A model generated the notes under the pieces. That model was not told where the DNA came from and did no database searches. It saw only the letters and a list, made by a program, of their open reading frames with translations. DNA of 64,000 nt. Source: Octopus vulgaris. Its lineage: Eukaryota. Each line of letters opens with the position of its first letter. Position 1 is the first letter of the stretch. Position numbers and translations under genes: made by a program. Shown here one piece after another: positions 1 to 64,000 of the stretch. The stretch covers positions 61,008,001 through 61,072,000 of the forward strand of contig OX597831.1 of assembly GCA_951406725.2 (NCBI GenBank), in the 5' to 3' direction.

Positions 1-264
1 ATACAGAGTCATTCTCTCCTAGCAAATATTACAGCTAAAACATATAATCCTGTTCTTCTAAATATTATAGGAAATCTGTCGAGGTGAGAATTCTGAAAAG
101 GTCAAACATTGTACAAAGCATTCTCCTTGGTTGTCTCAGCACCGATGTCTCTTAGTATTGGTTATATTTCAATATTTCATTGTATAACACTACCTACACA
201 ATAGTACATATTTTGGGATACGAATGTAATTTAATAATTTATTATGTTTTTATGTATTCTGTAG

Positions 265-342
265 ATGATGTTATTTCACACAATGAATCTTTTCTTGTTG
301 GCCTAAGTTACTATAACTATATTCAAATGCATGTTACACATG
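265..342 (+). CDS. candidate 78-nt internal exon (phase 1-1), product unknown
   Basis: Acceptor tttttatgtattctgtag and donor G|gttagg; open frame (D)DVISHNESFLVGLSYYNYIQMHVTH; no homology recognised. Confidence 0.2.
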
Positions 343-531
343 GTTAGGTATTTCAAACACTCATCTTTACCTTCAATAGAAAATGATAAAAATGGTAACA
401 ATAATAAGAACCACAATTCTGTAAATAAGTATTTTATATTAGTCTACTCATCCTGTTAACACTATTTGCTTATTTTGGCAGAGAACTTGTCGATATACGA
501 AACCAGACTTATGAAAAGTATATGACTTTTA

Positions 532-717
<186 letters not shown>

Positions 718-2226
718 AATACAAAGAAACAGTAAAAATACGTAATATAAATAAAATAAGAAAATAAAACCCCTACCAAAATGAAGAAAATGACAGTTTG
801 TTTTGTAAATATATCTCATATATTTAACTTTGCTTCTTTTCATCTAAGAAAAGAGTTTACAGGACACCAACATATTGCAATTTATTTCACTAATCTATTC
901 ATCTTTTGGAGTCCTGTCTGAATGAAAGATTAAATTTCATTTTCAGTTTAACTCTATAATATTCATAAGGCAATGCAATAACAGTTTGTTAACTCATCAA
1001 ATGAGTTGATCTCTTGTCTTTTCTTTTAACATCGTCGTCGTCGTCATCATCATTAGCAGCAGCACTATCATTTTCATCATCGTTGTTGGTACCTTTGCCA
1101 TCACTATACCATCATTACCTCTGTAAAAATTCACCCTCTGTAAAAAATTGCCCCCACTCTCATGATCGTAATCGCCACCACACCATTATCATCACCATCA
1201 TCAACATCCATAGCCTCCTTATCATCATCATTTTCATTATCATTTTGATGTCATCATCACCGTCATCAGATTTACGCTACTCCCCTTCTTCTTCCTCCTC
1301 ATCGTCCTAATTGTAGTCATCGTTGTCATCGTCATCATTATCATCATCGTCGTCGTCATCGTCGTCGCTTTTGTCTCATCCACCACCACTATTACCAGAA
1401 AGTAGTGCAGTTATAAGTGAGAAAGAAAACATAATCAGGTTTTAAAGGTCATTCTAATATAATAAATACACTGATAGATTTTATAGGTTTTGATTAAGGA
1501 AAGAGTTCAATAGAAGAACTGGTAGAATTCTCTGCGAAACACCTTGTGGTATTCAGTTTCATGTACTTATAGCCTGAGGGGGAATTTCCCCAACGTTTAC
1601 TCTACTTTTTCATCTGTGATAAATCGATAAAATAATTTCTGGCCATGAACCAAGGTGAATTTCATGGTTATTCATTTCTTCAAAATATTTGGCTGATTTC
1701 CAATGTCAAAAATTGTTATAGTTATACTGATTAAAAGCAGTGGCGTGATATGAGAAAGTACACCTTATGAAGCTCCTTCCAGCTTTTAGTTACGTTCTTG
1801 TACATTAAGAGCTTAAATCCCTTTTGGTTCAATTTTGTGTTTCATCTCCTCAAAATCAATGAAATAATTATTAGTCATGCACAGAGCTTTGTGAAATCGC
1901 TTACAACGTTCTGTTACAGATTTGTGTCTTCATCGCATGCACAAGAAAAATATATTGGTTTATCTCATTCATATGACTTCTCATAATTATATCTTATGCT
2001 TATGATTTAATACAGCATTCACATAACTTATCACAATCGTATTAATATGACTTGATATCACATTCATATGATTTTTATCCCATTTATATAATTTACATGT
2101 AAATTAACATCTGCTCAAATCGCAACATTTATAGCACAATATAGCCCAATTAAATACAATCCTTGCTAAAAATACTTTATATATTAATAATTATTTATAA
2201 GATCTATAAATATATTTATATATACC

Positions 2227-2413
2227 AGGGTACTACATAAGCACTTGCTTCACTAAAAATAAAAATAAATATACTCCTAAGCCACACAAGAATCACTAAA
2301 TTAATACAGGTATGATATGAAAAATTTTAATGAATAAGAATAGCGATTTAGCTCTGCAAAGAATGCAGTAGGAATGACAGTTAATCTGATAGCGTGATTT
2401 CGAATTTAGCACC
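2227..2413 (+). mobile_element. solo copy of the terminal arm of the MITE-like element at 3196-3568
   Basis: agggtactacataagcac...gtgatttcgaatttagcacc is a direct match to 3197-3330 and the reverse complement of 3380-3567. Confidence 0.7.
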
Positions 2414-2637
2414 AAAGTTCTATGATTCTCTTCAGTCAGATCTGCAAGAAATATCTAACAGTATTCACCGCTACTATGTCTATAATTCGTTTGAGTGCCC
2501 GACCACCATTGAAACAAGGGAATCAGGGGAAATTATTTACAAATATGAGAGAACATTATTATTGCTAAAAATAATAACGTCAGTGACTGCGTGCCTAAAA
2601 GCCGTATAAGCAAAATTAATGATTATATATAAGATAT

Positions 2638-2908
2638 GTTGTTTGTTCCTTCTCGAGCCACGCCTAGCTCTTGGCGTATAGGTTCCCCACCAGGATGCGA
2701 CGCCGGTCCGTCGCTGGTAAGGTGCAAGATGCAGAAGGAAAGAGTGAAAGAAAATTGTGGCGAAAGAATCATCAGAAGTTCGTCATTATCTTCTACCGGA
2801 GCCGCGTAGAGCTTAGGTGTTACGCTCATAAACACACACATCGCCCGGTCTGAGATTCGAACCCGCGATCCCTCGACCGCTGCTCTAACCACTAGGTTAT
2901 GTGCCTCA
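2638..2908 (-). mobile_element. tRNA-derived SINE (family B)
   Basis: Minus strand has box A (tagtgg) and box B (ggttcgaatc); colinear with 51555-51858; short ataagatat duplication on the flanks. Confidence 0.85.
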
Positions 2909-2940
2909 ACACATAAGATATATAAATATACTTATATATA

Positions 2941-3173
2941 TATTTCTTTATTACCCACAAGTAGTTAAACATAGAGGGAATAAACAAGGATAGACAAAGG
3001 TATTAAATCGATTACATCGATCCCCAGTGCGTAACTGGTACTTAATTTATCGACCCTGAAAGGATGAAAGGCAAAGTCGATCTCGGCGGAATTTGAAATC
3101 AGAACGTAACAGCAGACGAAATACGACTACGCATTTCGCCCGGCGTGCTAACGCTTCTGCTAGCTCGCCGCCA
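2941..3173 (-). mobile_element. tRNA-derived SINE (family A, MetaSINE-like body)
   Basis: Head ggcggcgagct..., body gcctttcatcctt.agggtcgataaattaagtaccag; flanked by a ~21-bp TSD atataaatatacttatatata. Confidence 0.85.
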
Positions 3174-3195
3174 ATATAAATATACTTATATATAC

Positions 3196-3568
3196 TAGGG
3201 TACTACATAAGCACCAGCTTTGCTAAAATTAGAAGTGAAAATACTCCTAAGCCACAGAAGATTTACTAAATTAATTGAAGCATGATAGGAAAAAAAAAAT
3301 TAGCGAATAAGAATAGCTTTCAACCTCAGCAAAGGTAGATGTCTATTGCAGATTTATCAGACGAAATCAAGTGTATCTGGCGGTAAATTAGAAATCACGA
3401 TATCAGATTAACTGACATTCCAACTGCATTCTTTGCAGAGATAAGACGCTATTTTTATTCACTAAATCTTGTCTCCTATCGTGCCTGTATTAATTTAGTG
3501 ATTTCTCTGTGGCTTAGAAATATTTTGCCTTCTATTTTTAGGGAAGCAGGTGCTTATGTAGTACCCTA
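3196..3568. mobile_element. MITE/foldback-like element with long imperfect terminal inverted repeats
   Basis: tagggtactacataagcacc ... ggtgcttatgtagtacccta; the arms pair over ~130 bp; TA-rich flanks. Confidence 0.7.
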
Positions 3569-3589
3569 CTATATATATAAATATATTTA

Positions 3590-3782
3590 GGCGGTGAGCT
3601 GGCAGAAACGTTAGCACGCCGGGCGAAATGCGTAGCCGTATTTCGTCTGTCGTTACGTTCCGAATTTCGCTGAGGTTGACTTTGCCTTTCATTCTTTCGG
3701 GGTCGATAAATTAAGTACCAGTTACGCACTGGGGTCGATGTAATCGACTTAATCCCTTTGTCTGTCCTTGTTTTTCCTCTCT
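3590..3782 (+). mobile_element. SINE family A
   Basis: ggcggtgagctggcagaaacgttagcacgccgggcgaaatg... matches the other family A copies. Confidence 0.85.
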
Positions 3783-4351
3783 GAAAAACAGGTTACTGTA
3801 TAATTCAGTAGCAGCATAATAATATGGGTTGATTACATTTGTGAGGACTCTTGAAGATATGTCTGCATGATCACAGCTAATGTAAATTCTTATGAAAAAT
3901 TTTTCCACAATAGATGAAAATTGCACATATGGCAAAAGGTTAAATTCAAATCTTGATGGTTTTCAAAGTTAACATAAATTTTTCATTTATATATCTTAGA
4001 CTTTAATAAATCCAATAAAATATGTATGGTAATTAATCACTCAGAATATGCCAAAAATATGTAAAAATAAATGGCATATAGAAATAAATGAAGTTTATAA
4101 GTTGTTATTGATATTATTTTACTTATCAAATCGTTCAGTCTTACTTGCTCCGGTTGCTTTTGTGAGAGCGGACAGCAACCTGCTTTCAGAGGTCTAACAG
4201 GATCTCTTTCCACAAATTATAAGCTTTTGGTACCTGGATGATAAATTATCATGGAAGTCATTTAACACACAAGCACCGACCTCAAAATCGGCGCTGTTCT
4301 CAATAGTACAGTTTCTTGGGGCTTGCTTGCTGCTCTAATGTCAATCCCAAT

Positions 4352-4400
4352 TCTTCTTCTTCTTCTTCTTCTTCTTCTTCTTCTTCTTCTTCTTCTTCTT

Positions 4401-4433
<33 letters not shown>

Positions 4434-4532
4434 CTTCTTCTTCTTTTCCTTCTTCTTCTTCTTCTTCTTCTTCTTCTTCTTCTTCTTCTTCTTCTTCTTC
4501 TTCTTCTTCTTCTTCATATTATTATTATTATT
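4352..4532. repeat. (TTC)n followed by (ATT)n microsatellite
   Basis: Direct reading. Confidence 0.95.
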
Positions 4533-4559
4533 GAGAGAGCAGCAAATGCACTCAAAGTC

Positions 4560-4880
4560 ACATCATCACCGTTCAGCGTCCATCTTCCATGCATGCATGA
4601 ATAGGGCGGTTGATAAGAGCTGACCAGGTAGAAAAACTACTCAAGACTACTGTGCACGTTTTGGCACGCATTTTACGGTTGGATACACTTTTTAACACCA
4701 ACCCCTCCGCAGAGAGGATTCAGTGCTTTTTACATGGCACTAGCACAGGCAACGTCAGTATTGGCATGATTTTTACAGCTGGATAACCTTACAAAAGTGA
4801 ACTACATTACAGTGAGGACTGAATGCTTCTAAAGTGACACCAGTACTGACACATTAACCAAGTAACTCGCAAGACACAGG
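4560..4880 (-). mobile_element. degenerate SINE-like repeat
   Basis: Internally repeated tttacggttggatac / tttacagctggatac motifs and a catcatc terminus resembling RTE-type SINE tails; heavily decayed. Confidence 0.4.
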
Positions 4881-4914
4881 ATTAAGAGAGGGGATGGGCC
4901 ATTTGAGTAGGTGA

Positions 4915-5688
4915 ATTTGATTTCTTTGCAACGAGGCGCTGTTTCAGTTCCTCCATTATTAATTTCAGGCCCTTTCATTCAAAATCATGATTTCCGTTCA
5001 GGGCCCTGTTTTTTTGTTCGCTTTTAAGTGCCCCCCTTCTCTTTCTGTCTAACAAAGCAATGTCCTTCGATAGCATATCTAACTCCGCCTGTATTCTTCA
5101 GCTCCACCATGGATCTTTTTTCTTGTCAATCCCATTTTATTTCTTTTTCTTGACATCAACACCCACATTTTCTGATACAACTTGTTTCTGTGATGTTTTT
5201 TGTTCTGATGTATTTCAGAATTTTATACACATTTTTACGTTTCTTGATTCAATGTCCATCAATCAACCTGTTTAAGGTTGCAAATAATGTCGTTATCGCT
5301 CTCCGGTAGCTTCGTCTTTATTCTGTCGTAAATAGCATTTTGCCCATCTGTCATGTCACCATCTATATGCTTCTCATCGAACACGCTATCACTGTTCCTC
5401 TCCACTGATTTATTAGAGATCTCAGCTCTGTTTTATCAGTAAGAACTGTATTTTCATCAGTTCCTCCGCTACTGTCTTCCAATACCCGTCTTTTGATAGC
5501 TTCGACCTCTACTTCTGTGAACCAACGATTCTTTCTTATTATTCTAGCTTGATCACATAATCTCTGTTTCGTGAGTTGAAACAATCCTCTTTCTTACCAT
5601 TGATCATTCATACGTTGTCAGCATCCCCTAATATGAGCACCATTTTCGTCTACTTGGTTGCACAGGTAGCAGCACTCCATGGTCACAA

Positions 5689-5689
<1 letters not shown>
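4915..5689 (-). mobile_element. N-terminal fragment of an RLE-type (Dong/R4-like) LINE ORF, decayed
   Basis: Peptides VTMECCYL..VDENG..IRG, QRLCDQARIIRKNRWFTEVEVEAIKRR and GLKLIMEELKQRLVAK; abuts (AAT)n. Confidence 0.7.
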
Positions 5690-5760
<71 letters not shown>

Positions 5761-5789
5761 CATAATTATCATTATTATTATTATTATTA

Positions 5790-5821
<32 letters not shown>

Positions 5822-5823
5822 TT

Positions 5824-6300
5824 GTGAGAGAGCAGTGCATGCCATCAAACTGGCACTGAGGTAAAAAGTACGAAACCTAGTATACCCACCATGACTACCA
5901 ATCTGATAAGGGTACACAAGGCATATGCATCACAACCGTATATGCGTGAAATAGTGATCTCATAACAAGACAAACAGTGCATGACCTTGCAGGTGGGGCC
6001 CAGTTAGAATTTGCTGCAAGTCGAGTAGCCCATCCCGCTTAAAATGTCCCTCAATAAGGGTTGTTTAAGAATGATGAACAAAACATCCATTTTTCCAAAA
6101 GTGAATTATCCACACTCCAAAGAATTCCTCTCAACACATGGCTATTATACTCCCCCATTATTTCACCTCGTGATTAGAGGTGTACATACCGTCAGACACT
6201 AAAGGACATGATCCACTGGTTAAGGTCAAGCAACTGACAAGCAAATCTGGTGCTGTGCAGAATATTTGCTGTAGCCCACTTTTATACCAAGACAAAACAA
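5824..6300 (-). mobile_element. non-coding (AAT)n-tailed interspersed element (family F), 5' end truncated at the Penelope element
   Basis: Colinear with 11732-12197, 59759-60208 and 60467-61007; the 3' end runs into (AAT)n at 5690-5822. Confidence 0.85.
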
Positions 6301-8520
6301 GCTTAAGGAATATGTTTTTGAAACAATTGGTCACGAGGAGTCAGAAAATCCTATGCTTACTGAAAATAAAAATGATGATGATCGAATCTAACATAATTAG
6401 ATTAAAAAGAATTCCAGTTGGTATCCAGATAAAGCTCGGGATGGACGGTCACAAGCACTACTGGCATTTCTTGAATCTTCTCGGACAGGTATTAGAGAAA
6501 TCCTTAAAACAAGTGGAAGGAAGTCCTGGAATGAGCTCACAATACCCAAAGTTACGCACTCAAATGTCTAGCTAATAATGATTATATTGTTATTAAAACT
6601 GGCGGATAAGGTAGGCGCTATCGTAATTATGGATGAAAGTGCGAATAATTTGGCTTGTGAAGACGTTTTAAATAACAAAACTTCATATGAAGAATTACTT
6701 GTCGATCCAAATCCAAAATTCAGAGAGGGACTTGATAAAATAATTCTGGAAACAGTTTCATTAATAAGGCATAATCCAGGATTTTACGGTGAGAAAGAAT
6801 AACACCTGTGTTTTGTTCTCCCTAAAATACACAAAAAGTTCGAAAGATTTCCTCCAATGCGCCAAATGTGCAGCGGATATGAATGCCATTCGGCCAAGTT
6901 TTCGGAATGACTGGAAGGCTTTCTATTCCTTACTGCAAAAAGATCAATTTCCTATATTCGGGACACTTTTGATTTTGTGTCAAAAATCAACAACTTTTTA
7001 AGCAGAACTATGTTTCGGTAACCATGGATGTTTCTTCCTTATATCCCAATATTGACAATGATGAAGGGATAGAACTATGCATGCATGCCTTCGAAAAGCT
7101 GTCAAACAAAAGTAATTCCATCAATTTTTTCTCTGTGAAATTTCGAGGTTTGTGTTACGAAGTAACACAGTGAAGTTTGAACAAAGATTTTACCACCATG
7201 GTTGCGTCATGGGTATTCCATGGCAGTTACTTCTGCTAATGTCTTCATGACGAAATTCGAGTCACAGTTATCAAATACAATCAAATCCCTCCATGGTCAT
7301 GAACAAATACTTTGGTTACGGTTCATTGATGACGTATGTTTTGTGTGGGAAAGATCAGAGGATTGTTTTACTAAATTCTTGAAGTCCAACATAAAATTTA
7401 GGTTTAGATTTTCAAAAACTAGCATTGTATTTTTGGACACAGAATTTAGGTTTTCTAGAGGCAGAATTGTAACAGAGTTATATTACAAGCCTACATCATC
7501 GCACATTTGTCTCCGATTATCCACATCATATTGTTCCCTCAAATCCGAAATCCCAATTTTTTTTAGGCATTTTCGCAGGCATTTCAAAAGTGTTGAATGA
7601 AAATTGGCCAAAAAATATCCTCGTTTCAAACATATATTTCCTCAGCCGACTATTGTAGCTTTTAGACGGAATAAGGATATAAGAGAATTATTGACCTCTA
7701 TTTCTGACTCCAAGAAAACGAACATCGGAGTATCTGCACGCTGTACTTTGAAAAACAGCCGCAAGAGAGGTAAGCCCTGTTCATTGTGCAACAACATGAG
7801 TCAAGTCAATTCTATCAAGAATCATAATAGAAATGTTATGATTTATACGGAAGATTGGACATGTAGAGATTCCCATTTTGTATAAATGTCAGAATACACG
7901 AAACACTTGATTCGTGTTGGTTATACAACAGAACCATTGAAAAAAAATTTAATGGGCACAGATTCGACATCGGGCCCAATAACAGTAGTTGGACAGAACC
8001 TGCTGTACATGTTGCTTCAAACGGCTGCAATTTTGAAAAAGATTTGAAAGTGCATATTCTCAGAAAAATTTCTGAGTCTACTTCATTTTCACTCCTCAAA
8101 GTGCATGAAGAGAAATATGTTTGCGGAGAAATATTAAAATTACGCACCGGAGAAATAAATAAAATGACGTGAGAATATCATTAAATTTATACAAAACTGT
8201 TTCGTTATATATTCTTTTTCCTTATCTTCTTTCTTTCCTCTCTTTTATCTGACTTTTTTCTGTCTCTTTCTTTTCGTCTGTTATAAAATTGAAACTTAAA
8301 GACTGAAACTTAAAGATGCCATTCTATCAACGTGAGGACGCTGGTTGCTCTCGTTCATACTTTAAATTCAAACTTCTTTAATTTTGAATTTTTATCACCT
8401 GCTATTTTGAACTCAACAAAGATAGACTTATTGTCGAAATATCGTTCAACCAATAAAATATCTATTACAATCGAAATGCGCTCTTCGTCTTGACTGTTTT
8501 CTTCTGTGAAGATCTTCGTC
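6301..8520 (+). mobile_element. Penelope-like retroelement (RT + Cys-rich linker + GIY-YIG remnant + pLTR-like tail), frameshifted
   Basis: KLADKVGAIVIMD; KIHK; SYIRDT.DFV; TMDVSSLYPNIDNDEG; WLRFIDDVCFVW; VFLD..TELYYKPT; C..K....PCSLC linker; FNGHRFDI; T-rich 3' region with a hammerhead-like remnant and AATAAA. Confidence 0.85.
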
Positions 8521-8531
8521 AATCCTTTTAA

Positions 8532-8542
8532 AGTAGTAGTAA

Positions 8543-8590
<48 letters not shown>

Positions 8591-8632
8591 GGTGGTGGTG
8601 GTGGTAGTAGTAGTAGTAATAGTAGTAGTAAT
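8532..8632. repeat. (AGT)n/(GGT)n microsatellite, followed by a degenerate SINE A head (8633-8715)
   Basis: Direct reading. Confidence 0.85.
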
Positions 8633-9624
8633 AAGGCAGTGTGCTGGTAGAATGATTTGCGTGCCGGACAAAATGATTAGGGGCATCTCTTCCGACTTTA
8701 TGGTACGAGTTGAAAAGAACGCTCTATTTGTTGTCAACAGCCACTGCTAGAAGGGTTAGGCCTGCTGCTACTTCTGACGCGTAGCATTTCCTTGACAGTG
8801 AGGAAGTGTACCCATCACTTCTCAGACGGGGAGGAGGAGGGGAAGAAGAGGAGGAAGGGGAGCAAGAAGTGGAGCAGGAAGTAGAGCAGGAGGAGGACAT
8901 ATGCGGCAAATGCAATTTGTGACCGAAAGGAAGTGATGCTAGAGCTACAACATTTAAAATTTTCAGTTTTATGATGTATTATCATTCTTTAATATTGGAG
9001 AAAATTAATTGTAAACGAAGCAGTAACACATAGAATAGGTCATACTTGAGTTCAATTGAAGAACACAGAGCTCAGAAGCGAGCCGTGCTTCAATAATAAT
9101 GAATACGTTGTTTGAATTCTTGTATGAAAGGGATTGAAAATGGCAGAATTGTTAACCTGTCTTATTAATTTTCAAAGACCTCTAAGATTTATTTGCAGTT
9201 AGCTCATTATGCTTGTAGCATTAATTGGATTAGGAATAACTCTTAATATGGATATTAGCCGTGGATATTTTCTAACTTTCAAATAACAGCTCAAATTAGA
9301 TACAGCCGGGTGCAACAAGTGGTCACTATATTTTGTTTTTACTTTCCTATCCATATACTCAACTTTTCGAGACTCACCCTGACTTTTATTTTGGTTATGT
9401 ATTTATAAGTTTTCCCAGAACATCAGCTGGCTCGAAATCCTTTGCTTTCAGTATTCTCCTTGCATGATTGAATCTGTGACTTTTCTGGTGACCTTTAATA
9501 CCATCTATTTCACATGTTTCTAAGGATCTTCGAAACCTATGATAAAATCATTAGGAATATAAAATACGAAATCTTTACCCTCAAGGGATTTCAGCTACGA
9601 CCGTTTTGTTTGTTTCTTTTGCAG

Positions 9625-9760
9625 ACATATTGTCTGGAAATACATTATGTCATGTATCATTATTTTCAAATCTGGCAGAGTGTGATGTGCGACATAAGAG
9701 CAATTCAGCTGCTATTTTTAAGGAATGGCAACGGTATAGGAGTGCTATTGTTGGCTTGCT
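9625..9760 (+). CDS. candidate internal exon, product unknown
   Basis: Strong acceptor ttttgtttgtttcttttgcag and donor CT|gtaagt; phase-1 frame (D)ILSGNTLCHVSLFSNLAECDVRHKSNSAAIFKEWQRYRSAIVGLL is open, and so is phase 0. Confidence 0.3.
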
Positions 9761-10613
9761 GTAAGTGATTTGTTTGAATGCAGCTTTTATAGAAATCTCC
9801 TCCGTTCTTGAATCATTTCTCAAAATCTAACTATGTAACTGTGGTTCATTGAAGTTTTCCTTTGTGACCAGAAAATAAAATATAGACATTTGATTCCATA
9901 TACAACTGAAATTGTTCCTTAACAACTCATCAGTTTCACCAAAATGAAATAAAGAAACATTGAAAAAACATTTACGAAAATTCTTTTATAAATGTCTTCA
10001 TAAAAGGTTAAAGAAATAATGTCATCAAAGATATATTTATTCTTTCAAGCTGCTCAATAAATAAAACAAAACAGAAAGCCTATACATGAAAAAAATATTA
10101 AGTTACATAGTAAATATTTCAATTGTTCACTGAACAAAGATATTTACAATATATACTTCAAGAAATTTAATTCTCGTTTTTATAGAATATATTTGACTCA
10201 CGTATAATGTTAGTTGTTGAGCATGAATGACTAATATTTGTGGCTCATATTCTATCCTAAAACATTAGATTCATCAGCATAATTTAATATCTGTGTTTCA
10301 TACTGGTATCGATTAAAAGGTTCGACAAGATCTCATCTTTCATGCTCAAGACTGTATCATGCCATAGTGTCTGCGTTCAGAAGTTTATTGTGCTGCTGGG
10401 TGTCCTTCCAAATGACAACCACTTTACAGTATGTACTGTGTGCCTTTTATATCTGAAACCAGGACTAGTGAGGTCACTTCTTAACCTACAATAATAAAGG
10501 ACAACTGTTGAAACTGACAGTGTTTTAGGCGTGACTAAGGATAAATATAAGTTGGGGACATACGGTAGAAAAGATATCAGACAGTTCAGAAAGGAGGGTG
10601 AAGAGCAGCAGCA

Positions 10614-11731
<1,118 letters not shown>

Positions 11732-11733
<2 letters not shown>

Positions 11734-12197
11734 GCCCTGATGCAGTACCAGACAGTGGCTGTCATGGCTTCTCATCTTAACTGATTGGAAATGTTATCAT
11801 GTACATTGTTTTGTCTTGGTATAAAAGATGGGTTATAGTACGTATTCAGATGAATACCACAGATCTGCTTATCAGTTGTTTGATCTTAACCAGTTGAGCA
11901 TGTCCCTTAGTGGCTGATACTTGGAAACATGGGTGTTTCCATCAACATCCTTAAACAACCCTTCATCAGGGATACTTTCAGTGGGATGAGCTACTCGACT
12001 TGAAGAAAATTATAACTGGGTCCCACCTGCAAGTTCATGCGCTGTTTATCTTGATATGAGATCACCATGTCGCACACATTTGGTCGTGATGCATGTGCCT
12101 AGTGTACTCTTATCAGAAGGGTAGTCATGATGGGTATACTGGGCTTCGTATATTTTACCCCAGTGTCACTTTGATTGCATGCACTGCTCTCTCACCC
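11732..12197 (+). mobile_element. family F element with an internal deletion
   Basis: Starts atgccctgatgcagtacc and ends tgctctctcaccc followed by (AAT)n. Confidence 0.85.
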
Positions 12198-12242
<45 letters not shown>

Positions 12243-15200
12243 CACCCCCTCCGAACTGTTCAGTGTCTGGTATCAGCCTTCCCTACTTCATCTCATGTCT
12301 TAATTTGTTTCCTTGCGAAAGCTCCTCGCACATTTTATAATCGGCACATTTTTTTTAACAGCTGTTGTTATCCATACGCATTACATCAGTGCAGTCTTCT
12401 TTTCTGCACACTACACCTGATTGATCTCATGCCCATTTCTCCTCTCAACACATTTGTACTTTTCTGTTCATGCACATGTAGGGAAAGCATGACAGGACAG
12501 CTTCATCACTTTCTAATTTTCCCAAATCCTCTGCATTCAGGACCCATGTTTCACTACTATGCCCATTTAACACAAAAAATCAAACAATACGCCTTTTATG
12601 CTGATAAAAAATGTCCAAGTTAAAATGTAGACTAGTTTTGAAGTAGACACCTCAAAGGACCTACTTTAGTGCAATAGATAGACCATATATCAAGGTTAGA
12701 TTCAATCTGACAAATGTTTAGAAAAGAGATAGCTGACCGAAGTTTTTTATAATATACTATTAAGATTATTTTCTTAAATTTGTTTCTGTTCTTCCTGATA
12801 TGAGTAACATAAAATTGATGATTGACCAGAAGTGTTCGAACATCAAATTGAATGCCCTGGAACATTCCCTTTGAATCTTTTGGGGTTTTTTTTCCTTTTT
12901 ATCTGAGTCCAAATCATACCCGATTCAGCGTTATCGTTCATCCATTCAAGGCTGATGAACTACTAGTCCAGTCTTTGAGTCGATTCTCTCATTTTCCTTC
13001 CCTCATTTTTCTCTCGTTCTTTCTTTCTCTCTTTCTTTCTCTCTCTCTCTCTCACTCTCTCTCTCTCTCTCTTCCATCTTTCTTATTCTGTTTATGTTCC
13101 TTTTATTGTTGTGGTCAGAGCTCGATTATGATAAATTCTGTTAGATTTGAATCGACAAAGCAACTACACTACAAATCGATGAAGAGTTGAGGGGCCAATG
13201 CAATAGAAAGCAATTGTTTATGATATCCTTGTTGGGTTTCCAAGATTTATGGAGTCATGGACCCATACCAACTACTCCAACTAATTACATAAACAAGGCA
13301 ATGCGAAGGCCTCTATATTGCCGTTTCATCACCTCAAATTAGAAGCGAAATTCTCCCAAATCACACTCTATTTTATAAATGGAAAGACATTTTGGGTAAT
13401 GAAGTGGAGGATGCGTTAGATTATTAATAGATGAAACACTTTATCAAAGACCTGATTTATCTTATCTAAATTAGATCCAAACAACAGCAATATCAAAATT
13501 CTTCAATGTTCTTTTTATCAGAGCTGCAGAATAGCAGAAACACTAGTGTTCCCTTCTAAATGTTATCATTTTATAGATCCAATATCCATTAATAATGGAT
13601 ACACAATTAAGAGTTGCATGTTACTACTTTGACACATTTACCTGGCCATTGTGCACTGATTAACTTTAGTAGAATTCATTCCTTGCCTTGTGGAGAGAGA
13701 TAAACTCAATGCTTGTATTGCTGCACTAATATGCAGGGCATCAACACATCGAAGTAGGTTATCCTAATGCTTCCATTAGAGTAAATACCACTAAAATCTC
13801 TCGCCAGCCACTGGATAAGTGACGGTGTTACAACAAGGGATGGACTAAGTTTACCACGAGGATGAAACGAAAGAGCAACTGGTATGGAAGTCAAAGTAAT
13901 CATATAATGGACTCTGCTAGCACCAAAGAAAACATATCATTTCAGTAGCGGTAGAAAAGCAGAGAGATGACATTCTGTCTATGAGCAAGAAGATGAAGCG
14001 CTACTGAGAGAGCCTTTATGCCGTTTATGATGTATTTTTATTCGGAAAAACCATCCCAGATATAAGAGCACTGCTCTGATGTTATCACTTGAGATTTCTA
14101 GAGGGATAATAATTCTGAGGAGCAGAAATATCTTCTTGAATTGAAAAGAAAGATTAAAATCCTACATTGCAATCTCAACAGTCAGTAAAAGAACTTGTCT
14201 TTAACCACAGCTTTAGTTTTAGTGAACATCGGTAGATCGAAACAGTGTGCAAGCCCATCGAAAGAATTGTTTTCAAAATTCAAGTACCCAAACATGTAAC
14301 ATACTCTGTGTGTAGTTGAATTATAAGAAATCCGTTTATTATACTTGTCTCAATCACTGGAATGTACTTTCACGTTTTTTGACCACACATCTATTTCATT
14401 CTATTTCAAATATAGGATATAATGAACAGATATGTGTATATGAATTATACCTATATGCCTGTACCTGTATGTGTGTATATGATCTAGTGTTTTTCAGGTT
14501 GTGTCCCTTTATGTTATAAGTAGTGCTTCGATAAATAAAAATCAATAAAGTAGGAACAAGACTGAAATAATTATGCAGTTTCCCTTGAGGTCCGCAACCC
14601 AGTATCACAGCAGTTCATTGAACGGACAAGGTAAAAAGGAAATACAAAACAAGAAAATAGGTAAGAGGATTCTAGTGTGAGGTATTGTTTTTAAGAAGTT
14701 GTAATCGCATTAATATATCTGTATAAATTTTAATACAAGAGTTTTATGTGAGATGGAAATAAAGAAACATGCGCATAGGAATAACGTTAGACTATGAGAA
14801 GAACTCTTTAAAATAATGGTAACCTTAAAATGATTTCATCAACTAATGAATGTTTGATTAGTATGTAATTTGTCGCTATGAATTCTTTATCGACATAAAA
14901 TTTCCATTTCGATGAAGATATAATTGAACTGACAATGAGGAATTCAGGTTTCAAATTATTTGATCTATAACTACAAGATCTTTCTTTTATTGCTTTAAAA
15001 ATGCTAGAAAAAAACTAACAAGCAAATGACAGCTGTCAGAAACCGAACAAGCAAATTAATTAAGCGGGTATTGACGGAGGATAATCGTCAACAACATTTG
15101 GTGTCTCGCCCCGAATAGGATTATTGATGCAGAATCAGTACGGTTTAGTGAAACACTAGCTACAGAAAAAAAGATACATTATAGGATTACCTAGTTAAAA

Positions 15201-15632
15201 ACTTAGAAGAGTCCTGCAACAAGATGACGTCCCATCCATTCTTTCGACGTGAAGCTCAAAGGTTGCGTTGTCAGTTCGTTGGGCCTGTGTGACAGAAGCT
15301 GAACGGTGTAAAAAAATTCCAAAGTTTGGTCTTGTTTTTGGCAGACATTGAGTTTCAGCTTGTGCTGAGTGTTACGAAAGGCCGATAACAGACACAGAAT
15401 CGATACAATAAACGATGACAAGCTGCTCGACGAGCAAATCTTTTGTATTGTTTAATTGTCAATATCCTGAATTCGTTTTATTTTACATTTTGTTTAGACG
15501 CAAAAACATACACATTTTTAAGCTTGTCATTTTAAACTTAGTCTTTTTTTTCTATGAGCTCTAGTGGTTAATAAAGAAGCTGCGATCATCATCATCATCA
15601 TCATCATCATCACCATTATTATTATTATTATT

Positions 15633-16243
15633 ATGAGTTTTTCGTTTTCCTGAAATTTTCTTTCCATTTCTTACCGAGGGTCTTCCGACAACTAGAGCAA
15701 AGAAACTCATTATATACATTGGCAAGTCATTGAAATAAACACACCATATATTTCACTTACAAAATCAAATAAAGTTATGCAAAAAAAATTTAATAAATTT
15801 TACATGGTTATCGCTCTCTCAGCAAAAATAATCTTGGTAAGTCAAGGGACATTCTCAAATAATTTTCAGTTCCGTTTTTCGATCATCCCTAGTGCTCTTG
15901 CAATCATTGGTATTGAAACCGCCTTGCGATACAACATTTTTTAGAATTCAATGAGCAAATATTTATATTTTCTGTGCTTGTCAAATTCTTTTGCTGCAAT
16001 ATTTTGATCACAAGGGATCTTCATGTCAACGAATAAACAGGTTTTACTATTATAGTCTTTAACAACAATATCCAGTTTATTAACTTTGATGGTTCTGTCT
16101 GCATGTATAAGAAGGTCACAAAGAATCATGAAATTGTCTCTCTTTGTTGCAAGCTCAACGCGAAGCTTATACCACTTGCCAACAGTTTTGATTTTTATAG
16201 CGCCGACATATTTACCAGTGTGCATATTGCCCACCTTTTTCAC
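15633..16243 (-). mobile_element. degenerate RLE LINE 3' fragment (3'-UTR family 2)
   Basis: HADRTIKVNKLDIVVKD..CLFVDM..KEFDK..KYK; 3' UTR matches 28617-28790. Confidence 0.8.
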
Positions 16244-16498
16244 GTCTTGATTTATTCTCTAATGGTGCTAAAACTTTACGTCCAGAAATTAAGTGGTCCA
16301 CTGTATAAATCCCCTCGTTCTCACTACTGAATCAGTGCTTTGGATCTTTTCCATATTTCCTCACACTGACTTAGTCGTTCCGGGTCAATAAGCCTCGATC
16401 TTAGGCATCTAAGATGAAATCTTCACTCTCTGCCTTCAGCTTCATGACAAATGATGGCTTTGTGTCAGAATTTGAAATTATAGTTATTATTATTATCA

Positions 16499-16690
16499 TT
16501 CAGTGGTTTTATTTTTATAGCGTATTTTCACCTCACTACCGAGCGCAGCTTTGTGTGCCTTGGGTATGTGCTGTGATTGTTGTGATGCTCTGATGGTTAC
16601 TGTATTGAAAGTGTTCTGCGTAGGATGTGTGCAGTGCCTGTTAGTGCAATTTTCTTTATGTTATTTGTGTTTGTAAGACCTAGTGTTTTA
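16499..16690 (-). mobile_element. very short 3' end of RLE LINE family 1
   Basis: Near-identical to 10884-11080; flanked by (AAT)n-derived repeats. Confidence 0.85.
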
Positions 16691-16707
16691 TTATTATTAT
16701 TATTATT

Positions 16708-16738
<31 letters not shown>

Positions 16739-18057
16739 TTGTTATTATTATTATTATTCGCAGCCAACCAGACGTTGTTTTTAAATTGCTTTTTGAAGAA
16801 AGGCTACTTACAACATGAAGTCTTTTTTTTTTATTTACTCTCATAAAGGTAACATCGGGAATCTTGTAATGTACCTACACAGAATTAATAGAAAAGAAAA
16901 TTGTTTGTTGATGTTTTAAAGCAAAATTTAGTTCACGCTGTTTACATACAAAAATGGTTATAAAACTTCCAAACCACGCCCATTGAAATATATCAACTGC
17001 ATAAAAAACACTGTCACATATTCAAAAGACGCAACGAAGGACAAAATAGAAATAACATAGACGCACGTAATAAAAAATGTAATATTAATGGCAATTTCAC
17101 TGAGAGTCAGGCTTGTATAAACAACGCCAGCGCCGCTGTTGTCAACAACTTAATTTGCCCAAATAGTTTACTCTGTCAAATCAAAACATTAGGATTATTT
17201 CAGACGAGATCAGTTTTGCCTGCATGACAACCCAGATTTATACAGTGGAATATGGTTTTCTTCGTAGAAAATCATTTGGGAACTCCCTTTGAAGCTAGAC
17301 AGTCTATTTCCGAGGAATAAATACAAGAAAATACGAAGTATGAGTTTGTTTACCTGTAATTGTTTGAAGAAATTCAGATAAGGGCAGTTACCCTTAAAAA
17401 GAGAGAACAAAAGCTTCGTTCGCTTGAAAAGTAGAAATTGGATGTTGGAATAGTGCGGAAATGTCTATCAACCGCAATTGTATGTTGAAGCAATGAGATT
17501 TAACCTGCCGTAAACTTGCACTTGAATATCTGGAGCAGAGAAACACAAATATGTTTGTGCTGTACATTTGGATTTATCTGAGTGGTGGAATTGCCAGCTT
17601 GTACCACGGTCGTCAGTGCAGAAGTAACGAAGGGCAGCATATCATCGTTTTGGGGTGAGGATGGATTTGCAAGTCCGAATGATTCTTGAAAACAAGTCCA
17701 TACCAAAAGTATATTAAATTAAGAGGACAGAGGCAATGGGAATGTAACTGACTATGTAGAGCAAAAGGCCCGGTTGTTATATATGTAACTAAAAAGACAT
17801 TTCAGAGCCTTTCGCTTAGATGAGCTTAAAAGACTAAAGAAGCATAGGTAAAAGAATCAACCGAGTGCAACTAATTACAAATTAGACCTGGAAGCTTCAA
17901 TCTTCGAGCATCATCAGTCACAGCACCGGAAATGGTGGATGAAGTTGCAGAAGCCAGTAAAACTACCGTACATTATCATATATTGCAGAGGAGTATGTAA
18001 CAGCCAGAGCAAAAGAGACAAAGATTAAAACGATCGCTCAAGAGAGAAGGACATAGC

Positions 18058-18298
18058 GTGACACAGTGTGACAAGGCTGGCCCTTTGAAATACAGGTACA
18101 ACGGAAACACTTAGAAAGAGTGAGCGGCAGTTGTGGTGAAAGAAGACAGCAGGGTTCGCCACGACCCCCTGCTGGTGCTTCGTGGAGCGTTAGGTGTTTT
18201 CGCTCAATAAACATTCACAACACCCTGTCTGGAAATTGAAACCGCGATCCTATGACCGCGAGTCCGCTTCCCTAATCACTGGGCCATTACGCCTCTAC
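18058..18298 (-). mobile_element. tRNA-derived SINE (family C head, D-type 3' module)
   Basis: Minus strand ggcgtaatggcccagtgattaggg...ggtttcaattt; tail segment matches 22088-22135. Confidence 0.75.
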
Positions 18299-19219
18299 AA
18301 TAATGGTTAGTAAGTAGATGAAACGAATATCATAGTTCTTGGTAAGAGTAATACATTATTGACACATTAATAGTGTATTAGTAGAGTTAGAAATATACCA
18401 ATTAGCTACACATAGGATACCAGTAAGCAATAGATATTTCTTCTATTTTAAAAGAAATTTTCTGCGAACGTAGGTTGCTTACATGACGAAAATATCAACC
18501 GGTATGTTTGAATTCTCGAGATTTCAATACTAGAAATGACAGTTGTGGAGAGATATGGAGTGCTATAATCTAACCTAGCCGGAGGTTCTCTACTTATGCA
18601 TTGACGAGAACTTTAAATAAGTTTCGTGATTTATCTTCTGTTTAAATGAGATTTTTATGCCTTATTTTCATTACATGTAAATATCTGTCTTTTTATAAAT
18701 CACTACCTAGTCCCCTTATATATTTTAAAGCGTCTTACCCCGCTCATCGTCTCTGTTTCGCTTTACATGTTTTCAAAAATCTTCTGTTTAACATTTGTTA
18801 TATATTTTCACCCCTTTGCGGCTAATAAAAAGCATTTTTGTTATAACTATTGTTGTTGTCAATCATACTTTAAGAGATAAAACCAAACGTTTTCTTTTAA
18901 AAGAATAGTTAGGTCAGTCAAAGAAAACTTGCATGAAAGTACTCAAATTTAATAAGAATATTTAAAGACGGCCAATAATGTTGGAACACTTTAACACTGT
19001 TTAGGGACACTACTAATATTATTCAGACGTTATCGAAACTACTCTGATTTTCAATAAACTAAATAGATTAACCAGGACAGGCTCGTGGACAGGCGAGTGA
19101 AAACCGTTCAAGTGAAGAGAATATAATGCAGCAGCGTCTAATAAATGCCCTCACTGGTTTCTAAGTGGCTGAGAGCTTGGATGATGTTTGAGCAATTACG
19201 GTCGTAGTCAATCCTTTAC

Positions 19220-19325
19220 AGTACCAGTTACGCACTGGGGTTGATATAATCGACTTAATCCGTTTGTCTGTTCTTGTTTGTCTCCTCTATGTTTATCCCC
19301 TTGTGGGTAATAAAGAAACAGATAT
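19220..19325 (+). mobile_element. 3' half of SINE family A
   Basis: agtaccagttacgcactgggg...ccccttgtgggtaataaagaaa. Confidence 0.8.
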
Positions 19326-20429
19326 ATTGAGGAAATGGAGATATTTTATTGTATTCTGCTTTGAGGGCTAATATAGAATTAAATACAGAACATTTGTATG
19401 TTAAACTAATGCTGCATGTAGACCTAAAAGCATTTGAAAGAGAATCAGAATTTCTATTTTACTATAAATCTAAATAGCGTAAAGTGAAATCTACATAAAC
19501 TAATACTTACCAACATGTAGTTCTACTTATCTAATATTTAGTAACAAGTTACCATTTATTTGCAATATTAATGCAAGTCTTTGATATATGTGTTACTTGG
19601 AGATAATTAATCAGAGCAAGTCTCACTCGAGAATTACACAAAAAAATTATGTAACAAATTAAAGAGAATTGTATAATGCTTTTTTCTGGCTGAAATGTGT
19701 GCATGTTTTCTAAGTCAAAAGAAAGAGAATACAGGAATTGTTCACAATGCAATATGTATGTCAGACAGGAAATTAGGCAGAGAAACTAACAATGAAATGA
19801 AATAGTTATAAAAGAATCAAAGGGAATACTTTAAAAAAATCTGTCTTTTCTTTGTTTAGTTTTAGAAATTCAGTGAAATGGAAACTGGTTTCAGACAAGA
19901 AAACAAATTATATCTTAAATTTCAAAAGACACTGGAAATTCACAAAGAAATATGCAATGAAATGCTTTTCTTTTTTTCATATTATCATTTGAAAGCTTTC
20001 AATATGTCAGAATCTAAAGTGTGCCAGAATAAATGACTTGTGCACTTTGTTTTCATTTTATATGCTGCGTTCAACATTTCTCATCGTCAATTCTGCTGCT
20101 AAATATTCCGGAGGTAATCAGTTACCGCAAGGTTCGGTTTGCCCTTTCAAATTCAGTCTGCTCGAAATAGACTCAGTGACGCAACATCTATAATTTTCAA
20201 CTTAATAATGAGAATATTTAGTAAAACATTGCAAATTTTTGAACCTTTATGAAAATAATTTGATAACATTTCAATAAGATATAAAACAAAAACGTATTTA
20301 ATGTAATATTTTCATTCCAGGGGAAAAGCCATGGAAGTTACAGTTCACTCTAATTTCCACTGAGCGGTTGCTGCTCAGATTCAGACATGTTAAGCAATTG
20401 ATTCTATTTGTTACAATAAATAGAATATT

Positions 20430-21165
20430 ATTTTCTATTCTAAGCACAAGGCCAGAAATTTCGGGGCAGGGGGATAGTCGATTAGATCTAACCCAGTACG
20501 CCACTGGTACTTAATTTATAGACCCCGAAAAGATGAAAGATAAAGTCGACCTCGGCGGAATTTGAACTCAGAACGTAAAGACAGTCGAAATACTGCTAAG
20601 CATTACGCTCGTCGTGCAGACGCTTCTTATTTCTTTATTGCCCACAAGGGACTAAACATAGAGGGGACAAGCAAGGACAGACAAACGGAATAAGTCGATT
20701 ATATCGACACCGTGCGTAACTAGTACTTATTTAATCAACCCCGAAAGGATGAAAGGCAAAGTCGACCTCGGTGGAATTTGAACTCAGAACGTAGCGGCAG
20801 ACAAAACACCTATTTCTTTACTATCCACAAGGGGCTACACACAGAGAGGACAAACAAGGACAGAGAAATGGATTAAGTCATTTGAACTCACAACGTAACA
20901 GCAGACGAAATACCGCTAATCATTACGCCCGGCGTGCTAACGTTTCTTACTTCTTTATTACCCACAAGGAGCTACACTCAGAGAGAACAAACGGATTAAG
21001 TCGATTAAATCGACCCCAGTGTGTAACTGGTACTTAATTTATCGACCCCGAAAGGATGAAAGGCAAAGTCGACCTCGGCGGAATTTGAACTCAGAATGTA
21101 ATGGCAGACGAAATACGGCTACGCATTTCGCCCGGCGTGCTAACGTTTCTGCCAGCTCGCCACCT
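20430..21165 (-). mobile_element. tandem multimer (about 4 units) of SINE family A
   Basis: Repeated gaaaggatgaaaggcaaagtcgacctcgg..gaatttgaactcag blocks; only the last unit has a complete tRNA head. Confidence 0.85.
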
Positions 21166-21950
21166 TCAATAAATAGAATATTGAACCAAAACTGTATGGA
21201 ATTATTTGCAAATTTGTTAGTCAAGCTTCCTACGTTAAATAGGCTGCATTGATTTGTTATCTGTGAGTGTCTACAAGAGATATGGAGTAAAAGGCAAACA
21301 TTTATTTGGTCTCTTAGAATGTGTTATATGACTATAATTGAGATTTGATATCGAACGCAAGAGAATTACCCTAAAACTCTAAAATTGGGGGTAAATGAAG
21401 TATATCAGAGCTGGAAAAATATTTCAGTTTACAATTGAAATGACGTAAGTTTAAGATTCATAGAAAGATATTTTAATCAGATATACCCAGTCCTTCTTAG
21501 CAGGTCAGTTTGACATTATAAGAGCATGCGGATGATGATCGTAATGATAGCCATAGAAACATCAAAACAAATTACGCCACATTTTACCGGGAATCAGCAC
21601 CACCCCTGTATACTTAATGATAATTATTTATTAAGTTTTCACCACACCAACGATATAAACTGTCTGTAATTTGCTGAACAGTCAGAGCAGCTTAGTTATC
21701 TACTACATTATTCACAATTTTTTTAGCTATAAACCACACAATTAGATTTGTTTCAAGCAATGCTTCGCCAATAAAGTTTGATTCATTTCCCAATGCATAA
21801 CAATATGTTTCGCACCATATATTTATTTTCTCTTTTCATTCTATGGCAGTTTTGACCAAACAATAAAATGACACAGCTTATCAATTAATATAGTGAGGTT
21901 TATGCATGTGTGCGTGTGTGTGGTGTGTGTATCTGTGAGTGTGTGTGTGT

Positions 21951-22270
21951 GAGGGCGCGTGGCTTAGTGGTTAGGGCATTCGGCTCATGATCGTAAGGTT
22001 GTGAGTTCGATTCCCGGCGACGCGTTGTGTCCTTGAGCAAGACACTTTATTTCACGTTGCTCCAGTCCACTCAGCTGGCAAAAATGAGTTGTACTTGTAT
22101 TTCAAAGGGTCAGCCTTGTCACTCTCTGTGTCACGCTGATTATCCCCGAGAACTACGTTAAGGGTACACGTGTCTGTGGAATGCTGAGCCATTTGCACGT
22201 TAATTTCACGAACAAGCTGTTCCGTTGATCGTATCAGCTGGGACCCTCGTCGTCGTAACCGGCGGAGTCT
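21951..22270 (+). mobile_element. tRNA-derived CORE-like SINE (family D)
   Basis: Box A tggcttagtgg, box B gagttcgattccc, CORE-like gtgtccttgagcaagacactt; inserted in (GT)n. Confidence 0.85.
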
Positions 22271-22404
22271 TGTTAGAAGAGTGTGTGTGTAGGCGTGTAA
22301 TTCTTCGGGTTACTTTCTTTTCAGTTAAATCGAATGTCAGCCACGACAAACAAACATCTAATTTTGCAAATTTACGTGATTTTTTATTCGTGAAAGACTA
22401 TATA

Positions 22405-22821
22405 TTTATTTCTTTATTGCCCAAAGGGGGCTAAACATAGAGGGTACAAATAACGACAGTCAAAGGGATTAAGTCGATTAAATCGACCCCAGTGTGTAAT
22501 TGGTGCTTAATTTATCGACCCCGAAAGGATGAAAGGCAAAGTCGACCTCGGCGGAATTTCAACTCTGAACGTAACGGCAAACGAAATACCTATTTCTTTA
22601 CTACCCACAAGGGGCTAAACACGGAGGAGACAAACAAAGACAAACAAACGGATTAAGTCGATTATATCGACCCCAGTGTGTAACTGGTACTTAATTTATC
22701 AACCCCGAAAGGATGAAAGACAAGTCGACCTCGGCGGAATTTGAACTCAGAACGTAACGGCAGACGAAATACCGCTAAGTATTTAGCCCGGCATGCTAAC
22801 GATTCTGCTAGCTCATTGCCC
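22405..22821 (-). mobile_element. dimer of SINE family A
   Basis: Two body/tail units joined at gaaatac|ctatttcttta. Confidence 0.85.
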
Positions 22822-22840
22822 AATGAAAGAGTATATATTG

Positions 22841-22882
<42 letters not shown>

Positions 22883-23279
22883 CTGTGTGTGTAAGTAGGG
22901 GTATGCGTACGTACGCATGTATTCAGTAATGCTTCAGAATCGAATTGCACTATTTATACTGCAAGTTTCACAAGAACTGGAAGAGTCTAAAAAAATATTT
23001 GAAAGACGCAGCTGATATCTGGAGAGCAATATTGCATAACTGCTGTTGCCGCTGCTGCTTCTTTCTGCTGTAGTTATTTTTATTGTTACTCAGCCCAGGT
23101 CACACTTAATCGAGAAAACATAAAATCAAAGGCCACTGACCATTCTCTTCGCTCATTTATTCTCAAAATAATATCATCCATCGCGTACTTTGGATACTAT
23201 ATCATGCGGATTCAGTGATCCCACTTTAAGTATTGTGGTAGACGACTGTACTACACAATCTTGAATGTTCAGAAACGAT

Positions 23280-23708
23280 TACTCTTACTCTTTACTCTTT
23301 TACTTGTTTCAGTCATTTGACTGTGGCCATGCTGGTGCACCACCTTTTAGTCGAGCAAATCGTCCCCAGGACTGATTCTTTGTAAGCCTAGTATTTATTC
23401 TATCGGTCTCTTTTGCCGACCGCTATGTTACGGGGACGTAAACAAACCAGCATCGGTTGTCAAGCGATGTGGGGGGGGGGGGGGCAAACACAGACACACA
23501 AACATATACACATACACATACACATATATATATACATATATACGACGGACTTCTTTCAGATTCCGTCTACCAAATCCACTCACAAGGCTTTGGTCGACCC
23601 GAGGCTATAGTAGAAGACACTTGCCCAAGGTGTCACGAAGTGGGACTGAACCTGAAACCATGTGGTTCGTAAGCAAGCTACTTACCACACAGGCACTACT
23701 ACGCCTAT
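23280..23708 (-). mobile_element. tRNA-derived CORE-like SINE (family E) with internal (TG/TA)n and (AAAGAGT)n-like tail
   Basis: Minus strand head taggcgtag..gtgtggtaag..ggttcagtccc, then ccttgggcaagtgtctt; colinear with 52565-52987. Confidence 0.85.
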
Positions 23709-24225
23709 AACTAATTTTTTTTTTAGCTGACTTTAGCTAAGGTGATATGGAATTCATTCTTTCCTTCCATTTTCTTGCCATAGAGCAACTATACTTTTGT
23801 GAACCAGTATTAGTAGATATTGCAAAATGCCAAAGTTATCAAATCCCAGATGCACACTCTGAAATAAAATATGGGACGGCCTTAGAATATCTTCGTTTAC
23901 AGGTGTACTCAATCGGAAATGACCTAGAGCTAAATGGTTACAAAGAATAATGCAACCTACGATGACAATAAAGGAGCCAGTTCATTGATTTCTATTCCTA
24001 ATAATCTACAGCAAATATGTCTCAAATTACGCATTTTTCCGTCTTCAAAAATGGAAGAATGTATTCGAATGTTAAAGACCTTGATGTACGATGACCCTTC
24101 AAATAGCAGAATGATCGCTTCCGGAACGCTTTCAATGAGAGAAGTTTGAAGCCTGGGGTTCAGCAACAATAACCAAGAATGCATTAATTACAATGTTAAT
24201 TAAAGATGTTTCATTTCTGATTAAT

Positions 24226-24440
24226 ATATTGGTTTTAAATTTTGGCACAAGGCCAGCAATTTCGAGGTAGAGGGTAAGTTTGAATACATCAATCCTATTG
24301 CTTTACTGACACTTATTCTATCGGCCCTGAAGGAATGGCTAATTTGACCTCGACAGAATTTGAACTCAGAACTTAAAATGAGCAAAATGCCGCTAAGCAT
24401 TTTGTCCGGCGTGCTAACGATTCTGCCAGCTTCCCGCCTT
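24226..24440 (-). mobile_element. older SINE family A variant (tail ccttgtgccaaaatt)
   Basis: gaatttgaactcagaac...ggcgtgctaacgattctgccagct. Confidence 0.75.
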
Positions 24441-26039
24441 TTGCTGATTAATATATTGAAAGCAATTTTATGGCCAATAGTATTCATAACCATGCAGCTC
24501 ATGATGATATTTGCTATGAAATAATATGAACTATCAACATCTTGGATCAAAAGTACCCAACCTAAACTGTAATGTTAAACTTTACTGCCTATAAGACAGA
24601 GGATATCCTTCAGAATGCTTCCACTGTAAAATTGTGATGCACCTATCATATACACATCGACTGTGTTAAATAACCGAAAAGTTCTGATAACTGTTTTTTA
24701 ATACCTGTCCAAAAGTCTTTTAAGTCTGTTTAAGCAGAGCTGGCGGCTGAAGAATTTTAATAACACGAGGAAACCTACATCCCCATTGGTTCTATGAAAA
24801 CTCACATTAATTTTTTTGACAATGATTATTTCATTTATATTTTCGACTTATTACAAAAACAAACTCTGAACTAACAAAAAACACATACTGATCTTCTTTT
24901 AAAGACTTAAATAAACTATGTGAATTTCCAATTGGCTTTAATACAACCATTCATTTCAAACGGTAAAAGTAAAAGAAAAAAATATTTATTTATTATTTCA
25001 TTATTTATTTGTGATTTTTTGTGCAATTTTTCAGACTTGATTTATGTCAAGAAAGTTTTTCTTCCATATAAAATATGCAACTCACGAAGATTATTTGTGG
25101 CCAATGCCTGAAATAAGTGGGAAAGCATCAGATGTATCAAAAAATACTGTTAAAATACAATCTGTATTTCTTTTATTTCTTTCACAATTTGAAATAATTG
25201 ACACCTCACTTAAATATCTCTTATTGATTGTGAAGTGTTTGGCAAAACTGTCAAAATATTTCGATAAATCAATGTTTGATCATTAAAATTCAGAACACTA
25301 TCATTACCAAAATTTTAATCAGCATCTTGTAATGGGCCACACAAAGAAAGTTGCAATATTAGATGTTTTTAATGTTTTCTCGAAAATTTAAAAAGTTGAA
25401 ATTTGAATTAACATTTCTAAATAAAATGAATAAGAAAGAATATTTTTATCACTTTTGATATATTTGAAATTTGTCTTCATTTCCTCTCTAACCACCAACG
25501 TACACAGACGATAGTAAAACCAGTTTGCAATAGTTGCAATGATGTGGAAGCTTCTCATCCATCAATTCAACTATCTTTATTCCGATGATATTGATAACAA
25601 AAACTTTCAACAGTTTAGCGGCAATACTGGCTGTTTCCTTGGCATTTGGTTCAAACGTATATGTATTTAACACCGATTTGTATTTCTGCTCCTTCATTTC
25701 TTTGTCCCATGCTCATCTCCGTCGGATCATTTATTAGACAAATCTCAACGTCCAAATTGTTGTTGTCAACAAATGTATCGGCGCCAGTTGCATTGTACAA
25801 GTGACTCAACGCATACGTGAAACAAATCATCTCAGATTGCTGATATTCACGAAGAAATAAGAGAGGAAGGGCTATTTTATAAATCGTTTTCTCATTCTTA
25901 TTGTTGCTATTGCCATCTTAAATTATCCATGGTTGAGTAATACACTAAAATTCCCTTTCATCAAAAAAGGATTAGATTTTTATTGGACGACTTTTACAAA
26001 AATGTTCAAGAATAACGAATGCTGTTAGAAATAGCTGAG

Positions 26040-26930
26040 CTTGATTGAGCTGTATGCTCAATCATCAGCATCTTCCATAGACTTGATGTGTTCCCATAGT
26101 CTTCCCAGTTCCTATTTCATTTATCGATGCAGTCTTGTACAGTATTTGCTTTCATATGATTAAAAGCACTTTCAAACGTTGAAGTACATCTTAGAATATA
26201 GCGTCGGTTGTGTACTGCCTACCAACCTCTATTTTTTAGAACAGCCCAGTCAATCTCACTTGGTTGCAAAACCCAAGTAATGAGGTAGAGAAAATATTAC
26301 TTCATGTCCTCCAACTTGAACCATTCTTGCGATAATAGGAATTACCTTATCTTGGATATACAGCTGCTGTTTATCCCATGACGTGTCTTCGTGTCGTTGC
26401 CATCAAAGCCCGTGTCGTATTTTGTATACGCTTATTGTGAGTATTTCTTCCTTGTCGTTCTTTCTCGGCGCATTTTCGGGTAGCCTTTTATAGTACTTGG
26501 CATTGTTCATCACGATAAGAGCAACGGATATATTTCTCCCCTTCAAAGACCGCAATAACTGCCTCATCCATTTGACAAAATATTTTGTGATCAGACAATT
26601 CATGATAATCCTTTATTTGCTACTTTCTCCCTTCAAAGATATCAAGGGTATCCATACTGTTGTTCTTACTTGATCTTCTGGAATGTTATGATCAACATCT
26701 ATAGTTGCAGCAATGAAACAATATCATTGTTCGTCGTGGCATCCAATAGTTGTAAGATCTTGCTCATCATTTGGCTCGTACAATGAATCCTCGTGCCGAC
26801 GGTTCTTGTGAATGTAGCTTTCATCCATATAAACAATCCTCTGACTTATCTCTTCATTTACTTTGAACATTCGCTGACATGTTGGTCACGCATGAGCAAA
26901 ATGTGTTCTCTTGTGCGACAGCTTTTTCTT
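26040..26930 (-). mobile_element. decayed IS630-Tc1-mariner transposase with DD82E-like spacing (Sailor-like)
   Basis: IVYMDESYIH (~26830), LIVM(D>N)NAKY (26507) and LQPSEIDWAV.K.EVGRQYT (E at 26257); 247 nt between the second D position and the E. Confidence 0.75.
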
Positions 26931-27159
26931 TCTTAAAATAGAACAAGGTGAACAGATTCTTTACAAGACCATGATCTGTGCAGTCATTGATCGCTAGTAG
27001 TAGTAAACACATTTTTTCTTCTACTGATCCCAAGGGTGTGGGACCTCTTTTATCCCCTTATCACACAAGAATGTCCACCACTGATCTCCTTAACATGTAC
27101 CGAATGTATTTACAGAACTATAGAATTTGGCCTATTCATCAAGCTTCTTCTCTTTCTCC

Positions 27160-27330
27160 TACTCTCAAGACGGTCACAAAACTAGTGATTAAGGGAGCAC
27201 TTGAAATGACTAGTAAAGGAACTAAAAGTTAGTTGAGAATGACCCCTGGATTACCATTCATGCAGGGAGCGCAAAAGATAGTATTAAGTGTTAACTGCAA
27301 ACGTAAACAGAGGACTGATTAGTATAGACC
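27160..27330 (+). mobile_element. degenerate RLE LINE C-terminal fragment
   Basis: VIKGALEMTSKGT..LRMTPGLP...AQKIVL resembles the end of ORF 28147-28617. Confidence 0.55.
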
Positions 27331-27509
27331 CTTGTATAAGGAGTGAAATAAGAACGCTTGCCGAGTATTTGATAAGGATGACCCGCTGCAATATACCGGG
27401 ACCCATATTATTATTGACAATCTTAAATGCTAGAGGTAGAATGATGGTGGTAATGATAATCATTGTGGTTATGGAGGCGACACATTGCCAGCACGTTATT
27501 CATATATAT

Positions 27510-27733
27510 TTCTTTATTACCCACAAGGGGCTAAACATAGAGGGGACAAACAAGGACAAAGTATTAAGTCGATTATATAGACCCCAGTGCGTAACTGGTA
27601 CTTAATTTATCGAACCCGAAAGGATGAAAGGCAAAGTCGACCTCGGCGGAATTTGAACTCAGAACGTAACGGCAGACGAAATACGGCTCCGCATTTCGCC
27701 CGGCCTGCTAACGTTTCTGCCAGCTCGCCGCCT
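27510..27733 (-). mobile_element. SINE family A, full length, with TSD
   Basis: TSD cacgttattcatatatat at 27492-27509 and 27734-27751. Confidence 0.9.
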
Positions 27734-28193
27734 CACGTTATTCATATATATATGTGTATGTACACACATATGCACGTGTATATACAAATAAAGAGAAGAA
27801 GAGAGAGATGGGATCTCAAAAACAACTCTCATAAGAATCCCACGAACGACTCATAAAATCATGATGTAGCACAACAAGGAAAGAATTAACGACGAAAGGA
27901 AGCTATAGCCGATCATTGTGAAGGTTTCCTGCCCGGCACGCCCGAAACTGCCCACATCAGGGATAGTGATCTGGCTTCGAGCGGTCTTTATGTCACAACA
28001 GATCACATACAATGTGTGCGCAAAAACAGACATAAGTGGACGAAGGAAGAGTACTTTGAAATTTTGGATGGAAAAAGACATTTGTCCAATGTCACATATT
28101 AAGCAAAGTATTATCTGTCTGAAATCCTTGTGTTGTGACTTGACAGATGACTAAAGTCTCCGGTGCATTTTTTACCTACACTGTGTTACGAAG

Positions 28194-28250
<57 letters not shown>

Positions 28251-28258
28251 TAATAATA

Positions 28259-28790
28259 AGGCCAATAAACCAGATATTGTTGTGAGAACCATCAAGGACA
28301 ATAAACCAGATATTGTTGTGAAAGACCAAAACAATAAAGTTTGCTTATTGATCGACATGAACATCCCCTGTGATCATAATATCTCAGCGAAAGAGTTTTA
28401 CAAGCTCAGAAAATATAAAGACCTACTCATTGAAATTGATAAAATGTGGCATCTCAAGGCGGTTACAATACCAGTGATCGTAGGAGCACTAGGAATGATC
28501 AAAAAGGGAACCGAAAATTATATGAGAATGATCCCTGGCTTACCATCCCTGCAAGAAGTGCAAAAGATTGTCTTAACTGGTACATCACACGTATTGAGAA
28601 GAGCATTGTCGATGTGAGAACTGTTGCTGCTCATGTATTTTAATTTAACTTTTAAACAAAATTTTAAAAATGAACGAACAGTTGAGTTTGATTTAATGGC
28701 CTACCAATGTATACTATGAGTTTCTTTGCCCTAGGAGTCGGGAAGACACTCGGCAAGAAATGGAAGCAAATTTGAAAGAAAAAGAAAGTA
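28259..28790 (+). mobile_element. 5'-truncated RLE LINE (3'-UTR family 2), endonuclease region
   Basis: NKPDIVV..CLLIDM..KYKDL..MWHLK..PVIVGALG; (AAT)n on both sides. Confidence 0.9.
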
Positions 28791-28822
28791 ATAATAATGA
28801 CAATAATAATAACAATAATAAC

Positions 28823-28915
<93 letters not shown>

Positions 28916-31100
28916 TGAGCAAGTGGCAAGATAAAATTCAGTAAACAAACTGATCTTCTCCGATGTAGTTTAGACCCACTGAAAAACTTAACCAATACTT
29001 TTAATATAAAGCCATCTAAGAAGAGAAATATAATGAGAAAGTATTCATTAAAGCCAGAACGCCAATTTGCTGAAGTAGTGGATATAAAGCAATAAGTGCA
29101 GGCCAAGGCTAAGCGTATACGCTGCTTCGATAAACTATCCAAGTTCTTCAAAGAAACAGCATGTTTTAAAATAATCTAATGAAGTTCTATAGGAATGTTG
29201 GAAAAAGCACCATCAAAAGAAGACAAGTCCCCTTCAGAGACTGAATTACTGCAGTTTTGAAGGAAAATCTGGGCATAACTCTGGTGCACCATGGGTTACT
29301 TGACAACAAAAGACACTGAGGTTATAGAACAGCAAATACTTGAAGGGTTAAATGTAGGTGAAAAACATTAAAAAGTCACAGTAAATATAAATGTCCTGGT
29401 ATAGATAATATTCCAAACTACTGGTTCAGTGTTTTTACAGACTTACACAAGAAACTAACTTTTTGCTGCAACACACTTATGAAAGAACCGCAGGTGACCC
29501 CAGATGAGCTGGTCAATGGAATCATTTTTTATTTGCCAGAGATTACGAAACAAAATAATCTTTATTACTAAAATTTCATAACGTGGTATACATCACTGTA
29601 GAAATGCCTTACATCTCTCCTAATTGAATGCAAATATGCTTTTCGCATGAACAAATTGTATGTATATGCGTATCTTGTAGAAGAAGGAATCAACTGTTGA
29701 TTAACAGAATGATCTTGGGGGATTGTCACAACAGGAAACAATATCTCTCAGTGGTTTGATAAGAAGGCTTTGATAGTCTTCCTCACCAGCGGATACAGAA
29801 ACGCTTGGAAATGTTCAAACTTTCACCAGTAATCATAGATTTTGTATCTCATGCCTTGCAGCTCTGGGAAAGGATTTCAAATCTCAGCATGACGCTCAAT
29901 GATAATCATGGAATCTTTCAAGGAGACTCGTTATCTCCTTTGTTATTCTGCTTAGCAATATTTCCTCTTAGTAAACTCCTGAATGAAATAAATTATGAAT
30001 ACATGGTGGATGGAAAAACAGTTAATTGTCTCCTCTATATGGATGACTTACAAGGATTAACAACCAGCAATCCTACACATAGTCAAACAATTTACTGAAG
30101 ATTTCAAAATGGAATTTGGGATTGAGAAATGCACCATGGCTACATTCACCATGGAGATAAAAAGAATTAGAACCTCACAGCAGTTATAATTATCTGGAAA
30201 TATGTTAAGGAAATGTGATTAAATACACACTAATGAGAGAAAAGATAAGGAACGTGTACTACCGAGGAATAAGAACCATTCTGAATATCAGAAACAAAAT
30301 CGAGGCCATGAACACATTAACCATGCATGTAATCACATACATTTTCAATATTATAAACGGGTCACCCTCTGTCAGAATAGGAAATCAAATGACAATACAT
30401 CGTAAATATCACCCAAAAAGAGTCTCAGACTAAATATATCTCCTGAGAAAAGAAGGCGCTCCAGGGTTATTACAGTCTCAACTCTCATAGAAAATTGCAA
30501 CTATTGGAGCGCCAGCCTACATGCAACAAGCGAAACGAATGAATGTTAAACTGGTTCTGAAACATGAAGACCTCGATAATTTACACTCAGTGACGAAAAG
30601 CACGAAGATGTACCTCCGAGATATGTAATTAGACGAACCGGTACCCAAAGAAAATGTGCCTACAGCAGTCAAAGCAAAACAAATATAAAACGTTGCCAAG
30701 CAATTCATCCTCTATTATATTTAGGAGATATGGGAGCAAATACCACTGCTTGGCAAACAGCCGGCATGAATAAGGGGCAGCCCTGCTGTGGACCAAACCA
30801 TTCCTCATCCGTGGCTGTCATGCTGTTGTCTAAAACTAGACTTTGACGGACTATATCATTGCAGCTCAGGTTCAGAGACTTCTAACTAGGAATTACCAGA
30901 GTAATGTACTGAAATATGAAATCAGATCATCATGCCACATATGCGGAGACCCAATGACATCATGTCTGGATGCAGCAGACTGGCACCAATAGAATACTTG
31001 CAAAGGCATGGCAGCGCGGCTCATTGGTCAATATATTGCACATACAATGCCACTAAAAAGAAAAATGCGTGAGAACATAAGCCAAGATAAGTTGCCCAAA
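28916..31100 (+). mobile_element. old, heavily decayed RLE LINE including the RT domain
   Basis: VQAKAKRIR; GIFQGDSLSPLLFCLA; LLYMDDL; YHPK; IIAAQ..TRNYQ; C..CG..SGC..LAP.EYLQRH; many stops and frameshifts. Confidence 0.85.
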
Positions 31101-31169
31101 ATACCGAAGTTACCATTCATTGGAATTTTATCTCCCTCTCTCCATCCCTCTCGCTCTCTCTCTCTCTCT

Positions 31170-31171
<2 letters not shown>

Positions 31172-31250
<79 letters not shown>

Positions 31251-31262
31251 TATCCGTATATA

Positions 31263-31317
<55 letters not shown>

Positions 31318-31377
31318 ATATATATATATATCTAGACATATATATATCTATAAATATATATATATATATATATATAC
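31172..31377. repeat. (TA)n microsatellite
   Basis: Direct reading. Confidence 0.95.
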
Positions 31378-31473
31378 TCTGATACTTTTATAGGTTTCAG
31401 CCATTATTGGCCCAGGCCATGTCTAACTTAATAGCACCACCTGGTGCTATTATATACATATATATATTTATAC

Positions 31474-31519
<46 letters not shown>

Positions 31520-31523
<4 letters not shown>

Positions 31524-32002
31524 CATAAGTTGAAGACGGGAAGGATGACTTCCCTTCACAAATACTGATAGGGCACAGAAAGTGTGTATATAGCCAGCTG
31601 GATGAGGTGTCTTCCTGGGGCTACAAGCTACAGTAGCATCCACCCTTAGGGGTTAGCCATATTCAAATGACAAATATACGTATATATCTATATATGTATA
31701 TGTAAAAACATACAGGGACAAGAACGCAAAATATTTAGAAGACGATACAAAAAACAATGGCGGGACATTCGAAGCCTTCAATCTTCAGTCAAGAACGGGA
31801 TTATCCTCGCAATTTCGGCTGATTAATCTTGAGATTGCTCCGGTCTGGCCAGCCCCAAAGAAAAGTCTAAGCCAAGCGCATTAGATTCCTTGGAAGAAAG
31901 CCTCGAATGTATACAAAACAAGGACGGAAAAACGGACGATGTTACACGAATAAGAATACAAAAATACGTAAAAACAATAATGATAACACGAATAAGAATA
32001 GA
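31520..32002 (-). mobile_element. non-coding pLTR/retrozyme-like repeat in (TA)n carrying a permuted hammerhead motif
   Basis: T-rich minus strand with the same overall layout as 33640-34065; boundaries approximate. Confidence 0.55.
31773..31845 (-). ncRNA. putative pseudoknotted (non-circularly permuted) hammerhead ribozyme
   Basis: GCAAU-C-UCAAGA uuaauc AGCC-GAA-AUUGC (14 nt) UCUUGA-CUGAAGA-uugaa-GGCU. Confidence 0.6.
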
Positions 32003-32034
32003 AATATATCTATATATATCTATCTATATATATA

Positions 32035-32109
<75 letters not shown>

Positions 32110-32111
32110 AT

Positions 32112-32355
32112 ATATTGCCCACCGGATGCTCCAAATCACATAGGCAAGTTTGAAGATTGCTTTACAAGAATTAAAGAAATCCTCATGAATCCTCATGAAT
32201 CTGGAATACCACGTGACCATATTTCTTATGGCTGATTTCAACTTCCCCAACGTCAAATGGCCCGAAGGTCTCATTCTCTCAGGAATGAATCTTTGCAAGC
32301 AAGTACAGGTGGAGTCCAAGTTATATCTTGATATCGCTAGTGATAACAATACTCA
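32112..32355 (+). mobile_element. AP-endonuclease fragment of a CR1/L2-type LINE
   Basis: Y(C)[29 protein letters not shown], once a 10-bp duplication (aatcctcatg) is removed. Confidence 0.7.
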
Positions 32356-32369
32356 AAATATATAACAGA

Positions 32370-33203
32370 CTGGAATTGTAGGCCCGTCTCTCGCAATTTC
32401 GATCAATTGGATCTTGTCCTCCCTCTTATATAGAAGTGTACGGCTGTAGCGAAATTCATTTTTGAACTTTCTTCTATCGAAGGCATTTGAACAAAAATGC
32501 TTCCGTAAAGACGGTGAAAATATTGTCACGTTCCCCAAACAGGGACGCAATCAAATTTTTGAACAATAACCAAAGCCCCTTCTCTAAAAGGGGGAGGGTT
32601 ACGGTTTACAATTATTTAACAAATGCAACACAACAACGTTTCCCTGACGAGGAATTAACAAATGTGATTACAATAGTCAAACAGTAATAATAATAACAAC
32701 AAACCTTTTTAATTTATCCCCATTTATGTGAAACCACTTATTCAAGTTCAAGTCATTGATGCAATTTTATACGAATTGCTAATACACACACACTCACACA
32801 TAATAAGGGTGAAAAATTGAATATTGATTTGAGTAATATGAATTGAAAACCAGTGGTGTAGCATATAAGACCATAGCGGATCTTCTTCTAGCAAGAGGAT
32901 GACCACTGTTAATGGTTCATCCCTGTTATATAATACTTTCACTTTAATAGTTTCAGTATTAAAGTGAATGTCTGCATTACAGTAGAGAGATGTTTTTGTT
33001 TCACTTTTAACACGTAATACTGAAATAGTGGAGAAGATATGATATTGCTGTGGGGTCGCCATAGGGAAAACGTTTTGCTGATGACACTCCCCTGACCTTA
33101 AGTAAGGCATGTATAAAATTTGAATGAAAACGGTTGTGTAGTTCTCAAGTTTTAGGGAAACACACAGACAGGCACACATTCTCAGTTTTATATATATAGA
33201 GAT
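32370..33203 (+). mobile_element. non-autonomous Helitron/Helentron-like (Lep1/DINE-type) element; 5' boundary uncertain
   Basis: End motif catgtataaaatttgaatgaaaacggttgtgtagtt...cacagacag...ttttatatatatagagat resembles this element class. Confidence 0.5.
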
Positions 33204-33208
33204 ATATG

Positions 33209-33251
<43 letters not shown>

Positions 33252-33266
33252 TTGAGTGTCGATTTT

Positions 33267-33298
<32 letters not shown>

Positions 33299-33301
<3 letters not shown>

Positions 33302-34179
33302 GTATGTATGCATATATTTTATTTATTACACTATTGTATGATTGAGCGCCCTCGCGTCGATTCGATTCGTTCCGTTTCGTTTCCTCCTAGTAAATTTTTA
33401 TATATAATTATGGCATGAAACTATATAACTCTTTGCTTGACCTACCCTTCCTTCCCTATCTCCCTCTCTCTCACTCCTCCTCATCTCTCTCACAGCCGTT
33501 TGTCTTCGTATATCTCTCTCTCACTCCTCCTCATCTCTCTCACAACCGGGCGACTACTTCCTTTCGCCTGCGGCCTCCTAACAGTGATCAACGTTCCTCT
33601 TGCGCTCATAAAAATCTATCCTCATTGTTTGTTTTCTTGTTTGTTTTTATTTCTTCTACTGTATTTTTTGGTAATTATATTTTTATTTTGTATTTTATTT
33701 TGTAATTTTATTTGTATCGTTTTTACGTCCTGTATTTGTCACATTTTTTTCTTTCCTTGTTTTTACCCCTCTGCGAAGTAATTTTATTTAATTCTTTCGC
33801 AGGAAGGGCTAGTTCGACGAGTCGTGTTCTGTCTTCACCTTCGAAACACGCTGGAGTTGAACTAGGGACAGCTGATGAAGGGGAATTTTCCTCGTGTAGT
33901 TTGTCTTGTACTCTGTTTTTTCGTTGTTTAAAAAGGTCCGTTTCCATGTTTGTTTTTACGTTTTCGTTTCTCGTTGAGTTCTACGTCTAATTCTGGTGTC
34001 GTGTACTCACGTATATATATTTACATATGCATGTATATATACATGTAGATGTAGGTACGTACATATATGTATGTATGTATGCATATATTTTATTTATTAC
34101 ACTATTGTATGACTGAGCGCCCTCGCGTCGATTCGATTCGTTTTGTTTCGTTTCGTTTCGTTTCGTTTCCTCCTAGTAA

Positions 34180-34183
<4 letters not shown>
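33299..34183 (+). mobile_element. non-coding element with ~100-bp direct terminal redundancy (unit ~771 nt) inserted in (TA)n; pLTR/retrozyme-like
   Basis: 33299-33397 is repeated at 34070-34183; internal hairpins and a hammerhead-core motif. Confidence 0.7.
33809..33883 (+). ncRNA. putative pseudoknotted (non-circularly permuted) hammerhead ribozyme
   Basis: CGUGU-U-CUGUCUU cac CUUC-GAA-ACACG (14 nt) GGGACAG-CUGAUGA-A-GGGG. Confidence 0.65.
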
Positions 34184-34251
<68 letters not shown>

Positions 34252-34789
34252 AGGGAAGTTCAATAATATACATTATAAGGTGCAGTAAATTGTGAAACGT
34301 TGTTCCTGTTCACTAAATAGAATTATATCTATGTTTTTTTTTCATTTTTCTTTTTGTGTGTGTGTGTGTGTTAACATAACTAACACAGTTAAAAGGCGTT
34401 TTGTTGTTGAGACAAAAGTAGTATGTACTAAGTGTTAATGAAGGAGAAAGAAAACAATTCTGAAAACAACACAGCGATCATAACTCTAGCAGAATTTCAA
34501 TCAAACAGAAAGCATACGGTAGATATGTATTTTTCTTCGCAAGTAAATTCTTCTCTGCTACAATGAAAGACGACAGAAGTTATATAGAAGATGAAAATGA
34601 AAATATTAGTTAATTGATTAACTCCTAACAATTAACAAGAATGGGTCAGAATGAAAAGAATACAATGTAATTAACCGTCTATTAAGAAAAGGTAAATACA
34701 AGGTAATATATTTCCAGCAATTAAGTAGGATTGTAGTTACGAGAAACACAATATCCTCATTATAAGAGCAATAGAAATAACAAAAACCT

Positions 34790-34937
34790 TAGTGATGGCG
34801 GTGATGATGGTGGCGATGCTGATGACGATGAGGATGAGGAGGTTGAGGATAATAGTAATGACAACGGTGGTAGTCGCAAGGATGATGATGAGCATAGCAA
34901 CTGATGATGGTGATAATAATAATAGTAATAATGATTA

Positions 34938-34996
<59 letters not shown>

Positions 34997-35111
34997 ATGA
35001 TGATGATAATAACAATAATAAGGATGAAGATAATGACGACGACGACGATCATTATGAGGAGGAGGAGGAGGTGGATGGAATGGTGATGTTGATTGTGTCG
35101 GTAACATTAAC

Positions 35112-35180
<69 letters not shown>
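34790..35180. repeat. compound (GAT)/(ATT)/(AAT) low-complexity tract
   Basis: Direct reading. Confidence 0.9.
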
Positions 35181-35181
<1 letters not shown>

Positions 35182-35919
35182 GAGAAAATACAATAACAGT
35201 TGTTCAATAGTTTCTGAAAAGATCAACAAAACCCTTTTTTATAAAAGAATCCCTGTAAGATACATATTTTCTCTCGAGAAAGCTCGTAACGGTAACATAA
35301 TCAGACTGCAATTGTTTATTGTTTAAATATTATTAATGTAATAGATAACTAGCAAGAATTGGGCAACTGTAAGTCTGTAATAGGCGGTAGTAGATAGCGG
35401 AGAAAGAAGAACGTGAGAAACCCATCCTTGAATCACATGTTCAGTTTCAGGCGACAAAAAGTCATTAACTACAGAAAAGTAACCATATAGAGCAAAAAGA
35501 AAATAGAAAAATAAATAAAAGCAAATATACCGATGAAAATAACGAGATATGCAGCTAATTATTTGCATGGAGGTTCAGATATTTAAATATGCAATAGAAA
35601 TCATTTGGATAAGTATAGTTATTTTTTTTCATTTGTTTTTATTTTTTTTCTTTTGTCATATAATTACTCATCTCCATGTTCAAAACATCTGCAAAATCAA
35701 TTTATATTTTTATCATTTGCAAAGTATGTGCTGTTATAGTTAGTCATTACATTTTGTTCTTTATTTTTGATTTTTTTACTTCTTAGTTTCGTACTTCTAC
35801 CACATCTACATTACATGACTTACAGGAAATATTCCGTTGTATATATATAATTCTTACATACACCCATACACACGCACAACATACGCACACACACAAATAC
35901 ATAAATATATGTATGCGTG

Positions 35920-36081
35920 TGTATATATATATATATATATACATATATGTATATACATATAATATATATACATATAATATATATATACATATACATATAC
36001 ATATAATATATATATACATATACATATATGTATATACATATAATATATATATACATATATATGTATATATACATATATATA

Positions 36082-36144
<63 letters not shown>

Positions 36145-36178
36145 CATATAACATATATATACATATGATATATATGTA

Positions 36179-36260
<82 letters not shown>

Positions 36261-36300
36261 TAGATATACATATACATATAATATATAAATATATATACAC
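35920..36300. repeat. (TA)/(TACA)/(GATA) compound microsatellite
   Basis: Direct reading. Confidence 0.95.
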
Positions 36301-36859
36301 ATAATTGCATGAACGCATCGGTGCGGATGAAGATATGGATATATATGTGAGAGAGAGAGAGAGAGGGAGAGCTTACATAATTGTATGCATGTATACACGC
36401 ATATACACGTACATAATGTTTGTATGTATATATATATACATGAAGTATAAACACACTGATCAAAAACATTATTTGCATGGATTGCATGATAATTAGTGTT
36501 AGAGAGGTGTCTTTCATCAAAAGAGCTCAACAAATACCCATATAACAAGTGATTGGAGAGTAAAACGTTAGTCTTTTGTGATAAATAATTGGCAAAAAAG
36601 TTAACGTCAAACATACGATATAAAGGAAGTGCGTGTGATGAAACCTTTCTGGAAGCTCATACTACAAGATGTTCTGTTTTAAGAACTGCATTTCTCATCT
36701 AGGTCTCATATCACACATAATTCCTCTCTGCACAGTAGTCATTGAAGAATGAATACAAACGTACATGGATCAGAAAAACCTCAGAAAAACAGACATAATT
36801 ATATACAAAGAAAGAAAATAGTCTTGTATAAAATAAGTTAAAATAGTGTTTGGTATATA

Positions 36860-37330
36860 TATATATATATAATACGTTCTATCTGTCTGTGTGTATCTCT
36901 TCTAGGATCTCGGGCATCCTCCATCCGATTGCGCTCAAAATTGATATGTAGATACCGACGGTATCAAGGCGTGTATATGTTTTGAAAAAATTACAAAAAT
37001 CGATTCCAGGTGAGAATGCGATCGATAAAGCCGTGGGAACCTGCAATTGTACGCGCCAGTACATCAGCTGTTGCGATCGATACTACGCGTACGCGAGAAA
37101 AATGCACGTGCAGTTTGCGCAAAAAAGCCCGCTGGTTTGAAATAATATCACAAAATGCAGTATATTCAAGAAACCAAAAACGTAAGATGCAAAAGAGATA
37201 TTTTCTTCAAACTTGGCATGAAAGAAGGAAACCCAATTTGGTTTCTCAAGAAGATTTAGTTTGCCTTAACTTCGTTTAACAAAAGCAAAAATTTTATTGA
37301 AATAAAGGCATGGTTAATTATTTTTCAATG
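36860..37330. mobile_element. possible DINE/Helentron-like non-autonomous element
   Basis: Starts ctatctgtctgtgtg..ggatctc..ccgattgcgctcaaaatt; CpG-rich relative to the flanks; right boundary uncertain. Confidence 0.4.
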
Positions 37331-37404
37331 AAAAGAAAACAGTGATTGCTTCTTATTCAACAGATATGATGCGGCATCGTCCAATAAACGGGGAGTGTTT
37401 TGCT

Positions 37405-37443
<39 letters not shown>

Positions 37444-37795
37444 AGAGAGAGAGAGAAAAAGAGAGAGGGAGAACTTATCTTGCATGTGTGTTGAATTATC
37501 AATGTTTAAATAAGTCAACAATTCTCCTTGATATGAAATGGATGAATAATGCCAGCGAGATGAATGAAGTTTATTTAAAGTTACCACTGTTCATAAAGAA
37601 CAAACTTCACATTTAACGTACAAACCAAATCAATCAATTTTGAAAATTAATTAAATCTAAATTTGATACATATTACAAACTTCAGCTGTATGCTCCGTAT
37701 TATGTGAAAAGAAATTCATGACTTTAAACTATATTTACCCTCATTCATGCTCGCCAATTCGTAATTCAAGGTACTCAAATATTTTTCAAAATTGT

Positions 37796-37921
<126 letters not shown>

Positions 37922-38459
37922 GAAGTCACAATATATGGATTCAAGTAATCTTGTTGGACTCGTGAAAAATATTCTTAATTTATTCTGTAAAACAGAATAT
38001 ATAAAGTCAAGAGGAAGCGATAATGAGTGTATAAAGTCAAGAATGATAGAGAAATAATTTGATGAAATTGCATTTAAGAATAAGAAAATTCAAAATGTAC
38101 GCCAAATTGCTTGGTAACTTAAAATCATGTAGATAATTTATATTATTATATTTAATAATAAATAAATTACTTCTATGCCTGCATTAATGAAAATGCAAAA
38201 TATGCTTCATAATAATGCAAAAGTTTAGAAGCTACGTCCTCAGGTGAAAGAAATTCTTTCAGGAAGCAGCTTAAATTCTGTAATATTTTCAAGGATGTTT
38301 TACATATTGTATTAATGTAGGCATGTAAGTAATTTATTTATTATTATATATAATCATATAAATTATTTACATATTTTTTAAGTTGCGAAACAATTTGTGA
38401 TAAAATTTGAATGTTCTTATTGTTAAATAAAATTTCATCAAATAATATAGATGTCATAC

Positions 38460-38494
<35 letters not shown>

Positions 38495-41472
38495 GAAGAG
38501 GGGTGATTACTAATTAGACATCCCTCTTATATATATGATGAACCCTCTTATATATATGTAATATAATCCTCACATTATGTTACATATATATAATCTGAAT
38601 TTTATACATATGAATCTTCAGATTTTTCAATATGCTAGGCCACTGGTTTTAAATTGATATCAATCAAATTAATATTCAATTTTTCGCTTTCATTATTTAA
38701 ATTTATATATATATATATATATATAGTTAACTGATCTATCAACATAGGATTTACAATACAGTACCCCATCCAGTGACAGATAAATATCTTTTAACGTACA
38801 CTGTGCTTAGAATAGGCGCTACTTACCAAAAAGGCCGTAATTTGTGCCTCCATATATCTGTGTATGCGTGCGCGCGTGTGTGTATGGCCTTCTTTGCAAA
38901 TCGTTGGTGGGTCTTAAATGTGACATTCGACATAATCATTAAAAGTGCAGGTGAAGAATCCTAGAATATTCTTAGGTATTGAACCAGGAAAAGTACACCA
39001 CACGAAAAGCAAAATAACTTAAGACATTGCTATTGAAGTTAGAATTTAAAACTAGAATATTTAATAAATGCTCTCTTATTTTATTTATTTATTTATTACA
39101 TTTCAATACTGAAGGAGCTATTTACTTTTAAATTTTCGAGAAAACATTAATTGCCTGCAAGTTTACACATTAAAAATTTGATCTTACAAATTTATTTATT
39201 TAAAGAAATCAGATAACAGCAATTTAAGCAAAATTGACAAATCATTGTAACCCCTTAGTTGTTTTTAAAGAAGGCTAGTGAGTCATTTCTACACGTTGCA
39301 GTCAATTTGCTCATTAGCTTTCATTTTTAAAATATTCTTCTAATTGTAAATAGAAAATTCTTTGTTATCTGATAATGCAAACATTAAAGAAATTAATTCT
39401 TTTGTTTTTTTAGAAATTTTATTTTTATAATTTTCTTTTCTTTTCTTTGCTTTTTACATTTTGAATTACATATATTCTACATGAGAATAATTTTATAACA
39501 ATATTTGTGATTTAAATTTTTGCAGAGTGTTAAGGAAAATTACATTTAAAAAATATAATACTAAATATACAGAAATGTTTTAGATTAACACAAAGTATTT
39601 TTTAAATGAGAAAATTAACTTGAATTAACATAATTTGCAATATAAAGCCAAAATATGCCATAAATTTTTTTTTTAAATGCCATAAAAAGCAAAACACACA
39701 TCACTGCACACACTTTTTGGTGAACAATTTCAGAAATATATTTAACAAATTCTAACTTCAGCAACAATATTTTGAACATTTTTATTCTTGTCCTGTACAT
39801 TTCCCGTTTAAAAACATAAGAATATTATAGCACCCTGTGTCTGCATTTTCAATCTGGTACAGCTTGTTGTGTATTTTTCCAAGTTCAATGCTTAAGAATA
39901 TTCTAGTATTTTGTGCTCGCATTTTTTCTTCTAGCCCACATTTTATAGCAGGTAACGCGTTTAGTATTATAAATTAAATTTCTCTTGATATTTGAAAACA
40001 AAATTATATTATTGTGAATATGTTTCTAAAAAAAAAGATTCGTTCAGACGAAGAAATTTTGTGTGTACCTAAAAATATTGAAGGATTGATAGTAGTATAT
40101 CTGTTGCAAAAACATATCTTTAAAACAATCTCCTGTGGGGGTTTTTTATGCGTGATTATTTTTTAGAAATTTTAATATGTTTTCACTGCGTACATATTTC
40201 AATAAATATACAAAATAATAAAAACTAATATGAAATTATTAAATGTTGTAACATTTTTTACGCTTTCATATTTTTAAACGGGATTTTAACCCAAATATTC
40301 GTCTCAATGATCTCTTAAATTTTAGCTCGAATAATATTTTTATCTTAGAAAGACAAAAATATTTTGATTTCTTAAAATTATCACCTTTCTCGTCATTTAA
40401 AGTCACACAACATTTTGTTGCAAATATGATTTGGCAAGGTTTTCACCATAAGATTCTTCTTATAGAACTCTGTCGTCTGAAGTAAATTCCAAACGCAGAA
40501 TCTCTGCGAAAACAGCTCTGAATATTGACTAAATACCCTCAGAAAAGAGAAGAAAGTGGCCAGCAAGCCACTATAGAGAACCGAACTCCCTTACATCTCA
40601 ATCTGCGATTAAGGACACTGAGCTATTAAACAAGGCAGCCCTTGACAAAAATAGGTCTTGTATAGCGCTAGATATTTTGATTTGTTAAAATGATCATCCT
40701 TTTTTTCTTTCGTCACTTAAAGCCGCACCACATTTTTATAACAAATATTTTTTTACGAGGTTTGCACCATAAAATTCATTTTGTAGACTTCTTGTATTTG
40801 AACACAGCTATTGTATAATGTATGATTTCCTTTTGCAATAGCTGGGTTATTTTGATTCAAAGGCAGTTTTGTGGAACTGCTTATCATTTTTTCGTCACTA
40901 AGTTTTTCAGGAGATTTTCACGAAAAGATTCTTCTCCATGAGCACATTCTTTTAAACCTAATTAATCTATTAATCTATAGATTTCTGTTAAAATAACTTA
41001 AGTATTTTGAATCAAAGTCAATTTTTTGCCTTACTTTCTCACTTTTGACCTCACATAATTTGACCAAACTTTTTTCAATGATCCAAATTTCAGTTATTTT
41101 ATCTCAAAATGTAACATTAAACATGAGCTTATTTGTCAAAGATAAACGCATTTAATTTGGTTTATAACTAAATTAATGATGAGACCTAGACGTTCTTGAT
41201 AGGAACTAACAGTTGGTCTTAAGAATATATTCACCCATGGCAGTGAGTGAATGATATACCCAAGTACAGCCACTGAAACACATAAACGCGTATAGATAGA
41301 TATGTGTTCCAGGCAGTAATCAATATGCATGTACGAATCAGTTACCAGAGACGTGTTTAATATGTAAATCGGAACATCCAATAGTGTTACAGTGAGTATT
41401 TAAGCAACGCATTCGTGGATATTATCTAGTTTGGAAGTGGTGCTGAAAACGAAGCAATAAATCCTGAAATAC

Positions 41473-41573
<101 letters not shown>

Positions 41574-41596
41574 TATATATATTGTGTGTGTGTGTG

Positions 41597-41635
<39 letters not shown>

Positions 41636-41673
41636 CATATATATATACACATATATATATATATATATATATA

Positions 41674-41982
41674 TCACCGTGATCACCGTGACCAACCAGG
41701 CTATCAGATGTTGCTACATATCGCTGGTCACAATGCACTTGGCATTGTTTTAGCCTTCAAATGACGCCACCCCGCTGGCTAAGCGAGCAGGCCAACAGAA
41801 GAAAAATGAGTAAGAGAAAGTAGTGGCGAAAGTATACTGCAGGTATCGCCACCCACCTGTCGGAGCCGTGTGGAGCTTTTAGGTTTTTTCACTCAATAAA
41901 CACTCACAACGCCCGGTCTGGGAATCGAAACCGCGATCCTACGACCGCGAGTCTGCTGTCCTAAACATTGGGCCATTGCGCC

Positions 41983-41985
<3 letters not shown>
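41674..41985 (-). mobile_element. tRNA-derived SINE (family C)
   Basis: Minus strand ggcgcaatggcccaatgtttagg...ggtttcgattcccagaccggg; lies between (TA)n and (CA)n. Confidence 0.85.
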
Positions 41986-42038
<53 letters not shown>

Positions 42039-44119
42039 AATATATATAGACAAGTGCATGCATATAGTTAAATGCCTTATTCTGGCAAATATATATTCAT
42101 GCTTATTCCTCTTTAAGAAAATCTGTTTATTAACGTAAGGCAAAAGGGGGAAATGCCAAACGACTACATTGGAAGATTTAATAGGATTCGTATAAGACTA
42201 GATTTGTTCAATTCCTTCGGTTCAAATCATGCAAATGTTGACTTCGTCTTTAACACTTTCAATTTTTCTTGCTGCTATATTATTGATTGGCGGTAGCTCA
42301 ATCTTCATTGAATAGATCTCAGATAAATACTATTCAGTCATAACATCGTCAAATCTTTTATTTTATCAGTCATAATGTATCAAGATGTTCCTCATACAAT
42401 ATAACCAATGATTTATAAGCTGTTAGGAATGCAATGTGCAGGACGTTTGCCTAGTGTTTTCGGCAGATTGGGTGACCAGTTAAACATGAAGAAGCTGCTG
42501 TCGTAGGTATACCAGAATGTTATTTATGATCTGTGACATGTTTAACCATGCATACCATATTACTAGTATTTATTTTACCAGCAAATATATTACTAGTATT
42601 TATTACAACGAGTCAGGAGGAAAATTAATATCAGTAGTGTTACTGTATTACGTGTTCCAACCTGATTGCTATGGGCATACTAAGGCAACGCTATAATAGA
42701 TTTTATTTAAGATATGCGAATAAAACAAATCAATATCATTACCTATGTCATTATATTGCGCAGGAAGAATTTTTAGTACCTAATGAAAGTAACCTACATT
42801 TTGGAACTTTTCGTCTTATTTTCAATAATATTGTCTCAGTCCAATCAAGTTTGATGTATACTTTCTGAGTTTGATATTGGTTTCTTTCTCGTTTTTCTTA
42901 TCAGATCAGATAAGATTTTTTTTAATAACAACAAAAATATATTCGAAAAAACAAAAACAAGGAAAAATATTTTTCAAGATTTTATTATTCATTTCAGAGT
43001 TCGTTCATGTCTTTTTCAACAACCAAACATCATGCTATTGTTCCACTTGTCTTGATATCTGTCTACCATTACCATAATGTCTTTCTGAAAGTATTTACTT
43101 TACTTTCTTTTTTTATTTCATTGACACAGTTTCCTGGCAAACAAGGGAGATGCAAATATAGGCAGCACAATTTTATATTTTTCCTGCTTCTTCTACAATT
43201 GATGAAATCTATCAATCACGTTTTCTACTAGTTGTGTCTAATCTAGGTTTTCTCATTTCCATACAAATTCTAGGACAACATATTTAAATGCTTGCCAGTT
43301 TTCTAAATAAACATCAGATAAAGTGTTTCCAAAATTGACATTTTTCATCAGTTCTCCAACGAAAATGCCAGATTTTGATTTTGCTTCAATAATAGATGGG
43401 AACATATAGCACCACTATTGAAATGCTGCTCTTTTATGATTTAGTATTTTTTTCTAGATAGTTTGCAAATATCTTATATATGTACGTTGAGTGCTGCTAC
43501 GTAAAATTATTCTTTGACTTATAAGAAGTACAAATGTAATTCTTAACCTTTACAAATTTGTCATTTTGAAAGTATTAGTATATTTTTCTCCATAAAAAAT
43601 GTGTTTATATTAGACACTAGGAAGAGACACTATGGAGATATTTCATCTGTTCTAGAAAAAGCACACAATCTCTCTCCAATCTCACTCCGTCCTCTACATA
43701 TATTAGAAGGCAGCAGACACTGTATTTTTGCAAACTCTTAATATTGACTAAATATATAGAATAATTTTAGTATGAGCATTTTTTATATATGTGGTCAAAT
43801 ATGGATAGCATTGAACTACACAAAAACCCCAAAATATATTTTTTAAATATTTGTACCATTCCACAGTAGGTTTATTATTTCCTTTATCTCGAAGAATCAT
43901 ACACAAAATACTAGAAAAAAAGAATGGTTTAACACAATAACGCTGCGTTTACATTTAACTTAGTTGAATCAAAATGCATAATTCAATAATTTTGTAGGAA
44001 TTAACATTTTTTTAATGTTTTACTGGCTTAACCAGATAATGGAGAACAGTAATCATGATCTATTTCAAAAATTTCTGAGTGGAGAGATGAAATAAATGGG
44101 AATACTCTCAGATCACTAG

Positions 44120-44278
44120 GGCGGCGATCTGGCGGCTGAATTGTTAGCACGCAGGGCTACACGATTAGTGTCATTTCATCAATAAAATAAGTACCAGTTG
44201 AGCACTGGGGTCGATGTAATCTATTTACCCACCTCTCCTGCACTTGATGGCCTTGGGCCAAAATTTGAACTCAATATT
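44120..44278 (+). mobile_element. degenerate, internally deleted SINE family A variant
   Basis: ggcggcgatctggc...aagtaccagttgagcactggggtcgatgtaat...ggccttgggccaaaatttgaa. Confidence 0.7.
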
Positions 44279-44545
44279 CTTAGACCACTAATTTCACCTG
44301 GATGTACAGCTACTGGCACTTAAAAGGCTTGTAATGGTAATTGATTGGGAGAAAGATTTAGTCTACAACTCTCCAACTCGTGCAAGATATCCGTCGAAAT
44401 TCTTCTCAGTTTCTATTCATGAAATTTCATTCAAAATCTTAGATTTTTCTGAGACAAAGTTAGAAGACCGCTGCACATGATGTTTCAGATTGCGACTAAA
44501 TCTGACACCGTGTAAGAACAGTGTAATGAAACGTTGCATCTCTCA

Positions 44546-44760
44546 GCGATGCAGGCTTGGCTCTGCGGTACGAATCTTACTTCCCAACCATATGGACCGG
44601 GGTTCAGTTCCACTACGTGACAAGTTCAGCTGTTATAGCCATGGACCGATCAAAACCTTATGAGTGGATTTAGTAGACGGAGACTGAAAGAAGCCCGTTC
44701 GTGTATGTGTGTGTGTGTGTACGTGTGTGTACGTGTGCGCGCGCACGTGTGTGTGAGACC
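44546..44760 (+). mobile_element. degenerate SINE family E, 5' half
   Basis: gggttcagttccact...gagtggatttagtagacggagactgaaagaagccc. Confidence 0.75.
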
Positions 44761-45235
44761 ACCTGGCACTTTCATGATTCAGCAATTTCGCTATACTGAT
44801 CAATAAATTATCCAAACAATGATGTTTACATCATTTTATAATTTCTATTCAAATGCCACCCAAGTCTTCTATTCTTTCTATAATTTCACGGTCGATAAAC
44901 TAGACATCAATGTCAATACGAACAACTTTAACCAAGGATTTTAACTAAGCGTGGTTACAATCTAATGAGTGAAACCATTAAAAGAATAATATAATATATT
45001 GTGATAATATTTACATGACTTTGTATATCTAGAACATTTTCCATTTATTTTACCTTAAACAAAACTGTTAGAAATACCGCTAATAAGAAAATGCATAATT
45101 TATTACGATAAATATATTTTGAATAATGGTTCAGTGTTGATTCTTTATAATCTAGCAATAATATACAAAATCAGATTAAGCCACAACACATGCGCACACC
45201 GATAGTAGCAGTCAAAAGCATACATACTCACACAC

Positions 45236-45283
<48 letters not shown>

Positions 45284-45314
45284 CAAGAAAAAAGCAACAA
45301 GAATGGATCGGTAG

Positions 45315-45401
45315 CTTAGTACAATTGTTTCATACTATAAACATTTTATTTAAAGCTGTAAATATTACAGCAAATATAATGTTAAGTATTCTTCAGCTAA
45401 A
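45315..45401 (-). ncRNA. type I hammerhead ribozyme, intact core, palindromic stem III
   Basis: UUUAG-CUGAAGA-AUACU(long hairpin)AGUAU-GAA-ACAAUUGU-A/CUAAG. Confidence 0.8.
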
Positions 45402-45931
45402 TTTCATATAGGTTTTCCAAACATCTTAGAGAGTGTAAATATCCTTATGCAGTTATAGGGGTGAGTTCCATGAATTTGAAGTAATGATAAAAGTTGGTGA
45501 AACTTATAAGAATTTAAGATTCCTTCTACACTGACCTAGATTTTCTGTCACCACAGATATAGTCTGACCTTTCTTTGTAGTATCTTTATTCCTACTTACA
45601 TCCCCATTATATTTTTCTCCTGCTATCCTTTGCTCTAGCTACACCTACCTCGCTGTCTTTCATGCTACTATAGAATTTGGTCTGCAACAGTTAGATGCGA
45701 ACTTAACCGTAGTCTGACCGGCATGTCTCCTCATGTTTCTTGGAACTTATATCCACATCTTTATGATTAGATTTATCTTCTCTGGAATGTCAACAATTAA
45801 TTAAAAAATTTTGTATTATTGGAAAACATATACAGTCTTCTTGGAATATTACTTCAAATTCATGGAACTCACCCCTATAACTTCATAAGGATATTTACAC
45901 TCTCTAAGATGTTTGGAAAATCTATATGAAA

Positions 45932-46018
45932 TTTAGCTGAAGAATACTTGACATTATATTTGCTGTAATATTTACAGCTTTAAATAAAATGTTTATAGTA
46001 TGAAACAATTCTACTAAA
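45932..46018 (+). ncRNA. type I hammerhead ribozyme, second copy with a G>C change in stem III
   Basis: UUUAG-CUGAAGA-AUACU...AGUAU-GAA-ACAAUUCU-A/CUAAA. Confidence 0.7.
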
Positions 46019-46148
46019 ATACCGATCCATTCTTGTTGCTTTCTTCTTGGTTATAATCACCCCACATAATTTTATGGTTAATACCATAAAAAATTCTGGT
46101 GCATCTAAGTTAAGTACCATATTCTTTTGAATCTAAATTGTTTTGCTG

Positions 46149-46187
<39 letters not shown>

Positions 46188-46299
46188 GTACATATCGAAC
46201 AATGCAAATGAGTGTGTAACACTGTATTGTTGGACAAAGGTTGTTTATTTATATATATATATATGCATACATATATATATACATCGAAGTATGAACAGT

Positions 46300-47327
46300 A
46301 ATTTATATCTAAAAATAGTGGTTGGCATACATATATAACTTTTTGTATATGTTGAAATTCCATAATTGAATAAAATAAATCAGTCCAATAGAAAATGAAT
46401 GATAAAGCAATTGCCAAGATATGAATACTTCTCCATAAGAGTCATGTCGGACCTCTAATGACACAGGTTTTAATATGAATGGATGTCCAGGAGTCAAGTA
46501 ATTACGTGACAATCAGTAATAGGAATTGGTGTTTAGTTCAGGTTTGTATTTTTGGATGAAATATGTTTCTTTGCTGAATCGAACTTGCGTAGAAGACCAG
46601 TCAGCAAATTTAGATAGAGGGAAAATAGTGAATTTAGGTTCTTTGTTTCGTACATACGTCGATATGTTCACTGAGATAAATTTGGCGGTATTGTGATGAG
46701 AGTATCTGTTGACGATGCACCGTACAACGTTGACGGATAGAATTCCCCGTGCTACCGATATAGTCTTTCTGGCAGCCCGAGCATCTGATTACGTAGATCA
46801 GATTTTGTGATGCACAAGTGAAATTTGATTTAATGGTAAAGTGTTGCCTGTGTTTAAAATAGTATTCTGACCCTTCCAAAAGGTTGGGGCATGTACCACA
46901 TTTGGGGCGATTACATTTTTTCTTTTATTTTAGGGCTTGTTGTTAAGGGGAATAATTTTGCGTTTGTTAGCAGTTTCTTTAGTGACTTAGGTTGTTTGTT
47001 GCTTTTGCCAATTCTAATGTCACGTAAAATTCTATTTATTTTGGGGTCCTTGTGTAGTATTGGAAGGTTTTGTATAAATGTGCTGAATGCTTCTTTGTTT
47101 CTGGGGTTGTATGTGGAAATGTATGGTAGTGTTTTAAGGAGAGGTTTGTTAATGTCTTTAGTTTTACTTAATGTCTCGGTGTCGATAGATTTAGCACGTT
47201 TTATTCCTTCATTAATGAGTTGGATTGGGTAGTGTCTATCCAGGAGGACGTTTTTCAGTTCTCGTAGTTTTAAATCTCTATTTTTTCCCTCTGAGACAAT
47301 AGTGCAGCCAAATCTCTCTTTAGACAC
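46300..47327 (-). mobile_element. 5'-truncated Penelope-like element: RT thumb, Cys linker and GIY-YIG endonuclease
   Basis: LLDRHYP..LI; LPYISTYNP; KQPKSLKKLL; CNRPKCGTC; FTCASQNLIYVIRCSGCQKDYIGSTG..RQR..H; KETYFIQKYKPELN. Confidence 0.9.
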
Positions 47328-47814
47328 ACCCTTTTATCAAAAGAATGACACAGGTTTACACTATTTCAGGTAGAAAAATGTATGCGATGGGTTTGCTACA
47401 CCAGAGGTAACTTTGGGCTAAGCAAAACACAAACATACTACACATCAAAAGATTATCTACTAAATAATACTAATAAAGTTGATAGTACATCTTCGAAGTT
47501 TTATTCCCTGGTAAAAATATTTCTCATTATGCTCTATCTAAACATTTTCTCACTATGCTCCATCTAAGGTTGCCTCCCTTACCTAAAAAACCCAAAATTG
47601 TGCGACCCAACCGCTTGTAATATAAAAGAGTTGTGCAAGACATACTTCATATCGTAGCCGAAGTATTACTCAATCTTTTGATACCACATACTACAAGTTG
47701 GCAACTCAGTTTTCGATTCCGTAAGGAACATACCCCACCCTCACGCACACATACCCATACACATACACAAACACACACAAATAACTGCTCTTTTATTATA
47801 TAAGATATACATAT

Positions 47815-48090
47815 ATATCAGCTCTCTCCTCTTCCGATCACTTCAGCCATATAGACACACCCGTGCTTTACTCGAGCTATTCTTTCCCTTCTCTCCGGAC
47901 ATTTCCCCTTTTCCCTTTTCTCACGGAGAGCTATACTCGAAATGTCACACCCACTCTTTTATCCACCTGAAACTGAGCGTCAACCGAGTATATTGCATGT
48001 ATATTTCCTTTGACTTTGTTGTTTTTTTTTGTTTTTTTTTTTCCTTATTCACCAATATTTGTGGGGCGCGACGTGTGTGTGTGATGTGCT
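47815..48090 (+). mobile_element. decayed pLTR-like repeat with a degenerate minimal hammerhead (47920-47946)
   Basis: CTCACGG-A-GAG-ctata-CTC-GAAA-TGTC in a C/T-rich context. Confidence 0.4.
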
Positions 48091-49304
48091 TCTTTCATTT
48101 TATAGTGATCTGCCAGGGAATATGTTACAAGAAACTTGCGGAAGATTCCTCGAAGTGAAACAGAACCAGAAGCTCCATGGTTATGAAACGAACGTCTTAA
48201 CGATACGGCAATGCGAGATTATATTCGTATGTGAGTGTCTGTGCGTGCGTGAGGATGTGGGAGTGTGTGTGTGTGTGTGTGTTTGTTCAATAGGTTAAAA
48301 TGAATACGAAGTTTAAACACTCTATGCCAAAAATTTCCTTTGTAAAATAGAAAGGCCGTCTTCAAAGAAATCAACATTGATGCAGCCTACTATAATATAT
48401 ATTCTTCAGTAAAGAAAAAGAAAAATAAGAGTGAATATGAGTTGGGCTTTTTGTTTTGTTTGTTTTTTGTTTTGTTTTGTTTTTCTTGTCTTTTTGCATT
48501 TTAAATAACTACTATATCTCAACACCAACATAATTAGGAATCAATACAGTAGTAAATATAGTATCCAATATGATTGATTCAGTGAAACTTCCCACTCTAG
48601 GTTTACTGTTCATTAAAACAATATTTTCAATAGCACTGTTCACAGCTTTGAGTGTTGATAATAAAGAGAGCCACAAAAATGTGTTTTATTTACTATAACT
48701 ATGAATAGGAAACTGTCCTTTATTATGTCCAACTAAAAATATCTTTACTGTACATAAAGACGGCATCAAAAATTGCCAAGTTATAGATTTTATGACCGCT
48801 ATTGTTGTTTAGCCCAAGATTAGCACTGATCAGAAATATGATCAAAATCATGCGTGGTATAATCTTACCCATTTTCACAAAAAGTCTACCGTGAACATTA
48901 TCCCAAAGGTCTCCATTTTTTTTTTTTTTGTAAAACTTATTGGTGATTGGTTTAGAGAAGTTTTGGCTGTGATTCCGAGCAGTTCAAACAACAATGTTGA
49001 AACTGCGCTTTTGGTTCATTTCCAACAGCTATTTAAAGTGTTGTGACAGCAAGGCACCACGGCTGCATGGGATAATATATATACATAAACACACACACAC
49101 ACACACATCTATATAGATAGAGAGAGAGAGACAGAGAGACGGACAGGCAGGCAGGCAGATAGACAGAAAGAGTTATAGACGGGATAACCAAAGAAAGTAT
49201 TCCATCGAGTTACAGAAAAAAAATCATTTAATATGCACGATTTACAAAAGAGCATCTAATAGTTCCATGCTTTAGAGATACAATAAATTAGCAGATTTGT
49301 ATAA

Positions 49305-49971
49305 TACTAGCGAGACCCGTGAATATTTCACGGAAATAATGGTAAACTTATTAGGTTATTTCTGCAAACTTTATCCAAAAGGTCTGAAAGTGTCGCCTGT
49401 GTTGTGTCTGTATCAAAAGATAGTCGCTCATCTGCTATCAATTATAAAGGGAAGGAAACTAGAATATGATGATTATTTAATGCACTTTATATATACAGTT
49501 TATATATTTCATTCACAATTTTACAGACTTAATACACAGCACTATGCCTCTTTGTCTTTCATTCGTTACCCTTTTCACTCTTTTTATTTTCTGTCTTCGC
49601 CTTTCTCTTCAAGTAATCACGTGAACGCGTTACAGACGGGCTAAGTAACGGAGGGAAAACTTACTTCAAAAAATTTAATTGCCCATTTTACTCACAACCA
49701 CCACCTCCCCCATACATTCCCCCTCCACGTTCCTGCCCTCTACACACCCTCCCCTCCACATATTATCCCTTCCCCATCTCATCCCTTCCACATTCCCTTC
49801 CCTTCCACCTCCCTCCCCGCATCCGCACCCTCCTTTCTCCTCTCTCCATTCCATTTCTCAACCTGTCCTCTCTTTCCCCCTCTCCTCTCTTTCCCGACGC
49901 CTTCAACTTATCATGTGAAAGCGTTACGGACGGGCTAAGTAACGGAGAAACAACCAGAATTATTATAAGAT
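49305..49971 (+). mobile_element. non-autonomous Helitron/Helentron-like element with an internal 33-bp direct repeat
   Basis: Begins taactagc..cccgtgaatatttcacgg (hairpin) and ends ttattataagat; gtgaa.gcgttac.gacgggctaagtaacggag occurs at ~49621 and ~49915. Confidence 0.55.
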
Positions 49972-50459
49972 GTCATATCTCTCCAAGCAATTTTTCAGGC
50001 TCAGTGCGTATCGTTAGATGTATTTAAAAACCACGAGGCTGGTCTGTGAGAAACCTGAGAAGAAATAGAGAAGAAAAAAGGCTTAGAGAAGAAAAAAGGA
50101 TTTGATGCAAAAATTGGAACAAGAAAAGAAAGAAACAAAAAATATGATCTTCATCTCCTTTTTTTGTAGAAGACAATTAAACTAGCAGAAAAGAGGTCAC
50201 AGTATGTGAGGTGTCATCTAGTTCGACAAAAGAAACAAATCAATGTTGGAAACCCTGTACGTAAAAATAATGTACAATTCAGGTACGTATAATTTGCATA
50301 CCTTTGATCTATTTATATATGTAGGTTACCGGCACGTCTGAAGGCGGAGTAAGTTGAGTTGGGGAAAACGGTGAAGGTGGTAGGACCGTATTGGAGACGA
50401 TGAAAATCCCGCAGAATGAAGTGGTAGGGTGAATGGATGAGAAAGGAGAGTACAGTGGA

Positions 50460-50640
50460 TATATGTATGTGTGTGTTTTTTCCTTCCAGCACTTGACAAC
50501 TGTTTTTGGTGTGTTTACATCCCTATATTATAGCGGTTCGGCAAAACACACCTATAGCATAAGTACAACACTTTAAAAAGCAATCGTGTCGATACATTCG
50601 ACTAAAACGTCTTGAAGGCGGTGCTCCAGCATGACTAAAA
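50460..50640 (+). mobile_element. degenerate SINE family E, 3' half
   Basis: cttgacaactg..ggtgtgtttacatccc..tagcggttcggcaaaa..ggtgctccagcatg. Confidence 0.65.
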
Positions 50641-51554
50641 GCAAGATAATGGATAAAATACATACGTATGTACGTAAATGCATGGATACATACATACATT
50701 CATACATGCATGCATACACACATACGTACATTCATACATACATACATACATACATGCATACATATATGCATACATATACTTATATACATATTTATACTTA
50801 TTTACATACATAAATATATATATATTAATACATACATACATATATGCATACATATACTTATATGCATACATATTTATACATGCATATTTATACTTATATA
50901 CATACATAAATATGCATATTTATACATACTTGCATACATACATATTCAGATAGCTAGACTGATACAGTAGAAAAATGTGAAAGTGTTAACATTATTTTAT
51001 GAAGGCAATAAACAAAACACAAAGATGAATGGCATCAAAGGAGGTGGGATTTTTAACAAATATTGTATTAGCTTAACTCTCAAATTAAAGGTTAATAGTA
51101 ATAGCTTTTCGGATGCTGGTCTTTCATCAAGAAAAAGTATAGAAAACAAGTAAAAGAGGCGTGCCGATGATTAAAAGTGGTTGAGAAGAAAAAGAAATTC
51201 TAGGTGCATGTGGTAATGTGGAAAGTGGATGTAATTGGATTAAGAAAGGAAGATGATATGAGTGTATGTGTGTATTTGTGTGTGTGCGTGTGTATGCATG
51301 TGTTTGTGTGTGTAGAAGTGTCCCCGTGTTTTGAAGTGAGCAAAATGTAGTGTACTGATGTATGGCTTTGTGATACGTACACATATGTGTGCAAGTACAA
51401 AATATAGTGGCTTGAGGTAATGGAGTGGGGTGTTATTGTGTGTCGGCAATCGTTAAGAGTTAGATGAAAGTGTCGAAAGAGATTCGAGCGGGTTTAGGTG
51501 TAAGGTGAGACAGAAGAGGAATGTGGGGGTGATGGAAATGTAAGTAGGCCTATG

Positions 51555-51858
51555 TGGAGGCACATGGCCCAGTGGTTAGAGCAGCAAACTCGCGGTCGAG
51601 GGATCGCGAGTTCGAATCTCAGACCGGGTGATGTGTGTGTTTATGAGCGAAATAGGACCTAAGCTCCACCCGGCTCCAGCAGAAGATAATGGCGAACATC
51701 TACTAACTCTTTCGCCACAACGTTCTCTCACTCTTTCCTCCTGCATCTTGCAGCTCACCTGCGACGGACCAGCGTCCCGTCCAGGTGGGGAACCTATACG
51801 CCAAGAAACCGGGAAACCAGCCCTTATGAGCCAAGCATGGATCGAGAAGGAACAAACA
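51555..51858 (+). mobile_element. SINE family B, full length, 13-bp TSD
   Basis: Box A tggcccagtgg, box B gagttcgaatc; TSD aagtaggcctatg at 51542-51554 and 51859-51871. Confidence 0.92.
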
Positions 51859-52564
51859 AAGTAGGCCTATGAATGTGAGAAAGTGTAATGTGAGAGAAAG
51901 TTCCCCTCAAAAGACGAGGGGTGTGAAAGAGGGCACAATACAACGCTGTCCAAGAATTAAATACATTCTAAGAGGGGAGAAATCTAGTGCCGCATGTGGA
52001 GGAGCAAAAGGAAATCGGGAGTAATGAATGTAAAGCATATAAATAGGAGAAAACGAAAAAGAAGAGAAAAGAGAAATGAAAACATAATGGAAATGAAGTT
52101 CATACAGCGCCACCAACACCACATTTCTTCAACCATGCGCCAACTCATCTCCCTTCCCTCTCCCCGATGCCTTCAATCTCAGCGATTGCATCTTCCTTCC
52201 CTAAGCATATATACCCTTATCCAAATCGATAAAGCTTCACCATTATCTCTGCTTGTAACTGACACCACTGGAAACGTCATCGTCTAATCCAACATCCCTT
52301 GCATCCCTTGTTGCTGATCTGTCCTCCCAAATTTCACAGCCATCAGGCTTGCAATATCATCTACCCTTTTCCTTCGTTATACATGCATATATACTTACGT
52401 CTGTCTACCTGCCTGCCTGCCTGTCCGTGTGTATGTATATATGTATGTATGCATGTGTGTGTGTTTGTGTGTGTATCTACACACACACAGATACGACAGA
52501 AGTAAATAGACAGGCTTATAACCATTAAAATTTATTTAAATCTGGAATTATATATACAAATTAT

Positions 52565-52987
52565 TTACTCTTTTACTCCTTTACTCTTTTACTTGTTTCA
52601 GTCATTTGACTGCGGCCATGCTGGAACACCACTTTTAGTCGGCCAAATCGACCCCAGGACTTATTCTTTGTAAGCCTAGTGCTTATCTATCGGTCTCTTT
52701 TACCGAACCGCTAAGTTACGGAGAGGTAAACACACCAGCATCAGTTGTCAAGTGATGTTGGAGGGGGGACAAACACAGACACACAAAAACACACACACAC
52801 ATATACATATACATATATACGACGGGCTTCTTTCAGTTTCCGTCTACCAAATCCACTCACAAGGCTTTGGTCGGCTCAAGGCTTATAGTAGAAAACACTT
52901 GCCCAAGGTGCCACGCAGTGGGACTGAATCCAGAACCATGTGGTTGGTAAGCAAGCTACTTACCACACAGCCACTCCTACGCCTATA
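52565..52987 (-). mobile_element. SINE family E, full length
   Basis: Colinear with 23280-23708. Confidence 0.88.
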
Positions 52988-53089
52988 GGAGTATCGAATG
53001 CTGAACGAATTTGCTTTCAACCTTTAGCATAATGTGAATATCTAATATTTAGTAGACATGCTCTTAGCATTTTTCAATGCACGGATCCT

Positions 53090-53975
53090 ATATGATATGC
53101 CAGTGATCAGATGACAAATATTCTCTTGCAGAATTTTTTGCCACGTTTCTTGCAGTAATCTCAAAAGATCTGGCTTCGATGATGCTTTCTTGTTCACTTT
53201 ACGAAGTGCCTTGTCCATTATTTTTTAACCAACCTTGGGCCTTTTTAGCCGAGTGACAAGGAACCCCATCTTCCATAAATAGTCTTCTTTAATCATTTCA
53301 CCATTGGAGAAGATTGGAAGGAGTCCTTTCTGCAATATGGACACATATTTATCTGTGTTTATGTTTCCATCACATTCTACTAGCTCTGATTGACCATTGC
53401 TCCAAATTGCTCCCCAGACCATAAAAGAATAGCTGTGCCTTGTTTCATTGTTGGCAGTAATCTTTTCATGTCAAATTCTTCATCACAGACCCACACTCGA
53501 CCATTATCGAAAATTACAGCAAATCTGGACTCATGAGAGAATATGATAGTGTCCCAAAATGCTACCAGCCACTTCACCATTTCATTGGTCCAGTCTTTTC
53601 TCCACTTAATAGCTTATTGAAGAAGTGGCTTACTTCTTGCTGCTCTGCCATAGTAGCCAAGTTCCTAGTAATACCAAATAACTGTTCTGGGACTGACACA
53701 AATTTGCTATGTCAAGGGACTTGCAATGAGGACTATCCTCCACACTTCACTTAACAAAGCAAAGGTTCCTGTCAGAGGACCCTAATCGACTTGGGCAAGG
53801 TGATGTGGACTCTTTCCCCTCTCTGGTGAATTGCACAATCACTCTATTGACCATACAAAGCGGTATGCCAAGGTTTTCTGCGATTTTAGGCTGTCCACCT
53901 CCAGATTGACCCACAGTACGGCTTCTTTGAAATTTGGACAGTTCCAAGGCCTCTTTCGTATGTGGCATGATTAAA
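53090..53975 (-). mobile_element. decayed Tc1-like transposase
   Basis: [20 protein letters not shown] (HTH), W..IIFS(D>H)[37 protein letters not shown]. Confidence 0.85.
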
Positions 53976-54134
53976 CAGTCGTATATAGAACCTGAACCAG
54001 AAAAATGTCCATTAATTAAAAAATATATAAACTTTTTCAAGTTAGAATAAAAAAAAAAATTTATGGTCTGTCTATTTACTTCTGTCATGTTTATATATGT
54101 GTGTGTGTGTGTAGACAGGCAGACAGACCGACAC

Positions 54135-54234
<100 letters not shown>

Positions 54235-57200
54235 ATAGTACACATGCATACGTTATGTGTGTGTCTCTGTCCGTCTGTGTGTCTGCGACATTTACGCTAT
54301 AAATTTATATATTCTATTTCTAAGTACACACTGTAATTTAATAAATACTACTAGAGTATATGTAGGATGTCAAATTCAGTGAAAAATGTTCAGGAATTCG
54401 CCAATAACACATTGAAAAGTAGATAGGCAATGGATATCGTCTCTTTCCTCAGTAGAAACGTGATAGAAATTGCTACATCACTATCTTAATGCATCTGTTC
54501 TTTGAAGTAGAATTGTATTAATAATATCAATAGCCAACACCTTTGGACAGAAGATAAAAAACACTTTCTCTGTTTGAGAAGTACAACATTTTCACGCATA
54601 AATTCAATAATTTATGAAAAGCAAGAGATGATATTGAAATTGAGGCATGAGTATGAATAACTTCTAAAGAATTCAATCCACCTACAGACATGATTTCTAT
54701 AACCTAGGATACTGTAAGTTAATAGCAGTATCAGCAAAGTTACTTGCGTTATACCAACATGACTGACCATTAAAAATCTCATTGGTATCAGAAATGTTAA
54801 CTCTGTACTTCATGTATCTAGCAAAAAAAAATATTGAAATCTATTCCATTTACGTGCTTATTATTTGTTTTCGTGTGAGTCATTTGTAGAAGTGTTTATA
54901 TTAAACATATAAAAACAGTGTACTCAGCCATAAACAAATCCAATATATGTGGCTTAGCCGTCAGTTACTAAGTGTATTGAACTTGGCTGCTTGCATCTTA
55001 CTTTCGTTAATTGTTTTAGGTTCCTTCGTAGACGTGATCAAACATAAGCACTCTCTCAGTCGTCCAAGTTTGATTCAGTGAAACATAGAAAATATGAGAG
55101 TTGAAGCATGTGAGTTTGCGCTGGCATCATGTTGATACGCACAGGATGATCATGAAACGATGTACCTTGAAAATAGGACAAAATACGCTGTTTAGTCCAA
55201 GTATAAATTTAACGATTGCATGCAAGGTGGCGTTCCAATCGCCAACTAGTACTAAAGAGGACAATGTTCGCTGAAAAACCTTCAGGTGCCCGAAGAAATC
55301 TGGTCATCCCATCCCAGTGATAGCTAGTCTGAAAACACCTCTTTCGCTACTGTTCAAGTCCAGAACATACTAAAAAAGTACAACTATCCCGCTACCCACC
55401 CTCTTTGTGGGCCGGGTAAGACATGCAAAGACATCGAGATCATCAAAAATGGGTGCTAGGGCATGCTAGAAATGCTCGTCTAGCTGCTGTCTGTCACATC
55501 CCAACCTGGCTTCTTGCCTAACCCCAGGACACGTGCAGTTATACACTCCAATAACTGAACTGTTTTATTGGGTAGAAGTAGAGAAAGAAACGGTTTATTT
55601 ATCAGTTTGCTGGTCTCTGACACTAGATGCTTTGGTTTCCATGAAATTTTGCAGTACTTTCGGAAATCCTTTAGCGCGCTACTTCTGGACTTCGCATTAT
55701 CACTCACGGAAATTATGTCATCGTTTTCTGTCTTATCTCCTCAATATATTGTGGCACTTTGAAAGTGCTTGTCCTGAAAACATTTCCCTTTGTTTCAGTA
55801 ATGGCACAGCACGGAGTTAAGGTTTGTTTCAATGTGTCGGTGAGCTAGTTTGTCTGTGTACGAAAGAGAGGACGAGAGAAAGAATAAGAGAGAGGGTGTT
55901 AGGTTGAAAATGTTCTTGGTTGATGGCTTTTACCTCTGCTCGTGTCTCTCTTGTATTGGTACTACAGATGGTTTTGTCGCATCTACAACTGTAGTTGTGT
56001 TGCTGGTATCGCGCTTGCGGCTGGTGTTTCTATTGCTGCCGTTGTCGCAGCAGCAGTATCGGCACTTGTTTGTATTGCTGCTGCTATTTTTGTTACTGTC
56101 GTTGGTATCACCGTCAAAAGAACTCATACGGTATTATATACATTCCAGGGCCTCCCTTAACCATTCCTATAATAATTCATGAATGCCCGTTACAATTTTC
56201 ACGAAAGAAAGTTGAGCAGCCTTCTTCATTTTCCCATAAACTCAACAAGGAAGTATTCCCTTCTGTGACACACCATTGCCACTTCCGCTTGGCTTATATT
56301 TGACCCACACCTAAAAGCCTTTTTTGGTATGTAATGCTTTTCCATGAAGCTTTGTATTTTTGTTAATATCTTACGAGCTTGTATTATTATTGCTAGTACA
56401 TTTAATTATGTTGTACATTCAGTTAAGATTGTATCTGTCTTCAAATTCAAATGGGGTTTTCTTTTCTTCTTTGTTATTTTTTTCTGAAATAATTACTGTG
56501 ACACCATATTTTGCAACAGAAGAATTTGGGTAAGTGTATGGCCTATCGTCTCATTCCGCCGTCGGCTTCGAAACGCACTCATATGTTTCCATATGCCTGA
56601 CAACAATCGTTAAAATGGTATCTCTTCCAGTATCGGTCAATGCTTCTCTTCTGTCAAAATTCTTTTGTGGGATATGGAGTCAGCCTCCATTTTCAGCAAA
56701 AGGTGGATATCTTTTACCCCCCACATACCCAGTTCCTCCATGTATGCAGAACGCATGAAGACATCGTCCCAAGAATGAAAACCATTCGTTGTCTTTTTCT
56801 TTACCGATGGTCTTTAGTTAATGAATGTAGCGGAGTTGCACTTTTTATCATTTCCTACTTTAATAAAATGCATGAACTCTACTAATACATGTATAGTACT
56901 TTGCATGTATTCATGCGTAAATATTCTACATGTTTGTTTATAACATCATTTTATTTCATGTACTATACTAGGCAACATATGCATGTGATTTTCGTATTCT
57001 ATGATCTATGAAAGATTTGATAATATGTCTCTACATCATTCTACAAACACGTTTGCAAGCATCTTTGAATATTCCTTCAGAGGAAAGATACACACTATAA
57101 ATATATCGGTAAGAGTGTCCAAGTTAAAGCATGTTTTTTTTACCCTTGCTACATGGTAAATGTAGCAGATAGAGAATCACTTCTTAACCTTCCCTTGGCA

Positions 57201-57937
57201 AATAATCATGAAACAATATATACAGGAAATACATCGTGGCAACATTTCATTTTCTTCTGGAGCTCCATGAAAACCATCTGCTTTTGGCAAAGAACAACGA
57301 GAACATCAATAATTATAATTCATATCTTTTTGAATTTATATCAAGATTATGATGATGGATAAATGCCCAGAAAGATTGACGGAAGAGGGTTAGTCGATTA
57401 CAGCAACCCCCTAGTACATGGCTGACAATACATTTTATCAATCCATTATAGGTTCAAGCAGCATTATCTCCTACACAGGCCAGTTTCAATTCAGACATTA
57501 TATAAGTTCTGTACATCTCACAAAGTATATACACTGCTGAAAGACCTGCTAATAATATAACAGCACATAGAGCTCATATTCCATATAATTCAATAAGATA
57601 ACACTGCAAAGCTCTTATATAACTGACACCGGATAAAATTACACATATACGGTAACACCAATTAAGGTGACTCATTCTATACACATATACCACCCAATAA
57701 ACCGAAAGTTTTGAACGTGCTTTATACAATTCCAAGAAAATATATTCATTACGTAACACATATTGTAATCTTGTATTTTTTGCCAATTACACGCTACAGG
57801 ATTATTCAATTTCGTAATTGAGAACCTCCCTTAGTGTAATGCTGCCTACGGTTATGCAATGATACTACAAATTCATACACAAACGGTACCCAACACAGTC
57901 ATCATCGTACACGAAAATACGTGATAAAAAATACAAA

Positions 57938-59743
<1,806 letters not shown>

Positions 59744-59758
59744 AATAATAATAATAAT

Positions 59759-60208
59759 AGATGGGCTACAGCAAATATTCTGCTCAATACCACAGCCTTG
59801 CTTGTCAGTTGTTTGACCTTAACCAGTTGAGCATGTCCCTTAGAGGCTGACGATATGTACATCTCTGATCATGAGCAGAAGTAGTGGGGGAGCATCATAG
59901 CCATGTGTTGAGAGGGATTCTTTGGAGTTTGAATAATTCACCTCTGGAAACATGGATGGTACGTTCAACATCTTTAAACAACCCTTATTCAGGGAACTTT
60001 TGAGCGGGATGGGCTACTCGACCAGAACAAAATTCTAACTGGGCCCCACCTGCATGGTCATGAGCTGTTTATCTTGATATGTTGCGCACATATGGTGGTG
60101 ATGCATGTGCCTAGTGTACCTTATCAGACGGGTAGTCATGATGGCTATGCTGGGCTTCGTATATTTTACCCCACTGTCGCTTTGATGGCATGCACTGCTC
60201 TCTCACTC
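59759..60208 (+). mobile_element. family F element, 5'-truncated, sitting in the (AAT)n tail of the LINE
   Basis: Colinear with the other F copies; ends tgctctctcactc-aataataat. Confidence 0.85.
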
Positions 60209-60279
60209 AATAATAATGATGATGATGATGATAAAGATTATGATGATGGTGATGTTTGATGATGAAGATGATGATGATT

Positions 60280-60390
60280 TGATTTCAAATGTTGACACAA
60301 GGCCACCAATTTGTGGGGAGGGATACGTCGATTCCTTCGACCCCTCCGTTTAACTAGTATTTATTTAATCGACCTTGAAAGGATGAAAGA
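60280..60390 (-). mobile_element. degenerate 3' half of the SINE family A variant
   Basis: gacacaaggcc...taactagtatttatttaatcgaccttgaaaggatgaaag. Confidence 0.6.
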
Positions 60391-60466
60391 ACTAAAACTA
60401 CTACAACTAATAATAATAACAATTATTATTATTATTATTATTATTATTGTTGTTGTTATTATCATT

Positions 60467-61006
60467 GGGTGAGTGAGCAGGGCATGGCATCGCAGTAACA
60501 CTGGAGTACAATTATCCGAAGCCCTGTATACCCCACATGACTACCCGTCTGATTAAGGATACACCAAGCACATGCATCACAACCACATGTGCTAGACATG
60601 GTAATCTTATATCTAGATAAACACCGCACGACCTTTCAGCTGGAGCCCCGTTAGAATTTTTTCAGGCTGAGTAGCCCATCCCGCTCAAAAGGTCCTTGAA
60701 TAATATTTGTTTTAGGATGTTGAACGAAAAACTCGTTTCCATTCGCGAATTATTTAAACCCCCAATAATTTCTCTCAGCACATGGCTGTGATGGTCCCGC
60801 ACTACTTCTGCTCGTGATCAGAGATGCACATATCGTCAGCCACTAAAGGACATGCTCAACTGGTTAAGGTAAAACAATTGACAACCAAAACTGTGGTATT
60901 TAGCAGAATATTTTATACCAAGACAAAACAATGTACAAGATAACACTTCCAATCAGTTAAGATCAGAAGCCATGAAAGCCACTGCCTGGTATTGCATCAG
61001 GACATT

Positions 61007-61007
<1 letters not shown>
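60467..61007 (-). mobile_element. family F element, full length (~540 bp)
   Basis: Reverse complement of the plus-strand F copies; lies between (ATT)n and (AGT)n. Confidence 0.85.
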
Positions 61008-61097
<90 letters not shown>

Positions 61098-61146
61098 GGT
61101 GGTAGTAGTAGTAGTAGTGGTGGTGGTGGTGGTGGTGGTGGTGGTG

Positions 61147-61207
<61 letters not shown>
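61008..61207. repeat. (AGT)n/(GGT)n microsatellite
   Basis: Direct reading. Confidence 0.95.
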
Positions 61208-61269
61208 CAGCAACTGCAGCAGCATTTACTTTTAATCTGCACGTTTATTACACGTCACTTACCGAGACA

Positions 61270-62592
61270 TACCCAATGTCCTGGTCCTGGGGCGAGTGAA
61301 GGATAAGAGATATAACAGTATGATTGAAAGCTGGGGGAAGGGAAGTAGAAAAATATATTCATATAATACAACACAGACATTTAAGTGGATAGGGTTTTTC
61401 TAAAGATGTGAGCAGTACTTGTCAGTACAATCATTTGGATTTCTCAGAGACATGGTTCTCCTGGGATCTTAGCTAGATGTTTCTGACATCCCTATTTTAT
61501 CATACATAGAGCACCTAGAATAATAGGAACAGCTCTCGTTTTAAGATGCCACATCTTTTGTATTTCAATTTCCTGGTCCTTATATTTACTTAGATGTACT
61601 TACATAGCGAGTAACTTGATCTGAGGTCGTGTGCTGGAACGAAAACAATTGCAGCGTGGAAGGTGTTTATAAACCCTTTAAGAAACACACAAAACCGTTA
61701 GATTCACTTCAACATTTAAATTTAATTTGTCAAAATATTTTCGTCGCTTTGAGACCGCAACCTGTTCGTGATGCAGCAGGTCGCGGTCTCAAAGCGAAGA
61801 AAATATTTTGACAAATTAAATTTAAATGTTGAAGTGAATCTAACGGTTTTGTGTGTTTCTTAAAGGGTTTATAAACACCTTCCACGCTGCAATTGTTATA
61901 TTTACTTAGTTTGTCAAATTCCTTGACAAATATATTTTTATCGGTGGAAACAATTACATCTATTAGTCTACATGTATTTTCTTCCCAGTCTTTAGTAATT
62001 ATGTCTGGTCGATTAGCCTGGATCTCTCTGTCAGTGTTGCCAGGAAAAACCCAGAGTATAGTGACATTTTTACCTTCAATGACTGACTGAGGATGATGTT
62101 CATACCAGTCAGCAGGAGTGCTGATTTTGTAGTGCTTACGTATTTTCTTATGTCAATACTATCCTAACGTATCTTGGAGATTTTTTATTCGTTTGGTGTC
62201 AGCACAGGACACCCCGAGACGAAATTATCTATTGTTTCGTCAAATGTGTCGCAGAAGCTGCATTTAGAGTCAAAACCGATTTGAAGAACGTTAATCTGGT
62301 AGATTCTTGTGAGTAAATTTTGATCTTGTGCCGCCAATATGAAACCTTCAGGCTCTGCTTTCAGTCCTGAACTTCTCAGCCACTGATGGGTAGTTGCTTG
62401 ATCTACAACAGCATTTCAACTTTGAAGTATATACTTTCCATGCAGAGGATTCTGCCTCCACCGCTTCTCAATTTGTTTCTGCCCTTTCTTTTTTGCAGTC
62501 TGCTTGATCCATTTTGCTTCTTTTGTGGCAGTGGTTTCAGATTCTTCAAATATTTCAGGATTAATACCAAGTTTCCTTGCGAATTTGTTGTT
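61270..62592 (-). mobile_element. decayed RLE LINE 3' part, interrupted by the palindromic element
   Basis: WRQNPLHGKY, HQWLRSSGLKAE.EGFILAAQDQ, CSFC..ETID, ANRPDII, KEFDKLSKY | KYKDQEIEIQKMWHLK; 3' boundary approximate. Confidence 0.85.
61594..61895. mobile_element. palindromic (foldback) insertion with a 14-bp TSD; probably an inverted Penelope-type pLTR pair
   Basis: 121-bp arms at 61644-61764 and 61777-61897 with 2 mismatches; ttatatttacttag at 61580-61593 and 61896-61909. Confidence 0.8.
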
Positions 62593-62638
<46 letters not shown>

Positions 62639-63149
62639 CCATTATTATTGTTTTTTGAAATATTTGTGCCTAAAAAGGCAAAGTTAGTGTCTGGGGGAGA
62701 TAACTTAAATCAAAATGGACAAACCTCTTTTGTCCTCATCAAGCAAACTTGTATATATACTGAGCTACAAATAATAGTCCATCTTTCTTATCTTTTCTCT
62801 TCTACCTATAAGTCATTAGGTACTGCGTGACCCAACGCAGGGCAACCTTCTTAAAAGAGGGAAGACAGATGTCTTAGAGCTTCTTTGAGCAAATCTGTCT
62901 AGTGTAGAGGCACATTTTTCCTTCTTGTGTGGATAAATTGGAATCCTAAATTTCGTGTCTAGGATCCGGGAAAGAACTGCTGGAGCAAACGTCTAAAATT
63001 ATAGCCTAAATGTTAAATAATGCCGTGAAATCCCCATCCTAAAACTGTTGGAACATTCTCAGCAAAAAAACAAAAAGTCCACCAGAAATCAAAATTCAAA
63101 GCAAAATTAAACTCGAGAGAAATGTAAATATGCAATGAAAGCTTTTTAC

Positions 63150-64000
63150 ACAGTACTGAATAGACCACAAGATAATATCATTGAAAGACATACATCGAAT
63201 ACAGAAACACAGTTGGCGTATACGCGACCAAATATGAATGTCAATGATCTAGTGTATGCTAGGACATGTAGGAATATGCTGAGAAGGAAAAGACTCTGAC
63301 CAGCTGGACTGGATGGAATAAGGGTTCAACCCATCCACGCTTATGATGAATTCTTACAAAACGGGAAAAAAAGGATGCTAGAATACCTGTCGTAACATTA
63401 CATAAGATGAGTAAATAAGATGCGCGGCTACGAATGCAATGAAGAGGAGAAAAAGTGGTTCCAGAAAAGCAGATAATGAAGACGACACCACACTTCGAAA
63501 AGAATATAAAAAAGAAATCGTAGCAGCCGAGGTGGATATCTTTTGAGAATTGATTATAATGTTATACATTAAAATCGACTGAGACCAGCTGCTGAAATTC
63601 CAACACAATCTAAAAAATGCATGGAAGATTAAAGTGTATAAAGTAGCAATGAAAGAAATGCTGAGAAAAACTGATCTAACAACTTGCAGTAACAGTGAAT
63701 AGTGTATAGCAAAGGCTCTCAGCAACGAAAAGGAAAGGACAAAGATGTCAGCAAATAACCAAAGTGGTAAGTCAAAACAGAAAACTAAATTAAATATTCT
63801 AAGAGGAGAATAACTGATGGCTAATGAGCTTTCGAAGGAAATAAAAGTCAAAACTCGAAAAATAAGAAACATTAAACGATAAAATAAAATTACAGATGAA
63901 CACTGCATGGAAGTCAAAGCACAACGGGTTAGAATATATGCAAAAAGATAAATAAATAAAAGGAAATTCTATTAACATAAACGTAAGATTTTATAAACGA
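63150..64000 (+). mobile_element. heavily decayed N-terminal region of an RLE LINE, running off the window
   Basis: NDLVYA; KAQRVRIYAKR; resembles 28916-29200. Confidence 0.5.

What the first reader, a model, noticed from the sequence alone, without database searches (positions are those of the whole stretch)
31773..31845. Independent second permuted hammerhead with fully compensatory stems
Seen on the minus strand: GACCGGA-GCAAU-C-UCAAGA-uuaauc-AGCC-GAA-AUUGC-gaggauaaucccgu-UCUUGA-CUGAAGA-uugaa-GGCU. Stem III is GCAAU/AUUGC, stem I is UCAAGA/UCUUGA (6 WC), stem II is AGCC/GGCU, and the triplet is AUC (cut predicted between 31833 and 31832). The A-C-B order, the 14-nt C-B linker length and the imperfect linker-to-upstream pairing all match the copy at 33809, yet the stem sequences are completely different. 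That amounts to covariation between two repeat families, which makes chance unlikely. Caveat: 5 extra nt lie between CUGAAGA and stem II, and GAUUGA/UUAAUC offers a competing pairing.
Basis: partly seen in the sequence, partly recalled or inferred. Interest (0 to 1): 0.85.

Follow-up and report, generated by a model that had tools for sequence, protein, structure and literature searches.

The report
Rewired hammerhead ribozyme in octopus retroelements
This stretch is one of more than ten thousand copies of a jumping repeat in an animal genome (likely an octopus) that carries all the parts of a hammerhead self-cutting RNA in a scrambled order, likely wired in a way not yet described, and many copies begin exactly where that RNA is predicted to cut itself.

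Summary
The motif is real and sits where stated. Its S-G-C block order is the non-circular 'type SGC' hammerhead of Eckert 2023, which that paper found only in metatranscriptomes. Here it lies in a non-coding, Penelope-type tandem retroelement with at least 10,684 genomic copies (control 3). Stems I, III and a fourth helix (P0) covary across subfamilies (0 of 500 shuffles). Copy 5' ends pile up at the predicted cut: 28 of 95 junctions exactly there, 51 just after, 16 before. A better partner lies upstream (31854-31849): the core-closing G-C pair forms in 35 of 36 sequences with it and 24 of 36 with the downstream GGCU, and three unalignable lineages each carry their own upstream complement. 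This would break the backbone between A9 and G10.1, outside the published six-order scheme, and explains the '5-nt insert'. A k-turn-like loop joins stem III to P0. Read by eye, published Naiad retrotransposon ends (said to lack canonical hammerheads) show the same design, or type CSG in nematodes. Cleavage was not tested; this copy is truncated and partly decayed.

The parts
31681..31998 (-). 5'-truncated copy of a non-coding tandem retroelement (lineage 1, unit about 700-860 nt), between TA-rich runs
   Evidence: blastn to fuller copies, 92-95% identity; boundaries of 30 copies
31849..31854 (-).
31842..31848 (-). P0 helix 5' strand (stem I-II joining helix); decayed in this copy, 3 of 7 pairs
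   Evidence: sequence; family covariation 3 of 7 pairs
31839..31841 (-). GGA, non-bulged strand of the k-turn-like loop
   Evidence: A invariant, GG at 90% or more in alignment A1; k-turn consensus recalled
31833..31838 (-). Stem III 3' strand GCAAU plus C17; predicted cut between 31833 and 31832
   Evidence: junction pile-up
31827..31832 (-). Stem I 3' strand UCAAGA
   Evidence: 4 of 6 pairs covary
31817..31822 (-). Stem II 3' strand UCAGCC (C11.1 at 31817)
31809..31816 (-). GAAA core and stem III 5' strand AUUGC
31803..31808 (-). 3-nt bulge GAG plus GAU, bulged strand of the k-turn-like loop
   Evidence: bulge varies, following A invariant
31796..31802 (-). P0 helix 3' strand
31782..31794 (-). 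Stem I 5' strand UCUUGA and core CUGAAGA
31773..31781 (-).
   Evidence: G10.1-C11.1 unpaired in 12 of 36; variants
33803..33878 (+). Lineage 2 ribozyme of the same plan (upstream GAAGG 33803-33807, predicted cut 33828/33829, core 33872-33878)
33212..34232 (+). Lineage 2 element: a little over one unit plus an inverted piece

Best explanation
The stretch is a non-circularly permuted hammerhead motif inside a non-coding tandem repeat with over ten thousand copies; it is predicted to cut its own RNA after AUC, and it likely takes its stem II strand from upstream, so that the backbone is open between A9 and G10.1. The likely strand order is stem II 5' strand, P0, cut-site block, GAAA block, P0 partner, stem I strand with CUGANGA. 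P0 would tie the ends of stems I and II together, and a k-turn-like loop would fold stem III back onto P0. Multimeric transcripts of the tandem units would be cut into unit-length RNAs, which a Penelope-like reverse transcriptase/endonuclease supplied in trans would copy into (TA)n sites; the enzyme running off the cut 5' end would explain why copies start at or just after the cut. Shown: motif, copy number, covariation, junction pile-up, element anatomy. Inferred: cleavage, the upstream stem II, the k-turn fold, the partner enzyme.
For: Copy count 10,684 vs control 3. Lineage 1: 10 pairs with two-sided change, 0 of 500 shuffles, slid controls 13-48% paired vs 93%. Lineage 2: stem I 3 of 6 and P0 2 of 7 pairs covary. 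Upstream strand: G10.1-C11.1 in 35 of 36 vs 24 of 36 downstream; 12 vs 3 discordant copies, p = 0.035; duplex energy lower in all 6 families, e.g. -7.8 vs -4.2, -4.6 vs 0.0, -8.1 vs +2.2 kcal/mol; three different complements (GGCUG, GAAGG, GACAC), each 0-1 nt before P0. Junctions: 28 of 95 at the cut, 51 in the next 10 nt, 16 in the 19 nt before (p = 6e-12); 13 at the cut in the subfamily without ATAT microhomology; lineage 2, 81 of 98 at or after the cut; flanking 30-nt windows hold 155 and 352 junctions vs 974 on one strand alone for the cut-site window. Anatomy: fixed 3' end, variable 5' truncation, tandem and inverted pieces, (TA)n target; longest ATG frame 118 codons, no shared flank beyond the unit. 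Naiad_Ovul and Naiad_Obim 3' ends show the same plan by eye, and 16 matching ends occur in this genome (control 0).
Against: No cleavage was measured. Raw genome counts favour the downstream partner: 7,505 of 10,684 have downstream GGYT, 6,357 have upstream GGYT; I attribute this to truncation (19 of 60 sampled copies lack the upstream part). Stem II shows no two-sided covariation inside lineage 1 under either model, and its 3' strand was fixed by my search pattern. In lineage 2 a downstream GGGG (2 G-C, 2 G.U, 1-nt insert of the known PLE kind) is kept in 18 of 18, and the count of covarying pairs there is not above shuffles (145 of 500). The 12 discordant copies belong to about two or three subfamilies, not 12 events. 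Most junctions lie 2-11 nt after the cut, where AT microhomology helps; anchors of the window counts differ in stringency. The 3D fit of P0 plus k-turn was not modelled. No intact partner element was found; Craig 2021 calls cephalopod Naiads inactive remnants, yet one subfamily is 100% identical in 40 of 40 hits. Naiad parses are by eye.
Confidence: 0.7

Rival explanations
1. Active type-SGC hammerhead: stem II is AGCC/GGCU with a bulged 5-nt insert (1 nt in lineage 2), and the upstream strand is an inhibitory or switch partner that holds the ribozyme off.
For: Downstream GGYT in 70% of copies; downstream GGGG invariant in lineage 2; an extra base between 9 and 10.1 is usual in PLE hammerheads (PMC4209133 passages); Naiad_Smim looks like intact-block SGC by eye.
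Against: Subfamilies with intact core and covarying stems lack it, including a five-unit tandem array; PMC10085705 reports no inserts above 1-2 nt there; Naiad-type ends have no stable downstream helix.
Confidence: 0.17
2. The blocks work between neighbouring units or molecules (dimer or domain swap), giving a canonical circular order without pseudoknots, like other PLE hammerheads.
For: Units are tandem; PLE hammerheads are proposed to act as dimers (PMC4209133 passages); a UUCGAA palindrome follows the core.
Against: All stems are complete and 5-7 bp within one unit, with no palindromic stem III loop; monomeric SGC ribozymes cleave in vitro (PMC10085705).
Confidence: 0.07
3. A once-active or never-active structure: the fold is a reverse-transcriptase binding or stalling site, and the junction pile-up comes from stalling and AT microhomology.
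For: Many junctions use AT-rich spots after the cut; this window's copy has a decayed P0.
Against: Sharp single-base peak at the predicted scissile bond in a subfamily without local microhomology; only N7 of the core is free; the youngest subfamily keeps every stem with compensatory change.
Confidence: 0.06

Closest known systems
Type-SGC and type-CSG hammerhead ribozymes (HRIMA-1; Eckert et al. 2023, PMC10085705; parts 1-6 of 8 read, supplements not seen)
   Same: Same non-circular block order, core, short S-to-G linker, and a helix joining stems I and II.
   Different: Published ones are from metatranscriptomes/metagenomes, none SGC in a known organism's genome; they assume block C is unbroken and the joining helix is 3'. 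Here the stem II strand and joining-helix strand lie 5' of the cut site, and a k-turn-like loop links to stem III.
Non-LTR retrozymes / non-autonomous Penelope-like elements (bioRxiv 10.64898/2026.07.22.740005: abstract and passages; PMC7229834: listing only)
   Same: Non-coding tandem units, one hammerhead per unit, dispersed, presumed PLE-mobilised.
   Different: Those carry type I (CGS) hammerheads; the preprint searched type I models only and has 0 mentions of octopus, cephalopod or SGC.
Naiad clade of Penelope-like elements (Craig et al. 2021, PMC8557442; passages and supplement S1/S5 passages read)
   Same: (TA)n target, 5' truncation, tandem/inverted pieces; octopus Naiad 3' ends share the ribozyme plan. 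The paper flagged 8 'HHR_half_core' cases it could not fit.
   Different: Lineages 1 and 2 have no ORF and no blastn similarity to the Naiad-type end; descent from a Naiad is not shown.
Minimal type I PLE hammerheads (Cervera and de la Pena 2014, PMC4209133; passages read)
   Same: PLE setting; position 9/10.1 tolerates an extra base.
   Different: Canonical order, palindromic short stem III, dimer-dependent; such motifs also occur in this genome (L039, L161).

Membership tests
Hammerhead ribozyme | CUGANGA, GAAA and UH core with free N7 | tested here: met
   core letters were part of the search pattern, N7 varies
Hammerhead ribozyme | Stems I and III flanking the core, with covariation | tested here: met
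   4 of 6 and 3 of 5 pairs covary
Hammerhead ribozyme | Stem II closed by G10.1-C11.1 | tested here: inconclusive
   Two candidate partners; upstream 35 of 36, downstream 24 of 36; no two-sided change within a lineage
Hammerhead ribozyme | Site-specific self-cleavage after H17 | not testable with these tools
   Indirect only: junction peak at the site
Type-SGC hammerhead (Eckert 2023) | Block order S, G, C | tested here: met
Type-SGC hammerhead (Eckert 2023) | Unbroken block C: stem II within 0-2 nt after CUGANGA | tested here: not met
   Lineage 1 needs a 5-nt insert in 25 of 26 copies or an upstream strand; so filed as a variant, not a member
Type-SGC hammerhead (Eckert 2023) | Helix joining stems I and II | tested here: met
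   P0, 3 of 7 pairs covary, but its partner strand is 5', not 3'
Non-autonomous Penelope-like element / non-LTR retrozyme | Tandem non-coding units, 5' truncation, inverted pieces, microsatellite target, one ribozyme per unit | tested here: met
Non-LTR retrozyme | Type I hammerhead | tested here: not met
   Order is S-G-C
Non-LTR retrozyme | Circular RNA monomers | not testable with these tools
   Only contigs were available
Naiad PLE | N-terminal GIY-YIG plus RT ORF, or sequence descent from one | tested here: not met
   No ORF in units; 16 Naiad-type ends had no recognisable RT frame in 5 kb upstream (judged by eye)
Kink-turn | 3-nt bulge followed by tandem G.A/A.G pairs (consensus recalled) | tested here: inconclusive
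   Pattern holds in most lineage 1 and Naiad-type copies; departs in the youngest subfamily and family 4; fold not tested

The most novel reading that the evidence does not exclude
Naiad-type Penelope retroelements and their non-autonomous riders use non-circularly permuted hammerheads across several animal phyla, and the octopus form is an active seventh wiring in which block C is split at A9/G10.1 and a natural k-turn closes the cage. This would be the first such ribozyme class in animal genomes and would fill the 'missing ribozyme' of Naiads.
Probability: 0.6. Interest if true: 0.9.

Novelty: new variant of a known kind. Interest (0 to 1): 0.82.

Why it matters
Non-circular hammerheads were known from unassigned RNA contigs; here they occur by the ten thousand in an animal genome, with a genomic trace of cleavage. 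A backbone break between A9 and G10.1 contradicts the assumption behind the six-permutation scheme and explains why standard descriptors miss these motifs. It offers an answer to why Naiads seemed to lack ribozymes, a route between CSG and SGC forms by tandem duplication, and a cheap decisive test.

Tried and rejected
Rfam gathering search: 0 hits. Single-strand folding: uninformative. Competing GAUUGA/UUAAUC helix: broken in subfamilies. No RNA holder listed among public runs; contigs laid showed variants but cannot show ends or expression. Looking for an RT ORF upstream of 16 Naiad-type ends: only short remnants. One search had a wrong spacer and returned 0; corrected. One search's spacer selected only the 6-bp stem III subfamilies, unintended. 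Raw upstream/downstream counts went against my reading and are confounded by truncation. Random 390 kb sample gave 3 SGC (one not a family member by eye), 1 CGS, 1 GSC, too small to count families; only 60 of 100 planned short regions were obtained. Earlier-findings look-ups returned nothing. Literature searches that found no report of this; most subscription papers and the supplements of PMC10085705 and of the 2026 preprint were not seen and could bear on novelty.

Full report
Observation. Shuffled windows give 0.033 relaxed SGC hits each and no strict hit in 60. Rfam has no match.

Setting. The window lies in a 2.8-Gb genome. The motif is inside a repeat copy at 31681-31998 (minus), 92-95% identical to other copies. 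Thirty copies share a fixed 3' end in (TA)n or (CA)n, variable 5' truncation, head-to-tail units and inverted 5' pieces; units have no long ORF. These are the structural marks that Craig et al. 2021 list for Penelope-like elements (PMC8557442, passages). A pattern of the G block plus core finds 10,684 places, control 3. One subfamily is 100% identical in 40 of 40 scored hits, in arrays of 2-4 units, so the family moved recently. The motif near 33809 (+) belongs to a second lineage with three families; the two lineages share one 43-bp hit. The host is inferred to be an octopus because 16 places match the published Naiad_Ovul 3' end closely.

Structure. From the first 100 pattern hits on contig C1 I obtained 60; 19 were truncated or rearranged upstream (the script flagged 43 intact, I removed 2 false flags). 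The 41 intact copies plus the window copy were aligned (36 distinct). Ten pairs show two-sided change, 0 of 500 shuffles reach this, and slid controls pair 13-48% against 93%: stem I 4 of 6, stem III 3 of 5, and a fourth helix P0 3 of 7. Related sequences can beat shuffles without structure, so the slid control and the named changes matter more (stem I UCAAGA/UCUUGA, UCGAGU/ACUCGA, UCAGAA/UUCUGA; stem III GCAAU/AUUGC, GUAAU/AUUAC, GCAGU/ACUGC). In lineage 2 (19 of 79 collected copies) stem I covaries at 3 of 6 and P0 at 2 of 7 pairs, though the pair count is not above shuffles.

Stem II. The strand before GAAA has a second complement just 5' of P0: GGCUGG at 31854-31849. It closes G10.1-C11.1 in 35 of 36 sequences; the downstream GGCU does so in 24 of 36. 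Twelve intact copies have only the upstream partner and 3 only the downstream one; the twelve fall in two or three subfamilies, one with a five-unit array. Public contigs also show intact cores with broken downstream strands. Lineage 2 has GAAGG/CCUUC (GAAGGC/GCCUUC in family 3) and Naiad-type ends GACACC/GGUGUC at the same place; the upstream duplex is the more stable in all six families. Three chance 5-bp complements within 30 registers would have p near 3e-5. Against: genome-wide, 7,505 copies have the downstream and 6,357 the upstream motif, which truncation can explain; lineage 2 keeps a weak downstream GGGG in 18 of 18; no two-sided change is seen in stem II within lineage 1. If the upstream strand is used, A9 and G10.1 are not joined. 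Eckert et al. assumed this block cannot be interrupted (PMC10085705). One extra base at this link is common in PLE hammerheads (PMC4209133), so it is a tolerant site; that a full break works is inference.

Trace of cleavage. If reverse transcription runs off a self-cut 5' end, copies should start at or just after the cut. One search listed all 98 matches for the 6-bp stem III subfamilies; after dropping 2 duplicate rows and 1 unrelated hit, 28 of 95 start exactly at the cut, 51 within the next 10 nt, 16 in the 19 nt before (tallied by eye; p = 6e-12). In the GAUC|UCAG subfamily, free of ATAT microhomology, 13 start at the cut. One search (100 of 7,176 rows, 26 loci) gave 6, 17 and 3. Lineage 2 (100 of 128 rows, 98 loci) gave 81 at or after the cut and 17 before, mostly 6-7 nt after it. 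Neighbouring 30-nt windows hold 155 (upstream) and 352 (downstream) junctions against 974 on one strand for the cut window, with unequal anchors. This is indirect evidence; no RNA data could test it.

Link to Naiads. Craig et al. report that Naiads lack canonical hammerheads and flag 8 'half-core' cases. I read by eye the last 300-600 nt of 32 of their 54 consensus sequences, naming each by file order. Five nematode ends (1-, 2-, 3_Nbra, Hpol, Asuum) are clean type CSG with differing complementary stems; four (Obim, Ovul, 3_Chem, Bfor, the last with a 2-bp stem I) fit the split design; Smim fits intact SGC; Ptep and Esco show stems I and III in S-G-C order without a clear stem II; 20 showed nothing I could parse. 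None of this was computed. The split form equals CSG opened at A9/G10.1, with the same 0-1-nt spacing from stem II to P0; a short tandem duplication with loss of the outer parts would give it and leave the downstream GGCU as a relic (inference). Which enzyme moves lineages 1 and 2 is open: cephalopod Naiads are described as dead, the 16 Naiad-type ends here are short remnants, and canonical type I PLE motifs exist in the genome.

Comparison and verdict. It works like a type-SGC hammerhead in a non-LTR retrozyme, but fails the unbroken-block-C feature of the first and the type I feature of the second, so I file it as a new variant. Searches that found no prior report. My odds: about 0.9 that the lineage encodes an active hammerhead cutting at this site, about 0.7 for the whole model with the upstream stem II. 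This copy has a decayed P0 (3 of 7 pairs) and may be inactive. Interest 0.82.

Noticed in passing
PMC8557442 supplement S5, ends of Naiad-1/2/3_Nbra, Hpol, Asuum: Clean type-CSG hammerheads with differing complementary stems; the published CSG type rested on two metagenomic sequences. Read by eye only.
   Followed up: partly
L182:5900-6950 and L192-L201: Very young lineage 1 subfamily, 40 of 40 hits identical over 211 bp, tandem arrays; implies a currently or recently active partner enzyme.
   Followed up: partly
L039 near 508 (+), L161 near 3874 (+): Canonical-order (type I) PLE-like hammerhead with short palindromic stem III, in a different repeat family with inverted 5' pieces.
   Followed up: no
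L121-L152: Sixteen short remnants of a Naiad-type 3' end with the same ribozyme plan and the clearest k-turn pattern (U.U third pair).
   Followed up: partly
L061-L090 (family 4): The loop between stem III and P0 has AGUA facing GAA, like a bulged-G (loop E) motif (recalled) rather than a k-turn.
   Followed up: no
PMC8557442 supplement S5, Darwinula and bivalve Naiad ends: Darwinula ends have CUGACGA cores I could not parse; bivalve ends viewed have no hammerhead core but GC-rich structured tails that may be another ribozyme class.
   Followed up: no
window 22407-22773: Two head-to-tail copies of a 184-bp repeat.
   Followed up: no
window 33879-33895 (+): In lineage 2 the post-core GGGG can form its own hairpin with the following UUUUCCUU, which may explain its conservation without stem II.
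   Followed up: no

Follow-up and report, generated by a model that had tools for sequence, protein, structure and literature searches.

A probable non-autonomous Naiad-type retroelement with a predicted split-core hammerhead ribozyme, inserted in (TA)n in the Octopus vulgaris genome

Naiads are Penelope-like elements (PLEs) with (TA)n as insertion target; their copies form partial tandems and in many cases lack a discernible TSD (PMC8557442). In cephalopods, where they are described as long-inactive remnants, all five of the Naiads listed favour (TA)n (PMC8557442). This targeting is common to Naiad and Neptune (PMC8557442), and thus insertion in (TA)n is by itself not diagnostic of Naiad. Naiads can dominate invertebrate genomes; Naiad_Plae makes up 7.8% of that of its host (PMC8557442). 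They were reported to be without canonical hammerheads and received just “core” and “half-core” flags, the latter given to eight families with the other half located 35-50 nt off on either side, and the absence of canonical hammerheads was used to question the role of PLE ribozymes (PMC8557442). Non-autonomous PLEs are known among the Chlamys elements, e.g. MRC1, an ORF-less passenger of PLEs with an N-terminal endonuclease that produces pLTRs and was initially taken for an LTR element; MRC1 and Chlamys are algal, target mostly (C)n or (CA)n and the passenger has a 3' end similar to that of its autonomous partner (PMC8557442). For another PLE, Poseidon PAc, the endonuclease nicks AT-rich DNA and reverse transcription begins at an internal site downstream of the ribozyme, the cleavage of which is protein-assisted and dispensable for insertion in vitro (PMC11167929).

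Two further systems bear on the locus described here. Non-LTR retrozymes are defined as having at least two tandem units, each with a type I hammerhead motif (PMC7229834; 10.64898/2026.07.22.740005). Hammerheads have furthermore been arranged by Eckert et al. into six block orders, under the assumption that block C is uninterrupted by more than 1-2 nt; type SGC was shown to cleave, while type CSG is known from two sequences, both metagenomic (PMC10085705). These types derive from metatranscriptomes and metagenomes, and a known organism was given only for one weak bacterial GCS candidate (PMC10085705).

The window analysed here, i.e. the whole 64-kb stretch of DNA, is AT-rich and microsatellite-rich animal sequence with decayed retrotransposons. 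The first-pass annotation had described a unit of about 771 nt with a terminal redundancy of about 100 nt, outer ends in (TA)n, no credible ORF and consecutive hairpins, and each of these features was recovered by our analysis. A 99-nt repeat, R, located at 33299-33397 (+), recurs at 34070-34183 (+) (blastn within the unit, E 5e-37) in exact blocks of 43, 29 and 25 nt with a sole substitution at 33342, hence with little divergence between the two copies. The offset is 771 as far as 33371 and 786 past a pentamer run that is expanded by 15 nt in the right copy; the period of the unit is 771 to 786 nt, the insertion amounts to 1.13 units and the two R copies enclose 672 ORF-less bases. Both outer ends continue into unstranded (TA)n, on the left at approximately 33270-33298 (read from the sequence, within a TRF array at 33189-33317), the likely insertion target, and on the right at 34183-34247 (TRF), with no discernible TSD. 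Just upstream of the unit, the left array is interrupted by a 22-nt non-repeat island at 33248-33269. The left R copy begins within the element's own TA-like tract, and the right copy is likely the 3' end, at which reverse transcription would have started. Each junction coincides with a TA-like tract belonging to the unit: a short TA tract at 33399-33406 (+) after R matches the right flank at offset 786, and a tract of alternating purines and pyrimidines at 34004-34088 (+) leads up to and into R, and the insertion has its 5' junction in the equivalent tract. These positions suggest priming and joining by microhomology with the (TA)n target. The interior holds a 31-nt CT-rich direct repeat at 33464-33544 (+), offset 50. 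Folding of R, as of the 3' segment of a second element described below, was no better than that of shuffles (z -0.6 to -1.3), and we therefore claim no hairpin for the start of reverse transcription. TG..CA ends and a terminal inverted repeat, which the first-pass annotation had named as evidence against its own reading, were both absent from the unit (best local score for an inverted repeat 6). No PBS or PPT was seen in the unit by eye, including a polypurine tract before the right R; the features of a TRIM or an LTR retrozyme (TG..CA, PBS, PPT, TSD, ribozyme inside the LTR) are thus not those of the unit.

The longest ATG ORF of the unit, of 96 aa, is of low complexity, none of four unit ORFs tested matched Pfam and word-index protein searches with its spurious ORFs were empty (3/3). 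The only profile-search match (P0001), to a six-repeat protein of a Sphaerochaetaceae bacterium, has a score summed over repeats and was attributed to chance. Between the R copies there is no trace of an RT or endonuclease, and an ORF with N-terminal GIY-YIG, CxC linker and RT is absent in or beside the unit. Rfam gave no match on the unit at gathering score and, up to E 10, 48 weak matches, mostly microRNA models on TA-like tracts, none of them to a hammerhead family or another ribozyme. A SINE was considered and found unsupported, with no tRNA-like head detected. The 64-kb window holds no further copy of the unit or of the second element, and the GTDB genomes gave no match to the motif of either, as expected for an animal repeat; the copy search covered the window and these genomes, and the family to which the unit would belong is putative. 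The unit resembles Naiads in its (TA)n target, partial-tandem ends and lack of a discernible TSD, and differs from them in having no GIY-YIG/RT ORF, a length of 0.8 kb compared with about 3.4-4.4 kb and no match to the consensus sequences (PMC8557442). Its pLTR-like partial-tandem ends, (TA)n insertion and absence of coding capacity are all of PLE type, and in being ORF-less it is like the Chlamys passengers (PMC8557442).

Screening the window for all six hammerhead block orders, we found a single site in the order S-G-C, located in the unit (U16.1 at 33827, G12 at 33843, C3 at 33872), with an intact core (CUGAUGA/GAAA/UH) adjoined by stems I-III. The strand order is Q5', hairpin A, II5', P5', III5', UH, I5', II3', GAAA, III3', P3', I3', CUGAnGA and Q3'. 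On the plus strand, the 5' arm of helix Q (33766-33770) pairs with 33879-33883 (5/5 Watson-Crick, in the MFE fold) and is followed by hairpin A (33771-33802), directly 5' of G10.1. The 5' arm of stem II (33803-33807, G10.1 being 33803) lies upstream of the cleavage block and pairs with 33838-33842 (5/5 Watson-Crick). A long hairpin (33809-33865) consists of helix P (33809-33818/33856-33865) and stem III (33823-33827/33846-33850), and its loop carries the cleavage site, the 5' arm of stem I (33829-33833), the 3' arm of stem II (33838-33842) and GAAA (33843-33846). The cleavage triplet is predicted to be GUU (33826-33829); if the analogy to hammerheads holds, the cut would separate 33828 from 33829. 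Downstream, at 33867-33883 (+), follow the 3' arm of stem I (33867-33871), the CUGAUGA core (33872-33878) and the 3' arm of helix Q (33879-33883). Both hairpins are present in the MFE fold (z -3.1, 0/200 shuffles), with pair probabilities mostly >0.9. The MFE fold of 33760-33890 comprises Q, A, P and III, the nested part of the model, and leaves the 5' arm of stem II, the 3' arm of stem I and the core unpaired, while in the folded 771-nt circle the core is hidden by alternative pairing. The ribozyme lies outside R, giving one hammerhead-like motif in this copy of 1.13 units. In a separate part of the window, a one-off match in type I order at 45321-45396 was set aside; it has a long AT-rich loop, and shuffles yield such matches at 0.03 per window.

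The unit thus carries a predicted hammerhead ribozyme with its core split between A9 and G10.1. The link between these two positions appears to be replaced by helix Q and hairpin A, most simply as a four-way junction, and stems I and II would form as two pseudoknots. The stems of the motif cross, in contrast to hammerhead types I-III of Rfam, which are circular permutations without crossing stems. Like types SGC and CSG, the motif has a non-circular order, two pseudoknots and a helix (P) that connects stems I and II at their distal ends, and like type SGC it runs from the S block over the G block to CUGAnGA (PMC10085705). Unlike in both types, the stem II arm is located upstream, severed from CUGAnGA, helix Q and hairpin A being placed at the point of interruption, and the resulting order is none of the six of Eckert et al. 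(PMC10085705). The block order S, G, C of type SGC is therefore present, while block C is interrupted, the stem II arm not standing directly after CUGAnGA. An assignment to plain type SGC was dropped once the upstream stem II arm proved to be the conserved one. In the unit, the upstream duplex has -4.6 kcal/mol against 0.0 for a downstream stem II, for which 4 bp are possible, two of them G-U pairs.

The same architecture was found in a second non-coding element at 31522-32003 (-), unrelated in sequence to the unit and likewise located between microsatellites. Here the split-core hammerhead occupies 31765-31910 (-), with helix Q of 15 bp, hairpin A of 8 bp, stems II and III of 5 bp each and stem I of 6 bp, and with C3 at 31788, G12 at 31816, U16.1 at 31834 and G10.1 at 31854. 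The catalytic-core positions are intact in both elements. Reading the stems I-III outward from the core, 12/15 pairs have both partners changed from one element to the other (stem I 5/5, stem II 3/5, stem III 4/5) and 15/15 pair in both; the three unchanged pairs include G10.1-C11.1 and A15.1-U16.1, present in each. No downstream stem II exists in the second element at offsets 0-3, and its helix P is weak, with no 6-of-7 match and about 5/6 pairs by eye. A descriptor of the split core gave two sites in the window, namely these two; in block-wise dinucleotide shuffles the core alone was obtained in 3/1000 and the core with hairpin A and helix Q in 0/1000, values that are not strict p-values as the descriptor was drawn up after the motifs had been seen. 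The similar layout that the first-pass annotation ascribed to 31520-32002 was borne out for ribozyme architecture, T-rich strand and microsatellite flanks, all common to the two elements, and failed for the terminal redundancy, as the second element has no self-match and merely a 15-nt internal repeat. It appears 5'-truncated and terminates in a GC-richer segment of 150 nt by (CA)n/(TA)n, a short stretch of which resembles, by eye only, the 5' end of Naiad_Ovul.

Comparison with Naiads was based on pairings read by eye, not computed, in the published consensus 3' ends (File S5, PMC8557442), and covered the whole end of 12 among the 54 Naiad families; the names 2_Movir, 4_Dst and Obim were assigned by place in the file. 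Five of the 12 whole ends (2_Movir, Plae, EuTe, Obim, Ovul) show the split-core architecture by eye, Esco shows it in part (1/12), 4_Dst is degenerate and SGC-like (1/12), and no motif was seen by eye in the remaining five (Dcar, Ppla, Omin, Adux, 1_Skow). Motif matches added Bfor (stem I of 2 bp), Amil and Anas, as well as Aacu with a mismatch in stems I and II. Thus Bfor, Amil, Anas, 2_Movir, Plae, EuTe, Obim and Ovul share, by eye, the split core of the unit in their 3' UTRs (PMC8557442). Their hosts belong to five phyla (ctenophore, cnidarian, acanthocephalan, arthropod and mollusc). In these eight consensus sequences the catalytic-core positions are intact by eye and the stems exchanged, every stem differing in sequence with G10.1-C11.1 retained; a downstream stem II is absent by eye, and helix Q has merely about 3 bp in Obim and Ovul. 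Three of three motifs of the unit had no match in the published Naiad consensus supplement, and the unit is therefore not a piece of a published Naiad consensus; its link to Naiads is one of architecture, read by eye, and of target, not of sequence. Other arrangements were seen by eye in the same file: seven entries in parts 13-16, mostly nematode, have a full type-CSG hammerhead with helix P, and entries in parts 17-19, mostly ostracod Naiads by file order, have an SGC-like layout with helix P around a CUGACGA block and an atypical cleavage block.

We consider it probable that the unit is a non-autonomous Naiad-type PLE retroelement that inserted in (TA)n as 1.13 units and carries the predicted split-core hammerhead. 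The first-pass annotation had proposed a non-autonomous element with a permuted hammerhead; the PLE passenger with partial-tandem ends agrees with our data, the ribozyme being of split-core form instead of a simple permutation. Since R encloses 672 ORF-less bases, the template was probably tandem or circular RNA of the short unit. By analogy with Poseidon PAc, internal initiation could be carried out by an autonomous PLE, most probably a Naiad, whose RT/GIY-YIG protein would act in trans and bind tandem, less likely circular, RNA. Its endonuclease would nick (TA)n, and reverse transcription would begin where R ends, a point 355 nt 3' of the predicted cut site. One full unit would be copied through an uncut or religated ribozyme site, and copying would halt in the TA-like tract of the preceding unit, after another 99 nt. 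A linear monomer cut by the ribozyme could not yield this copy. The ribozyme would trim tandem precursors and, as stem III and helix P form a near-continuous rod in several families, would likely act by the loop of one copy docking on the base of another. In EuTe and Plae, a mere 1- or 3-nt bulge separates stem III from helix P, and the base of the rod could hardly reach its own loop; we therefore favour two-copy docking as in tandem precursors, by geometric reasoning and not by a model. Dimer cleavage is reportedly named in the title of a PLE paper. Axolotl retrozyme hammerheads cleave better as dimers (PMC7229834). With its single ribozyme, the transcript of this locus alone could not be cut at both ends, so that no unit-length RNA would be released by it, contrary to what had been suggested from the sequence. 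Against a Naiad partner, both PLE remnants of the window have the endonuclease after the RT, which is not the Naiad order, and neither adjoins the unit; the slight divergence of the two R copies also sits poorly with cephalopod Naiads being long-inactive remnants (PMC8557442).

Among the other explanations, the one that survives best, although we regard it as unlikely, is that the structure is real yet no longer catalytic, a fold that derives from a hammerhead and was retained as a signal for protein binding or packaging. Mutation of the Poseidon ribozyme does not prevent insertion in vitro, and no read ends were seen at its cut site (PMC11167929), several Naiad ends have a decayed motif or none, and 8/9 predicted Xenopus retrozyme dimers failed to cut (bioRxiv 10.64898/2026.07.22.740005); against it, the two window elements and, as read by eye, the eight Naiad consensus sequences have kept every catalytic-core position, with their stems exchanged.

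We find it improbable that the unit is a retrozyme in which a plain type-SGC hammerhead cuts multimers to unit-length RNAs that circularise, with the insertion copied from a circle. The order S-G-C is that of the validated type SGC (PMC10085705), the 4-bp downstream stem II is feasible in the unit, a copy longer than one unit, made across an intact site, is consistent with a religated circle, and retrozyme circles were demonstrated in animals (PMC7229834). The unit is moreover like non-LTR retrozymes in being a non-coding, hammerhead-bearing, PLE-derived passenger of low GC (PMC7229834; 10.64898/2026.07.22.740005), and its length lies inside the range of 51-972 bp of Li et al. (10.64898/2026.07.22.740005). 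However, the downstream stem, weak in the unit, is missing from the second element and, as read by eye, from the split-core Naiads, and the motif misses the published SGC descriptor with a linker of 16 nt, the limit being 15 nt, and A for U after the core (PMC10085705). A tandem template accounts for the ends equally well as a circle. Unlike non-LTR retrozymes, the unit has one ribozyme in a 1.13-mer, of a motif other than type I (PMC7229834); with fewer than two tandem units each bearing a ribozyme at this locus, the retrozyme-like reading of the first-pass annotation falls outside the published definition.

It is quite improbable, too, that 5' truncation or internal deletion of an autonomous PLE, of Naiad or Neptune-like kind, left its 3' end (pLTR) as the unit, with no self-standing non-autonomous family. 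Copies of PLEs are mostly 5'-truncated and partially tandem (PMC8557442; bioRxiv 10.64898/2026.07.22.740005), the ribozyme of the unit is placed as in Naiads, in a T-rich 3' region, the second element resembles such a truncated end, and the window holds two decayed PLEs with a C-terminal endonuclease. An autonomous partial tandem would nevertheless enclose the ORF, whereas the 672 nt between the R copies show no trace of an RT or endonuclease, and an end repeat after 771 ORF-less bases is not expected of a solo pLTR, the other reading proposed in the first-pass annotation. It is very improbable that the motif arose by chance in a TRIM/LTR element, a MITE, a Helitron or a local duplication: the 99-nt direct terminal repeat, a TGG start after the left R and CTAG near the end of R are TRIM-like and no further copy occurs in the window, but TG..CA ends, a polypurine tract before the right R and a terminal inverted repeat are lacking, both R copies extend past CTAG, the ribozyme lies outside R and a motif obtained in 0/1000 shuffles occurs twice in the window.

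As a probable non-autonomous Naiad-type PLE, the unit would function in the manner of either of two known kinds, non-LTR retrozymes or non-autonomous PLEs, and it is the ribozyme order that is new with respect to the six of Eckert et al. In the literature searched, which took in PMC13725137 and PMC10162972 and excludes most subscription papers, we found no report of the split-core form or of permuted hammerheads in Naiads. We tentatively suggest, as a possibility that falls short of even likelihood, that the motif represents a seventh hammerhead topology, with a four-way junction at A9/G10.1, that would fire only on two-copy loop-to-base docking and thus sense tandem RNA; that, together with type CSG (nematode Naiads) among the non-circularly permuted hammerheads, it might account for the missing Naiad ribozymes across animal phyla; and that it may define a class of ORF-less Naiad passengers, with two unrelated families in the window. 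If the motif cleaves, Naiad ribozymes were missed owing to their strand order, this would be a natural hammerhead with an interrupted CUGAnGA block, contrary to the rule, and non-circular permutations, so far environmental sequence, would be placed in animal chromosomes. Moreover, the split-core descriptor provides a handle on ORF-less PLE passengers overlooked by searches for type I.

The remainder of the window contains several other decayed elements. A PLE ORF in pieces at 6580-8172 (+) comprises an RT (weak Pfam RVT_1 match) followed by a Cys motif and a GIY-YIG-like region, read by eye, the endonuclease thus standing after the RT in a Neptune-like order. The 3' fragment of another PLE at 46513-47333 (-) encodes an RT thumb, a Cys motif and GIY-YIG (Pfam E 1.5e-4). 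Another non-coding island rich in CT/T, at 47640-48300 (+), has GAAAC words and is laid out similarly in composition; scanning with relaxed settings gave no split-core motif at this island or beside the two PLE remnants. A short fragment at 32189-32365 (+) has a LINE endonuclease-like motif by eye and no Pfam match at E 0.01. Four related C-terminal fragments of non-LTR retrotransposon ORFs are located at 10988-11761 (-), 28144-28617 (+), 58500-59524 (+) and 61730-62152 (-), three of them adjoining (AAT)n arrays, and we take them to be likely members of a site-preferring family with a restriction-like endonuclease. Furthermore, a head-to-tail dimer of a 184-nt repeat, which presumably resembles an octopus SINE, was found at 22407-22773, with related pieces near 21000 and 27500.
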